DNA of 63,865 bases, the filler included, from Reticulomyxa filosa (lineage: Eukaryota > Protista > Foraminifera): the NCBI GenBank assembly GCA_000512085.1. It is 22 parts of 22 records of this genome, joined end to end, with 100 filler letters (N's around TTAATTAATTAA, not from the genome) between each part and the next. Parts side by side here need not be neighbours in the genome. Positions count along the whole stretch, not along the records: positions 32,684 to 34,472 come from ASPP01021420.1; positions 34,573 to 37,068 come from ASPP01025874.1; 20 more parts are not named here. One strand, given 5' to 3'. Shown in pieces: positions 1 to 63,865 of the stretch. The translations under genes were made by a program, and so were the position numbers. Under the pieces are notes generated by a model. That model ran no database searches. It had not been told where the DNA came from and saw nothing but the letters and a program-made list of their open reading frames with translations. Each line of letters opens with the position of its first letter. Position 1 is the stretch's first letter.

Positions 1-36
<36 letters not shown>

Positions 37-94
37 TTAAAAAATGTGCAAGGAGAAACAGGGACCCCAAAAAAAAAAAAAAAAAAAAAATCAT

Positions 95-1099
95 TTAACC
101 TGAAGCGACCATAATCTGAACAGTTTTTGATTGACGGTTTGGTAACAGCAAGTGGACATCCCATTGGGCAATAATTTCTACACCAAATGCTTTCGGAGGG
201 TCGGCACCTCTTTCCATTCGAACCACTTCCACTGGCTTTTCAATACGGTTCACAATCGTCGCTTGCGGCTTGGTTACTCCATCGTGGGACACCGTGTAGC
301 TCCCAAATACACCCGTCGAAACGCTGGGTCGATATACATATTGTGAAGACGAAGTCTTCTATCAACGAAATAAATATATATATATATATATATATAATGT
401 ATATGTACATATATACAAGCATATATGCATATGCATGTAATGTATAAAAACCAGATTTGAAACATATCATGTTGATAGATCGAAAAATGGATGTCGATTG
501 ATGTTGACAAAACTTTGAGTGTGTAGCTGCCAAACACGCCAGAAGACGCGCTGGGACGATATACGAAGGGCTGAAGTGCGGTACTTTGTTTGCGTTGTCG
601 AGTATGCACAACTGTCTGCACTGGTGCTTTTGCCTTTTCCTCCGGCTGCTTGACAATGCAAAGGTTCGTGGTCACACAGGACGCACAGTACATTACAATA
701 CATGCAATAAATATCAATAAAAAAAAAGTGTTCAATTTCATTGGCTTTTTTTTTTTTTAATAATAATAAAAATAAAATAATGATTTTTTTTTTTTTAGTT
801 CCCTCCCTTCCTCTTCCTTTCTTTCTCTTTTCAAGTGCAGTTCGAATCTTTACACAGCATAGATCGATCATTAACAAAACTCGAATAACATAAGAACCGA
901 ATACTCCCGTGGAAATGCTTGGATAATATGCAGACTTCTCTTTTGGCTTTTTTTTTTTTGCGATTGAAACACGAAAAAAAAAAAATGTTACAGTCGATTC
1001 ACTCAGCGAACAAGTCAATACCTTATTGCTTGCTTCATAGGTGACGTGGTATGTTCCGAATACACCCGTTGACAAACTAGCTTTGTAAGATGGTGGCAT
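95..1099 (-). CDS. Multi-exon hypothetical protein with four YxxSxS(T/S)GVFG(S/T)Y repeats; 3' end uncertain
   Basis: ATG at 1099 (MPPSYKASLSTGVFGTY). Further motifs YYPSISTGVFGSY (~890-930), YRPSASSGVFGSY (~525-565) and YRPSVSTGVFGSY (~297-335) lie in separate blocks divided by AT-rich/poly-T or (TA)n GT..AG segments. Exact splice sites are approximate. Confidence 0.7.
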
Positions 1100-2575
1100 T
1101 GCCTTTGACTAACCTCACACCCGTTCACAAAACACACAACGAAATACAACACTCGATACAAAAGCTATCATTACAATGGTAACTGGATGGGACTTAATAC
1201 AATAAGAACCAAAGCAGCCGCTTGACGCACTTGGACTGTATTGCATTGCTATTATTAGTTTGAATTATTTTGAAAAGACCTATGTTCGTCTGCAAACAAC
1301 TTTTCAACAGTGTTGGTCAATCTTAGCAACTTGTCCGCTACTGTGTACCTTTAGTCATAATGTGGGGATAGTATATTAAGTAATATCCAAAACAAGAAGT
1401 AATGATAATATTTTAAATGACTATTTTTTGTTCATTACAAAGTTGCAAGTAGATAATTTTTTGTGTTTTATTTGCGTTGATATAATGACATTTTCTCTCC
1501 TTTCTAAGGCAGCACAAATACATAATATCAATTCTCCTCTAATGAACATCCAAGTTTAGAGATAATTATTGTTTTAAATAACGTAAAGTGCAATAGCTTA
1601 TTGAAAAATATTCAAACAAACACTTAAACGCTACTAAGAGAAATAAAGAAATTTTACATTGAATTTACCACTTTTACTAATGTATTTCTTCAATTATGAG
1701 CAATTTACTATGACAAAATTAAACAAAAATATTTTTAAATTAAAATTATTATAATCATTTTTAAAAAGTGTGATTTATGTGCTCATTTTCCCATATTGAT
1801 ATAATTATATTTCAAATATGTGAAAAAAGTGCTGATTGGATCAGGAATATTTTATTTCATATGTTTATTTTTGTTAATTTTTTTTAAAATGATAAATGTC
1901 AAAAAACTACAAATTATCAATATTTAATAACAATTTTTCCATCACAAATAATACGTTTTTTATCAAAAATGTTATAAATTATTTTTTCAAAATAAAAAGT
2001 TTTACTAATATTCTTTTGAAATAGTATATGTTGTTTATGTACAAGAACAATTATAATTTAAAAAATATCAAATTATAGATAAATACAGCAGTTTTTTCAA
2101 ATCACCGAAAATAAATAAAAATTAAAGTCTAAATATATGTTGGTGTTCCCGCAAAAATCAGCACATGCAATACACTTTTTATAAAATATTATTTTTAAGC
2201 AAAAAAATTATTTGCTTTTACGGTAAAATTTTTTTTGCTAGAATACCAACACTGAAATCTTTTGAAGTGGATAATAAAAAAATTTTGTAAAGCAAATTTT
2301 CGATAGAGTTTTTTTTGCAGTAAATTCGTAGAGTATCTTTTGCCAGTTAAGAAGATCCAAATTTACTTTGCACTAAAATTTGAGTTTAATTTGATTGACG
2401 GATGATGTACTGTTATTTGGAGCGATAGAATAGTCAATGTTGTTAATGTTATTAATGTTATTAATGTTAGTCAAAAAAACATAAGAAAAGAGCTTGAAAC
2501 TGTACTTTTTGCGCAATCACAAAACAAAAAAGGTGTTTTACTGCTAAAAAAGAGATTAAATCGTTTGTTATGAAT

Positions 2576-3330
2576 CTAGCACAATTCATAAATTTCGTGA
2601 CTTTGTGTGCTTGCTTCTGTTTTGGATGAAGCTCCCTTTTTTTGTTGAATAGTAGTTAAAACCATTTCTTTTATTTCCTCTAAAGATTTATTTTTAAATT
2701 GTTCATCAACTCGGAATTTATCATCTTCAACAAACCAATGCAAATGGTCACTCATCAAATGCCATTGATTACATCCTCTGCACTGCATTAATACCAATCC
2801 TTCGTAGTACACTTTTTTTTGGCAAATTCGAGCTGATTGTGTCCCACAATTCCCACAGTCAAATGCTATCATCATTCGTTCTTTTCCATCTATCCAATAA
2901 TTAGACCATTATATGTTTTTGTTTTTCGTTTGTCCTAATTTTCTGAAACAATAGTTTTTTTTGTTCTCTTCCCTCCTCATAATAGGCTCCTGTTTATTGA
3001 AAGCCAAGAAATTTCCATGACTTTCTAGCCCTTTGTTTTGTTTGGGCATTGGTTTCACTTACCTTGTGGTATTTTTGACAAAATTTGCTCCAGTGTTTGT
3101 TGGTCTAATTTTTTTTTTATTTGGTGGGATTTGTTCTTTGCTTGGTCATTATTGCTTTCGTTGTTTGAGTTGTTACTCTCAGCTATGCTAGAGTCATATC
3201 GTCTTTGTATTATTGGCTGAAGCGTTTGAAGTCTATTCGAGTGCATTTTTGATCCTAATGATGTCAGTGCATATCGTGAAGATGAAACTATTTTCGAACG
3301 GCAAATAATTGTGCTGACTAACTTTGACAT
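2576..3330 (-). CDS. DNLZ: DNL-type zinc-finger protein (mitochondrial Hsp70 escort, Zim17/Hep1/DNLZ-like), 2 exons
   Basis: Exon 1 (3330-3063) has an R/S-rich presequence-like N-terminus. A GTAAG..TAG intron (3062-2890) joins it in frame to CGNC...YYEGLVLMQCRGC..WHLMSDHLHWF, the zf-DNL pattern. Confidence 0.88.
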
Positions 3331-6300
3331 ATCAATTGTTGATGCACGTGTAAAATATTTGATTTTTTTTTATTTTGCAACGGTACCAGCGCAACACCTC
3401 TGCTTGTCGGTATCATTGCAACATTTTTTTTTTAGAACGACATACATATAGAAACTTTTTAAAAATATAATGCTGATACTTTCAATTAAAAAGTTAGTAA
3501 AATTACTTATGATTATCACTGAAACATATTAACAAAAGTATTCGAGTAATAAAATTCCTTTTTTTTCAACAACGGCTATTATTTCTTAAATAAATTTCAC
3601 ATGACAAGCCAAGAGAATCAATGGAATTAAGCTTATTTTATTTTTAAAAAAGTAGAATTATCACTTATGTGGGGCTTGAGTGGAGAAGTTGGTAAACGTA
3701 ATACGACAGATGCTCTTGTTGAGAGCAGTTTTCAATAAAACAAAAAAGAATTAGACAAAAAAAGAAGAATGATAACAAAAGGAAACAAGACAACGAAAAA
3801 AAAAGGTAAAAAGAGTTGTTAAGAAGTTGATCCCACTGGGGACTCCTCAGGTCTTCTAGAGTTCCGCTCTCTGTATTAAGGTCTTGCACTATACTTATAA
3901 AGTTCAAAAGCATGCTAGCACAGAAAAATAATACAAGTTGGTGTTTGTTCTCAAGATTCTGGAATTTTTGAACAATTTTGTTTTTCTTCTTTGATAAGAC
4001 TGCAACCGAAGAACTTAAGGGAATGTGGTTTTCTCCTTCCAACAAAAAAAACAAAAAATGATAGCAAATTTTAAGGACAGGTATATGCTCAATCCCCGAA
4101 GTTGTAGAATTTGTATTGGAAAGATCATTTCACGTAAAGTAAGAAGCTTATGTATATGTGACTTAGTTTAAGGACGTGTTTCTATGTTGACTTAAAACGA
4201 CCAAAAGTCTAGAGAGAAGTGATGTAAAAAAAATGAACAAATACACTCACACTTGTTGCGACATAAATAAAAAAAATCAAAGACTGTTTGACAAGTTGTG
4301 AAGAAATGCAACTTCCACTTGGTATCAATGAAACTAACCAAGTAATAAATTTTTGGTCTCGATTTGAGGATTTGAGATCCATTCCACCATATGCAATGAA
4401 CTAATTGATTTTTAAGTTTTTACCAAGTTTGGGAAATACGCATGAACACACATTGTTCATATTGTTGTTGTAGTATATACATTCTTTATGAATATAATAT
4501 ATATTTATGTAACGTATATGATGTACACTTATAGACATATTTATGTTAAATGAAAAAAAAGGAACGAAAGTCTTTCATTTCATTACATTTCTAATTCAAT
4601 GATAATGATAACTGAATTAAATATAAATATAAATGCAAAAGAAGATATAACTTGGTTATTTGAACAAAGAAAGATCGAGGATAATGTAAATCGAAACGAA
4701 GTATCACAGATCTGTGAAAGGAAAAGGAGCAGCAGAATGGAAACATGGGACTGGAGTTATAACGATCACCACATGACAGGTTTAGTGATTACTTAAAAGT
4801 GCCAAATAAAAGTGTCTATCACCGCAAAGTAAATATCTCACACTTGCCCGATGTTGGTGGCTACATATCAACATTGATACATATAAATACATCCTTCAAC
4901 TTGTCAATATTTGTTTACAACTACAGTGCTATTTTGATTTATATGGCAAAACAAATTCTTTAGCTCAAACTTTTTAATGGAGCAGTGTATGTATGCGTAC
5001 TTTTTTTTAAAAAAAATAATTAAAAAAAAGATAAAATAAAAAAAAAAGATAGATATTTTTTTTTGGATTAACGAATACCAATTAATAAAAATGACTACAT
5101 ATCAAAAAAAAAAAGGTACCACATTATCAATAGTGAACTTGCGTACGTTCAATTGAAATTACAAAGATGTCATATGATAACTATCTTCTTCGGACATCAA
5201 CACGAACATCATAGCGAAACAAATGTGAAAAGTTAAATAAAAAAAGGATTGAACTTGATTTTCAAAATAATAAAAAAAACTACACACTACAGACGCAAGG
5301 CATGACTTTTGCAATTGGATATTCATATTGAGCCAAATGCAAGTCATTAACTCTTTCAATGTGGCAAAGAGCTGGGAATGCTCAAAAGCACAACGATTTT
5401 TTGAGTCCATGCAAGTCGATGAGCTTTATCGACATAATCGACGATAAGGATGACGCGAATGATATTGATCACAATATCTACAATCAAATGGCAATTTTCA
5501 GACAGCGCACCATACAATTAAGTCAATATTTTTTTGCGGAACTTGACACAATCACGTAATCAACAACTAGTCAATTACCAAAGTCTCTTTTCACACAAGT
5601 ATGAGTTCGATTATTCTATACAAACAACAAAAAAAGTGGAAGTATATTGTGAAGAAATAAATAGAAATATAAACATAAAAATATTATGTATATATTATAA
5701 GGATGACAGAAGGAGTCGAATCTTATTCACTGCGGTGAATCACGTGATTGTTGCAAATCTCACAATGCATGGCCCCAGATAAAGTCTATATTAGAGCAAA
5801 ACATGCACCAAGAGGTGTGGTAATATTTAGGTCAGTGTATATTATAAATGTGAGTGGAAACTACAACACTATGGTCGCAGCAAATCAACAAAACATAATC
5901 TGCATGTTTACGTCTGAAACACTCAAAGTACTCCAATGGAGTCTATACCAGTGCATTGACTGTGACTGGCTGATCCAACAAACTACGCTCTTCGGTGATA
6001 GCTTTAGCCGTTAAGTTAAGTCATTATCAATTGTGACAAGTTTTTTTTCAACGAATAAACAAATAGCAATACTTAAATCGTTAACTAAAAACAGGCACTT
6101 GCATTATATTTTGAAAGCGATCAATTAGACTTCAAGCTGCTATTGATTGAGTCAATTGATATTTAAATATTTTTCGGATATTACAATGTGTTATTGATTC
6201 AACAGAAACACTGACATATGAGTAATAACAAATTTGTTCAATCAGCAAATAAAGTCCGAAGGTCCGCAATCCGAAATAAAAATAATGCAAGTAAACGTAT

Positions 6301-7103
6301 TAATTGCGTAATCAAAAAAACATTTGTTTGCTGTGGTTGTCGTAATGTCAACACCAAAGTGAATAACTACAAAATTATTTCTACTTTATTTCGTCTTGTC
6401 ACTGCGATGCGAATTATGTATGCTTACTATTGGATGACCTTGATCAAGTTGCAAAAACGATGTTGTTCAATTTATTATTCAATCACAATCGCCGCAACGA
6501 ACAAGATTTTCAATGACATTATCAATATTTACTCTATTGATCTTGTTTGGACTGCATTAGTTTCGGATCTTTTTAATTTGCTTTGGTACATATTTACCAT
6601 AACATCTCATTGTACCTATCAATGAAAGTAACAAACAATCACAATATTAATAAACAATTGTTTTATAGAAAATATAATTTTTATACTTTGAACGCAAATG
6701 CAAATTAGAGCGTCTTGAGGACACGAGTAGAGCGGATATTGGACTTTTGACGTTCTAATTCAAGTTTCCGCTTACAGGAACAATTTCGTGCTGCTGTTTT
6801 TCAGTGATTTATTCTCACATTGAGAAATAAACCAGAGAAAATAATTCTTATAACTGTAGCAGCAAGTAAATAAACGAAGAAGAAAAGCAAAATGCTGACA
6901 GTAAGTAAGTAAAAAAAAGGAAACTACTTGGAAAGTTCACTTTTTTTCGTAAAGCTGAGTTGTTTTTTAATAAGGCCAAAATTTCAAATTTGAATTAAAC
7001 TTTTTATTGTTGAGCCACAAATTAAAAAAAATGTTGAAGACTACCTTAATAATCTTCATCAATATGTTTGTTTTCGCTGCTACTTGTAAGTTAGTTTGAG
7101 ATA

Positions 7104-7142
7104 CAGTAGGTTGCAAAGAAAACTGAACGCCTAAAACGATAT
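7104..7142 (+). mobile_element. Terminus of MITE/Tc1-type non-autonomous element (TA|CAGTAGGTTGCAAAGAAAACTG...)
   Basis: Exact reverse complement of ~40480-40518. It is preceded by TA and cut by the contig end. Confidence 0.7.
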
Positions 7143-7242
7143 NNNNNNNNNNNNNNNNNNNNNNNNNNNNNNNNNNNNNNNNNNNNTTAATTAATTAANN
7201 NNNNNNNNNNNNNNNNNNNNNNNNNNNNNNNNNNNNNNNNNN
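7143..7242. other. Artificial contig linker N44-TTAATTAATTAA-N44 (first of 21)
   Basis: Identical 100-nt spacers start at 7143, 8831, 10453, 12508, 14177, 15417, 17827, 19471, 21416, 24826, 31352, 32584, 34473, 37069, 40335, 42693, 43825, 51151, 54341, 55943 and 60323. The core gives stops in all frames. The window is therefore 22 concatenated contigs. Confidence 0.98.
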
Positions 7243-7261
<19 letters not shown>

Positions 7262-7283
<22 letters not shown>

Positions 7284-8440
7284 ATTGATCATAAATAAGC
7301 ATGCTCTTATTCTTGCTTTTGAGATAACCATCCGCAACTGGAGATGTGTTTTCTTGAGTGGAATTACTATTATCGTCGATATCACTCTGTTGTTACCATT
7401 GGTCACACTCTGTCGTTCGAAGCGTCTCCAAATGTGTCATCGTTATCCAGTGTGCATGCCCCTTGTCCACTGTGAAAGGCAGGTAGAAGAGATAATGATA
7501 CTTTGGCTGTATACTGGCTTCACTGCAATCCCGTGTTGATGTTGTTGTGGCTCTCTTACCATGGCTGCGTTTCCATCAATTCCGAAGTCGTTGTTCCTAA
7601 GTGTTCATCATCGTTGTTGGGTATACGTACGAAGGAGCGCCTTGATAATAAAAGCTGACGACTGTTGTTGTTGTTGTTGTTGTTGTTGTTGCCACTGTGC
7701 CATCCAATGATTACTATTGCCATTGCCATTTCGCTGTTGGAAGTGCAATGATGGCGCACTCACTGGACGCATCGGATTCATTGACATGTTTATGTTTATT
7801 ATTTACCATCAGCAAAAATTCGGGATCGAACAACTATTATTATTTATTTATTTATTTATTTATTTAATACGTTAAAAAAAAAAACAATGTCTAGAATTTT
7901 TTTTTTTCTATTTTTAAAAAAAACACAAAAAAAATTTGCGTACATATATTATATATATATATGTACATATACAAGTAATAAAGAGTGACTTTGCACACAT
8001 ACACACACTCTCAACTGCAAGTGCTCGTTGTTTGCTAAATAAAAGGTTTCACTCTGGAAAAATTTGATATCATCGCTTTCGTTGGAGCAACGGATTAGCA
8101 AGGAAGCTGTCTGAGGACAAGAGCAATGTAAGAGGTCTTGGTCATTGCTGTTATTGTTATTATCGCTCTTCACTTTTATCAATGGCCCTTGCGAGATTGC
8201 AATCGATGGGGTTACTACTGCTTTTGGTGCGCTCTCGACTGTTACGCTTGGCCGTTGCCAACATTGGATACGCACGATCACTCCCTGGAAAACTGTTCCG
8301 GTTTTCTAAACTGCACAGGTCACTCTTTTCATCCATTCCCAGCAAACTCAATGGCAGATTTCATAACGGCACTGACAAATTCATGCCAAACAATTCGTTC
8401 GTTATATCATCAATTTGGTACTGCTCCAAAAATTTATGTT
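7262..8440 (-). pseudogene. Degenerate coding sequence (poly-Q/N tracts, several frameshifts and stops)
   Basis: Protein-like pieces in shifting frames (KTGTVFQGVIVRIQCW...; MSMNPMRP..WQQQQ; DIDDNSNSTQEN..) are separated by an AT-rich intron-like block. No family recognised. Confidence 0.35.
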
Positions 8441-9095
8441 GCTTAGATCAAACGTTCTTGACAAAACATTTTGTTGCTGCATACTTATTCACTTACTTTT
8501 TTTTTTAATTGTGCTTACTGTTAAAAATCGTTTAACAAGCAAATATATTAAACAAACACCAAAGGAAGTGACACTGCAAAAAAAAAGACTTTTTAGGTTG
8601 TTTTTTTTAAAAACAGGTACCTCTTTGTAGTGAAGAATGTAATTTGTAATATTTAAACTTTCATTTGCTTGTCAATTACAATTGTTGCTTTTAACTTATG
8701 AACTAAAACACAATTAGCCATAATCTAATAAAGCTATTTTTATATCATAAGGATAAGAACATAACCCATTTGGAGGAGTGCACTCACCGTTTTTTTTTTT
8801 TAAGTCGTTTTTATTTTTGTCGAGATATATNNNNNNNNNNNNNNNNNNNNNNNNNNNNNNNNNNNNNNNNNNNNTTAATTAATTAANNNNNNNNNNNNNN
8901 NNNNNNNNNNNNNNNNNNNNNNNNNNNNNNTTCCGGGTTTTAAAACCCGGAATTCAAACCCTTTCGGTTCCAACGTTGGAACCGAAAGCGGGTTTTTAAA
9001 AACCCGGAATTCAAACCCTTTCGGTTCCAACGAATACGCATTATCAATTGATCTGTGTATGTTCTGCCCCCTTCTTTTTTTAAAAAAAAAAAGAT

Positions 9096-10452
9096 TTGAG
9101 TGATAATCTTCGCGTGATTTGTGAAAATGTGCCCAGTACACGGGCAATTCTGCCAATCGAAGAGAAATGGAGCTGGGATGAGAAGAGTGAAAATGGCGGG
9201 TTGGTTGAAGGGGACCTGCTGCTGTATAGCAATGGCAACGACTTGTATTGCATGGGCTTCAAGTTGGAAAATGGTGGTCCCGCTTGCATGGATCGACCTC
9301 CCTCCAACACTCGCCAATTATACCTTTGCAGTTGCAAAGATGTGATTACTACATTGGCTCGCGATCAAGTCAATCGCGTCGTATATGTAGCAACCAAAAA
9401 GAGCTTGTATTTGTTTTCGTGGAATGAATTTCTATTCGCAATTACGGAAGAATGTAAGAAAAAAAAAAGCCAATGAAAGAGACTCAAGATAGCAATAATA
9501 ACAATAACAATAATAATAATAATAATAATAATAATGACAATAACAAAAGTGCAGTTCGTCAATTGGTAACTTTGTCGGAACTGCTGTTGAAGACGGTTTC
9601 TTCCAACGCCACACCTCGAGTACAATCCCCAGATGGAACAATTTCGGCCGGATTTGGCGACAATGCCCTTGTTGCTCTAAGAGATGCGCCGTCAGTTTCC
9701 ATCGGAGAAATCGCAGATATTGTGTTCGTCAATATCAAAAACTCAATTGCTTGTCTGTTTATTGCCGATATCAAAAACGACGTTGTTTTGGGCTGTCACA
9801 TTAACAAAGGTCAATTCAAGTTTTCTGCCTCTCCTTTCCTCTCTATATAATTCAATCACAATTTCAAAATGAATCAAAATAAATAAAATGACAGATCAAA
9901 ACATAAAAACAATATATAACAAACAATCAAACTAAAGGAGTTTGCAACATTTTGTGCCGCGTTACGAAGCCCTCGTCTCTTTGTTTCAGCACGGAAAACA
10001 TGTGTCTGTACATTAGCTCCACGGAATGCGGAGTGTATTGCATGCCGATCAATAAAATATTTTTGGACAATTTGTTTCGTGGTAATGGCGGTGTCAGTGT
10101 TGGTGGCGATGGCAATGGATACAATGGTTCTTTCAAGAATATCGAGGTGAGTGGAACATTGTTCGCATTGCATTCGTCGATCCACTCGTCTCTCTCATCG
10201 AGTAGCAGCGGTGGAGGTAATGGCAGTGGCAGCAATGAGAACCCATCCTCTCGTCCCTCACTCGCTGTGGGGTCATGTCGACAAATGAATCTGATCGAAG
10301 AAAATCGCTTGTTGAGCGTGCTGTGTCTTGGAAAAAGAGACCATTTATTACTGTTGGACATGTCCAGCAAAATGTATTTGATCCACTCGGCTACGTCTTT
10401 GCTGGATAGATATGTGGACCAAAAGACGAGCAGCAATGACCACAACAACAAC
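9096..10452 (+). CDS. Partial multi-exon hypothetical protein, beta-strand-rich (possibly beta-propeller)
   Basis: ORFs 9096-9476, 9473-9850 and 9952-10452 have coding-like GC. The frame changes at the A-run near 9459-9468 (likely homopolymer indel), and there is an intron-like gap at ~9810-9940. Confidence 0.55.
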
Positions 10453-10552
10453 NNNNNNNNNNNNNNNNNNNNNNNNNNNNNNNNNNNNNNNNNNNNTTAA
10501 TTAATTAANNNNNNNNNNNNNNNNNNNNNNNNNNNNNNNNNNNNNNNNNNNN

Positions 10553-10585
<33 letters not shown>

Positions 10586-10619
10586 GGAAAAAAAATATAA
10601 CAGATACTCACAAGAAAAA

Positions 10620-12417
10620 ATGAACGCATTGTGGAAAGCACACATAAAACCGGACACGGACGAAAGCAATTGGTGGATCCAATATCGGTCAACGATCGGT
10701 TCAGTGAAGTGGTGGCTGAGTGTGAGTGCGTGTGTGACGACGGTGTTGTATGGCGGGCTGATGATATTGAGTTGGGCACTGACGGACATGAAGAACGGGA
10801 AATTGCACAGATACGACGAAATCCACGACTACATTGTGTTTTGTCTAATGCTACCGACGATATTGGTATGTGTGATGATTGCCGGGTACGTGGTGCCACT
10901 GCAAGACGCAATGTTCATTCGGGACGAAATGATCGTAACCGCATCGGTGCTGATTATCGGGCATTCGTGCATTTTCGGATCATTCGTCACTGGCCGCTTA
11001 GACTCTAATACGAACTTCGAAAACGGAAGGGGACCCACGCACCGGTTTGCTTGGTACTGTACGTCGACGACATGTTCGTTATTCCTGTCGCTGGTGATGA
11101 CTAAATGGGTTAGTTTTGATGTATACATATATATATATATGTATACATATGTATATATGTATACATGTATATATTGTGCATACATAGGCATGTAAACAAA
11201 GCATATTACATACATATATACATATGACATATGCATATATACATACGTATATAAAGGTACTTAATCGACATGAAGCTCTCTATGCCTTAACGAAAGAACA
11301 TGAGTCGCTATATGCGTCACAACTTGGCCGTTGGTCGGAAAATATAATGCACACCCACACACAACAGCTGACGAAGAGTAACACGCTATCACAGTTCCGT
11401 GGCCCTTCTTGGCTTGGCGAATCGAGGGACATATGGACGGAGACCGACTTAAAAAGAAACAATCCTTGCTGTTCGTCTTCTTCTTCTTCTTCTTCTTCTT
11501 CCTCCTCCTCCTCTTGCTTTCCTTTGGGCTACTGCTCCTGCTGCAATATGTGCACGAGAGACCCGTCCGGTCGGATGTACAATGACCGCCCTTCCAATGG
11601 CAACACCATCGGTGGCATCCATATTGACGTCGACGACAACGAGGGCAATCAGACGAGCAGGCATAATCGCAAGTCGAGAATCGTGATGAAGCAAGTCCTT
11701 TCGCGAAGTGTCAATTCGTGGAATGGGTCCAAAAGTAATGTCAATAATAACGACAACACCAATGCAAATACAAATGCAAATACAAATGCAAATACCAATG
11801 TCAATGTCAATGGCGAAGGATATAGTCCAAACACCCAGTTGGCGTTGAATAACAATACTACCAGTAACAATAATAATAATAATAACAATAATGATAATAA
11901 TAATAATAATAATAATAATAACACCAATCATAACAATAAGAAACACCAAAACAGCTACGACAATAGCAACAATCCACCACTCAGTCCCAATCTCAATAAC
12001 AATGCAAATGCTAGTCCCAATCTGATCTCCAGTCCACACCCGAAGATCATTCCGAGCCCAAAGTTCAATCCCGTCTCATCGCTCCAAACCAACACCAACA
12101 CCAAACCCAAACCCAGGCTCACATTACGGGCAGTGTTGAAAGTGAGAGAAGGATTCGAAGTCTTTTGCCATGTTATTGTGACAGCCATATATCATTTTAC
12201 ATTGCTCCGCCAAAAACAACAACAACAACAACAACAACAATAATATATATATATTGATATATGTGTAAAATGTACATTGAATACACGTGCATGTGCATAA
12301 GTACATCCAATCATAATTACGCACAACAATGGAAAAAATACAGTATTTACTGCAAGAGTCGTCCGTCGAAAACATTTTATTCTTGGTTGAAGTTGCTCAA
12401 TTCAAGGCCATTTTAAA
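10620..12417 (+). CDS. Multi-TM protein with C-terminal RGS domain (7TM-RGS-like), partial
   Basis: Exon 10620-11108 encodes about four hydrophobic helices (including DAMFIRDEM). Intron 11109-11256 is followed by a low-complexity linker ending LRAVLKVREGFEVFCH. After a second intron, YLLQESSVENILFLVEVAQFK matches the RGS alpha3-alpha4 signature. Confidence 0.8.
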
Positions 12418-12474
12418 GTTGGTTGTGTTGTTGTTTTGTTTTGTTTTTTTTTTTTTTTTTTTAATTTTTAAACC

Positions 12475-12507
<33 letters not shown>

Positions 12508-14539
12508 NNNNNNNNNNNNNNNNNNNNNNNNNNNNNNNNNNNNNNNNNNNNTTAATTAATTAANNNNNNNNNNNNNNNNNNNNNNNNNNNNNNNNNNNNN
12601 NNNNNNNGTTAAAGTTGGTGTATGTTATAATAGAAATTGGTGATGTGCTGTTTCATTATCGTCGTGATGGAGTTTGTGATTTCTTGTGGTTCGAGTGTAT
12701 CATTATCGTCTGCACACAAATGGACAAACCAAGCATCAACAACTGCATCAGTAATTCAATATCGCGTTCATCAACTTAAATCCAGAAGTATCAACATCAA
12801 TGTTCCTGGCAAGACCTCCAACAATGCAACTCACAGCAGTCAACTGGAGGTTATATCCGTCAAAGTGTATACTATCAAGTGGGCTGCGTTATGGACGGAA
12901 TATGATGATAATGACACAGCAGACAGTGTCACAATTTTTTTTACTAATGTACGTCCAATCCAACTGCTGTTCCAAAGACTTTACTTTTTCGCAGACGCCA
13001 ACATATAGAATACACGTATTGCGATCCAATCTCAAGTCGTTCGTTTTTTTGTTAGAACATGATGAACGCAATTTGTATAAATGACCTGAGGTTTCATACT
13101 ACGTTATGCAAAATCACAAGAACAATCTACTATCAGACAAACTCTCCAGCTCCACAGCATATAGGCATTTCATAAAATCAATCACGACACCACAAGCCAG
13201 TTACTAGTAATAACAGCATCACACCGTCCATTTCCATTGGTCCAAGTATTAATCTAAATACTCGATTTCTTGAAGAAAGATCGCAGTCCGAACAAATCAC
13301 ACTTACATGCTCTTTGCAACAATCGATTTGCAGTTCTATTAAATCCATAATTGCCGATAGAATATGGATACTTCAATTTGCAACGACGCAGGATCTCAAT
13401 TATTGCAGCATTGGAACATCTTCACAAATTGGACATTGCCTCCAAGGTGTCATATCAAGACACGAATGAGCAACCCTCACTCCAATCAAGTAATCCCCTA
13501 GCCAAAAGAGGATATCAATGGCATAACGAAAGTGGTTGCAATTATTGCTGGCACACATGAAAAGCCAGTCATGTCCATATAACCAATCAAAATGAATTCA
13601 AGCACTTCTTCTTTCATCAACATCATCGATCCCCTCCACAATAATCTTCAATTGGTGAGTTATTATTTGGCTCTTTTTGTGTTTACTGCAGATTGAAGCA
13701 AACCAAAAGATGCATGTGCTAAGAATAAGAATAATATTCACACGAAACATTGCAAGTGAAGGCGCTATGAATTATCAAAAGGTTACCCAAAGCAGCGTCG
13801 ACGTATAATGCACACTATTTGCAGACTATATCTTGGTTGTTGTGCAAGCACTGAATTCTTGGATGTGTGAAAAGCGTCAGATAGTATTGGCACTATTGTA
13901 AATACTTGAATTGTGTACTCATTGCTTATGCTGCCCAGATTATATCATCTCCAAATTGTGTCACCATTGAACGTATTAACATGAAAACTCATTAATATCG
14001 TCGTCGAATATAGTGTTATTAAATGAAGGTATTGCAAGAAAAAACATTTTGAACACAATGTCGTATGTGGAAACGTGACAACAAATAAGATGTAGATTAA
14101 ACTCAATAACCTTGGAAACTTATCAACAAATTGATCAAGCATCATCTGAGGAGCAAGCCACAATTACATTGTTGATNNNNNNNNNNNNNNNNNNNNNNNN
14201 NNNNNNNNNNNNNNNNNNNNTTAATTAATTAANNNNNNNNNNNNNNNNNNNNNNNNNNNNNNNNNNNNNNNNNNNNTTTTTTTTTTTTTTTTGCTAAAAA
14301 GAAAAAAAGGAAAGAAGAAATCCGAAAATTTTTCTTTCAAAAAAAACAAAACAAAACAAAAACGTATATAGTTTCGAATGCAGCTGTTGCTGGGACAAGA
14401 GCAGCATGTGTCGAACTTTCCAACACATTGGTAGATGCTGCATCGAAAACGGAGATTGGTCAAAAAATTCAAAGTTTTGTAATGTGCAGTGATAAACGTA
14501 TATATATATGTACATTATACATACATATATTTATCTATG

Positions 14540-14825
14540 TTCGGATATAGACGACCAAAGTGAGGAAATGAAAACGGCAAAAGAGGTTGGAAAGGTGACG
14601 CTGCAAGGCATCCTCTCGATTTACAAAGAGTTGGACGCAGCTGCGTTGGTGTTGATTGGCGAAGTAGCAGATGCTGGTGCGGATGTGGCGAAATACAAGT
14701 ATGATGATGAAGTCGGCGAGGTAGCGGATGAAACTGCCACCATTGCCAAAAACTCCGCGGCAGTGTCTACTAATATGGGTCATTTATCTCTACAACAGTT
14801 TGCTGGTTTATATCAATATTCATAG
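14540..14825 (+). CDS. Senescence/spartin-associated domain, last exon
   Basis: VGKVTLQGILSIYKELDAAA...ADVAKYKYDDEVGEVADE resembles the spartin C-terminal senescence domain (…LQGFSTVW..LE.AA…V.YKYG..AGE). Confidence 0.65.
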
Positions 14826-15330
14826 CATATATTTTTTCGTTTGATATTTCTTTTATGAGCGCTTGTAGAGATTGTGGGTTGTTTTGTGTGACAAGTATGG
14901 CCGAAGCCTCAATGCATGCCAGTATCGCTCCACTAGTCATAGTGAAGATACGTTGACACGTAGCCATTGCAGAAAAGAAGTCGATAGATTTGAGCTGTAT
15001 TGGTGTGGTTGTGACTGTTGTATGAGTGATTATAGCACCAAAATCGTCTATGGCCAAAGAGACCTTGCCTTGTCGAAGTGCACAATGACAATTGGAAAGA
15101 TCAATTTTTCGGTGGAGATAATCTTTCATTTGCCTGTGAGTAGTCTGCACTTCAATCCCAACAACTCCAGCAAATGAATCATCAAAGACAAAAATGGCAT
15201 TGTCTGTGCAATGAACGACAAGACAATTCAGTAATGTCACCCTTGTGACAAAGAAGGGGAGATTTGTATGCGTCTGTGCCATTTCTACAATTTGATTCAT
15301 TGTGACGATCAGCGCATCTCTAATTGAACA
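14770..15330 (-). CDS. Terminal exon of hypothetical protein
   Basis: About 185 stop-free codons of ordinary composition, downstream of a poly-T/A intron-like tract. No family recognised. Confidence 0.45.
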   Translation of the reverse strand, partial: CSIRDALIVTMNQIVEMAQTHTNLPFFVTRVTLLNCLVVHCTDNAIFVFDDSFAGVVGIEVQTTHRQMKDYLHRKIDLSNCHCALRQGKVSLAIDDFGAIITHTTVTTTPIQLKSIDFFSAMATCQRIFTMTSGAILACIEASAILVTQNNPQSLQALIKEISNEKIYAMNIDINQQTVVEINDPY

Positions 15331-15381
15331 TTGCGATAATTTTTTTTTTTTTTGTTTAAAAAAAAAAAAATCAGTTCCCAC

Positions 15382-15416
<35 letters not shown>

Positions 15417-15516
15417 NNNNNNNNNNNNNNNNNNNNNNNNNNNNNNNNNNNNNNNNNNNNTTAATTAATTAANNNNNNNNNNNNNNNNNNNNNNNNNNNN
15501 NNNNNNNNNNNNNNNN

Positions 15517-15682
15517 CAACCTAGGAAAAACTTATCATAAAACCAATTTCATATTTAAAAACTACAAGATTAGTAGATATTTTTTTAAAAAAATTTTGAT
15601 TAAATGTTGTTTTTTCATGGAAAAACACAATCATCTCTATAAGGTGGCATTTTAGGTGTCAACTTTCTTTTTTATCCTACTG
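15517..15682 (-). mobile_element. MITE-family copy ending ...CCTACTG|TA
   Basis: Shares TAAATGTTG-TTTTTCAT-GA-AAA...TTTTAGG-GT-CA-TTTCTTT...CCTACTGTA with 40435-40520, and TTAAAAACTACAAGATT with ~26830. Confidence 0.6.
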
Positions 15683-16206
15683 TACTTTGATACTTTAGCA
15701 GATTTTGTTTGGTTATTCAATGTGTGAACGTTACACTTCGACACAAACAAAAATTGACCTTAATAGCATTATTAGTGCATTGCCACAATAGTGCGAACAC
15801 ACTCAAAAATATTTGCGTATGTGGACTCGCAACAAGGAACTTGTGCTATCGCAGAAGATATCTGGTTGCATAATGTGCAAATGCCTTGGAGGTTGGCACT
15901 TGAGGAAATATGATTTTTTTATTGCGTTTTTAATCCTTTGAATGCTTCGCCTGAAGACTAACTGTGCTGTGTCTTTCTTCCATAACAAAATGTATTGAAA
16001 AAAAATCATTATATGCAAACGCTTGAGTCAGAAAAGACAAACCAAGAAAATTGAAAGAAAGAATTCAGTTTGATCACTTGCCATTATCCAAAATCTAAAT
16101 TCAATTTTTTTGGTTTTTCTTTAAAATTTCGAGGCTTGTGTCGAGCTAAAAAAAAAAAGGGGTTGTGCTTTGAAGAAGCAGTAAAAAAGCTAAAATTTAA
16201 TGTAAC

Positions 16207-17776
16207 ATGAACCGGTTTTTAACTTTCTTTTGGTTGGCGATTATTTGGTTTTGGTGGGCCCATTTTTGCAGTTTTTTTTATTGAAAGACTCAACATTGTG
16301 TTTCTTTTTTTTTTGTTTGAAACTGTTCGAGATCAAATTGAAATAAAACGACAAAAGTGAGTCAAACATCGGATTTGCCTGAATCAGAGATGAGTGCATT
16401 GCTATGCTTTTATAATGCAACATCTGGACTGAATTGGAACATTTCCTCAAATGATGGATGTTCATTTGAAGGAGTGACTTGTGCTTCTGAAGATGGGCAA
16501 CTCACTGTAACTGATCTTATCCTACTCAGCCAATCTCTATCTGGAACAATACCTCCTTGTGTGGCAAATCTCACCAACTTGCGATACTTGATTTTGACCG
16601 ACAATTTTTTGAAAGGCACCATTCCCTCCGAAATTGGGTATACTTTTCGAAGGGGAGGAGCAAATGAAACATACCAACAAAAATTTTTTGTTCAAAAAAA
16701 AAAATGATAGCCAACTTTCAAGACTGATAGAATTGGAATTGGACCGCAATAAGTTTTATTTATTTATTTTGTTTTTTTTTTTTTTATTAAAAAAAATTCT
16801 TTCTTATAAATAGATTGACAGGGACAATACCAAGAGAGATCGGAAATTTAACTAATTTGCAATTTTTGTATACGTATTTAAAGTTGATACATATACACTT
16901 ACCTACATGCATATATCTGTACGATGCACTGTCTATTATTTTTTTTTTAAGTGTGCAGAATATGTTTTTTAAATGTTTAGCCACTTAAGTGGGTCAATTC
17001 CATCGGAAATCGGAAATTTAGCCAATCTCCTATTTTTGGATTTGGGTGCTAATCGGTGAGTTTTTTTTTTGCAAGTCTTTGGGTGGTTTGAATAAGTCTT
17101 TGACTCTACCCTTTTTTTTGTTTTGTAGGCTCTCCGGTACAATACCGAAAGAGATTGAGAATCTGGTTGCATTGAAGTATATGTTTCTCGAGCAAAATAA
17201 ATTAATTGGTACAATACCACCAGAAATTGGCAATCTTAGAAATTTGAAATATATTGTTTTGAATGGTAATAAGTTATGTAAAAAAAAAAAAAAAAAAAGT
17301 GTTTGAAATTTTAGGGGGGAGAATTGTCTTTTTTTTTTATTTAAAAAAAAAAAAGATTGAACGGTACAATACCACCAGAGATTGGAAATTTGATTAACAT
17401 GCAAATTATACAAATGTATTCAATGAAGTTGAGACGTATATATTTATGCATATTTGTACGTATATGTATATATGGGATTGTTTTTTTTTTTATGTACAAC
17501 AACTGCATATCTTTTATTTGTGAAAAGGGATTAATTGGGGTTTGTTTTTGGCTTGATGTAAGTAACATAAGTGGCACAATTCCACCGGAAATTGGAAAAT
17601 TGACTAATTTGACAGAATTGACATTGACTTCTAGCCAGTTGAGTAAACGGAGTTGCTTTGTGTAGGATTCATTCACGTACTTTGTGGTGATGTTTATGAA
17701 AAGGGTGAATGGTAGTATACCTCTGGAACTGTGTAATTTAAAGCAATTGCGGTTATGTTATTTGTTTGAGAATCAG
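16207..17776 (+). CDS. Secreted/receptor-type leucine-rich-repeat protein (plant-type LxGxIPxEIGNLxxL), multi-exon, 3'-truncated
   Basis: Signal-like MNRFLTFFWLAIIWFWW, then an LRRNT cap (ALLCFYNAT..W....GCSFEGVTC) and at least 9 LRRs of 24 aa. Phase-2 GT-AG introns fall at almost the same position in successive repeats. Confidence 0.88.
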
Positions 17777-17787
17777 TTGAAATTATT

Positions 17788-17826
<39 letters not shown>

Positions 17827-17945
17827 NNNNNNNNNNNNNNNNNNNNNNNNNNNNNNNNNNNNNNNNNNNNTTAATTAATTAANNNNNNNNNNNNNNNNNN
17901 NNNNNNNNNNNNNNNNNNNNNNNNNNAAAAAAAAAAAAAAAAGAA

Positions 17946-19470
17946 TTGACTCAAACATTAACAACTTCCCCACTGCTGCCTCACGGACTGTATTTATCTG
18001 GCAATCGGTTTGCTCAGAGCGACAAATGGTGGAACGCGTTTTCAACGAAGGAGCTGCCCAAGTATGTGTCTTCGAGCGAGCGCAACGCGCAGAATTTGTA
18101 CATCCCCACCACCACGCAGTCGCTGCAGTGCTTCCTCATTGCTGTGTCACTCGTCGTCATCGTCGCCGTGTTTGCATGCAAGGTGCCTCGTCTGAAGCGT
18201 CTTCTCCACAGCTTTTTGCTTATGCACCAGTCCAATGGTTTTCTCGAGCAATTGGAGGTATTGTTGTTTTTTAAAAAATAAATAAATAAATAAATAAAAA
18301 TACACACATTTAGAGAGGATTGTGACACGTTATACATTATATATGTATATGTACATGTATATATATATATATGTACATGTATATGTATACGTATGTACGT
18401 ATACATATGCACATAATTGGCAAATAACAACAACAGTAATAATAAATAATAATAATAATAAAAGTTATCATATAATTTGTTGAGCAAATGGGATGTGATG
18501 ATCGTGACAACGCTATTGGTAATTCTGTACTACCACTTTGCTGGACACTACTCTCAAGGCTACCCGTTGGCACGTGTGTCGATATCCTACTTTGAGACGT
18601 CCTCCGTCGCCGTGAGCGTCACGCTGGTGCTGGTGGTGCTCATTGTAAATGCCATCATTCTCTACACGACCATTAGTTTGCTGTTCTACTCGCAGTCTTG
18701 GAAAAGCAAGTTACAGTCCATGGCCGAACATAATGGGGATGACATCTCCAGTATCAATCAAGAAAACGAAGAGGAAAAGGATGAGTATGAGGAAGAGGAG
18801 AAGAAAGAGGAGGATAAAAAAAAAGGAAACGCAAATGATGACAATGATAATGAGAAGGAATTGCAAGTGGGGTCAATGCTGCAACGTCAATCATCACAGC
18901 AATCACAACAGCATTCCCATTATCACTCGCACCTTCATGACGACAATGGCGATGAGAAAGCTAGCAATAGAGATTATTATAACCGCGAGGAACATAACAA
19001 CGATAAAGACCAAGCCAATCCCGAGTCGATGAAAATGTTTGAAGTGGTGGAGCTATATTCCAAAGCGGGATTGGATCTGTTGCTGCAATGGACCTTTTGT
19101 TGCTTTTTATGGCTGACGTCGCTGTTTTGTGTCGTTGCTTATTTCGCGTGGCAGTCCATGCCCAGAGACAATACTTTTTTATCCAACGTAGGCAAGTTCC
19201 ATATTTGGTTCATTGTTGTGGAAAAAGGGCTCGCTATCATTTTGTCCATGCACAATATTTTCATTGTTCCTAATTTGTCCATTACAAGTATTCAAATGAT
19301 GTTGGCTTGCTTGCACAAATGTCCTCGCATTTCTTGTCGACGACATACTTGCAATACTCTCCCTGCACTTTGTTGTTGTTCTTGTTGTTGCTGTTCTTGT
19401 TGTTCTTGTTGTTCTTGTTGTAACAATGATGATAATAACGACAATGATAATAACAACAATGATGATCACA
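17946..19470 (+). CDS. Last-LRR/cap plus multi-TM membrane protein, partial
   Basis: LYLSGNRF (LRR-like) is followed by hydrophobic helices across exons ~17946-18257 and ~18485-19470, an acidic loop and a Cys-rich tract. Confidence 0.6.
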
Positions 19471-19570
19471 NNNNNNNNNNNNNNNNNNNNNNNNNNNNNN
19501 NNNNNNNNNNNNNNTTAATTAATTAANNNNNNNNNNNNNNNNNNNNNNNNNNNNNNNNNNNNNNNNNNNN

Positions 19571-20114
19571 TAATGCTAATGCTGCGGAAGATGCAAAAAA
19601 GAAGAGGAGCTCCACTGTCGTGACCAAATCCCCAGTCATCCGCGATTACAAACACGCCGTCGGCATTTTAAAGTTTTGGCTGAAAAACTTGGTCGAACCG
19701 ATCATCCCATATCACTTGTATTCCAAGTGTTTGCTGTTCGAAAAGGAAATTGTTGGCTATGTGCGTCGTCGAGCTCAGCGCAAGTCTCTCAAGCTGTATT
19801 CACATCAAATGCGCAATGGTGTTCACCACTTCCCTTTACACAACGAATTGGACAGTGAAGAGGATAATGACAATGATCATGATCATGACCATGACAACGA
19901 TAACGATAATGATCGTGGTAACAATAATAATAATAATAGTAATAAAAATAGATCATCAATAATATCACCTTCATCAAATAATGTTGGTGTTGTTAATTCA
20001 ACCAACAGCGATGAGCCAGAGCATGGTCCTTACAATAAAAACTATGTCCAACACCAATTTTCTTCGCAAAGACGAGAGGGGGCGGGAAGGGAGGAGTGGA
20101 AAAAATTACAGATT
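19571..20114 (+). CDS. RhoGAP-domain protein fragment
   Basis: DYKHAVGILKFWLKNLVEPIIPYHLY matches the RhoGAP motif D.H.VA.LLK.FLR.LPEPLIP..LY. The exon ends at a GTAAG donor near 20115. Confidence 0.7.
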
Positions 20115-22039
20115 GTAAGCTTTTGGTTGTTCTTTTTTTTTTCTTCTCTTTTGCTTGGTTGTGCAAGAATATACTTTTTTTTACATATTTCTTGGAGTGT
20201 TTGCCAAAGAATTTTGCACTACTGTTAAATCGCACAAATTTCTTCATGCTTTGTCAATTTAAAAGAAAGAGCTATGTCTTCCTTACAGGATACCCGTGCA
20301 TCCAGTAAAAATGAAAGCACTGCAGACCTTATGTCTTTATTGATATTGGTATTAGCCAATAATAGATTTTTTAAAAAATGACAATGATTTTATCCATAAA
20401 ATTTACTTTATAGTTATCAAAAGCCAGTTGATTTTCTTTATCAAAAGAGTTGCTTTTTCAAAGGTATTACATTTCAAGGTGAAAATAGACTTGAATAATC
20501 AAAAATGTTCAATTTCAGAATTTTTTTGCGAGAAGTCTAAAGAGATGAGAAGATATCAGGTGAGCGGAAATTGGACGTTAAATTATCTTTGCGAAAAAAA
20601 TATCACAAAGAAGCAACGGTTCACACAAAAAGACAAATTTCTTAAGCAAAAATTTGAGCAATTGTTAAATATGAAACCTTACGACCGAATAATGCCACCA
20701 ACCTTAGAGTTACTTGAACTTCACTTCGCTCTTGCTTGCTGGCACTGCAACCACTTTCCAATTTCTCGACAAACAAGTCTTGTGTTCTTTGGAAATCTAT
20801 GTTATATATTTGTGTATTGATCATAATATTTCAAATATTTTTCAATTACATTGTAAGAAAATATTATAACTTGGAATATGGGTTGAATATAATCAGCTCA
20901 CCACCCTTTCAAATTGTCAATTTTCTTTCAATCAATCATGCCCACGTTACATTTGATATGGACCTTTTTTTTAATAAAAAAAAATTATACGTCATTCAAA
21001 GCGCAATATCATGATCCATAATCGATACACGCCGTCATCAAAATTGATTTTTGTTCAGTAATGAACAAGTGAATTTCATTGGAGAAATAGCAGGCGCATA
21101 TGCTGTAGTGTGACTCCATAATTTGATATTTTAGATTTCCGTGCAATTCGACTACGATGTTGCCCAACTTCTTTACTTTCATGTATCGCAACAATCATCG
21201 ATACTGCTGATATTACTACTGCCACTATTGCTGCTGTTGCTGGGGACTCTCTGCAGCACCAATGACAATGTAACAGCAACAACATGTTCATCTGCATTCC
21301 AAAATTTCATGTAGCGTACCTCAATCTCCGTTTGTACACTTTGAAATATCTATTCAAGATTTCAAGTGACACATAAATGTATAATCAATATACGTATAAT
21401 TTACATAAAAAAAAANNNNNNNNNNNNNNNNNNNNNNNNNNNNNNNNNNNNNNNNNNNNTTAATTAATTAANNNNNNNNNNNNNNNNNNNNNNNNNNNNN
21501 NNNNNNNNNNNNNNNTTCTTTATTATTTGCAAAAAACCAAATTTTGAACATTTAATAATATATGATTTTTGAATTAATTAAAATATAATTATATGATTAG
21601 AGAAAAGTAAAATGATTATACATAAAGTTTAAGTAAAAATGAAAATTGGTATTTGATATTTTTGAAAGTTAATTATATTTGAAACATATTGTAAATCATA
21701 TTGATGTTGCAATCATTTTCAAATTGTTAGAATTTGTGATAATTGAATACGTAGTAGTATCATGATGAAAAGTAATTGCTATACTAATGCATTTTGCATT
21801 TTCTTTAGATAAATAATTGACTATTTGCATTGCTTGTTTTATATTAAGTTCTTTTTTTCTTAAGATTTATGATTATTAATTTCACTTTTATATAATCATG
21901 CAAATTATAAAAAAATAATTTCAAGTATTCCACAAATTATACAATATCAATATAAAATGTATATATTATCTGAATCCTGAGTTTTTTTCATATATAAAAT
22001 ATATTAACATAAAAGTGTTTTTAAGGATCTGTACACACC

Positions 22040-22545
22040 TTGTTTGATAAGTCAATTATCCTTCAATGATACAAAAGCTACAACTTTTTTATAAAGGTTG
22101 AAAACTACTTTATCAACAGCTCAATATTTTCGAAAACGGATCCGTTCAATTGACAAGTTCTACAGTCCAAAAAAAATGACAGTTGCAATAGTTTCATTGC
22201 AGTTGCACACAAAAGCATAACCAAAGACAGTAGTGAATTGGAAATGTTGTCATGTAATGAAAACAATGACAGCAAACAGTATTTCACAACAATTCATTGG
22301 TGGTAGTTACAAATAGAACAATTGCTATTCACGGTGGCAATGAAAAAGAAAAACTAAAATGATGGATTCAGTACAAAGTATGCATAAGATTAAGGCTTTT
22401 CAGGGTGTCTTGTAATACATTCATATTATCATTTTCTGGATTATCAATAGTTTTGGCTAGTATCGAATTATCAATATGAAAATAAATTTGTAAAGTGTAA
22501 AAAGACTATAATTCAACATTATTATACAGTGGAAAAAAAGATTTA
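22040..22545 (+). pseudogene. Older decayed duplicate of the 23820-24330 segment
   Basis: Colinear matches: CAACAGCTC..GAAAA-GG-TC-GTTCAA-TGA, GTTTCATTGCAGT-GCACACAAAA, GAATTGGAAATGT-GTCATG and ACATTATT-TAC. Confidence 0.7.
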
Positions 22546-23346
22546 GACAAACAATTTTTTCGTTGTTGAGATAATTGCAACATTATTCAGAATAAAACAA
22601 AATTTAAAAAATAATTTTTCAAAAAATGACTCTTTATCAAAAAGTATTTATTCTCATGTATAAAAGAAAAAAAAACAAACATGAGAAATAATACGATTAT
22701 TAAAAAAAAAACTGTCATTATTATTTCAAAAAATTTTTCTTTATTAACTTCGGCTCAAGAAAAAAAAGAAAACTCTCCATATACAAATAAGAATGAATTC
22801 TTTAAACAATACAAGCTGTCACACTTCAATGCTAAAATAATAATTATAATTATAACTTTATTTTTTTCATATTGATAGTGTAATAAAAGTGTAATTGTTT
22901 CAAATTGTAAATACTTTAAATAGACGATTTTTTTTACAAAATTGTAAATTTGTTTCAACAAAAGTATATTATTTGATTGGAATTATTCAATCAACTTTTT
23001 GCTCTTTTATTCTTAATTTTGTATTGTGTTAGTTTTTTAATCGTCATTAAGACAACTCTTTTATGTATATTGATATCAAAAACAACTTGCAAAAAAGTTT
23101 AAAATGTTTTCTTTATAATGTTTGCTTATTTATTCGCGACTCATTTGCCCTTTTAGTTTCCTCAGTTTTTGAATTATAATATTTGCATTCAATGCACTTA
23201 AATTTGATGTAAATCGGTAGAAAATATATTTGGTCTATCAGAATACAATAAAAGTGTAGTTCTAATAATATGATGAGATGATGTAGCGACAAGTTTGGGG
23301 GTTGAACTCACAAAATTTATAAAAGGGCATTTCATAGGACGTGGGT

Positions 23347-24650
23347 TTATGAACATGAATAGCCATTGCCAGAAAAATGGAAAATCGATGCTATATCGAC
23401 GAAGAAAAGCAACAGCGTGCGAATTGCTGAGCTACCACCAAAGATCAACCTTCGATTCACAAAACCAGTTTTCCACGAACACCAAGAACAAATAAACATA
23501 ATAGAACAAGAAGCCCTGAAAATATTCCAGGAGCAAAAACGTCTAGCTGAACATATATGCACATTAGACAAGGCGAACGAAAACGCCATAAACACGATTG
23601 AAGATTTTTTTGGTGATATCATACAATTACTGAAGCTAAAAAATAAGCAAGCGTTGGACCAAGTAAATCAATATGCACAAGAAAAGAAGATGAGAATTGT
23701 GGCGTATTCACAACAACTTCAATTTTTTTTGCAACAAACGCAAGAAAAAATAAAAGTAATTGAATCGTTTGAAACACATACAAGATTGAACCAGTGCTTT
23801 TCAATTTGGATCCACAAATGTCCAATTTTGACGTATCTATTAACATTCAATTACGTCATAATTACAACAAATTTTTTCTAACATTTGAACAGCTAATTGA
23901 GCAACAGCTCGCTATTATTGAAAAAGGGTCTGTTCAACTGAACATTTCCAACATCCAAAAAAGAAGCGACAGTAAGCAACTGGTTTCATTGCAGTGGCAC
24001 ACAAAAAATGTAATCGAAGGCAATGGCTCATTGGAATTGGAAATGTCGTCATGCAACGGAGACAAGGACAACAAACAGTGTACAAATGTGATTATTCTAG
24101 TGTAAAGTACATTTGGAACCATAGAAATTAATAGTGATGAAAAAGGATAAGAAGTTCAATGGGATAATACGTATAAAGTACAAATACGGTTTTGCCTTTT
24201 TGGAATTTCATACACAAACTTTTCAGATTATTATATCCTATGCATTAACAATCATTTTGTCGACTCGCAGATCGTCAAAAACGAAGAAATAAGTACGTTG
24301 AAAACATTATTACCAAAAAAGTACACTGAGACAACATTATTGTACCGCTGAAGTAATGACAACTTCCTTGCAAGCAAATTCCACGAAAAGTGCAACGGAA
24401 AAGCGCCGACAGTTGTTCTGGTGTTATCTGAATTTGCCCATGTTTTTGGTGCGTATACGGAAGTGAAATGGTGTGGTCGTATAACAGAAAATGTGGTTAC
24501 GCATGATCCTTATGCATTTATATTTTTGTTGCGGAATACAGATAATAGTTGTCAAAAATTTGCAATCCAAAAGGAATATGTAAACAATACGATTTCGTCG
24601 GGCAGAACACATGGCCCAATATTTGGTAGGAAAAAAAAAGACAGATAGAG
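23347..24650 (+). pseudogene. Coiled-coil + TLDc-domain gene with in-frame stops and frameshifts
   Basis: Coiled-coil ORF 23366-23881. The TLDc pattern LLYR*SNDNFLASKFHEKCNGKAPTVVLVLSEFAHVFGAYT..W...D..AFIFLL...GPIFG has a premature TGA at ~24349. Confidence 0.75.
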
Positions 24651-24925
24651 AGTGTGTTTTTCTTTTATTTTATTTTTTGTATCAATTGAATAGGCGAAGG
24701 ACCTGACATTTTTATTAGTGACAAATGCAATACAAACGCGCACTTTTTAAATATCATTTTGGTTTTTTATCACATCTTTCCTAATTATTTTAATATTTTA
24801 TCCTTTATTTTTCTTTTCTTTTTTTNNNNNNNNNNNNNNNNNNNNNNNNNNNNNNNNNNNNNNNNNNNNTTAATTAATTAANNNNNNNNNNNNNNNNNNN
24901 NNNNNNNNNNNNNNNNNNNNNNNNN

Positions 24926-26415
24926 GATATACGTTTACACTTTTATAAATAGTTTGTAAAAACAATAAATAAAAATTTAGAAAAGTTGTTGGAAGAAAAA
25001 AATTTTCGAAAATGATTAGAATGTTGTAGTTTTCATGTTGGACTTGCTTTAGTTGCGGTCACAATTTTCAATATAAACTTTTCTTTTTCAACATTCCAAC
25101 AAGTTGTTTGTTTTATTGTTATTCTTTGGCTTCTAGTCATGATTCACAAGCTATCTGGAATACAACAAGGAATTTTATTTGAAGAATAAGCATGTGAATG
25201 TCGTATCGTGAGGCTGGACAGAAATTTGGGATACATCATGACAAAGCAAAAATAGTTTAAATCATACTAAACAGTGGAACGATTACAAACAAAAGATGCT
25301 CTGGATGTCCTAAAACGTGGACTGATATAAATGCGATTAATTTAATCTGGAGAGGCACAAACAGCAGTAGATTTGCGCGACTAATAGCACGAACATATAA
25401 AAGAGCGTTCTCCTTGAGCAATGTGAAGAACATTTTAAAATCCAGTGTTTAAATGGCTGCATACAAATAAAAAAGCATCTTTTAGAGTTCGCCAAAAAAC
25501 ACAAATCATTGACCAAAGTGATTGGATAAAAGTGATTTTTCCCGATGAAACGAAAATAAATCGTTTATGAATTGACTTAAAAGAATACATTTGGCGAAGA
25601 CCTAATGAAATGATTTCCGATCCCACTAATAATCCTACTTTAAAATGTGGAGTATGAAGCATGATGATTTGGGGATACTGCTAAAATCACAGTAACTGTT
25701 AACTCTGAGTTGTATAAAGAGATTCTCGCTGACGAAATGTGGAACTCTAGTCAATATTGTCTCAAAGAAAAGTATCATGAGGACTTTATCGTTCGGCAAG
25801 ATAATGCATCTTGCCAAAAATCAAATTCAACTATGGAGTTTTTGGATAATCATCGAATAACGCTCTTAGAACATCATCCAAGAATCTGTTGCGAATTATA
25901 AGATGAAAATCCAACAAAACAATGAGGTTATATCTTTGGAGCAGCTTTGGGATGTGTTTGAGAAAGAATGTGAAGATATTGACAAAGATATTTGTAGAAA
26001 GTTAGTGGAATCAATACATGATAGTATAAAAGCTTTGATCAAAGCAAGTGGTGGGCATACGAAATATTAAGAATTTTTGTTGGTGTTTTTTGTTTTTATT
26101 TGTTTGTAACGGTAGTTATTATATATATACTGTGGAAGCATCTTCTTGTAAATAATTTTGTAAAAAGCAAATACATTCTGCTACCTACCTCAAGATGATG
26201 TGGAGATATTGCTTCAACTACAATCATTTTTGAAAATTTTTTTCTTCCAACAACTTTTCTAAATTTTTATTTATTGTTTTTACAAACTATTTATAAAAGT
26301 GTAAACGTATATCCAGTAAACCAGAAAAAATCATAACAATTTGCTATTAAAATTTTTGTTAGAAACACAAAAAGTTCATATTTTAGTTTTGGCTAATTTT
26401 TTTTTGTCGCAACTG
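24926..26415 (+). mobile_element. Fossil Tc1-type DNA transposon with long TIRs and a decayed transposase
   Basis: 24926-~25020 is the reverse complement of ~26220-26313. The right end continues to ...TGTCGCAACTG|TA (reads TA|CAGTTG on the minus strand). Transposase remnants with stops and frameshifts: WIKVIFPDETKIN, MMIWG, FIVRQDNASCQKS and LIKASGGHTKY* (~26070). Confidence 0.9.
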
Positions 26416-26827
26416 TATCGCAAAAAAAAATGAGTTCAAGCCATTAATCTGACCATTAGACATATTGAAAATATTTAAAATGCATAATACGTTTGCTTTT
26501 TTTTTGCGAACTACTGGAGGCGAAAAAAAGAAACAGATGCAATCATAATTTCAACAATAAGACGAAATGCCCATGATTCATTTTTTATATTTTTTTTTAT
26601 GAATTTTATTATTTATTTCATTATTTATCTTGTAGATATACCTAACTTCTTTTGAATTAAAGCAAGCCAAATTATGATGCTACATTTACAAAATCTTAAC
26701 CTTTTAATTTTGAGATAACTTTAAAGGCTTGATTTGAAGTATTTATTTCAATCACCTCCACACAATTTATCTTTGTTTCATCAAAAAGATAATTTTATAC
26801 AATAATTTTAATTTAATCTTTGTTTTA

Positions 26828-26945
26828 AATTTAAAAACTACAAGATTTGTGGTTTTTTTAAAAAAATTATGGTTAAATGTTTATTTTTCATTGAGAAATC
26901 GATTCTCTTCATAGAGGTGCCACTTCGGTTATAAATTTTGGCTAC
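26828..26945 (-). mobile_element. Degenerate MITE-family copy
   Basis: TTAAAAACTACAAGATT...TAAATGTTTATTTTTCATTGAGAAATCGATTCTCTTCATAGAGGTGCCA is similar to 15560-15660, 40435-40480 and the reverse complement of 41955-42010. Confidence 0.55.
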
Positions 26946-27169
26946 TTGAGCAAATCAGTTTTTAAAAATTTTTATCAAAAGCAAGATATTCCACAATTGT
27001 AAGTAATTTTTGGTTAATTTTTTTACAATATACTGAAAAAATACGAGCTGAATAATCAAACGTTAAAAAGCGGTAGGTGATCCACGTTAACTAAAGTTTT
27101 TTTTTTGTAAACGGTTCAAAATTGTTGAGAATTTGGTTGACTTTTTCTCAACCCTCTGATTATATATCC

Positions 27170-30100
27170 ATGTGGAGGACGAATTTTTTGTCATTCCAAA
27201 GAAGATGCCTGTTGCAAAGGGGTTTTTCAACCGCAGGTAAAGGACTCCCGTTGAACAACGTGACGATAGGTGTGCCGCGCGAAACGTATGAGGGCGAGAA
27301 AAGGGTCGCTCAAGTTCCATCGACAGTGGAGAAGTTGAAAAAGCAAGGATATAAAGTGAAGGTCGAACAAGACGCAGGGAAGTACGCATTGTACTCAGAT
27401 AGTGAATACGCAGCAAGCGGAGCAGAGATTGTGGCGAACAAAGAGGCATTATTTGCAGGGAGTGATGTGATAGTAAAAGTGCAGCCCCCTGACAAGACAG
27501 AAATTGGACTTTTGTCAGAGAAGCACACATTGGTATCATTTGTATGGCCCGGGCGAAATTCTGATTTAGTGTCGCAGCTGCGCAACACGAAAAGCACAGT
27601 ATTTGGCCTCGATTGCGTGCCCCGTATTTCGCGAGCGCAAAGCATGGACACTCTGAGCTCAATGGCCAACCTTGCCGGGTACAAAGCAGTGATCGAAAGC
27701 GCGCACGAGTTTGGGCGCTTTTTCCCCGGCCAAATCACAGCAGCAGGCAAAATCCCACCCGCCAAAGTGCTCGTGATCGGAGGAGGAGTGGCCGGACTGG
27801 CCGCCATTGGTACTGCGCACAGCATGGGCGCCATGGTAAGGGCCTTTGACGTACGACCTGCGGTGAAAGAGCAAATCGAATCGCTGGGAGCGCAGTTTTT
27901 GACGGTGGAACTGGCGGAGAGTGGCGAAGGCTCCGGGGGCTATGCCAAGGAAATGAGCAAAGAATTTATCGCCGCAGAACACGCGCTGTTTCGCAACCAG
28001 TGCAAAGACGTGGATGTGATCATATGCACGGCTATGATTCCAGGCAAGTCTGCGCCAAAGTTGATCTTGCAAGATATGGTGAAATTATTGAAACCGGGAT
28101 CTGTCATTGTTGACTTGGCGGCCGAAACGGGAGGAAATTGCGAATTGACGCAGCCTGGAAAACGCATTGTGACTGACAATGGTGTGGTTATTCTTGGATA
28201 CACGGATATGCCGAGTCGTCTGCCCACCCAGGCAAGCAACTTGTTCGCCAATAACATGGTCAAGTTTTTGGGAGAGATTGGACAAAAGGAAAAGGGATGG
28301 CATATCGATTATAACAATGACGTGATCAAAGGGTCGATGATTACTCAAAAAGGAGAATTGAAATGGCCCCCACCAGGACCCATTGGCCCACCACCCGCAC
28401 AACCCAAAAAACCTGCTCAGACCGCTGAAAAGGCAACGGAAAAAAAGGTGAATCTGTTTCGAGAACAGCTGAAAAACTCATTGGTCACGTCGGCCTTGTG
28501 CGCGTCTTTGCTGGGCTTTGGGTACATATCGCCTGATCCCAGTTTCACGTCCACTTTGACCACGTTTGGCTTGGCTGGCGTGGTTGGGTACAATGTCGTG
28601 TGGGGAGTCACTCCGGCGTTGCACTCGCCTCTGATGTCAGTCACAAACGCCATATCCGGGCTGACGGCTGTCGGAGGGTTGATTCTGATGGGCAAAGGAG
28701 AGACATATGGAGCACAAGTCTTGGGAGGGCTGTCCTTGGGGATATCTTGTATAAATATTGGAGGTGGATTTTTGATCACTCAACGAATGTTGGATATGTT
28801 CAAACGCCCAACCGATCCAGCTGAACACACTTACTTGTATCTGTTGCCCGCAAGCGTATTTTTGACAGGTTATACCATGGCACGACTCAAAGGTATCACC
28901 GAGGTCATTCAAATGGGCTATTTGGCGGGAGCTTTGGGATGCATTGGAGGCATTGCTGGTCTCTCCAAACAGTCGACGGCAAGAGTAGGAAATGCCTTGG
29001 GTATGTTGGGAGTTGGAACGGGTTTGTGCGCGACAGTAGGAAGTCTTCCATTGACTGCATCCTACAGTCTTCCTATCTCGATGGCCACCTTGGCCGGTGC
29101 CGGCGCAGGGACAGGCATGTACTTTGCGAAAAAAGTAGAAGTGACTGAATTGCCCGAAATGGTGGCTGCTTTCCATTCCTTAGTTGGGTTGGCTGCAGTA
29201 GCTACTTCCGTTGGTAGTCATTTGAATGAAGTTTCACACTTTGCTACGGACCCAATGGCAGGAGTTCACATGGGCGCCATTTATGCAGGTACTTTGGTTG
29301 GTGCCATCACGTTCACTGGTTCCATTGCCGCATTTTTAAAACTGAGAAACTTGATATCTTCGCAACCACTGTCATTGCCAGGCAAAAATGCCATCAACGT
29401 ATCGTTATTGGCAGCCTCTCTTGGCTGTGGTTACATTTACATGCATGGAAGCGCAATGGTTCCAATGTTAGTTGCGACGTCTTTATTGAGTGGAGCCTTG
29501 GGTGCTCATACAACCGCTTCCATTGGTGGTGCAGATATGCCAGTCGTCATTACAGTGTTGAATAGTTACAGTGGATGGGCTTTGTGTGCTGAAGGATTTA
29601 TTTTGAACAATGACTTATTGACTGTTGTCGGATCATTGGTCGGCAGCTCAGGAGCAATTCTGTCTTATATCATGTGCCGTGCCATGAACCGAGATTTGAC
29701 CAATGTCTTATTTGGTGGTTGGAATACTGCTGCACCTACTGCGTCAGCAGCCTCCACTGAACACAAAACTGCCACCGAAATCAATGTACCGAATGCTGCA
29801 CAAGAGTTGTTTGAGGCCAAATCAGTCATCATTGTTCCTGGATATGGTATGGCCGTGGCCAAAGCCCAATATCCAATTAAAGAAATTGTCGATTTATTGA
29901 CAAAACGAGGTGCAAAAGTTCGATTTGGAATCCACCCTGTTGCAGGAAGAATGCCAGGACAAATGAACGTGCTGTTGGCTGAAGCTGGTGTTCCTTATGA
30001 TATTGTGTTGGAAATGGAAGAAATCAATGAGGACTTTGATCACACAGATGTTGCATTGGTGTTAGGTGCCAACGATACAGTTAACAGTGCAGCAGAAGAT

Positions 30101-30310
30101 GATCCAAATTCACCAATGGCTGGTATGCCAGTATTGAGAGTTTGGAAAGCTAAGCACTGCATTGTCATGAAACGAAGTCTTGGTGTTGGATACGCTGCGG
30201 TTGACAATCCAGTGTTTTACAATCCTAACACAAGCATGTTATTGGGTGATGCCAAAAAGACAACAGATGCATTAGCGTCTGCTTTGAGACAATTGGCCGA
30301 AGGAAATTAA
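27170..30310 (+). CDS. NNT: Mitochondrial NAD(P) transhydrogenase, fused alpha-beta (dI-dII-dIII), 1046 aa, intronless
   Basis: First ATG at 27170 with a presequence ([16 protein letters not shown]). Hallmark motifs: [85 protein letters not shown] and KRSLGVGYA. Confidence 0.98.
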
Positions 30311-31714
30311 AATCATTTTGGCTTACATTTTTTTTGTCAATAAAAACTTTGTGTGGCTAAATTGCTGCGCTTTTTGTTGTTACCACTGTGTATTTTGTTT
30401 CTTGACAAGATCATCTAATTTCTCTGAAAAAGTCTGCCATGCTTTATTGATGTTATTCATGGCCATTTTGATTATTTCAATGCAATGCTAAAAATATCAC
30501 AACTTTAAATTAGAATTTTTCAAATTTTAAAACAAACTGAGCAAAAGGTATTTTATTTTTCATCGTGCTTCTTGAACGAAGGAACCTTGGAAAATATAAC
30601 TAATGGAAACCATTGATATTTTGTTCGTTTTCAAGCACTATTAAAAGAATAAATTTTTAAATATTATGTTGTGACGAAACTTTTTTAAGAATAAAATATT
30701 TGTAAATGTTTGAAATTAAATATTTTTTGGATGCTTTGTTCTGCTTGTAGTTAAGTCCTTGAAATTGACATCAATCAAAACAAAAGTCATGGAAACATAT
30801 TTTTGCATTTTGATGTGTTTATCAATATATTGATGTTAATTGAGAATTACTTGCTATATTGAATAATTTTCATTTTCAGGCTTTCCAGATTGATAGTTTG
30901 AGTTAGACAACGCAGAGATAACAATAGAAGTAATGTTTAAAAAAAAATCAAAGTTCACAATCACATCATTAAGACCAAATTCAAACTGTAGTCGATTGAG
31001 ATTTTGATATAAATATTGAGATATCATTGATCCCACTTCTATGGACATGCTGACATGTACGCAATCTCGACATGGTGGATCCAAAATAAAACTGTCGAAG
31101 TGCAATCTAGCAAAATATGCAGCAGTCCGAAATAAAAAAGAAAGAAATCCTTATTGTTTCTCAACAGGCCAGTAACCAAGAGCACAATATTCTTACACAT
31201 ATTGTATTATCTTTTTTTGTTTAATTTAAATTAATTTTTTATTTTCGAATTCTTTTAAAGCTTTAATGGTTAAGAAATGCAAAGAAATTTAAAGGTATAT
31301 CAAATCAAGATAAATATATGAATATAGTATATTGCAAAAAAACTAACTACANNNNNNNNNNNNNNNNNNNNNNNNNNNNNNNNNNNNNNNNNNNNTTAAT
31401 TAATTAANNNNNNNNNNNNNNNNNNNNNNNNNNNNNNNNNNNNNNNNNNNNTAATCACAAGTGTTTCGACACGATTTTCGATTGTATTTCAAATTTTTTA
31501 ATTTTTTTTTTTGTTACAACATTGGATTTCCATTTGCGTCATTCTTGGTTGTAAAATCGGGCAGTTTTTCGAGTAAATGTTAAAATATGTATTTCTTTGT
31601 TGTGTTAATACAAAATCAGTGTTTTTTTTTGTCAAAAGCTTGAGCACTCGTGCTCCGAAAAAAAAAAAGTGGTTTTTGTGAACGTACTTCCTCCAAAAAA
31701 AAAAAAACAAATCA

Positions 31715-32453
31715 ATGAAACGACGGTCACATGAAAGCCAAGAAAACAGTTCAAATCCATACTTGAATATATTAACACGCGATGAATCATTTAAAGCCAC
31801 CTTAAAATCTCGCTATTTGAGCAACTTTCGGACAGGCTATGTTGGATATGTTGTCGTGTCGGTGGTTGGTTTGTTATTACGAAGGAGACAAGACAAGTCC
31901 TCGAGTTTGACCGTCGGGAAAGTGTTAGGCGCACTGTTATCAAAAGAGCATTTACTAGTGGCCAACGCGTTGGGGAGTGTGCCAGTGACCTACCAATTGC
32001 TGAAGCATAGGTTGGGATTGAATGATTTTTTATCGTGTGGATTTGCAGCACTGTGGTATTTCGGCGTGCCCACTACTATTCGCGAATGGGTCGCGTTGTA
32101 CATGTTCTTGCAAAGTATACGTACTTTGTATGACGTATACGCTTCTTATCTAGGAAAAGAAGAAGAAAATGCTGATGATGATGATGATGATGACAGTAAT
32201 AATGATGAAGAAGAAGAAGAAAAAAGCAGCAAAAAAAAGGACCACAAAAAGAAAAGCTTGTTTCGAGTGTATTTTGATAAGACAAAGCCATATCACGAAT
32301 ACGTGATATCCGGTGCGCTTTTCACTACCATTGGCTACGCATTGTATCAAGAGCCAAAGTTGTTAGACGACTCGTACTATCGTTCCATGTTGCAATGGGG
32401 GGACAACACACACGAACAAATGGAGACAATGTTTCGAACGTTTGATTCCAAAG
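31715..32453 (+). CDS. TMEM135-like membrane protein, first exon
   Basis: Several TM segments, WVALYMFLQSIR and IGYALYQEPKLLDDSYY (cf. TMEM135 'Y.P..L..SY..F'). A donor and a (TA)n intron follow. Confidence 0.55.
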
Positions 32454-32683
32454 GTTATGTACATATATAAACATATATATATATATATATATATGTTTAT
32501 ATATGTATATATGTTTGTATACGTATTTTTGTATTCGTGTGTGTACGTTTTTAAGGATTATAAAAAAAAAAAAAAAAAAAAAANNNNNNNNNNNNNNNNN
32601 NNNNNNNNNNNNNNNNNNNNNNNNNNNTTAATTAATTAANNNNNNNNNNNNNNNNNNNNNNNNNNNNNNNNNNNNNNNNNNNN

Positions 32684-32996
32684 ACTCTTGTTTGCTAAAC
32701 TACTAACCTGTTTCTGCATCAATTTTACGGGGCAAGGACAGTTAAGATGAAAGCAAGATCGTATGATCCAAAATACATCAAGTACTTTGCAAATCGAAAG
32801 CAAAGAAAAGATAGTAAGTTTTATCATTATCATGTGGTGTCTCAATTGAATCTCTTTGATGAGAGAAACTGGCAGCTTGCCTAAGTCCTGCTCGGTCTTT
32901 AACTAGGCTGTTGAAAGGCTTGAGCCGTGTGCGGTGAAAGCCGCCTGCACGGTTTTTAGGAGAGAGGATGGTAGTGATACCGTCCTCTTATCCGAC
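32684..32996 (+). mobile_element. Group II intron 3' end (domains V and VI) with the C-terminal remnant of the intron-encoded RT/maturase
   Basis: DV at 32922-32955: GAGCCGTGTGCGGTGAAAGCCGCCTGCACGGTTT (AGC triad, GAAA loop). DVI hairpin GAGAGGATGGTA-GTGA-TACCGTCCTCTT-A-TCC has a bulged A and the intron ends in AC at 32996. The upstream frame 32699-32884 reads VKMKARSYDPKYIKYFANR, like the IEP DNA-binding tail 'VKxxxxPYDP....YF..R'. No HNH motif. Confidence 0.9.
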
Positions 32997-33135
32997 AAAT
33001 TTTAGCCAAAAAATTTGCCTGTTCACGGCTTTGCCGTTTGTACCTTTAGTAGATAAATTTAGTAGTTATTAGCTTGCAAAATTATATTACCTCGAAAGCC
33101 ATGCGGCAATTGAGCTATTTGGAGTTTATTTTACT

Positions 33136-33475
33136 TTATACCTTATTATAAGATCTAGTCCCATAACATTCTGGATATTTAGAACAACCATAAAAATTAT
33201 GATTATCACGCCTACGCTTACGCAATATCATGTCTGCTCCACATAATGGACATTGAATATCTACCAAATTTATAGTACTTTTAGTTTTGCTAGTTTGTGA
33301 TCCACGACTACCCTTACAAACATTACAACAACGCCCATATCCTGTGATAAGTTTACTGTCATTGAAATCGTCAAGACTGCGTATTTTTTTGCATACAGGA
33401 CATTCCTTCATCTGACTTTTTCGTAATCTAGAAACATTGCTACGTATCTCATTAACTAATGAATTGCTATATTGG
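33136..33475 (-). CDS. Double Zn-ribbon module (CxxC...CxxC plus topoisomerase-type C4 zinc finger); probable frameshifted C-terminus of the helicase-nuclease
   Basis: CPVC..SKLITGYGRCCNVC and CPLCGADMILRK....FYGCSKYPEC. The frame is open upstream of ATG 33411 back to the A8 run (DQYSNSLVNEIRSNVSRLRKSQ). Confidence 0.8.
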
Positions 33476-34290
33476 TCTTTTTTTTACAAGATCAAATAAT
33501 CGGCGATTAAGCGTTTCAACTGGCTCTTTGCCAACGTTAAAGCGGTTAATACGGATAAAATTATAACCATAACTCTCTAATACTTTTTCACGATATATAT
33601 GTTGATCCGTGTAATAAAACTCATTTATAGAAGAATCGGCCTTAAAATGATATTCAAACCCATCATATTCTATTACTATTTTATGCTGCTTTTTATCTTC
33701 GTCAGTATAAATTAACAAGAAGTCACATACGTACAAAGGATGAGAATAGTGTTTATCTAATTGTTTGATTGACTCTCCTAACGGGAACTGTGCTTGCAAT
33801 TCTAATGTTGATTGATTTGTTTTAAAGAAAATAGTTGCTTGAATCCAATGTAACACTTTCCTTTCCATGGGGGATCTATCATCTGTGCTATTCGCATCTG
33901 GTAGTTTTCTTGCATTTTCAAGAGTCTTTTGATAATGCTGTAATGCTTCGCCAATAGACCCATTAAAATCATATATTGGCTTACTAAGAAAGAAATGCAT
34001 TTGCTCTTTGGCACGACTAAAACCAACATTAAGTCGTTGTAACTTAATTTGTCCACTTTCTTCTGGTTCGATAGTATTTATATTTTTAATAAAAGCCCAC
34101 CCAAGTTTATCAGATGCTGGGTTGGCAACCATTGAATAAAGAATAATATCTCGTTCCTCTCCCTGGCAAGTGTCAAAAGTCATTATCTTCAGCTTATGTT
34201 GTTTCTGAAAATGCTCATAATTAGGGTGTTTAAAAAAAATCTCTACTAAAAGCTTCTGCTGATTGGTATGTGGTGTAATGATGCCGATTG
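33467..34290 (-). CDS. Bacterial-type SF1 (Upf1/AAA_12-like) helicase C-terminus fused to a Vsr/DUF559-like PD-(D/E)xK nuclease, 5'-truncated
   Basis: Helicase motifs GIITPHTNQ, TFDTCQGEERDII and RLNVGFSRAK. Nuclease part SPMER..QFPLG..YVCDFL..IVIEYDGFEYH..REKVLESYGYNFIRI. No introns and no low-complexity tracts. Confidence 0.88.
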
Positions 34291-34759
34291 GTATGACTGG
34301 CTCAACAATCGGGATAAATAGCATTTTTATCGGTAGTAATATTTTGCTTGCTAGTGAGTTTAAATAGTTGTTAAATGACAGGTAAGTAAACCAACTTAAC
34401 ATAGGTACACCATGACAAATAGCAGAGAAAGACTTATAGAAGCTGCACAAGCTTATAGCGATAAGGCAATGGNNNNNNNNNNNNNNNNNNNNNNNNNNNN
34501 NNNNNNNNNNNNNNNNTTAATTAATTAANNNNNNNNNNNNNNNNNNNNNNNNNNNNNNNNNNNNNNNNNNNNTATTACTTTTTTGGAAATACCAAAAAAA
34601 AACAAATAACTCAAAAATAGAATTTTCTTCATGAGTTTTCTCTAGTTGTGTACTAAATCTCATATTTTATGAAATTATATTTGTAGGAACAAAAACTATA
34701 TTAAAGTATAGCTCCAAAAACTTGGCCTGCTGAGTAAAAAAGACGAAATAAGACATTAT

Positions 34760-36720
34760 AATGCCGGATTCCTCCAAGGTATGTTGATCTCTTGATGCGA
34801 TTTCAGCATCGAAGGGACCAGTATATTACTTTTTTCGTGAACATTTCCTTGGTCTGATCTTTGCTGTTGTCACTCATTAACGTGTACAGGTCGCGAATGC
34901 GATGCTTGTTGTGTGCTTTCCAGGATTCCCACAAGGCCTTCATTGTATTCATCAAGCCACACCAACAAGACGCATAAATCCGAATTGATAGTTCCATTGG
35001 TCACTTCTTTAAATCTACTCAAATACTGTTCACGATTGAAGTATTTGTAGAAGACGGCGATGCTGGATGAAGTGTTATATGTTGAAAACGACAATAATCT
35101 TCCATTCATATCTCTTTATGTCTTGCAATAAGTGCTGTGGTATTTGTTGCTGCATTAAAAAAATTACAATACATTTATATGTATATGTGCAATTGTAAAA
35201 TATAGTATATTGTAACATATCATAATTTAACAAAGATGCTTTTATCTTTGTAGACTAAAAGTACTAAACTTGGAGCTCTTATGAAGCAGAGTTTATCTGT
35301 TGAATAAGAGTATTATAGACAATGTATACTCCTTTTATTACCGTTCCAAAGTTTTAATGCATTCCAAATAACTCCAAGTATTTCTCGCTAAATTGTCTTT
35401 TGCTAGCAATATTGTTTCTTTTTTGTTTTCAATTTCAGCCAAAAATATTTGAGGGCTCGAGCAAAGCCTTTTCGATCGCTTGGATTGCGATTGCAACTCC
35501 AATTCTGATATTTGCTTCGTTAAGTTCATCACGCCATTGCCACATTCCATCGGAGATGTTTTTCAATATCGTGTGCGTCCGCAATCGATTGCGAAAGATT
35601 TTCAAGGTAATTCGACTTTTTTGCCAATAGCAATATCACCAAATGATTTGGCGTTAAATAATTTTGATTCAATAACTAGTCATCATTGTTGTTGTGGCTC
35701 AACTTGTTTGACATTGATTTCATTTGTCGAACTCTTTTACATGCATTAATAAATATACGTAGCAACCTCAATGCTAATGATCGAAATGTGCATATGTGTT
35801 GTTATCTCATTGTCATTACTGTTATTATGATTCTATGATAGAAAATAAAGGCCAAAGAAATGGCATATAAAATTTCTTCTTCTTTTTCTTTGGGCTTGAT
35901 TGAAGCATTCTTTGGGACAACGGCAGGCAGTGTTGGTTGAGCGGCTGATGCATACGCAGATGACTCTTTGGACAATTCGGTGCCACTGTTCAATTTCAAC
36001 CGTTCTGAGTTATGTCCATTTTGATCTTGCTAATATGATACTACGCACAAGTACAATCCATCTGCAAGAAGCAGCATTTGCTCTCGCTATTGTTGCTATT
36101 CAGTAGTACGTACTCGCAGCTGTTGAAGTAGCGTTCATATGAATTTGCTTCACGTGTTTATATATATACATATATATGTATGTACATACATAAACATAAA
36201 ATGTACATTTTTTTTTTTGGCCAACACTTTTTTTAAAAAAACTGAACTAATAACATTCAAACAAGCTTGTATTGTCTATGCAAATGAACAGGTCCGAATA
36301 TATATCATTTATGAAAGCGAATAGCTTAGCTTGGTCAGCGAGACATTGGATTGAATATAGTTACCCAACTGCTCAAAATTGCAAGAACGAGTACGGACGA
36401 CACATGTGATAATAACTCGTCGCTTGTGCCAACAAAGAAGTAGGTGAAGATGCGAGCAATATCTCGGTTTGCACCTGCAGACACCAGTTGATCAATTGAT
36501 TGTTGTCTAGAATCGCATAACCTTCCAAAATCCTCAAATCGTACTTTCGTTTCACAAAGCCATTGATCAACGATAACAATTTGTCTATAGACGTATACAC
36601 AGATAACAAACTGATATATAATAAACGTCACTGGCGCTTGCCCGTTGTCATTGTTATCCAACTCCAACACGTGGTTGTAGTTGCTGATGTTCCCACTGTC
36701 AATACTATCCTCCACTAACA
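34760..36720 (-). pseudogene. Decayed multi-exon gene, unassigned
   Basis: A chain of short protein-like minus-strand ORFs (36335-36721, 35802-35999, 35338-35550, 34870-35109) broken by stops and intron-like AT blocks. Confidence 0.3.
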
Positions 36721-37168
36721 TAAGGCTCGTCTCGTATTGTGATTACAAAACTTTATTCAGTGGTGCGTCGCGTTTGAGTTGATGCTCCAATTCGTGCACA
36801 CAGATGCAATATCACTTTCATCGAGTCAACCACGTTATTTCATTTATTCTTATTATTTGTGTCGCTACACTTGAGCCACAATATTTTATTTCACTTTTTT
36901 TTAACAAAAGTGCAACAAAAAAATTATTATTAACAATAATTTACATATAAATTATGTATACGTATATAAGTATTTTAATTACGTATATCGACTTGATGTT
37001 GATTAATATGGCCAACCCATTCACTATGTGATAATATCTGTCATTTTCGTTGTTTTAAAAAAAATAGANNNNNNNNNNNNNNNNNNNNNNNNNNNNNNNN
37101 NNNNNNNNNNNNTTAATTAATTAANNNNNNNNNNNNNNNNNNNNNNNNNNNNNNNNNNNNNNNNNNNN

Positions 37169-38905
37169 CAAACACAACCGTTGCAACAAAAAGATATCGA
37201 GATATTAGAATCGTATCGCAACTTGTTTGAATGGTTGCAATTGAATGTGTTCCTACGCTTCAACGACCGGTTCTTGGCGCAGAAGCTGGGGATGGGCCAA
37301 GACCTGTTCGAGCGATGGATCGCATTGAAGGGCAACGAGGCGATGGCGTCAAACATGTATATGAATCTGAATCAAATCAAGCTGGTGGTGGAGGGCTTGT
37401 ATCAGACGTTTGGGAAAGAGTGTCACGATATCATCGCACAGCTAGGAGCCAATGATGTTACAAAGACTCAGATCCCTTCTTCGAAGCTGGAGCAGCAACA
37501 ACAACAATTGCTGCTGTACCAAAACGCATTGCAGTCCATCGAGCAGATCCGCAAACATTGTTTGAACAAGGAGTTGTGGTACTCGTACTGCAGTCAATTG
37601 GACAGACTCGAGCCGGGATGCATCGTGGATATCAACATAGACAAGCTCGACTCGCAATGGGACTTGACTGATGTCCACGAGGACATTGCTTCCATCAAAT
37701 ACTCAGTTCGTGCCAAGGTGTTATCCGTCGCAAACACAGATAAACATGTCCCTCATTCGAGAGAGGCTCAAGTGCAGTTTGACAACTCGCAAGCGCCTAC
37801 ACATGTGCGTGTTCATCCTTTTGTGATGAGAGTAGTGCCCTCCACTCTTCTCGACCCTTCTCTCACCACTATTCTCAATACCACCATGTTTCGCAATCCC
37901 TCCACGTCTGCTCATCCCTTGGCATTGCTCCCCAATTCACATCTCTTTCAAACCCAAGCTCAAGCTCAAACCCAAGCTCAAACCCAAGTCCAAAGTCAAC
38001 CACACTCCAATGACTTAAATAACACAAAGTTGCATTACGAGTTAAACGACGCGCAATTTGACAGTGCGAAAACAAAAGCAGAAAGTGCAAATGCAAACAG
38101 TGCGAATAAGAAAGACAATACAACTCCGAAAGACACAAAGAACAGACAAACGTATACACAAAGACAGTGTCAAAACGAAGCGTGCGCGGAGTAAAAAAGC
38201 ACAGACAAACTCGACGTCCACCGAAGGAACCACCCAACCGGATATAAAATCCGAACACGACAAAACCAAAAGCGCAAAGTCCAAGCCGAATGACAAGACC
38301 CCTGCTCATGGAAATGGCAAACCCGTCTCCAACACAGCAAAGGCTGCCTCGGCATCCGCATCGATACAGGAAAAGAAGTCTGGTAACACTGTCCCTAGTC
38401 GACGAGGGAAAAAAAGAAACTTTACACAGATCGACCCGAAACATAACGCACCGGAAAGCAATTCCAACAAACGAAGGAAGGTCACTTCTTCTTCTTCTCG
38501 TCACGCCAACTCGGTGGATGAAGATCGCAATGAGTCCTTGTGTCGAGTGTGTCGACTAGGAGGCAGTCTGTTGTGCTGCGAGGGCTGTCCTGCTGTTTTT
38601 CATTACCGCTGCTTGCGTCCAAAACCCAACAAAAAATTAATTGAAAAACTTGACGAATGGTTCTGTCCGTCATGTGCACCCTCCAAACAAAAAATACCTC
38701 TTCGCTTCAAACACACTGCAAAAAAATGGCCAAAGAATCAACAACCAACACTCTCTCAACTCAATGTAAACACATACACATCTTTATACATATATTTTTT
38801 TTTGGAATGCCCCCACTGCTTGGATTTTTAACTTTCTATACATAGGACTTTCTAGAGAAACATCCTGAATTAGAACGAGACTTTAGTCCTGAACCTGTTG
38901 TCTAA
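37169..38905 (+). CDS. PHD-finger chromatin protein, 5'-partial
   Basis: NESLCRVCRLGGSLLCCEGCPAVFHYRCL...WFCPSC (C4HC3) and basic NLS-like KRRK. One frame change at ~38140-38168. Intron ~38766-38845; the last exon DFLEKHPELERDFSPEPVV* ends at 38905. Confidence 0.85.
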
Positions 38906-39099
38906 ATGTGTAACGTCTTTTTTCTCTTTTTTTTAATACGATATTTAAATGAAATTCTCTTTTTTAAATAACCGTTGTTTCATATTGCTTGCGATCTTTT
39001 CAATCCTCGTGTATTGTTTCATGTGAGTTTGTTTTTTCCTTGTTTTCTTCCATGGACCGCTTGTTACTTTTTTTTCCACAACCTTACTGTTTGTGTGCC

Positions 39100-39670
39100 T
39101 AAAAAAATTGGCTCAAAAAGAATTCACTGCAATAAGCTTTAATTGAAAAATCACTCATGTGTGACGCTCTATTACAAAAAGCCGACTGATCCGCGCTGAT
39201 AATAGAAAAATAGAAAGCACAAAAAATTACCAACTCTGACAACCATTAGAAAAAAGTTAGGAGTCAATTTTTTACAGCGATTACTGATTCCAAGAACTTC
39301 TGTACACGAGACTACTATAAAAAATTGACAAAAAAAAAGATTGTTCTTGCAATTGATTGGCTGCAAGGCATATATTAAGGCTTGACTGTTCACTATCTGT
39401 ACTAGTTGAATCCTTTACATTTTGTTTGTTAATAGTGTCAAACAACGAGGAGGGAAAATTAGACAACAAAAAAATATATGAACAACGCGAAACATTTTTA
39501 TTTTGTTGACGAATTGAAGATACTCAAACTTGACGGTCACTTCACTACAAAATTCTTTCCAACAACTGGGAATTTGTCTCAACAAAAAACTCTTTTGATT
39601 ACTTAAGTCCACATAACTGCAAGATAATGTAAATGCGAACATCTCAATTGTGTTGAGTTGGCCACAACTG
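39100..39670 (+). mobile_element. Possible heavily decayed Tc1-like remnant
   Basis: The end GTTGGCCACAACTG|TA reads TA|CAGTTGTGGCCAA on the minus strand, a Tc1-like terminus. Weak peptides TIRKKLG and SVKQRGG. The left end was not found. Confidence 0.35.
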
Positions 39671-40434
39671 TATTTTTAGTCAATAACATTTTTGACAATA
39701 TCTACCACTTTGGAAAAAACTGCAAGAAGGATAAATAGTAATTTATATAGTAATTAAGTGTGCATACTTATTCAATTTAAGATAAAACTTGAAAAGCAAA
39801 AACTGTACGAAACAAAACAAAAAATTGCTATGATTTTTAAAAAATTGTTGAATTTTTTGCTTCAAGTTTTAACTTTACACTATCAATCAAAAGAGAATAA
39901 TTTGTAATCTTTTCATATTAATTTATAATTGATATACAATGTTTACTTTCTTAAAACAATTTTGTAACTAATTATTCAAATCTTTAAATCCTTTTACTAA
40001 TTCAATACTAAATGAGTAAATTCTATTTATATCATTTAATTGTTTTTGCTTTTTCTTCAATTAACAAATTTCTTTCAATGATCGATAGATTATTATATTC
40101 TTACATGCATTCTGTATATTTTGAAATTGCTTATATAGTTATCGTTTTAATAATATCTTTTTCGAAAGTTATTCAATAATTTTCTGTTGTATTGGTTTTT
40201 GTTTTTCATATATTTCTTCAAAATTTGTTTGTACATTATTTTATAATCATATTTAAACATATTTTTTATATTATCACAAATAAAATAAATAATAAAATTT
40301 TAATCTGAAACTGATAATCAAGTATTTTTTTTAANNNNNNNNNNNNNNNNNNNNNNNNNNNNNNNNNNNNNNNNNNNNTTAATTAATTAANNNNNNNNNN
40401 NNNNNNNNNNNNNNNNNNNNNNNNNNNNNNNNNN

Positions 40435-40518
40435 TCTAAATGTTGATTTTTCATTGAGAAAATCAATTATCATCATAGTATATCGTTTTAGGCGTTCAGT
40501 TTTCTTTGCAACCTACTG
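40435..40518 (-). mobile_element. MITE-family terminus ...TTGCAACCTACTG|TA
   Basis: The last 39 nt are identical to the reverse complement of 7104-7142. Confidence 0.7.
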
Positions 40519-40689
40519 TAGCTACCTGAACATAACTTGTTTCGTTTTAAAGAACTAATGTTTTATGCTTGAAAACAGAGATATATATGTTTAAGAAAAG
40601 ACAAAATAAAAATGATAATTAATCAATCACATAAGTGAAATAATACTTTCATTTTTGTCTTGCATAAGAACTTAAAAAATAGTTTTAGT

Positions 40690-41310
40690 CACATTACCAA
40701 ATTTGAATCATACCGTTAGAAGAAACTGACACAAATTGACTTCCATCTGAAAAAATATCTATACACGACACTATGTCGTTAATTTCTATGTTTTATTCTT
40801 GATTACCTAATTACCTAATTTTATGTCCCACAGGCGAATAGTTTTATCACTTGAGCAAGACAAAATGGAAAATATTTTACATCATTAATAACATCTGGAT
40901 GTTTCACTTCTTTTCCTGATTCAACATCCAATATTCGAATTATGTTATGTAATGAAGATGAGACAATATATTGACATCTGGAGAAAATCTTGAGTCTTTC
41001 GCCTGTTTTTACATTCCAAAAATTGTTCAATTTTCGCCAGATGGTCAAATGGTCGTATCAACATCTGTGAATGCAATCACTTTCTATGCGATCTAAATTA
41101 TCAGTTAACTTTTGTATCATATTTATAGCATTTACATCACATAATTTTATTATGCCATCAAATGATGAAAATTTTGTAAATCGATGAAGTCGTTATATCC
41201 TCTGAAATTCCGAATTTCTCTCTCTGATTGCACATTCCATATTTGAATTGTTCTAAAGTCTGTCGATGTAACAATCATATTACCATCCATTGAAAATCCA
41301 ATACAATACA
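40690..41310 (-). pseudogene. WD40-repeat pseudogene
   Basis: Fragments FSMDGNMIV..IQIWNVQS, FWNVKTGE and IVSSSLHNIIRILDVESGKEV, with frameshifts. Confidence 0.65.
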
Positions 41311-41921
41311 AAAGTGGAAGAAAAAAATAAAAAAATAAAACTAAAGAAACAATGAATGGAATTATTATAATTTTTGAATATTTTTACTGGGAAAGCATAA
41401 TAGAAATTTTTAAAGCAAAAATTTGAGTAAAAAAGACTTTCTATTTTAAAAAAAGTAAATTATCTCGCATATGTAAATCGACTTGTCAATTATGAATCTC
41501 GATACATGATCATTTGATAAAAAAATTTGTTTTTGAGATATTCGATCAAATAAATATTAGAAAGTAACATGTCTTACATTTATTGAATTGAAAAAAAAAG
41601 TAAATAATAACGAACGAAAATCAAATAGTGGTGGTTGCGTTAATTTATGTTTGGTTTTTTTTAGTGAAAAGACATTGACAAAAGTTTGTTTTAATTTTCA
41701 TTTCAATTCATTCAATCTAAAATTTGTTATTAAGTCTTTATTGAAGAAAAAGACTCATTGAAGTGTAACTTGAGCCATGTTGACAAAAATATTTACTGTT
41801 CTTTTTTTGGGATTTGTTATCTTCTTTCCATTTACTAAGCCTTTTCATCTTTGAGAATTCACATACACTATTTTGATTGAACCATTTTTGAACTTTCTTT
41901 TCAATTCTTCTCTTCGAAATA

Positions 41922-42040
41922 CAGTATATTGCAAAAAAAACTACCATACCTAAATGGCACTATATGAAGAGAATCGATTTTCTCCATGAAAAATAAAGAT
42001 TTAAACCTAATTTTTTTTTTATTGTAAAAAAAATATCTAA
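41922..42040 (+). mobile_element. MITE-family copy TA|CAGTATATTGCAAAAAAAACT...
   Basis: Continues CCTAAATGGCACTATATGAAGAGAATCGATTTTCTCCATGAAAAAT, the reverse-complement homologue of the 26880-26925 and 15600-15680 copies. A short variant sits at 31325-31351. Confidence 0.6.
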
Positions 42041-43924
42041 TTTATGTGATCCAATCTTTTAAAAAGATTAGTTTGCTATCACAACCTAATAACGAAAAAT
42101 CAAAATTATATTTAAAAGCATGATTTACAAAATCTTAACTGTACTTCTTTACAATTTATTTCATCTACTATATTTCATAATAATTTTATCAAAATCATCG
42201 ACCCATACTAACTTTATCTTTAAAGTTCGAATCCAATATTGAGTAATAAATTTTATTTCATTTTTTTTATTTTTGTTTTCTTCGTTCATTTTACTTATCA
42301 ATGAAAGGAATGTAAGACAATTTATTATCAAGGTTTGTTGCCTTCGAGAATCTACTTAACTCAAAAATATCTGTTTACGTGTCCCCTGCGGACAAGCCTG
42401 TGTTTTCCACCTCTTCATCTATGTACAAACAAATTGATTTTAAATAAACAAATTATCGCCTCAAATCTAGAGAAATAAAGTGAAATATTGCTTTTGCTAT
42501 CGTCATGTTTTGTTGCACTTGTCATAATAGCTATCTGCTCGCTGTTACCAGAACTTTTGTTTAAAGTATTTTTTTTACAATCAAAGAGGTGCTCGTCCTG
42601 TATAAAGAAAAGACAAAATAGACTTTTTAAAGCATTCCAAATAAATATAATAATGATTTTTTAAATAAGCTATAGATTGCGATATTAATTTANNNNNNNN
42701 NNNNNNNNNNNNNNNNNNNNNNNNNNNNNNNNNNNNTTAATTAATTAANNNNNNNNNNNNNNNNNNNNNNNNNNNNNNNNNNNNNNNNNNNNTAAGATTT
42801 TGTCAAAAAAGTGTTGATCGAAATATGAAGACTCAAGTCAACCAGAAAAAAGGCATTTGAAAAACTTGCGGGGAAAAAAGAAATTAAAAAATATTTACTT
42901 GGTGAGATGAGTCATAAAACAATTGAACAAAAAAGTGAAAAAAAAAAAATAAACTAGAAGTGAGGTCAATTTTATTTTTTTAAAAAAACACTAGATCAAA
43001 TGTGTGTCAAAGTCAAATCATGGGCATCAAACAGGGAAATAAAATCCCGTTGAAGAGTTGGATGCAAAGAAAGAAAAATGAAAGCGACATTACCAGCACA
43101 ACACAATTATTTGATGATCCTGAACAACCAATTACTACTTGTTTGTGTGACCTTTTTCACATTAACACTCTTGAGTTTGTTTGTCTTCCTTTTCATTTGC
43201 TACACTCGATGAGGGTTGAGATTTTTTCAACATTTGCAATGAACACATGCAGCAAGTTTTTTATTTTGTTTTAGCTCGTTGGCGTCCCTGTTAAAATGCA
43301 ATGCTCTTGAAACAGTTGTTTTTAAATTTTTAAAATAATCTTAATCTCAAAAAATCCAACGAAACTATCATAAATATAAATTCTCTTTTCTTTAAATGAA
43401 AATTTTATTTGCATAGCTAAGACTTTTTTTGATGTCAAATCTTATTCCGACTAAACGACAAAAGATTTAATGAATAGTTAACAATTTCTTTTTTGCTTGA
43501 TTTCTTTCCTCACAGGATATTTTAAAGCACAACTTAGGATAAACAAATAAAAATTTAAGATTAAACATATCATTACTTTAACTCACATTCAAATACGACA
43601 TTTTTTCTTTGATGGACTTTTATTTATCATGTTAAGAAAAAGGAAGACATATAACTTTTGAGTACTAATGAAAAATTTGTTTTGAAATTTTTTTTGTTAT
43701 ACTCAACACTGCAACTATTTGTTGAACAGCATTTCAAACTTGTCAATGTTGTATATGTGGTATGTTGTTGAAATTTCCAACTATACAGTAACTTGAATAA
43801 ATTAACACCACAAAAAAAAGAATTNNNNNNNNNNNNNNNNNNNNNNNNNNNNNNNNNNNNNNNNNNNNTTAATTAATTAANNNNNNNNNNNNNNNNNNNN
43901 NNNNNNNNNNNNNNNNNNNNNNNN

Positions 43925-45562
43925 AATAGCAATAGCAATAGCAATAGCAATAGCAATAGCAATAATAATAACAACAATAGCAATAATAACACTAACAACA
44001 ATAACAACAATGCAAATGAGCCAAGTAACAAAAAAGACGCGTCAAAAAGTAGCTTCGATGTGTTTTACGAGGCTTCGGACATGGCATTTGTGATGGGGAA
44101 GGGATACGACAAGATCATTGGCTTCCACGACGCCAAATTGTTACTGAGCAATTATCGCGAATGGAATGTGGACCAAATCAGCGCTGCCGACTTGGCGATT
44201 CCCTATTTGCAAGGCAAGTCTGTCCGACAGCTCAAGTCATTCATGGAAAACGAACACGCTTTCGACGCCAATGTCAGACATGTGTTTCTGTACGGCCGCA
44301 ATTTGCACCAAGTCAATACATCCAGTTATGTGCTCCATAATGATCAGCATATCGACATGAATTGTGATCATGATCCCCGTTCAATAGCAACAGTAACAAC
44401 AACAACAACAACAGCAATAGCGACAGCGTTGCCATTGCCATTGCCATTGCCATTGCCATTGCCATTATCAGCATTGGCACCTATTCAGATTAACACTCAA
44501 GGCACTGCAATGCACCTCCATCGAATGGACAATGGCAAGAGAAGTAATAACAATAGTCCCAGTGTGGGCAGTCCTCAGGGCCAACGTATAACCAAAGCTA
44601 AGCGTAGACACAGCTACTCGCACTCCAGTCCGCGAGATGGATACGACCATTCCAATATGTCTCCGACAATGGGTGCTAATCTGTCCTCGCGTGACCATTT
44701 CAAAGTACGTGCTGCTGGCATTGGTCTGGTTGTTGTTGATAGATCCTTGTCCCCATCTCCTCCTCCTCCTCCTCCTCCTCTTTCTCTTCCTATTGCTACT
44801 GCCATTGGTAATGCTACTTCTATTCCTTCATTACATCCCAATGAAAAAACGTCCCCGCAGCTACTGCCCAAAGCACACGGCATAAACAAAACTCAGGGAT
44901 TAGACAAACTATCCCTATCCCGCAGAAGTGATCGTCCGCTGGCACCTTTGACGCTTGACTTGAACATGCGCAATGCGCTGCCTCCGCAACGGCGCACATC
45001 TTCGCCAGCTTCGCCGATCGTCGTCCGCGAAGACAGGTCTACTAAGTCCAGTGCCAACAACAGTCGTGCCAACGAGGAGAGATGGAGGATCACCGTCTCC
45101 GACATGCCCATCATCGCCACATCTCTTGACCGCGACGACATGGCTGCGACGACGAATAGCATCACCCCACTCGACGACGATAATGATGACGGCAATGGCA
45201 ATGCAAAACAAAATGCTTCTTCTTCTTCTTCTTCTTCTTCTTCTCATCAGGCCTCGCTCAATTCCTCGAAGCTCAAACCGCAAAGCTTGGCACCCGTCCA
45301 CGTTAACACCAAAACTCGATCCATGTATCGCAGCGGGAGTTACACCGAGTGGACGCAGCTGCACGACAGAACACCTCCTGGTGTTGACGACGACAATGAT
45401 GAACAGGGCGATCCATTCCGTCGTGCCGACAATTCCAAAATGGCCTTTTTGGCAGTCGCCAACGCAAAACAGCAAACCAAAACTCAGTCCAACAATGAAC
45501 AGAATAAGAAAAAATACAAAAAGAAAAAATCACATAAAAAGCACAGCCATACAAATAATAAC

Positions 45563-45593
<31 letters not shown>

Positions 45594-46560
45594 TAAATAA
45601 AAATGCTGCAAGACATAATAAAAATACGTATACTAATCAAGCATGATGGCTCCACGAGCGGAACTGTCTGTGCAAGAACCAGTGTCTCAGACGTCTTCGT
45701 TTCACATGTCGGAAGTGGACTTTAGTAAAACGACGAGACTTGATAGCGAGAGTGTAACCCAACGGTCTGTGCACCCGGCGTTTTTAGTGGATGAAAATGC
45801 GGATTTGGAAGACAGTGAGGAAGAGCAAAAGCGAGCAAAGGGCAATGATGCTGGTGAGGACGAAAACCGTTTGGGTGGATCGAATCGCAATGTCCCTAGT
45901 TATGGAAGTGACGACGAAAACGATGATGGACATGGTGGTGATAGTGACAATGATGCAGAAAGCGAAGGGGAAAGTGATAGTGGAAATAACAATGACAATG
46001 AAAGTGAAAGTGGAAGTGGAAACGAACATGAAAGGAATAACAGTGGGACAGCGTCGTTGGACACTATTGGAACGGCGACAGAAGCAAACATTCGCCAGGA
46101 AATTAGCATTGCTGAAAAAACCAATCGACAAAGACCAAAGTCAATGAACAAAAGAAATAATAATGATCCCGAAACGCCCTACCAAAAACGACGACAAATC
46201 AAAGATTTCGAGTTAGAAGAACAAGGGCATACATCTACGCTTTCTGCCACTCTCTCCACTATTATTAACCACAATGACAATGACACGGATCGTGATCATG
46301 AGGACATTACCCCAACTGCCACTTCCAAAACGCGTACTACGCCAACATTAAAACCAACTCAATTCCAGCACGACAATGAAAATAACAACGCAAAAACAAG
46401 GACAAAAGGGAAAGCAAACGCAAATTCAACTACTAAAGCTTGGGAAGCGATGGATGAACAGCAACGCATGAAAATTTTGTTGAATTTGTATCACACACCT
46501 AATGTCAGTAACGACATATCTCCAAAATGGAATTGGGATGATGCTCATCTCCAAGAATAA
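43925..46560 (+). CDS. Large low-complexity/disordered protein, 5'-partial
   Basis: Open frame from the contig start to 45646, then a second frame 45643-46560. Contains (NS)n, (LP)n, poly-P/S/N and acidic tracts. The join needs a 1-nt indel or a tiny intron. Confidence 0.65.
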
Positions 46561-47228
46561 AATAAAACAAATTTAATTTGAAAGAAAATAATAGAGAATG
46601 GAAACGGGTACTATACAGTGAGATTTATGTTTAATATTTTTTTTTCTATGTCCTTTTTTTCTAAAACTGAGCGGAAGAAACAAATGGGATAGAAGAAGGG
46701 GGGATAAGTACGGAAGAAAACAAACAATACATAAACGATATTTTTGGGTTTGCATTTGTTTTTTGTTGATTTTTTCTTCCTATTTTTATTTGTTTATTTT
46801 TTATATGCTTTATTTCTTGATTTTTTTTTTTCTTTCGTTGGTGTGTTATGTACTTTTTTGTATTGATTGGTTGTTTACACTGACAAAACATTAAGCTGCT
46901 TTCACTCTTAGCCATTTTTTCGACATCATTCAAAAAAGTTTGTAATCGAAATAGGCTATGATCAAAAGAATTAATATTCTGGTGTCTCTGTACTAAACTA
47001 ATGAGTCAAAAACATGAAAACTTGTGTTTAAGTTTTGTTATGTACATGCCAGAATCTTGTCATTGCTAAACTTTTTCAAAATAGTATAGAAACACTAATG
47101 CTATTCACAAAAATAGTAGGTGATCGACAAACCGTAATAAAATAAAAATAGAAAAGAAGCACAATTAAAACTAGAAATTTTTGAAAATGGACGCAATTGA
47201 AATTTTTCAGAAGGTAAAAGAAAAAAAA

Positions 47229-49084
47229 TCATGGTGTTGCAATCCATTTTGTCAAGTCGAAGGGAGGCCTAAATTCGCACCATTGTTTATGAAATGGCCA
47301 AATTCCGTAGGATGTGTTTTTGATTTCACATTCATAATGTGTGTACAGTTTAGGCTCGTCTTTTTTTGGGTCTCTTTGTTTCCATTCATTCCATTGCGCA
47401 TATAATTGATTATCTAAAACAACAAATTTCTGTCCTCTTGGTATGCTCTTCGCGTAGGGTAAGTTGACATTGTGATTTTGTAAAATGATGACATGTCGAT
47501 GGTTGTTGGAATCGTATGGAAATTCGGGCAGAAAATATCCACATCCCCATTCCATTTGCATTGAAACAATGAATCTCGACCAAGTGCTTGCAATTGTTGC
47601 TTGGAAATATGTAGCTAAAGTGTGCATTTGCAAGGTACTTAACACAGATAGCACTAACGACTCACCACTTTGACTTTGATTCCATGTGCGTGGGTTTCCA
47701 GAGCCTTTGTCACGAAAACACCCTCCACACTTTTTTTTAATGGCATTATTTATTTATTTATTTTGTCAGAAATACATACCTGGCATGGAGTCAAATTCAT
47801 TGCGAATGATGATCCATTCGGCATTTTTTTCATAGAGGGCTGGTGTATCTAACTCTTCGAAAACTCTTTTATCTTCACTGGTAATAATGAGATAGCGCAA
47901 CGACGGGTTACAACACGTACGAATCCATTCGGCAATTTCTAAATGCTCCTCCAAACTAAAGCAATCCATTTCTCCGTGGACAAACTGTTTACGTGTGTTA
48001 TCAAACCTTGTACACTTATCGGAATGGCGAATTGGAATGCTCATCGCATTTGCAGGATCGAAATTTGCAGGAAACGAGTGTATCATCGCCGTTCTTACGT
48101 ATCGTTCAGTCTGTTGTTGGTAGATTTCAATCCCCGGAAAACACGGCACGTACAATATCCATGCATGCAAACAAAAAAAAGGTATATCCTTACATACATG
48201 TAATGTACATATATGTATATAGCGTATAACACATAAAAAAAAATGGACATAAAATAAAGCACCCGAGGATTAAATCTCAACAAAAATTGCAAAGCAACCA
48301 TGACCAATTGTTGCCAGTTCCATTTTCTTCCAACAGAAATATGTGGATCAATCGGGAGCAATTGCTTATTCCAAAACGGGACAGTAACGTTATCTCGATG
48401 GATACTCATTTCGGACTTTTCGTTGACGTGTTCTGGATAATTTTGGAATAACTCTGTTAATTGTTGAGTATCAAAATTGCAATGTGTGATGCGCTGAAAA
48501 TAGCAATCCATCCCAAAAGTAGCGTTGTCTACGTGCTGAGAAGGTTCATAGATCCAACGCAATGGCGACTTGTTACGTGGATTATTACTCTCGGAAACGT
48601 AGCGGTTATAACTTATGTAATCGAAATATATCATTGTCTTATTTAATGCAACTGCAGTCAATATATTATGTGCCAACCAAAACCAGTTTTGAACCATTGA
48701 CACCTTTGTGTGTTCAATGTTCGCAACGTTCAATATCCAATAATCTTTCACGTCTGTAGAACATTTTTGAGGAAATTGCTTCTCAAATATTGCTCCTAAT
48801 ATCACTTTGTTGCGACGTTTTATCGTCGGTATTAATAGTGAGTCAGTCAATGTCGAACCATCCATCTCTCGAATAAGTTTACACTCAGTGGGAAAGTGAA
48901 ATAACTGCTCGATAACTGGCTCTACTGGCTTCGTTAATGTCAACAGATACTTGGCTTGACGTTCAGTTTTGTCTTCTGTCAACGGATATTGTTGACTTCG
49001 AATAGAAAGGAATACAAATGTTATTAGTATTATCGACATCATTACCAAAATAAAAGTACGGAATAAGGAACTAAATTGTGGCAT
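47229..49084 (-). CDS. Type II membrane alpha-1,6-fucosyltransferase-like glycosyltransferase (FUT8/GT23-like), 3 exons
   Basis: N-terminal TM anchor after ATG 49084. Motifs SIPIRHSDK (cf. HVRRTDK), LIITSED (cf. YLATDD) and YFQATIASTWSR (cf. FLVCTFSSQVCR). Introns at ~48262-48112 and ~47780-47705; the second joins as MPGSGNPR. Confidence 0.72.
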
Positions 49085-49314
49085 TTTTTTAAATAAAAGA
49101 TTGAGAATTTTATTCAAAAATTCAGAGGGAAGGACAACGCTTTGTTTGTTTTGACTTCAAAGATCAGCACAATTAAACAATAAATAACACAAAAAGGAAG
49201 AATGCCAAGCTCAATGAAAAATGAGCTACTTTATATGAAAAAGATGTATTGGCATGTATATAATTCCAGGGGATTCAACTCTGTGAGAATAATATCGCCA
49301 GTTTTTTGTGTAGA

Positions 49315-51035
49315 TTAACGTATAACACAAGCTGAACCAAATTGAAATAAATTTGCAACAATTTTGAAAACATAACACTGATTAACATAATTTGACGATT
49401 TGAGTTTTCTCCATATTTGATCAAACAAGTTGGCCAAATCTCTTTTGACACAAATAGTTGCGTCTTTCAAGAGCTGAGTGTTATAAAACATGGACGCCTG
49501 TACATTTAGAGTATTACTTTGTTGAGTAGTACAGTATTGTAATCCCAGTTCAGCAAGAAATTCTTTGCCCAACGAGAAATTGTACACGTCATTGTTTACG
49601 GTGTCGTCCATTATTGCCAAATATTTATTATTTTCATCTTCTGTAAAAAAGCGATAAAACGTGTGCAAATTGTGTGTTATGTCTTTCAAAAGTAATTTCT
49701 TCCACATCTGGTCGTCTGTTCTAAGCAAGGCTTCAGTGGCAAATACAATAGCGAACACCTATGACCAAAATAGAAAAAGGTGAAATGGGACATGCATTTT
49801 TTTTTTTACATGAAAGATAGATTGTCCTTGTTTGAAGTCCAATTTTTTTTTTTAAATTAAAAATAAACAAAGACGTAACCCAGCTTTCTTTTCGCAAGTC
49901 ATATAAATTTTCAAAGTATTTTTGGCAAACGCCTTTGCGCAAGTTCCACTCGTCGTTGTGTTCATCAGATCGCTTCTCCAATCCAACACTCGTTACAAAC
50001 GATTGCCAATGTCTATGAATAATGTGATAATAATAGCGAACTAGCTTCCAATCCATTTGGAGTAATCTGGACACTAGCATGGGAATATATTGATAAGGAA
50101 ACGTTTTACAAATCATAAGTTGGATAATGTCAAATCCAAAATAAGTGTTGCAATTGCGAATGAGCGTGATTGTCGATGAAGGAATTGCAGAATGTTCGGA
50201 ACTTGCTTCTGGTTCATTCACGTTGTCGGGGTTGTCCTCACGGCTATTGTCCAATGGAGTCAGTGTATTTTCTACACGACGCGGCCAATTGTTCGCCGCT
50301 AACCCTTGGCACTTCCGCCAAAGGAGTAAGTCCAAGACCAATGGCACCACGTCTAAGCTTTTCGGACCAATTTTTTTTTTTTTTTTTTAAATAAAAAAAA
50401 GGGTAAAATGAAAGAAATAAGTACGTAAGTCATAAAACTGACCATTTTCAATTGTCTCGTGCATGATTTTTTCTAAGATAAATGTTTCGTGTAGTATCAG
50501 CATCAACCGAATGTTTTTGAGTCTGCTCTTGACATTGATAGTGGCCTCCATGTCCGCCTTGTTTGCGATAACCTAATTATACAATCACACACACAACAAA
50601 CTTTCAATGTGATATTTTATGTAGGAAAAAAAGTCGAACCAGACTTACCAAAGCGTACAAATCCGGATTCAACATTAAATAGTACTGTTGCGAAGAGGTT
50701 ATTAAACAATGGCAAATTCGGACAAACACGCGAATAAACCAAGGGTTGGCCCACAAATGATTGTAACATAGCTGCCATTTGACAATAATCGTTGGATTTT
50801 GTAGCATTTTTTCAAGAGTGTATGGCTGGGAACGGCATGCCAATAGAGGCTCAAGGGTACACCATTGATAATGAATACTCGTGTGCGCCACCACGTCCAG
50901 CCATTTTTGGCTGATCCAAATTTGTTCCAGTACATTGTCTGTAGCATTTTCATAAAATACTTGGTGGAATGACCGTAAAATCGTTGAAGCGTCGGTAACT
51001 AGTTGCAACATTTTCCCCCGAGGAATTAAAAACAC
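49315..51035 (-). CDS. Multi-exon hypothetical protein, 3' part
   Basis: Consecutive minus-strand ORFs (50604-51035, ~50430-50570, 49733-50350, 49315-49758) separated by short AT-rich introns. Confidence 0.6.
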
Positions 51036-51115
51036 ATGTACATAAATACGTATACATTAACAACACCTTTTTAAGATATTTTTGAGGAATAACACAAAAT
51101 AAACAAAATATAACC

Positions 51116-51150
<35 letters not shown>

Positions 51151-51339
51151 NNNNNNNNNNNNNNNNNNNNNNNNNNNNNNNNNNNNNNNNNNNNTTAATT
51201 AATTAANNNNNNNNNNNNNNNNNNNNNNNNNNNNNNNNNNNNNNNNNNNNATATATGTATACATATATGTATATATTGTGGAAATACAACACATACACAC
51301 ATAATAACATGCACATTTTGTGTGTAATTTAACATTATT

Positions 51340-52659
51340 TCGAATATAAAAAATAAAATCTAAGACAAAGTGATCAAACCACAAGGATTTGTTTTGCCTC
51401 AAATCATTTTGCAATGCAATGACTACATTTGGAAAGGAGTAGCATTTCATTTGTGCAAATGGAAACTCATTTCTGATTTGCATAACGCTGATATAATCAT
51501 CGATGACCATTTGATTTTGATTGCGATACTTTTGCAAATAAGACATTTCGAATTCGTCGTATCGAATCCATTCATCAAAGATGCTTTGTTTGCTCAGTTC
51601 GTCTAACAATGGGAACTCTACGACGAATCGATGAAGATCGTTGTTGTTGTTGTTGCTGGCCTTGTTGCTCTTGGAAAGTCCCTTTATTGAATCCACGTTA
51701 TTGCCGTTGTCGGGCGTGTCATCTTTATTGTCATTGGAGCCAACACTGACGGCAGATCGATTCGCACTGCTTGTTGTGTGATCCGTCGACAACAGATTGG
51801 AATTGTTCGAATTGGAAAGAAAAGGTTTTTGATGAGTGGATAGTGGGATTGATGATGCAATATCGTCATTGTTATTGTTTTCGTTGCTGTCATTGTGGTC
51901 ATTTGGATGCGTGTGTTGCGAGTCTTTCTGTGGAGATTCAACAGTGACCGGTAGTTGAGAGGTGACAGGGACCGATAAAGGCATCGCGAGCTCATTCGAT
52001 TGCAACAATTGAGACGTGGATCGAGTGTTCTTTTGCATGTGAAAACCACTTCCATTCAATTTCATTTCCGATATTGACATTATTATTAATTCATTAGTGT
52101 CCATTGAATATCTTTCTGTTTGTTCACTCGCTTTGTTATTATTTGCATCCTTTTCGTTTTTATCTTTCTTTCCTTCCTCTTTCTCCTTCTCCTTCTCGAT
52201 CTTTTCTTTATTTTCTTGCTCGATCTTCATCTTTGATAACTTTTGAGAGATATTTGCTCTTGATGTTGATCTTTGCTCTTGTTGCTGTTGCGGTTGTTGT
52301 ACTTGAAGTCGTCTTGGTGTTACACTCAATTCTGGTACTGGGGGAGGGAATGGCGATGATGTGCATTCCCTTTCATCACCCTCATTCAAAGATGGCCATT
52401 GTACGGATAATTTTCCTGTTGCTACTTCTTCGTTTCCATTTGCTACCGAAGCATATGGCACATGCTCCAAACCGATTGACAAAGACGAAGAGGTCTTGTT
52501 CATGCCTTTATCGGTTCTTGCTTCATTGTTTTCATTTGGAACTGCCGCCGAGAGCAACAGTGATTTTTCATTTTCGGAATCCTGCTCTTCAAGTTGAATG
52601 CTGGGTGTTGTAATCTCTGGAAGCTGGTCTTGACTTACATTTCTTCTGTGATGCTTCAT
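51340..52659 (-). CDS. Hypothetical protein with a long disordered N-terminus, 3'-partial
   Basis: ATG at 52659 (MKHHRRNVS...) and about 430 open codons. A globular-looking segment starts at DLHRFVVEFPLL. Confidence 0.7.
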
Positions 52660-52845
52660 CACTTTGCAAAAATGATTAGAAGATTTTCCTTTCAAAAACT
52701 TTTCCTTGAGAGTTGTTTGGAAACAACACACTTGGGGCTAAGATTTAAGAAATTTTTACATTGAAATTATATTCATAATAAAAAAAAAGTGAAGCTTTAA
52801 AAATTTTGTTGCAATTCTCTCTTTCTTGACAACCAACAGTATGGT

Positions 52846-53789
52846 TTAAATTTTAACACAATGGCTGGCATGTGTCATATAAAATCCACGAAATCCATGC
52901 TTCAAAACACAAACAGTTTGTTTTGGAAAAGATGATGAACGACGTGCTTTCCAGTAAATCCCAGCGGCGGCAGGACCGCGTTGCTGAGAAAAAGCGCAAT
53001 GGAAGATCAAATATCGTTTATGTTTGTACGTGTCCATCAACTGATTTACATATTTGCTGCTTTCAAATTCGTATCGAGGATGATTTGTGGCTGTCTTAAT
53101 TTTGTAATCCACAAAGTCGTCGTCTCTGACATCAATGACTTGAACGAGGTCCTTTTTGGACTCGTCGTTCAGCCATTCAACAAGAGTATTGCCGTCAATG
53201 TATACTATCGTGTCAGTTTCCTCATCCTCTGTTTCGTTCGTGTCATCATCATTTCCGGATGTGGACTATACAATGCAGTTGCTTCATTTGTTTGTGCGTG
53301 GGTGTTTTGACAAACAATAGTAACTGTCGATACATATAGATTTTTGTACTCTGGTTTTTTTGGTGGATACTTTGCCGAGAATCCATTGAATCCTCCCGAT
53401 AGCACGTGAACGGATTGTTGAGGATAGTCTTTGTAGGCTTTGTCGTTCGCTCTTACTTTGGCGTAGACACTGGCCGCGCTAGGTCCTCGTGACTGTGAAT
53501 ATGCACAGTGAAATATTACATGCGCTTTCTCTCGGTATGCTGGGATTATGTATCGAAGCTCTGATTCAAATCTCTGCGATGGATGATTTTTAGACTCCTT
53601 CAGACACAGTGGGCCATAGTCGCTGTCTCGTACGTCGATTATTACAAAGTCAGGTTTTTCTTTGTTCTTCTCGTCACTTAACCATTTCAACAGCGTTTCT
53701 TCTGACAAATATTTCCAAGGTCGATCAGATTTGAATGACTCAAGAGTTTTCTCTGGGGAGGAAATTGCTGACGTCTCACTCTGGGCCAT
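52846..53789 (-). CDS. Tandem Cdc25-like rhodanese (Acr2/Ych1/Ibp1-type) phosphatase/arsenate reductase, 2 exons
   Basis: Domain 1: IIDVRDSDY...IFHCAYSQSRGP..VLSGGF. Intron 53333-53266 (GTATCG..TATAG) joins in frame through an acidic linker. Domain 2: VIDVRDDDF...IFHCAFSQQRGP..VLKHGF. Confidence 0.87.
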
Positions 53790-54039
53790 GGACAGTCCTC
53801 TGAAAAAAACCTTCCTAGAAACAGACCTTGTTCAAACAAGCGCACCAAAAAGTTTTGGCTGGTGAACAAAGAAAAAGGCCAAAAGATAAATTTCAACAAT
53901 ACAGGTGGTTGTTATATTGGATAATGATATATTTTACTGAACAAAAATCATTCTTAAAAAAAAGTGGGACAAGAAAGATGGTACTAACTCCAAGAAAATA
54001 AAAAAAAGGAAAAATTCTCGACCACGTAATCCAATAATA

Positions 54040-54340
54040 ATGGGCCAATCATGTCCGTGCAGCAGTGAGGAGCCTGGAAAAACGTTGGAAACTACATCCA
54101 AATCTCGACAGAACAAAGAAACAGAGAAACATTTGTTGAGGACAAGTACTGAAAGTTCGTCGGACAAAGGTGAAGATGTGAGTGACGACGAAGCCGAAGA
54201 TGATGCAATGGGAGAACCAAGTGGCAGTTATAACGAAGCAATGAATGTCAATGGAGGAGATGTTGCAAAGAAAGAAGAAATCTATAAAGCTTGGCGAGAG
54301 GCACTATTAGATGGCAATACCTCGTTGTTGGAGTATTACA
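54040..54340 (+). CDS. Putatively N-acylated protein (MGQSCPC), possible ankyrin repeat start, partial
   Basis: Gly2 plus nearby Cys residues, an acidic linker, and WREALLDGNTSLLEYY at the contig end. Confidence 0.55.
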
Positions 54341-54440
54341 NNNNNNNNNNNNNNNNNNNNNNNNNNNNNNNNNNNNNNNNNNNNTTAATTAATTAANNNN
54401 NNNNNNNNNNNNNNNNNNNNNNNNNNNNNNNNNNNNNNNN

Positions 54441-55521
54441 TTTTTTGTCAATTCAACAATTACATTCTTCCAGCTAAAAAAAAATAAAATAATCCAACTC
54501 TCAAAGTCACACTACGCAAAGATGCAGAACAGACTACTATACCTCCCGAAAATGCTAAATGGTAAAAAGGTTAAAAACAACACTAATACTTTTTTTTAGT
54601 TTTCGCGGTCCATTATTTTCATTTCCATTGAATCTTTGTCCTTTGGCAGCAGTATAAGAATAATCCTTTCTTGATGCTGCACATTTGATTGGAATGCATC
54701 TTCATTCCTTATCAATCTTGCTTTGCGAATCTATCCAAGACTGAAGATGTCGTTAAGATATTGAAAGATAATGATATTCAGATTGGATATTCAATGGTAC
54801 AATGGCATCTTATGGAACCGTTCAACTTCTTGTGTTTGATATCCTTTTTTTTTTAGATGAAAAGAATGTAAGTTGTTAAATTGACAAAAAAGGCAAAATA
54901 TTGTAAAACAAGCACCTCATTCAAAATTGAACACAGTGCTAAATGATACAATATGTTACAAAAAGTAACTAACAAATAACATTCATGCTCCAATATTGAA
55001 GCAATAAATTTTACTTTAAAATTTGTTTTGGTGAAAACAAACATTGCAATATTTTATAATTCAAAATGATGTCAATTTACCAACAAATGTAATCATCACA
55101 TATTCACATTGCTCAATTCTGTGCAGCTCAGAGAGAATCCAAGGGTCCCTTTGGGACGATTGTACCATTGAATATCCAATCTGAATATCATTATCTTTCA
55201 ATATCTTAACGACATCTTCAGTCTTGGATAGATTCGCAAAGCAAGATTGATAAGGAATGAAGATGCATTCCAATCAAATGTGCAGCATCAAGAAAGGATT
55301 ATTCTTATACTGCTGCCAAAGGACAAAGATTCAATGGAAATGAAAATAATGGACCGCGAAAACTAAAAAAAAGTATTAGTGTTGTTTTTAACCTTTTTAC
55401 CATTTAGCATTTTCGGGAGGTATAGTAGTCTGTTCTGCATCTTTGCGTAGTGTGACTTTGAGAGTTGGATTATTTTATTTTTTTTTAGCTGGAAGAATGT
55501 AATTGTTGAATTGACAAAAAA
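54441..55521. repeat. 363-bp perfect inverted repeat with a 355-bp spacer
   Basis: 54441-54803 is the reverse complement of 55159-55521 (ends checked by eye). The spacer holds a diverged direct copy (~54845-54925) of ~55480-55555. Confidence 0.9.
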
Positions 55522-57249
55522 GCAAAATATTGTAAAACAAGCACCTCACTCAAACTACTAAATAATATCCCAAGATTATGGAATGACGAAGCAGCAAAAC
55601 AAGATGGGTGTTGATAATAACAAGATTAGAAGGAACACAACAAAAAGGAAAGCACCAGATGGCGGATTAATAAATGAAGAAGGCAAAGCATTCTCACTCA
55701 ACCTTGCAAGTTGTTGTGTCAAATACACAACACAATGAAGAAAAGAAAACTGATGATATTACATTTGAGAACATATGGAAAAAGAATATGAAAACTCGAC
55801 AACAGTTTCTTTGCTCCAACGTTGTAGTCACTACAATAAAATCCAAAGAACTTAGACCAGCAACATTAGTGATTAAGCTCCTTAGATTAAGGCAAAAAAA
55901 AATAAATAAATCCTATATCAGATCATTGTGACGATCTGACACNNNNNNNNNNNNNNNNNNNNNNNNNNNNNNNNNNNNNNNNNNNNTTAATTAATTAANN
56001 NNNNNNNNNNNNNNNNNNNNNNNNNNNNNNNNNNNNNNNNNNTAGTGCAATTTAGGTATGTCAGTTTTTTTTGCAATCTAATGTATATTGTTGGTTGTTT
56101 CAATATACATACTTGAACAGTTGCATCATATTAGCCAGAACAAATTTTATATCTATTTCTACAAATCACACCAATATTATTACTTTTATTGTCATTGATA
56201 TAGTAACATTAAAAATTTCTTCATTTGGCGATACAAATATGTTTCATCTTGGAGTAACTTTTTCTCTTTAAGATAATTAGTAACAGGAAAAGTATTAAAT
56301 CATAATGTCCATAAGCAAACAGCAACGCCCCACATGTCCGCATAGAAACAATCATGCATTGTTTTTGGATGTCCTTTGGTCTAAAACCATTTTATTTTTG
56401 TTTTTTTAGGAATTTATTGGAAGTAAAAAAAAAAAGCAACTTCCGGTGCCATGTGGGTTCTTTACCAGTACGGTAGTCACATAATCTTTCATCTTTTTCA
56501 CTAAAATCAAAAGTTGTTCCAAAATCAATCAATTTAATCCTTGGTTTGAATATATCTCCAACTTTGATTTTTATTATATTATATATTTATCTTGTTCCGT
56601 TAAAAAATATATTGGCCAAAAAACCAAAAAAGTTTGCGCGGTCAGATATAACAAATTGTCCAGTGAACAGTCTAAATGAGCAATGCCATGATAATGTACC
56701 CAATCGATGTGCCAACTATAAATATATTATAAATAAAATTTGAGACCTTACCAAGTGTAGTATTGAAGCCATTTTTCACTGATGGCAGCACTGCGTTCTT
56801 CCTCAAGTTTATTGTACAAAAAGAAAGACAATTTGCGCACGTTCTAAACTTTTTTTTTAGGGATTTCTCAGTCGCTACAAAGAGTTAATTACAATCAACG
56901 ATGAGCCCTTTAAACAAGCTTTGGGCTTTTGAACCCCTTTGTCTGTTTTCTTTTAATCCATTCCATAATGAACGTCGAAAAACAAAAAAAAAAAAAATGA
57001 ATTTTGTATACAAAATAAAAATCTATTGCTGCTTTTTGCATTGCAAATAAATTTTTTCTCCCAAGAAACCATTTGCAGTCAATAATTTCATTTATTTTTT
57101 TTATGTTTAATAAAAATTTAAACCTTCAAAATATTTGCAAATTGTGTCCACTAGTCCGAATTTGTCACGAACTTTCCGATCTGTTCCGTTCACAAAAAAA
57201 TTTAGCTTAAAAATTAAATTTAAATCACTAAGAAAATCCCAAGGAAAAG

Positions 57250-59450
57250 ATGAGCAGAGCAGAGAATGAGAAAATTCCAAAAGAGGTTAAAACTGGAGTG
57301 ACTCTAGCTTCTATTGGACAATCTTGTTTCAACAAAGACTGGATGTTGCAGTTGAACCAACCAGAACAAATTGATAATTTTATTTGTTTAATTTGCAGAC
57401 AAGTCACCAACAATGCTATTGAAATTAATTGTCCACAACATCAAGTTCTTGATATGTCACCTATTGTTGGTGAGAATTGCTTAAAACAATTTTTAAATGC
57501 CAACCCTAATTCCTGTCCTATTCAATTTCACAATGGTTGTTTATATGCTCAAACCAAGATTGCTCAACGGCAGATTGATTCCTTGAAAGTGATATGTCCG
57601 CTACAATTTGAACAGAATTCATTATTATCTACTCAAGGACGACAACAAGGAGGAGAAGAAAATGAAAGAATAATGTGTGATTTTAAAGGGAAAATCAAAG
57701 AATTAAAAAATCATCTAGACAATGTGTGTCCTTTGAAATTATTTGATTGTTGGTACAAACCATTTGGATGTGAGTATAGTTGCCATAAACACAAGCTACA
57801 AGATCATTTGAGTTCGGAAGTAAAGTTTCACTTTGACTTGGCTGTGAAACTTGTTCGAACATTACAAGTTCAATTTTTTTTCTTTTTGAAATCATAAAAT
57901 AAAAAGACAATTACGAATAAAATAGGAAGAAATAAAGCAATTGCAATTACAACCACAATTGAATGAAAAAATGAATGATAACAATGAAGTGTTGATCAAT
58001 GAAAACGTTTTACTAAAGAAAAAAGCGCAGCAACTTCAAGCAGTCATTCTCGAAATGGAGAAAGAGAACTTGAAAAAAGACATTGAATTAAAAAGCAAGA
58101 TAATTGAATTGCGACAAAAAGAGTTATTGGAAAAAGACAATGAAATGAAAAAAACTCAAAGAGAGTTACTCAAACTACGTGCTGATATTGAAACAATGAG
58201 AAAAGATGTTATTGAAAAGAAAAAAATGATTATGATGAATTCATCAAGGAATTGCAAAAGAAAGACGAGAAAATCAATCAAGATATTCATAATCTTTCCG
58301 AAAAAGAAGAAAAAAATGACGATACGTTATTATCTTCAAACGTCAAACATTATTCTTCAACTTGTTCTTTTGATTTGTTTTGTGCATCATCCAAATTACT
58401 CAAAACGTTCAATGGACATACAAATGCTGTGTGGGGTATTGATTATTCAACATTTGATGATTGTCAATTCATTTGTTCTGGATCAGATGATACACAGTTC
58501 GTGTATGGGATGTAGAAACGGCCAAACAAATTCAAATTCTCAATGGACATACAAGTGGTGTGTGGTGTGTAAAATTTTCGCCATATCATCGCAATTGTCA
58601 TGGAGGAAGTCATCGTGGTAATGTCATTTGCTCTTCCTCACAGGACAAAACTATTCGCTTTTGGGATTTTGAAACAGCCAAAGAATTTCAAGTGTTGAAT
58701 GAACACACAAATTTTGTTGGTGGATTTGAATTTTCACCATTCAATAATGGTCGATATTTATGTTCTGGTGGATGGGACAGAACTATTCGTTTATGGGATG
58801 TTGATACATTCAAAACATTACATGTTTTCAATGGACACACAAATGCTGTCTGGTGTGTAGATTTTTCACCATTGCAAAGCAATAACAACAGCAACATAAA
58901 TAATAGCGTTGGTGTGATTGGTGGCAATGGATATAATATTTGTTCTGGATCTTTTGATAACACTATTTGCATCTGGGATATTGAAACAGTCAAAGAACTT
59001 GCCGTTTTCAAAGGACATGATCATTACGTATGTAGTATTAAATATTCACCATTTGAAACAAATATACTATGTTCTGGAGCAAATAATATTCATTTGTGGG
59101 ATATTCGATCGAAAAAAGAAATTCAAATATTCAAAGGACACACAAGTCAGGTGTGGGCCGTTACATATCCACCTTTTGTAACAAGTAATGATGGCAGTAG
59201 TAGCAGCATTACAAATAGCTGTGGCAATATCATATGTTCTGGATCATGGGATAATACAATCCGTTTTTGGGATGTCCGAGCAAACAAACAATTGTTTATG
59301 ATTAAAGGGGAAAATAAAGATAACGGAATATGTTTTCTTCAATTTTCTCCGTTGAGAAACAAAAAAAATCAAATTAAAAGCGCTAATCATAGTTGTGATG
59401 TTAACTTATGTTATAGTTCAAGAAATGGCCCCCTTCGTGTTTGGGGATAG
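57250..59450 (+). CDS. RING/TRAF-like Zn finger + coiled coil + WD40 repeat protein, with two frameshifts (errors or young pseudogene)
   Basis: FICLICRQV, CPLKLFDCWYKPFGC...LQDHL, intron ~57868-57925, a coiled coil, and WD repeats (GHTNAVW..; CSGS.D.TIR.WD). Indels at ~58220 (A-run) and ~58492. Confidence 0.9.
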
Positions 59451-59819
59451 AACTATTTTTCAAACGTAGTAAAAATTTATTGATTTCTTCGTTGAAAATG
59501 GTGTTGTTTGTCGTAAATGATAAACGTACAAATATAATTTGTTTATTTTTGGCTTTTTTTATGATTTTGCTAATACGATTTTGGCTTTTGTTTAATCATT
59601 AATAACATTAAAGACCACTAAATTATGGAAAATATGAAAAATGCATTTATGCTTAGATTTAACCAAATTGCAACGAAAGATTTGTAATATAACAAAACAG
59701 AGATGGTTAAATTAATTTAAGGGCATATCGCATGTGTAATTGAATAAAAAGCTGTGAAACTGAGTTTAAAAACGTTTTTTTTGACAGCCTAGAATAAAAA
59801 ACTTGAGGGACTGCGAAAG

Positions 59820-60322
59820 ATGACCGATGCAGATGAGACCGAAGACTCAACGGAAACTAGTAAAGGTGGAGCAGCAGTCCAAATTTATGCTCGTTTGCGC
59901 ATGTTGATGCCATGGGAGCCAAAAAAGATCTCCGTGAAAGTGTTAGACGACAACGTAGTGCAGAACAAAACGGACAAAACAACGAATGAGTATTCATTTC
60001 AGCACGTGTTCAATATGAGCAAAACGAATGAAGATTTGTTTAGAACAATGTGTAAGCCACTGATCCGACGAGTGTTGGAAGGTTACAATGCAGTGTTGAT
60101 TGCATATGGCCAAACGGGAAGTGGAAAGACACACACGTTATTAGGAAAGCTCGAGCAAAACGTGAAAGGTGTGTTGCCATTGTCATTGGAGGCATTGTTG
60201 GAAGCCCCTTCCGTCAAATCGATTGAGCTGAGTGGCATCGAAGCCTATGGCACGCACGTTAGTCGCATTGAGTTATTTGATCTGTTCGACAACGCAAACA
60301 AAGACACGGATTGGAGCAAGAA
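59820..60322 (+). CDS. Kinesin motor domain, N-terminal part
   Basis: VQIYARLR, YSFQHVF, VLEGYNAVLIAYGQTGSGKTHT (P-loop), and IEAYG...LFDLF. Confidence 0.92.
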
Positions 60323-61189
60323 NNNNNNNNNNNNNNNNNNNNNNNNNNNNNNNNNNNNNNNNNNNNTTAATTAATTAANNNNNNNNNNNNNNNNNNNNNN
60401 NNNNNNNNNNNNNNNNNNNNNNGTTTGATTTGTTAATAGGCATGCCCCCATCAAAAAAAATTTTTTGACCCCACCCCCCTTCAAATCACAAAGAAAAAAA
60501 ATAGGATTGGAATTGGAGCTTAGCTCCAAGAATCAAAGTTTTTATTTTTTTTTCTTCAAAAAAAATGAAAAATTATTTGATTTTATCATGCTTATAGGTT
60601 GCAAATCGTCGACGAAAGATTGGAATTTTTTTTTATTTTTTTTATTTTTTTATTTTTTATTTGTATTGGGGAAGATATGGGAAATTGGGGAAAAATAAGG
60701 TGAAAATTGGGGGAAAATAAAGGGAAATTTGGGAAAATGAAGGGAAAATGAAGGGAAAATGAATGGAAAATAAAGAAAAAATGGGGAAAATATCATTAAA
60801 AGATTGTGAACATTTTATTTAAGAAAAATTTGAAAAAAATTATATTTTAGAAAACTAAAAAATAGAAAAGAAAAAAAAAAGATAACGATTGTAAAAAAAA
60901 AGAAAAAAAAAGAAAATAATTCGAAAAAAGAGAAAAAAGGGGGGAAAATGTTGGAAAAAGACGGGAAAATACCCGCAAAAGCGCTAAAACAAGCGCTAAT
61001 TTTATTGCTGCGACGACCAAGAAAGTTTGATCGAAGTGGCAAACGTGACAAGTGAGAATTTGTTTAGTGTTAGTTGAAGAACTCTATTTGTGAGTTTGGC
61101 TCAATTTGGAGTAATGTGAGAAACTCAAGCCAAGATGCTGGCAAAAATGAAGATAAAGACTCGAAGAAAATGGATCACAATAGTCTGTG

Positions 61190-63865
61190 ATACTTAGTTG
61201 GTTTTTGTTTGTTTTTTTTTAAAAAATACTTCTAGGCTTTGTATGCGTAAAGACCAGCAAATAGCGATTTTGCGTGTTCTCAAATACGCATAACTTCTCA
61301 TAGAGCGCTTCAATGGAACTGCATGACGGGCGTGGCAATATCAATAAAATGGTAACTTACCTGAATCATTGGAAGGACTTGCACCAATAAAGCGAAACTG
61401 GTTGGTAGAGGTAATCGAATTTTGTGAATGTTTGTTGACAATGATGTCTCTATTTTTGAATGTGATAGCGAACGTTCAATAACAACAACAGGCACATCCA
61501 AGACGCAGACCTCTATGGGCTCAAAAAGTGAAAACAGTGGCAATTCTAACGTCGCCGAAAGAAAGAGCTAATAAAATATCGAGATTGGAATCGGAACATC
61601 AAGACGACCTCTGACCGCCGACGAACAAGAACAAGAAAAAGTATTTGGAAGTGCCCTCGCCACAAGAGCGGCCAGTGCGAATTGGTTTTGGTGATAAAGT
61701 TGGAATAATTTGATTAACTTGATAGAATTTGTTCAAGACAAGCTGGATCTTGGCGCATCATGACCACAAAATCGAGCTGCCAAGATAGATAAAAACCAAG
61801 ACTTGTGATTATCTTTCGATATTTGCGAATGGCCAGGAATTATACGTAACGAAGCCAAGATCACTGGCAAAAAAGGAGAAGAATAAGCAAAGAAAGGATA
61901 TTCCAAGAGTCCAGAGCTGTACCGCGTTGGATTTGTTTTTGTTTTTTTAAAAAAAAAAGTTTGTAGGCTTTTTCTGCGTTAAATTATGAAATTTCTCGTT
62001 ATGAACACGAGTTGCGGTTTTGCGCGTTCGCAGATATGGACGAACTTCCATAGTGTACCCCCCAATGGAATTGCTGGACGAGTGTGGCAATAATATCAAG
62101 ACAGTGGCATCCGAATCATTGGAAAGACTTGTATATGTATACGTTGATGGCGAACAAGTCTATGCGGATGATTATCCTTCAATGAAAACATTAGGGGCAG
62201 TTCAAATGGAATTCAATAAGTCAATGCAACTCTACACATGATGGCACAGCAGCAAAGAGGGAGCGGAATTACGATTTACGGGAGGGCCAAGTATAACAAA
62301 TATTGTGAAATAGCCGGCCAAAAAAAAAAAGGATACAAACATCAATGATTCCTTTAAGGCATTTCGGTTATTTGCGGTATCACATTTATTTGTGCTTTAT
62401 GCAATGAACACTGCACAAAAAATTCGACAATTTATACGTGTGTTTATAACCTACTAATAATGCAAGATCTTTTTTTATTTTAAAAAAAAAAACAAAACAT
62501 TAATGTATACGTGTGTATATGTGTAAATAGAGACAAATGCGAACAATAAATCGAAAACTGGTTGGTGGTAATAGAAGTTTGTGATATGTACCTAATATAT
62601 CGCGTAACGGGAAAAGCGCAAGCGATTTCGCTGATTTCGTATTCACGGTGTAGTGATCGTAAGTGGATTTTGTTGGCAATGTTATTGGACGTTCGCTATC
62701 ACGTTTCAATAACAGAGACAACAACAACCACCACGACGACAATCACAGACAAGACGCAGACTTCTTCCAATGGGCTCAAACAGTGGGAACTCCTTGGATC
62801 TCCAGTCCAAACATCGGATATGGTCGTCGCCCTTGTAGTGAGAGTATTTCCAATAACGAGAACAGATGGGCTTCGTATTTTGAAAGATTTCAGTCGCGAT
62901 ATGGCATTATAACAGCTGAACAAGATTATCTCAAGTAAATCCCGGACAATCTTGATTTTGCAGTCGGGCGGCATCAAGATCCAGTTTCCAAGATAAAAGA
63001 AAGGAAAAAGTGATGATATCGCACAGTACTAACGATGTGAACTTACGGTGTCGCAACGGAGGCAGCGGTGGGATTTACTGAAGAAATAGAAAAAGATGAA
63101 GGTGGCGGTCGAGTAAACCACGACATCCGAAGAATCATTTCATATTCGAATGTTCAATTTGATGGAGTAGTTATGCGAAGCTCAAGCAATGATCATCTGC
63201 AAACAAGAAGGGAAGAAGGAGATGATAAATAGAAGAGAACTCCAAGACTCCAGGGGGGATGGGCTATACCGCATTGGATTTTTTAAAAAAAAAACGTTGT
63301 CGGCTTTACTGATTGTGGAATGATTCTTCACACACGCAAATGGCAGCTTTGTGCGCTCTCGGACGTGGATTAACTTCATAATGCGCCAACCGAAGCTGCT
63401 GGATGATCGTGACAATATCAAGCGAAGTGGCAATGATGATATGGTAATGGTGACAACGAAACACAGCCTATGTTCTTCATTGTCAATTGTCCCAAGATAT
63501 TGGACTGGTGTTGTGTGCACTGATATTGCGTGCCGTTTCTGTATTCCAGAAACTTTGGCTCGGTGTGCGCGGAAGACCTAATGTTGCTGCACCATTTGTT
63601 ACGAAGAGCAACAACGCCGCACCAGTCGATAATTGGATCAACGATTCAAAAGCCGCTCCACCATTTGGCGAAGCAAGGTAATTAATCACTTCAATGTGTT
63701 GGAGGGTCTCTGGACCATGCTGGATGGACACGTTGACAACGTCAGCGTCAACAGTCGATCGTATTGTAACTCCTCCTCCAGAAGCGTCGTCGCTGTAGAT
63801 ACGTATTTGGTTACCAAAAATCGAATTACTCGGACTCGAGAAGTGGAAGTATTTGATATTGACAA
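61190..63865 (+). pseudogene. Decayed, internally duplicated coding-like region
   Basis: Diverged direct repeats: AAACTGGTTGGT-G-GGTAAT-GAA (~61395/~62556), CAAGACGCAGAC..ATGGGCTCAAA (~61500/~62750), and intron-like TTTTTTAAAAAA..TAGGCTTT (~61205/~61935). Confidence 0.4.

Follow-up and report, generated by a model that had tools for sequence, protein, structure and literature searches.

A bacterial-type contig in the Reticulomyxa filosa assembly carries the remnant of a helicase–nuclease gene whose relatives contain a candidate recoding site

One of the contigs assembled for the foraminifer Reticulomyxa filosa (GCA_000512085.1) is ASPP01021420.1, a 1789-bp sequence on which the end of a group II intron faces a gene of bacterial type. 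This raises the question of whose DNA the contig represents, in what state its two elements are, and what a break in the reading frame of the gene signifies. The contig was analysed as one part of a window of 63,865 nucleotides, joined from 22 records of this assembly with filler between them. It occupies positions 32684–34472 of this window in full, and all coordinates below count along the window. A sequence-only reading had described the contig as devoid of spliceosomal introns and microsatellites, with compact ORFs, a group II intron domain V/VI and a helicase–nuclease–Zn-ribbon fusion gene. It had proposed a symbiont or co-sequenced bacterium, apparently rich in mobile elements, as the source.

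Two convergent partial elements on the contig

The contig has a GC content of 35.2%, close to the 35.0% of the whole R. filosa assembly, which has an N50 of 3.6 kb (PMC10245619), so that composition does not discriminate between host and guest. Nothing eukaryotic was found on its 1789 bp, neither spliceosomal introns nor repeats of the host. The repeat scan returned no tandem repeats, and the scan of the same 1789 bp for tRNAs was equally empty. A search of the contig for inverted and direct repeats, together with a promoter and terminator scan, yielded nothing remarkable. The absence of spliceosomal introns and microsatellites and the presence of compact ORFs thus hold as first described.

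Two dead or partial elements, a group II intron tail and a helicase gene remnant, are oriented towards each other. They are separated by a spacer at 32997–33135, on the 3′ exon side of the intron, in which searches for ORFs, RNA families and terminators came up empty. At the right-hand end of the contig, the opening 20 codons of a gene (34412–34472, plus strand, by ORF call) run off the edge. This short ORF has no Pfam match, and its start may be reminiscent of TetR-type N-termini. The right-hand 190 nt of the contig gave no meaningful blastn match.

The left-hand element is the 3′ end of a true group II intron, comprising the tail of domain IV and domains V and VI (32684–32996, plus strand) and cut by the contig edge. 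The Rfam model RF00029 matches over its full length at 32920–32996 on the plus strand with 60.5 bits (E 5.8e-11), against a gathering score of 40. Domain V is a 34-nt hairpin (32922–32955, plus strand) with an AGC triad, a two-nucleotide bulge and a GAAA loop of the GNRA type. Domain VI (32959–32993, plus strand) has a single bulged branch-point A at 32990, seven nucleotides before the 3′ end of the intron at 32996 and hence within the 7–8 nt from the 3′ splice site that define this domain. Both domains were delimited by Rfam and by folding. The segment 32885–32996 folds into two hairpins with a z-score of −5.06, and none of 200 shuffled sequences is as stable. Judging from this predicted fold, domain V would be catalytically shaped. 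The intron domains recognized in the sequence-only reading are therefore confirmed by the RF00029 score and by the folding of both hairpins.

The contig edge lies 236 nt upstream of domain V, leaving the last ~310 nt of the intron. No intact intron-encoded reverse transcriptase or maturase can be demonstrated in this segment: all three frames entering from the left contig edge are stopped within 21 codons, and no Pfam or NCBIfam match is observed. A 45-codon ORF precedes domain V (32747–32884). Within the region 32726–32884 on the plus strand, a 19-residue stretch weakly resembles (pairwise E 0.002) the motif preceding the HNH domain of a fragmentary intron protein encoded on a plasmid of Candidatus Paracaedimonas acanthamoebae. 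This region, with an in-frame TAA upstream at 32696–32698, is possibly the decayed tail of an intron-encoded protein; searches of Pfam and NCBIfam and tblastn against a plasmid collection gave nothing significant for it. As to the earlier description of the DNA as rich in mobile elements, its basis is this one intron fragment.

The right-hand element is encoded on the minus strand and begins with a 327-codon ORF (33467–34450) that contains the C-terminal half of an AAA_12 domain followed by sub-threshold nuclease matches. The AAA_12 profile scores 50.7 bits against a cut-off of 27 and is matched at profile positions 107–188 only. Together with tblastn and alignment, it locates the C-terminal half of the RecA2 domain of an SF1 helicase, with motifs V and VI, at 33998–34303. 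The RecA1 domain with its Walker A and B motifs (AAA_11) is absent from the contig and present in full-length relatives. These bacterial proteins have 1358–1460 residues with both AAA_11 and AAA_12 and match TIGR00376 in NCBIfam; the contig aligns only to their residues ~1104–1445.

In both tblastn and alignment, homology to the family starts abruptly at about 34288–34300, and no segment matching the N-terminal ~1000–1100 residues of the relatives is found anywhere on the contig. Alignment to the relatives indicates that, of ~1400 codons, the contig retains no more than the last ~380 and lacks ~1100 at the N-terminal end. In their place stands a sequence at 34304–34411 that is unrelated to the helicase family and gave no match to full-length relatives. 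A chimeric assembly might account for the 5′ truncation. An internal deletion was considered as the cause of the truncation and rejected, as no N-terminal helicase segment occurs on the piece. Lacking the ATP-binding half, that is, RecA1 and half of RecA2, the remnant should be incapable of helicase action. Where the gene appears in short form on a long contig, an AAA_11 ORF of 945–1079 residues lies upstream, which argues for a single long protein as the family norm; such split gene calls may be frameshift artefacts.

Downstream of the helicase motifs, the segment 33488–33898 on the minus strand encodes a putative nuclease domain of the PD-(D/E)xK fold, in the branch of Vsr, DUF559, MTES_1575 and RAP. 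The assignment draws on sub-threshold Pfam matches, a predicted model and its structural neighbours. Pfam matches to MTES_1575, RAP and DUF559 lie below gathering and are seen in seven of nine aligned relatives. The AlphaFold model of the region has a pLDDT of 88.6 and a pTM of 0.83. The structures most similar to this model, by exhaustive structural alignment, were mostly PD-(D/E)xK nucleases with moderate Z scores: the RAP domain of FASTKD4 (Z 8.3), I-Bth0305I (7.2), Bax1 (6.8), Vsr (6.7) and the DUF559 protein 3hrl (6.5). Foldseek and a sequence profile, both run against the PDB, returned nothing significant for this domain. A pattern D ... E-x-D-G ... H is observed, of which the D, the E-x-D and the H are invariant across 61 sequences. 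The predicted model, at these moderate Z scores, and the conserved acidic and histidine residues are consistent with a restriction-endonuclease-like fold.

The C-terminal part of the gene lies in another frame. A linker and zinc-finger tail (33136–33477, minus strand), identified by Pfam and tblastn, is in frame +1 relative to the upstream ORF. Its 91-codon ORF (33136–33411, minus strand) contains a CxxC...CxxC finger followed by a Top1-type zinc ribbon; Zn_ribbon_Top1 (PF01396) matches residues 52–89 of the 91 with 44.9 bits against a cut-off of 32. The frame breaks at a run of eight A (33478–33485, minus strand; T8 on the plus strand), which DNA alignment identifies as the counterpart of an A9 or A10 run in relatives, and tblastn of fused relatives traces the homology in frame −3 exactly to this run. 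The contig copy is one A short of the relatives, and nine A would give their exact arrangement. The A8 could be a homopolymer under-call. As it stands, with fewer than nine A and a tail in frame +1, the contig copy does not have the makeup of a slippage site, and the slippage route, too, would be out of register. Of the fusion gene described in the sequence-only reading, the domains are indeed present; the gene itself is not intact, being reduced to the last ~380 of ~1400 codons in two frames.

Bacterial kinship and origin of the DNA

A word search with the helicase–nuclease sequence retrieved 366 relatives, all of them bacterial or metagenomic, the best with 69%, 66% and 64% identity. Named best relatives belong to Nitrospiraceae, Geobacteraceae, Patescibacteria and Moranbacteria, and full-length relatives occur in metagenome-assembled genomes of Alphaproteobacteria, Planctomycetota and Verrucomicrobia. 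Genome and metagenome scans added relatives with 41–51% identity, with none closer than 51% in the metagenomes. The plasmid collection contained intron matches at the level of domains V and VI and one helicase relative with 41% identity, and nothing else. No match to the contig was found in the phage collection, and PHROGs gave weak matches to families of unknown function only.

Bacteria are known to be present in the sequenced material. By re-assembling the original R. filosa reads, Castelli et al. (2024) obtained a Midichloriaceae symbiont of 1.31 Mb with 37.5% GC, and the same reads contain rRNAs resembling Vogesella, Kinneretia and a Rhodospirillales bacterium (PMC10847448). Mitochondrial genes were not detected in the R. 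filosa assembly by Macher et al., who describe a small gene set in foraminiferal mitochondria (PMC10127745). Taken together, the purely bacterial or metagenomic relatives, the bacteria in the reads, the lack of mitochondrial genes in the assembly and the absence of any eukaryotic feature make a co-sequenced bacterium the best reading, and it is from these lines that we infer the physical location of the DNA. We are fairly confident that the contig is bacterial DNA co-sequenced with R. filosa, from an associated or intracellular bacterium, and that it holds two dead or partial convergent elements. The symbiont or co-sequenced bacterium proposed at the outset is in this respect supported, as all recognizable features have bacterial affinities. 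Two named relatives that share the frame-split gene type are Patescibacteria, which gives only a hint that the source might belong to this group.

Integration of the DNA into the nuclear genome of R. filosa, as a recent, dead-on-arrival bacterial transfer that is now decaying, would account for the place of the contig in the host assembly, for its host-like GC content and for the broken state of both elements, the helicase truncated and frame-split and the intron left with no intact protein. R. filosa is also known to carry genes of prokaryotic origin (bioRxiv 10.1101/2023.01.27.525846). We nevertheless regard such a transfer as improbable: the contig shows none of the host sequence, spliceosomal introns or repeats that would tie it to the nucleus, and bacteria were demonstrably co-sequenced (PMC10847448). 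Pseudogenes and intron fragments are common in bacteria as well, above all in symbionts, and low-coverage bacterial bins typically yield contigs like this one, 1.8 kb long and ending within a repeat-type element. An organellar origin, in the mitochondrion of the foraminifer, is barely credible. Organelles commonly carry group II introns and weak Rfam matches to plastid intron models are seen, but these fall far under threshold (27 bits against 140, and 18 against 53). The helicase–nuclease relatives are exclusively bacterial or metagenomic, and the missing mitochondrial genes and the small foraminiferal gene set (PMC10127745) also speak against this origin.

In itself, the contig is unremarkable, a piece of bacterial-type DNA within a fragmented protist assembly. 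ASPP01021420.1 is best marked as bacterial-type and, unless linkage data are at hand, should not serve as evidence of foraminiferal genes or of transfer to the host. The observation of interest lies at the level of the gene family, where nuclease and zinc-finger or WYL tail are separated by a fixed A9 run that is out of frame.

An out-of-frame A run in the gene family

In the two closest relatives, which come from separate sources, an A9 run occupies the place of the frame break on the contig, and the zinc fingers are likewise in another frame. These two and five other short-ended relatives, taken from Logan, JGI, ENA and NCBI assemblies, form a set of seven for comparison at the DNA level. 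All seven contain the run, as GTA followed by A9 in six and by A10 in one. The 0 frame reaches a stop 6–10 codons past the run in each of them. Again in all seven, the −1 frame is open from a few codons ahead of the run and remains so for 113–240 codons, so that the two frames overlap over a short stretch with the run at its centre. The −1 frame encodes a conserved linker, whose motif is kept from the run on, and the zinc fingers; its end is a Top1 ribbon, a WYL domain (relative L039) or a similar tail. This makeup, a run of at least nine A or T within coding sequence with a conserved continuation out of frame, is that of a programmed slippage site and is seen in each of the seven.

At the protein level, 20 of the 120 relatives listed end 3–12 residues past a VKK[K/N] motif at this position, and 89 of the 120 are fused in frame; none of these 89 has KK[KN] at that site. 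In agreement with this, in-frame relatives at the DNA level are without the A run. No conserved hairpin was found downstream of the A runs, nor was a Shine-Dalgarno-like element upstream of them in the seven relatives.

Within this subclade, intact relatives would reach the zinc-finger tail only via a −1 change of frame at the A9 run. From the arrangement of the frames, we consider this shift to be probably programmed transcriptional slippage. The most likely mechanism would be that RNA polymerase slips and adds one A, which would lead into the −1 frame. Cells would then contain two products, a short one consisting of helicase and nuclease and a longer one extended by a zinc-finger, Top1-ribbon or WYL tail. 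Slippage in bacterial transcription is known to be efficient at runs of nine A or nine T (PMC5009743; PMC1088944). An alternative level for the shift would be −1 ribosomal frameshifting, with A_AAA_AAA as slippery heptamer.

The runs might instead be hypermutable contingency tracts, as in phase variation, or independent inactivating frameshifts, with the zinc-finger tail switched off or translated from its own start. Homopolymers mutate fast, and the runs observed comprise 8, 9 or 10 A; three copies have an ATG shortly before the first finger. The slip state is clustered on the tree, with four changes against about 11 in shuffles, though not demonstrably as a single clade. Against this, the same −1 change is needed in every one of the seven relatives with DNA, not one of which is in frame, and an 'on' state is missing at the protein level as well, given that KK[KN] is found at the site in none of the 89 in-frame relatives. 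The long open −1 frames with their linker motif, five of them without any ATG before the finger, and the short overlap of the two frames centred on the run are also difficult to reconcile with decay or with a separate start. As no in-frame state is observed, phase variation or repeated decay is the less likely explanation, and we judge it unlikely.

On balance, we lean towards programmed recoding. In a subclade of Upf1-like helicase–nucleases, candidate defence genes whose named members are Patescibacteria, the A9 run would be a recoding site at which polymerase slippage or a −1 ribosomal shift sets the ratio between a tail-less enzyme and one extended by a zinc-finger, Top1-ribbon or WYL tail as a sensor or DNA-binding part; the Reticulomyxa contig would be a decayed copy. 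The literature search found no report that ties slippage or recoding to this class of helicase–nuclease genes. If the recoding is real, annotation is affected, since gene calling routinely splits such genes into two ORFs or labels them 'partial'.

Comparison with known systems

Domains V and VI of the intron tail are 77–79% identical over ~85–100 nt to ltrA introns with an En(HNH)-type protein on plasmids of Serratia, Yersinia, E. coli and Enterobacter and on the plasmid of Candidatus Paracaedimonas acanthamoebae. The layout is also shared, in that the frame of the intron protein ends shortly before domain V. Unlike these introns, the contig has no intact reverse transcriptase/maturase or HNH domain, and no similarity is observed upstream of domain V.

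The helicase motifs place the gene near the SF1B helicases Upf1, NAM7 and IGHMBP2: motifs V and VI of RecA2 are alike, and the family profile matches Upf1/NAM7 structures with an E value of 4e-5. In contrast to these proteins, the relatives come from bacteria and have a nuclease and zinc fingers at the C terminus, and the contig copy is without RecA1 and the first half of RecA2. With the Vsr, DUF559, MTES_1575 and RAP nucleases, the contig domain shares the fold, as judged from the predicted model (Z 6.5–8.3), and the D...E-x-D-G...H pattern; it scores under the Pfam gathering cut-offs of these families and is a putative nuclease.

Among anti-phage defence systems, the best match of full-length relatives is to the PADLOC candidate defence gene PDC-S37 (9e-41), where it extends over the Upf1-like AAA_11/AAA_12 core and into part of the nuclease region. 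Mokosh (MkoA/MkoC), Hhe and ProA, whose helicase cores are also alike, rank after it. The PADLOC matches are limited to the helicase core plus a portion of the nuclease, and none of Hhe, ProA, Mokosh or PDC-S37 is matched over its full length at cut-off; in NCBIfam, full-length relatives score 142 bits for ProA against a cut-off of 1500 and 108 bits for Hhe against 2000. The named systems differ from the relatives in their N-terminal regions and in the zinc-finger, Top1-ribbon or WYL tails, and next to any of the four the contig copy is a fragment only. These sequence comparisons suggest a candidate defence-type helicase–nuclease that is not a member of a named system.

The proposed recoding has its closest parallels in transcriptional slippage, for which Thermus thermophilus dnaX, IS elements and the poly(A) rescue seen in Buchnera and Blochmannia are known cases (PMC5009743; PMC1088944). 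As in these cases, a nine-A run lies inside the coding sequence of the family, the other frame encodes a conserved C-terminal part, and no stimulatory RNA structure is evident. Unlike in those cases, the gene family encodes a helicase–nuclease and the slipped product would be the longer one; the contig's own run is A8. Should it prove to be true recoding, it would represent a case of slippage-controlled domain attachment outside IS elements and dnaX.

The homopolymeric A run between nuclease and tail

At the DNA level, seven relatives of the helicase-nuclease gene share a conserved run of A9 or A10 that separates the nuclease from the zinc-finger tail, and all seven need a -1 shift at this run. 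The runs lie at 1071-1079 in locus L004, 1401-1409 in L005, 1220-1228 in L038, 1223-1231 in L039, 3883-3891 in L040, 1373-1381 in L041, and 2342-2351 in L042. The counterpart in the window is an A8 run (33478-33485). Judged from sequence, the conserved run is probably a site of programmed transcriptional slippage, at which RNA polymerase would add one A.

The -1 extension of some slip-type relatives is closed by a WYL domain and not by a Top1 zinc ribbon. A precomputed Pfam hit places WYL at the end of the extension in L039 (1223-1943); the tails of L038 (1220-1885) and L040 (3883-4340) look similar to it. The recoded part may thus be a swappable module, acting as a sensor or in DNA binding.

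Split gene calls and genomic neighborhood

Further relatives on long contigs (L009, 2690-7029; L010, 2990-7320; L011, 3073-7449) are each called as two adjoining ORFs, one with AAA_11 and the other with AAA_12 and the nuclease. The break falls mid-helicase, is distinct from the split at the A run, and is probably a frameshift artefact or the mark of a pseudogene.

Transposase genes (rve, IS21 IstB, and Mu-type transposase) often adjoin the relatives, as in L004 (1588-2511), L009 (7101-9375 and 12297-13029), and L040 (599-1669), in agreement with a mobile or defence-island context.

The right-hand part of the contig and rRNA contigs in the original reads

Just inside the start of helicase-family homology in the window, a 14-nt direct repeat occurs twice (34257-34270 and 34282-34295; 13/14 identical), with the copies 25 nt apart. 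The repeat could be a chance occurrence within coding sequence or the trace of a deletion that took the 5' part of the helicase. Divergent from the helicase remnant, another gene starts at 34412-34472 (+) and runs off the contig. Its first 20 residues gave no Pfam match; they may resemble the N-termini of TetR-type regulators.

The original R. filosa reads yielded rRNA contigs resembling Vogesella, Kinneretia, and a Rhodospirillales bacterium, as well as contigs with Euplotes aediculatus-like rRNA genes (PMC10847448, Supplementary Data 5, sheet Reticulomyxa). Because of these rRNA contigs, the public assembly may hold many more contigs of non-host origin.
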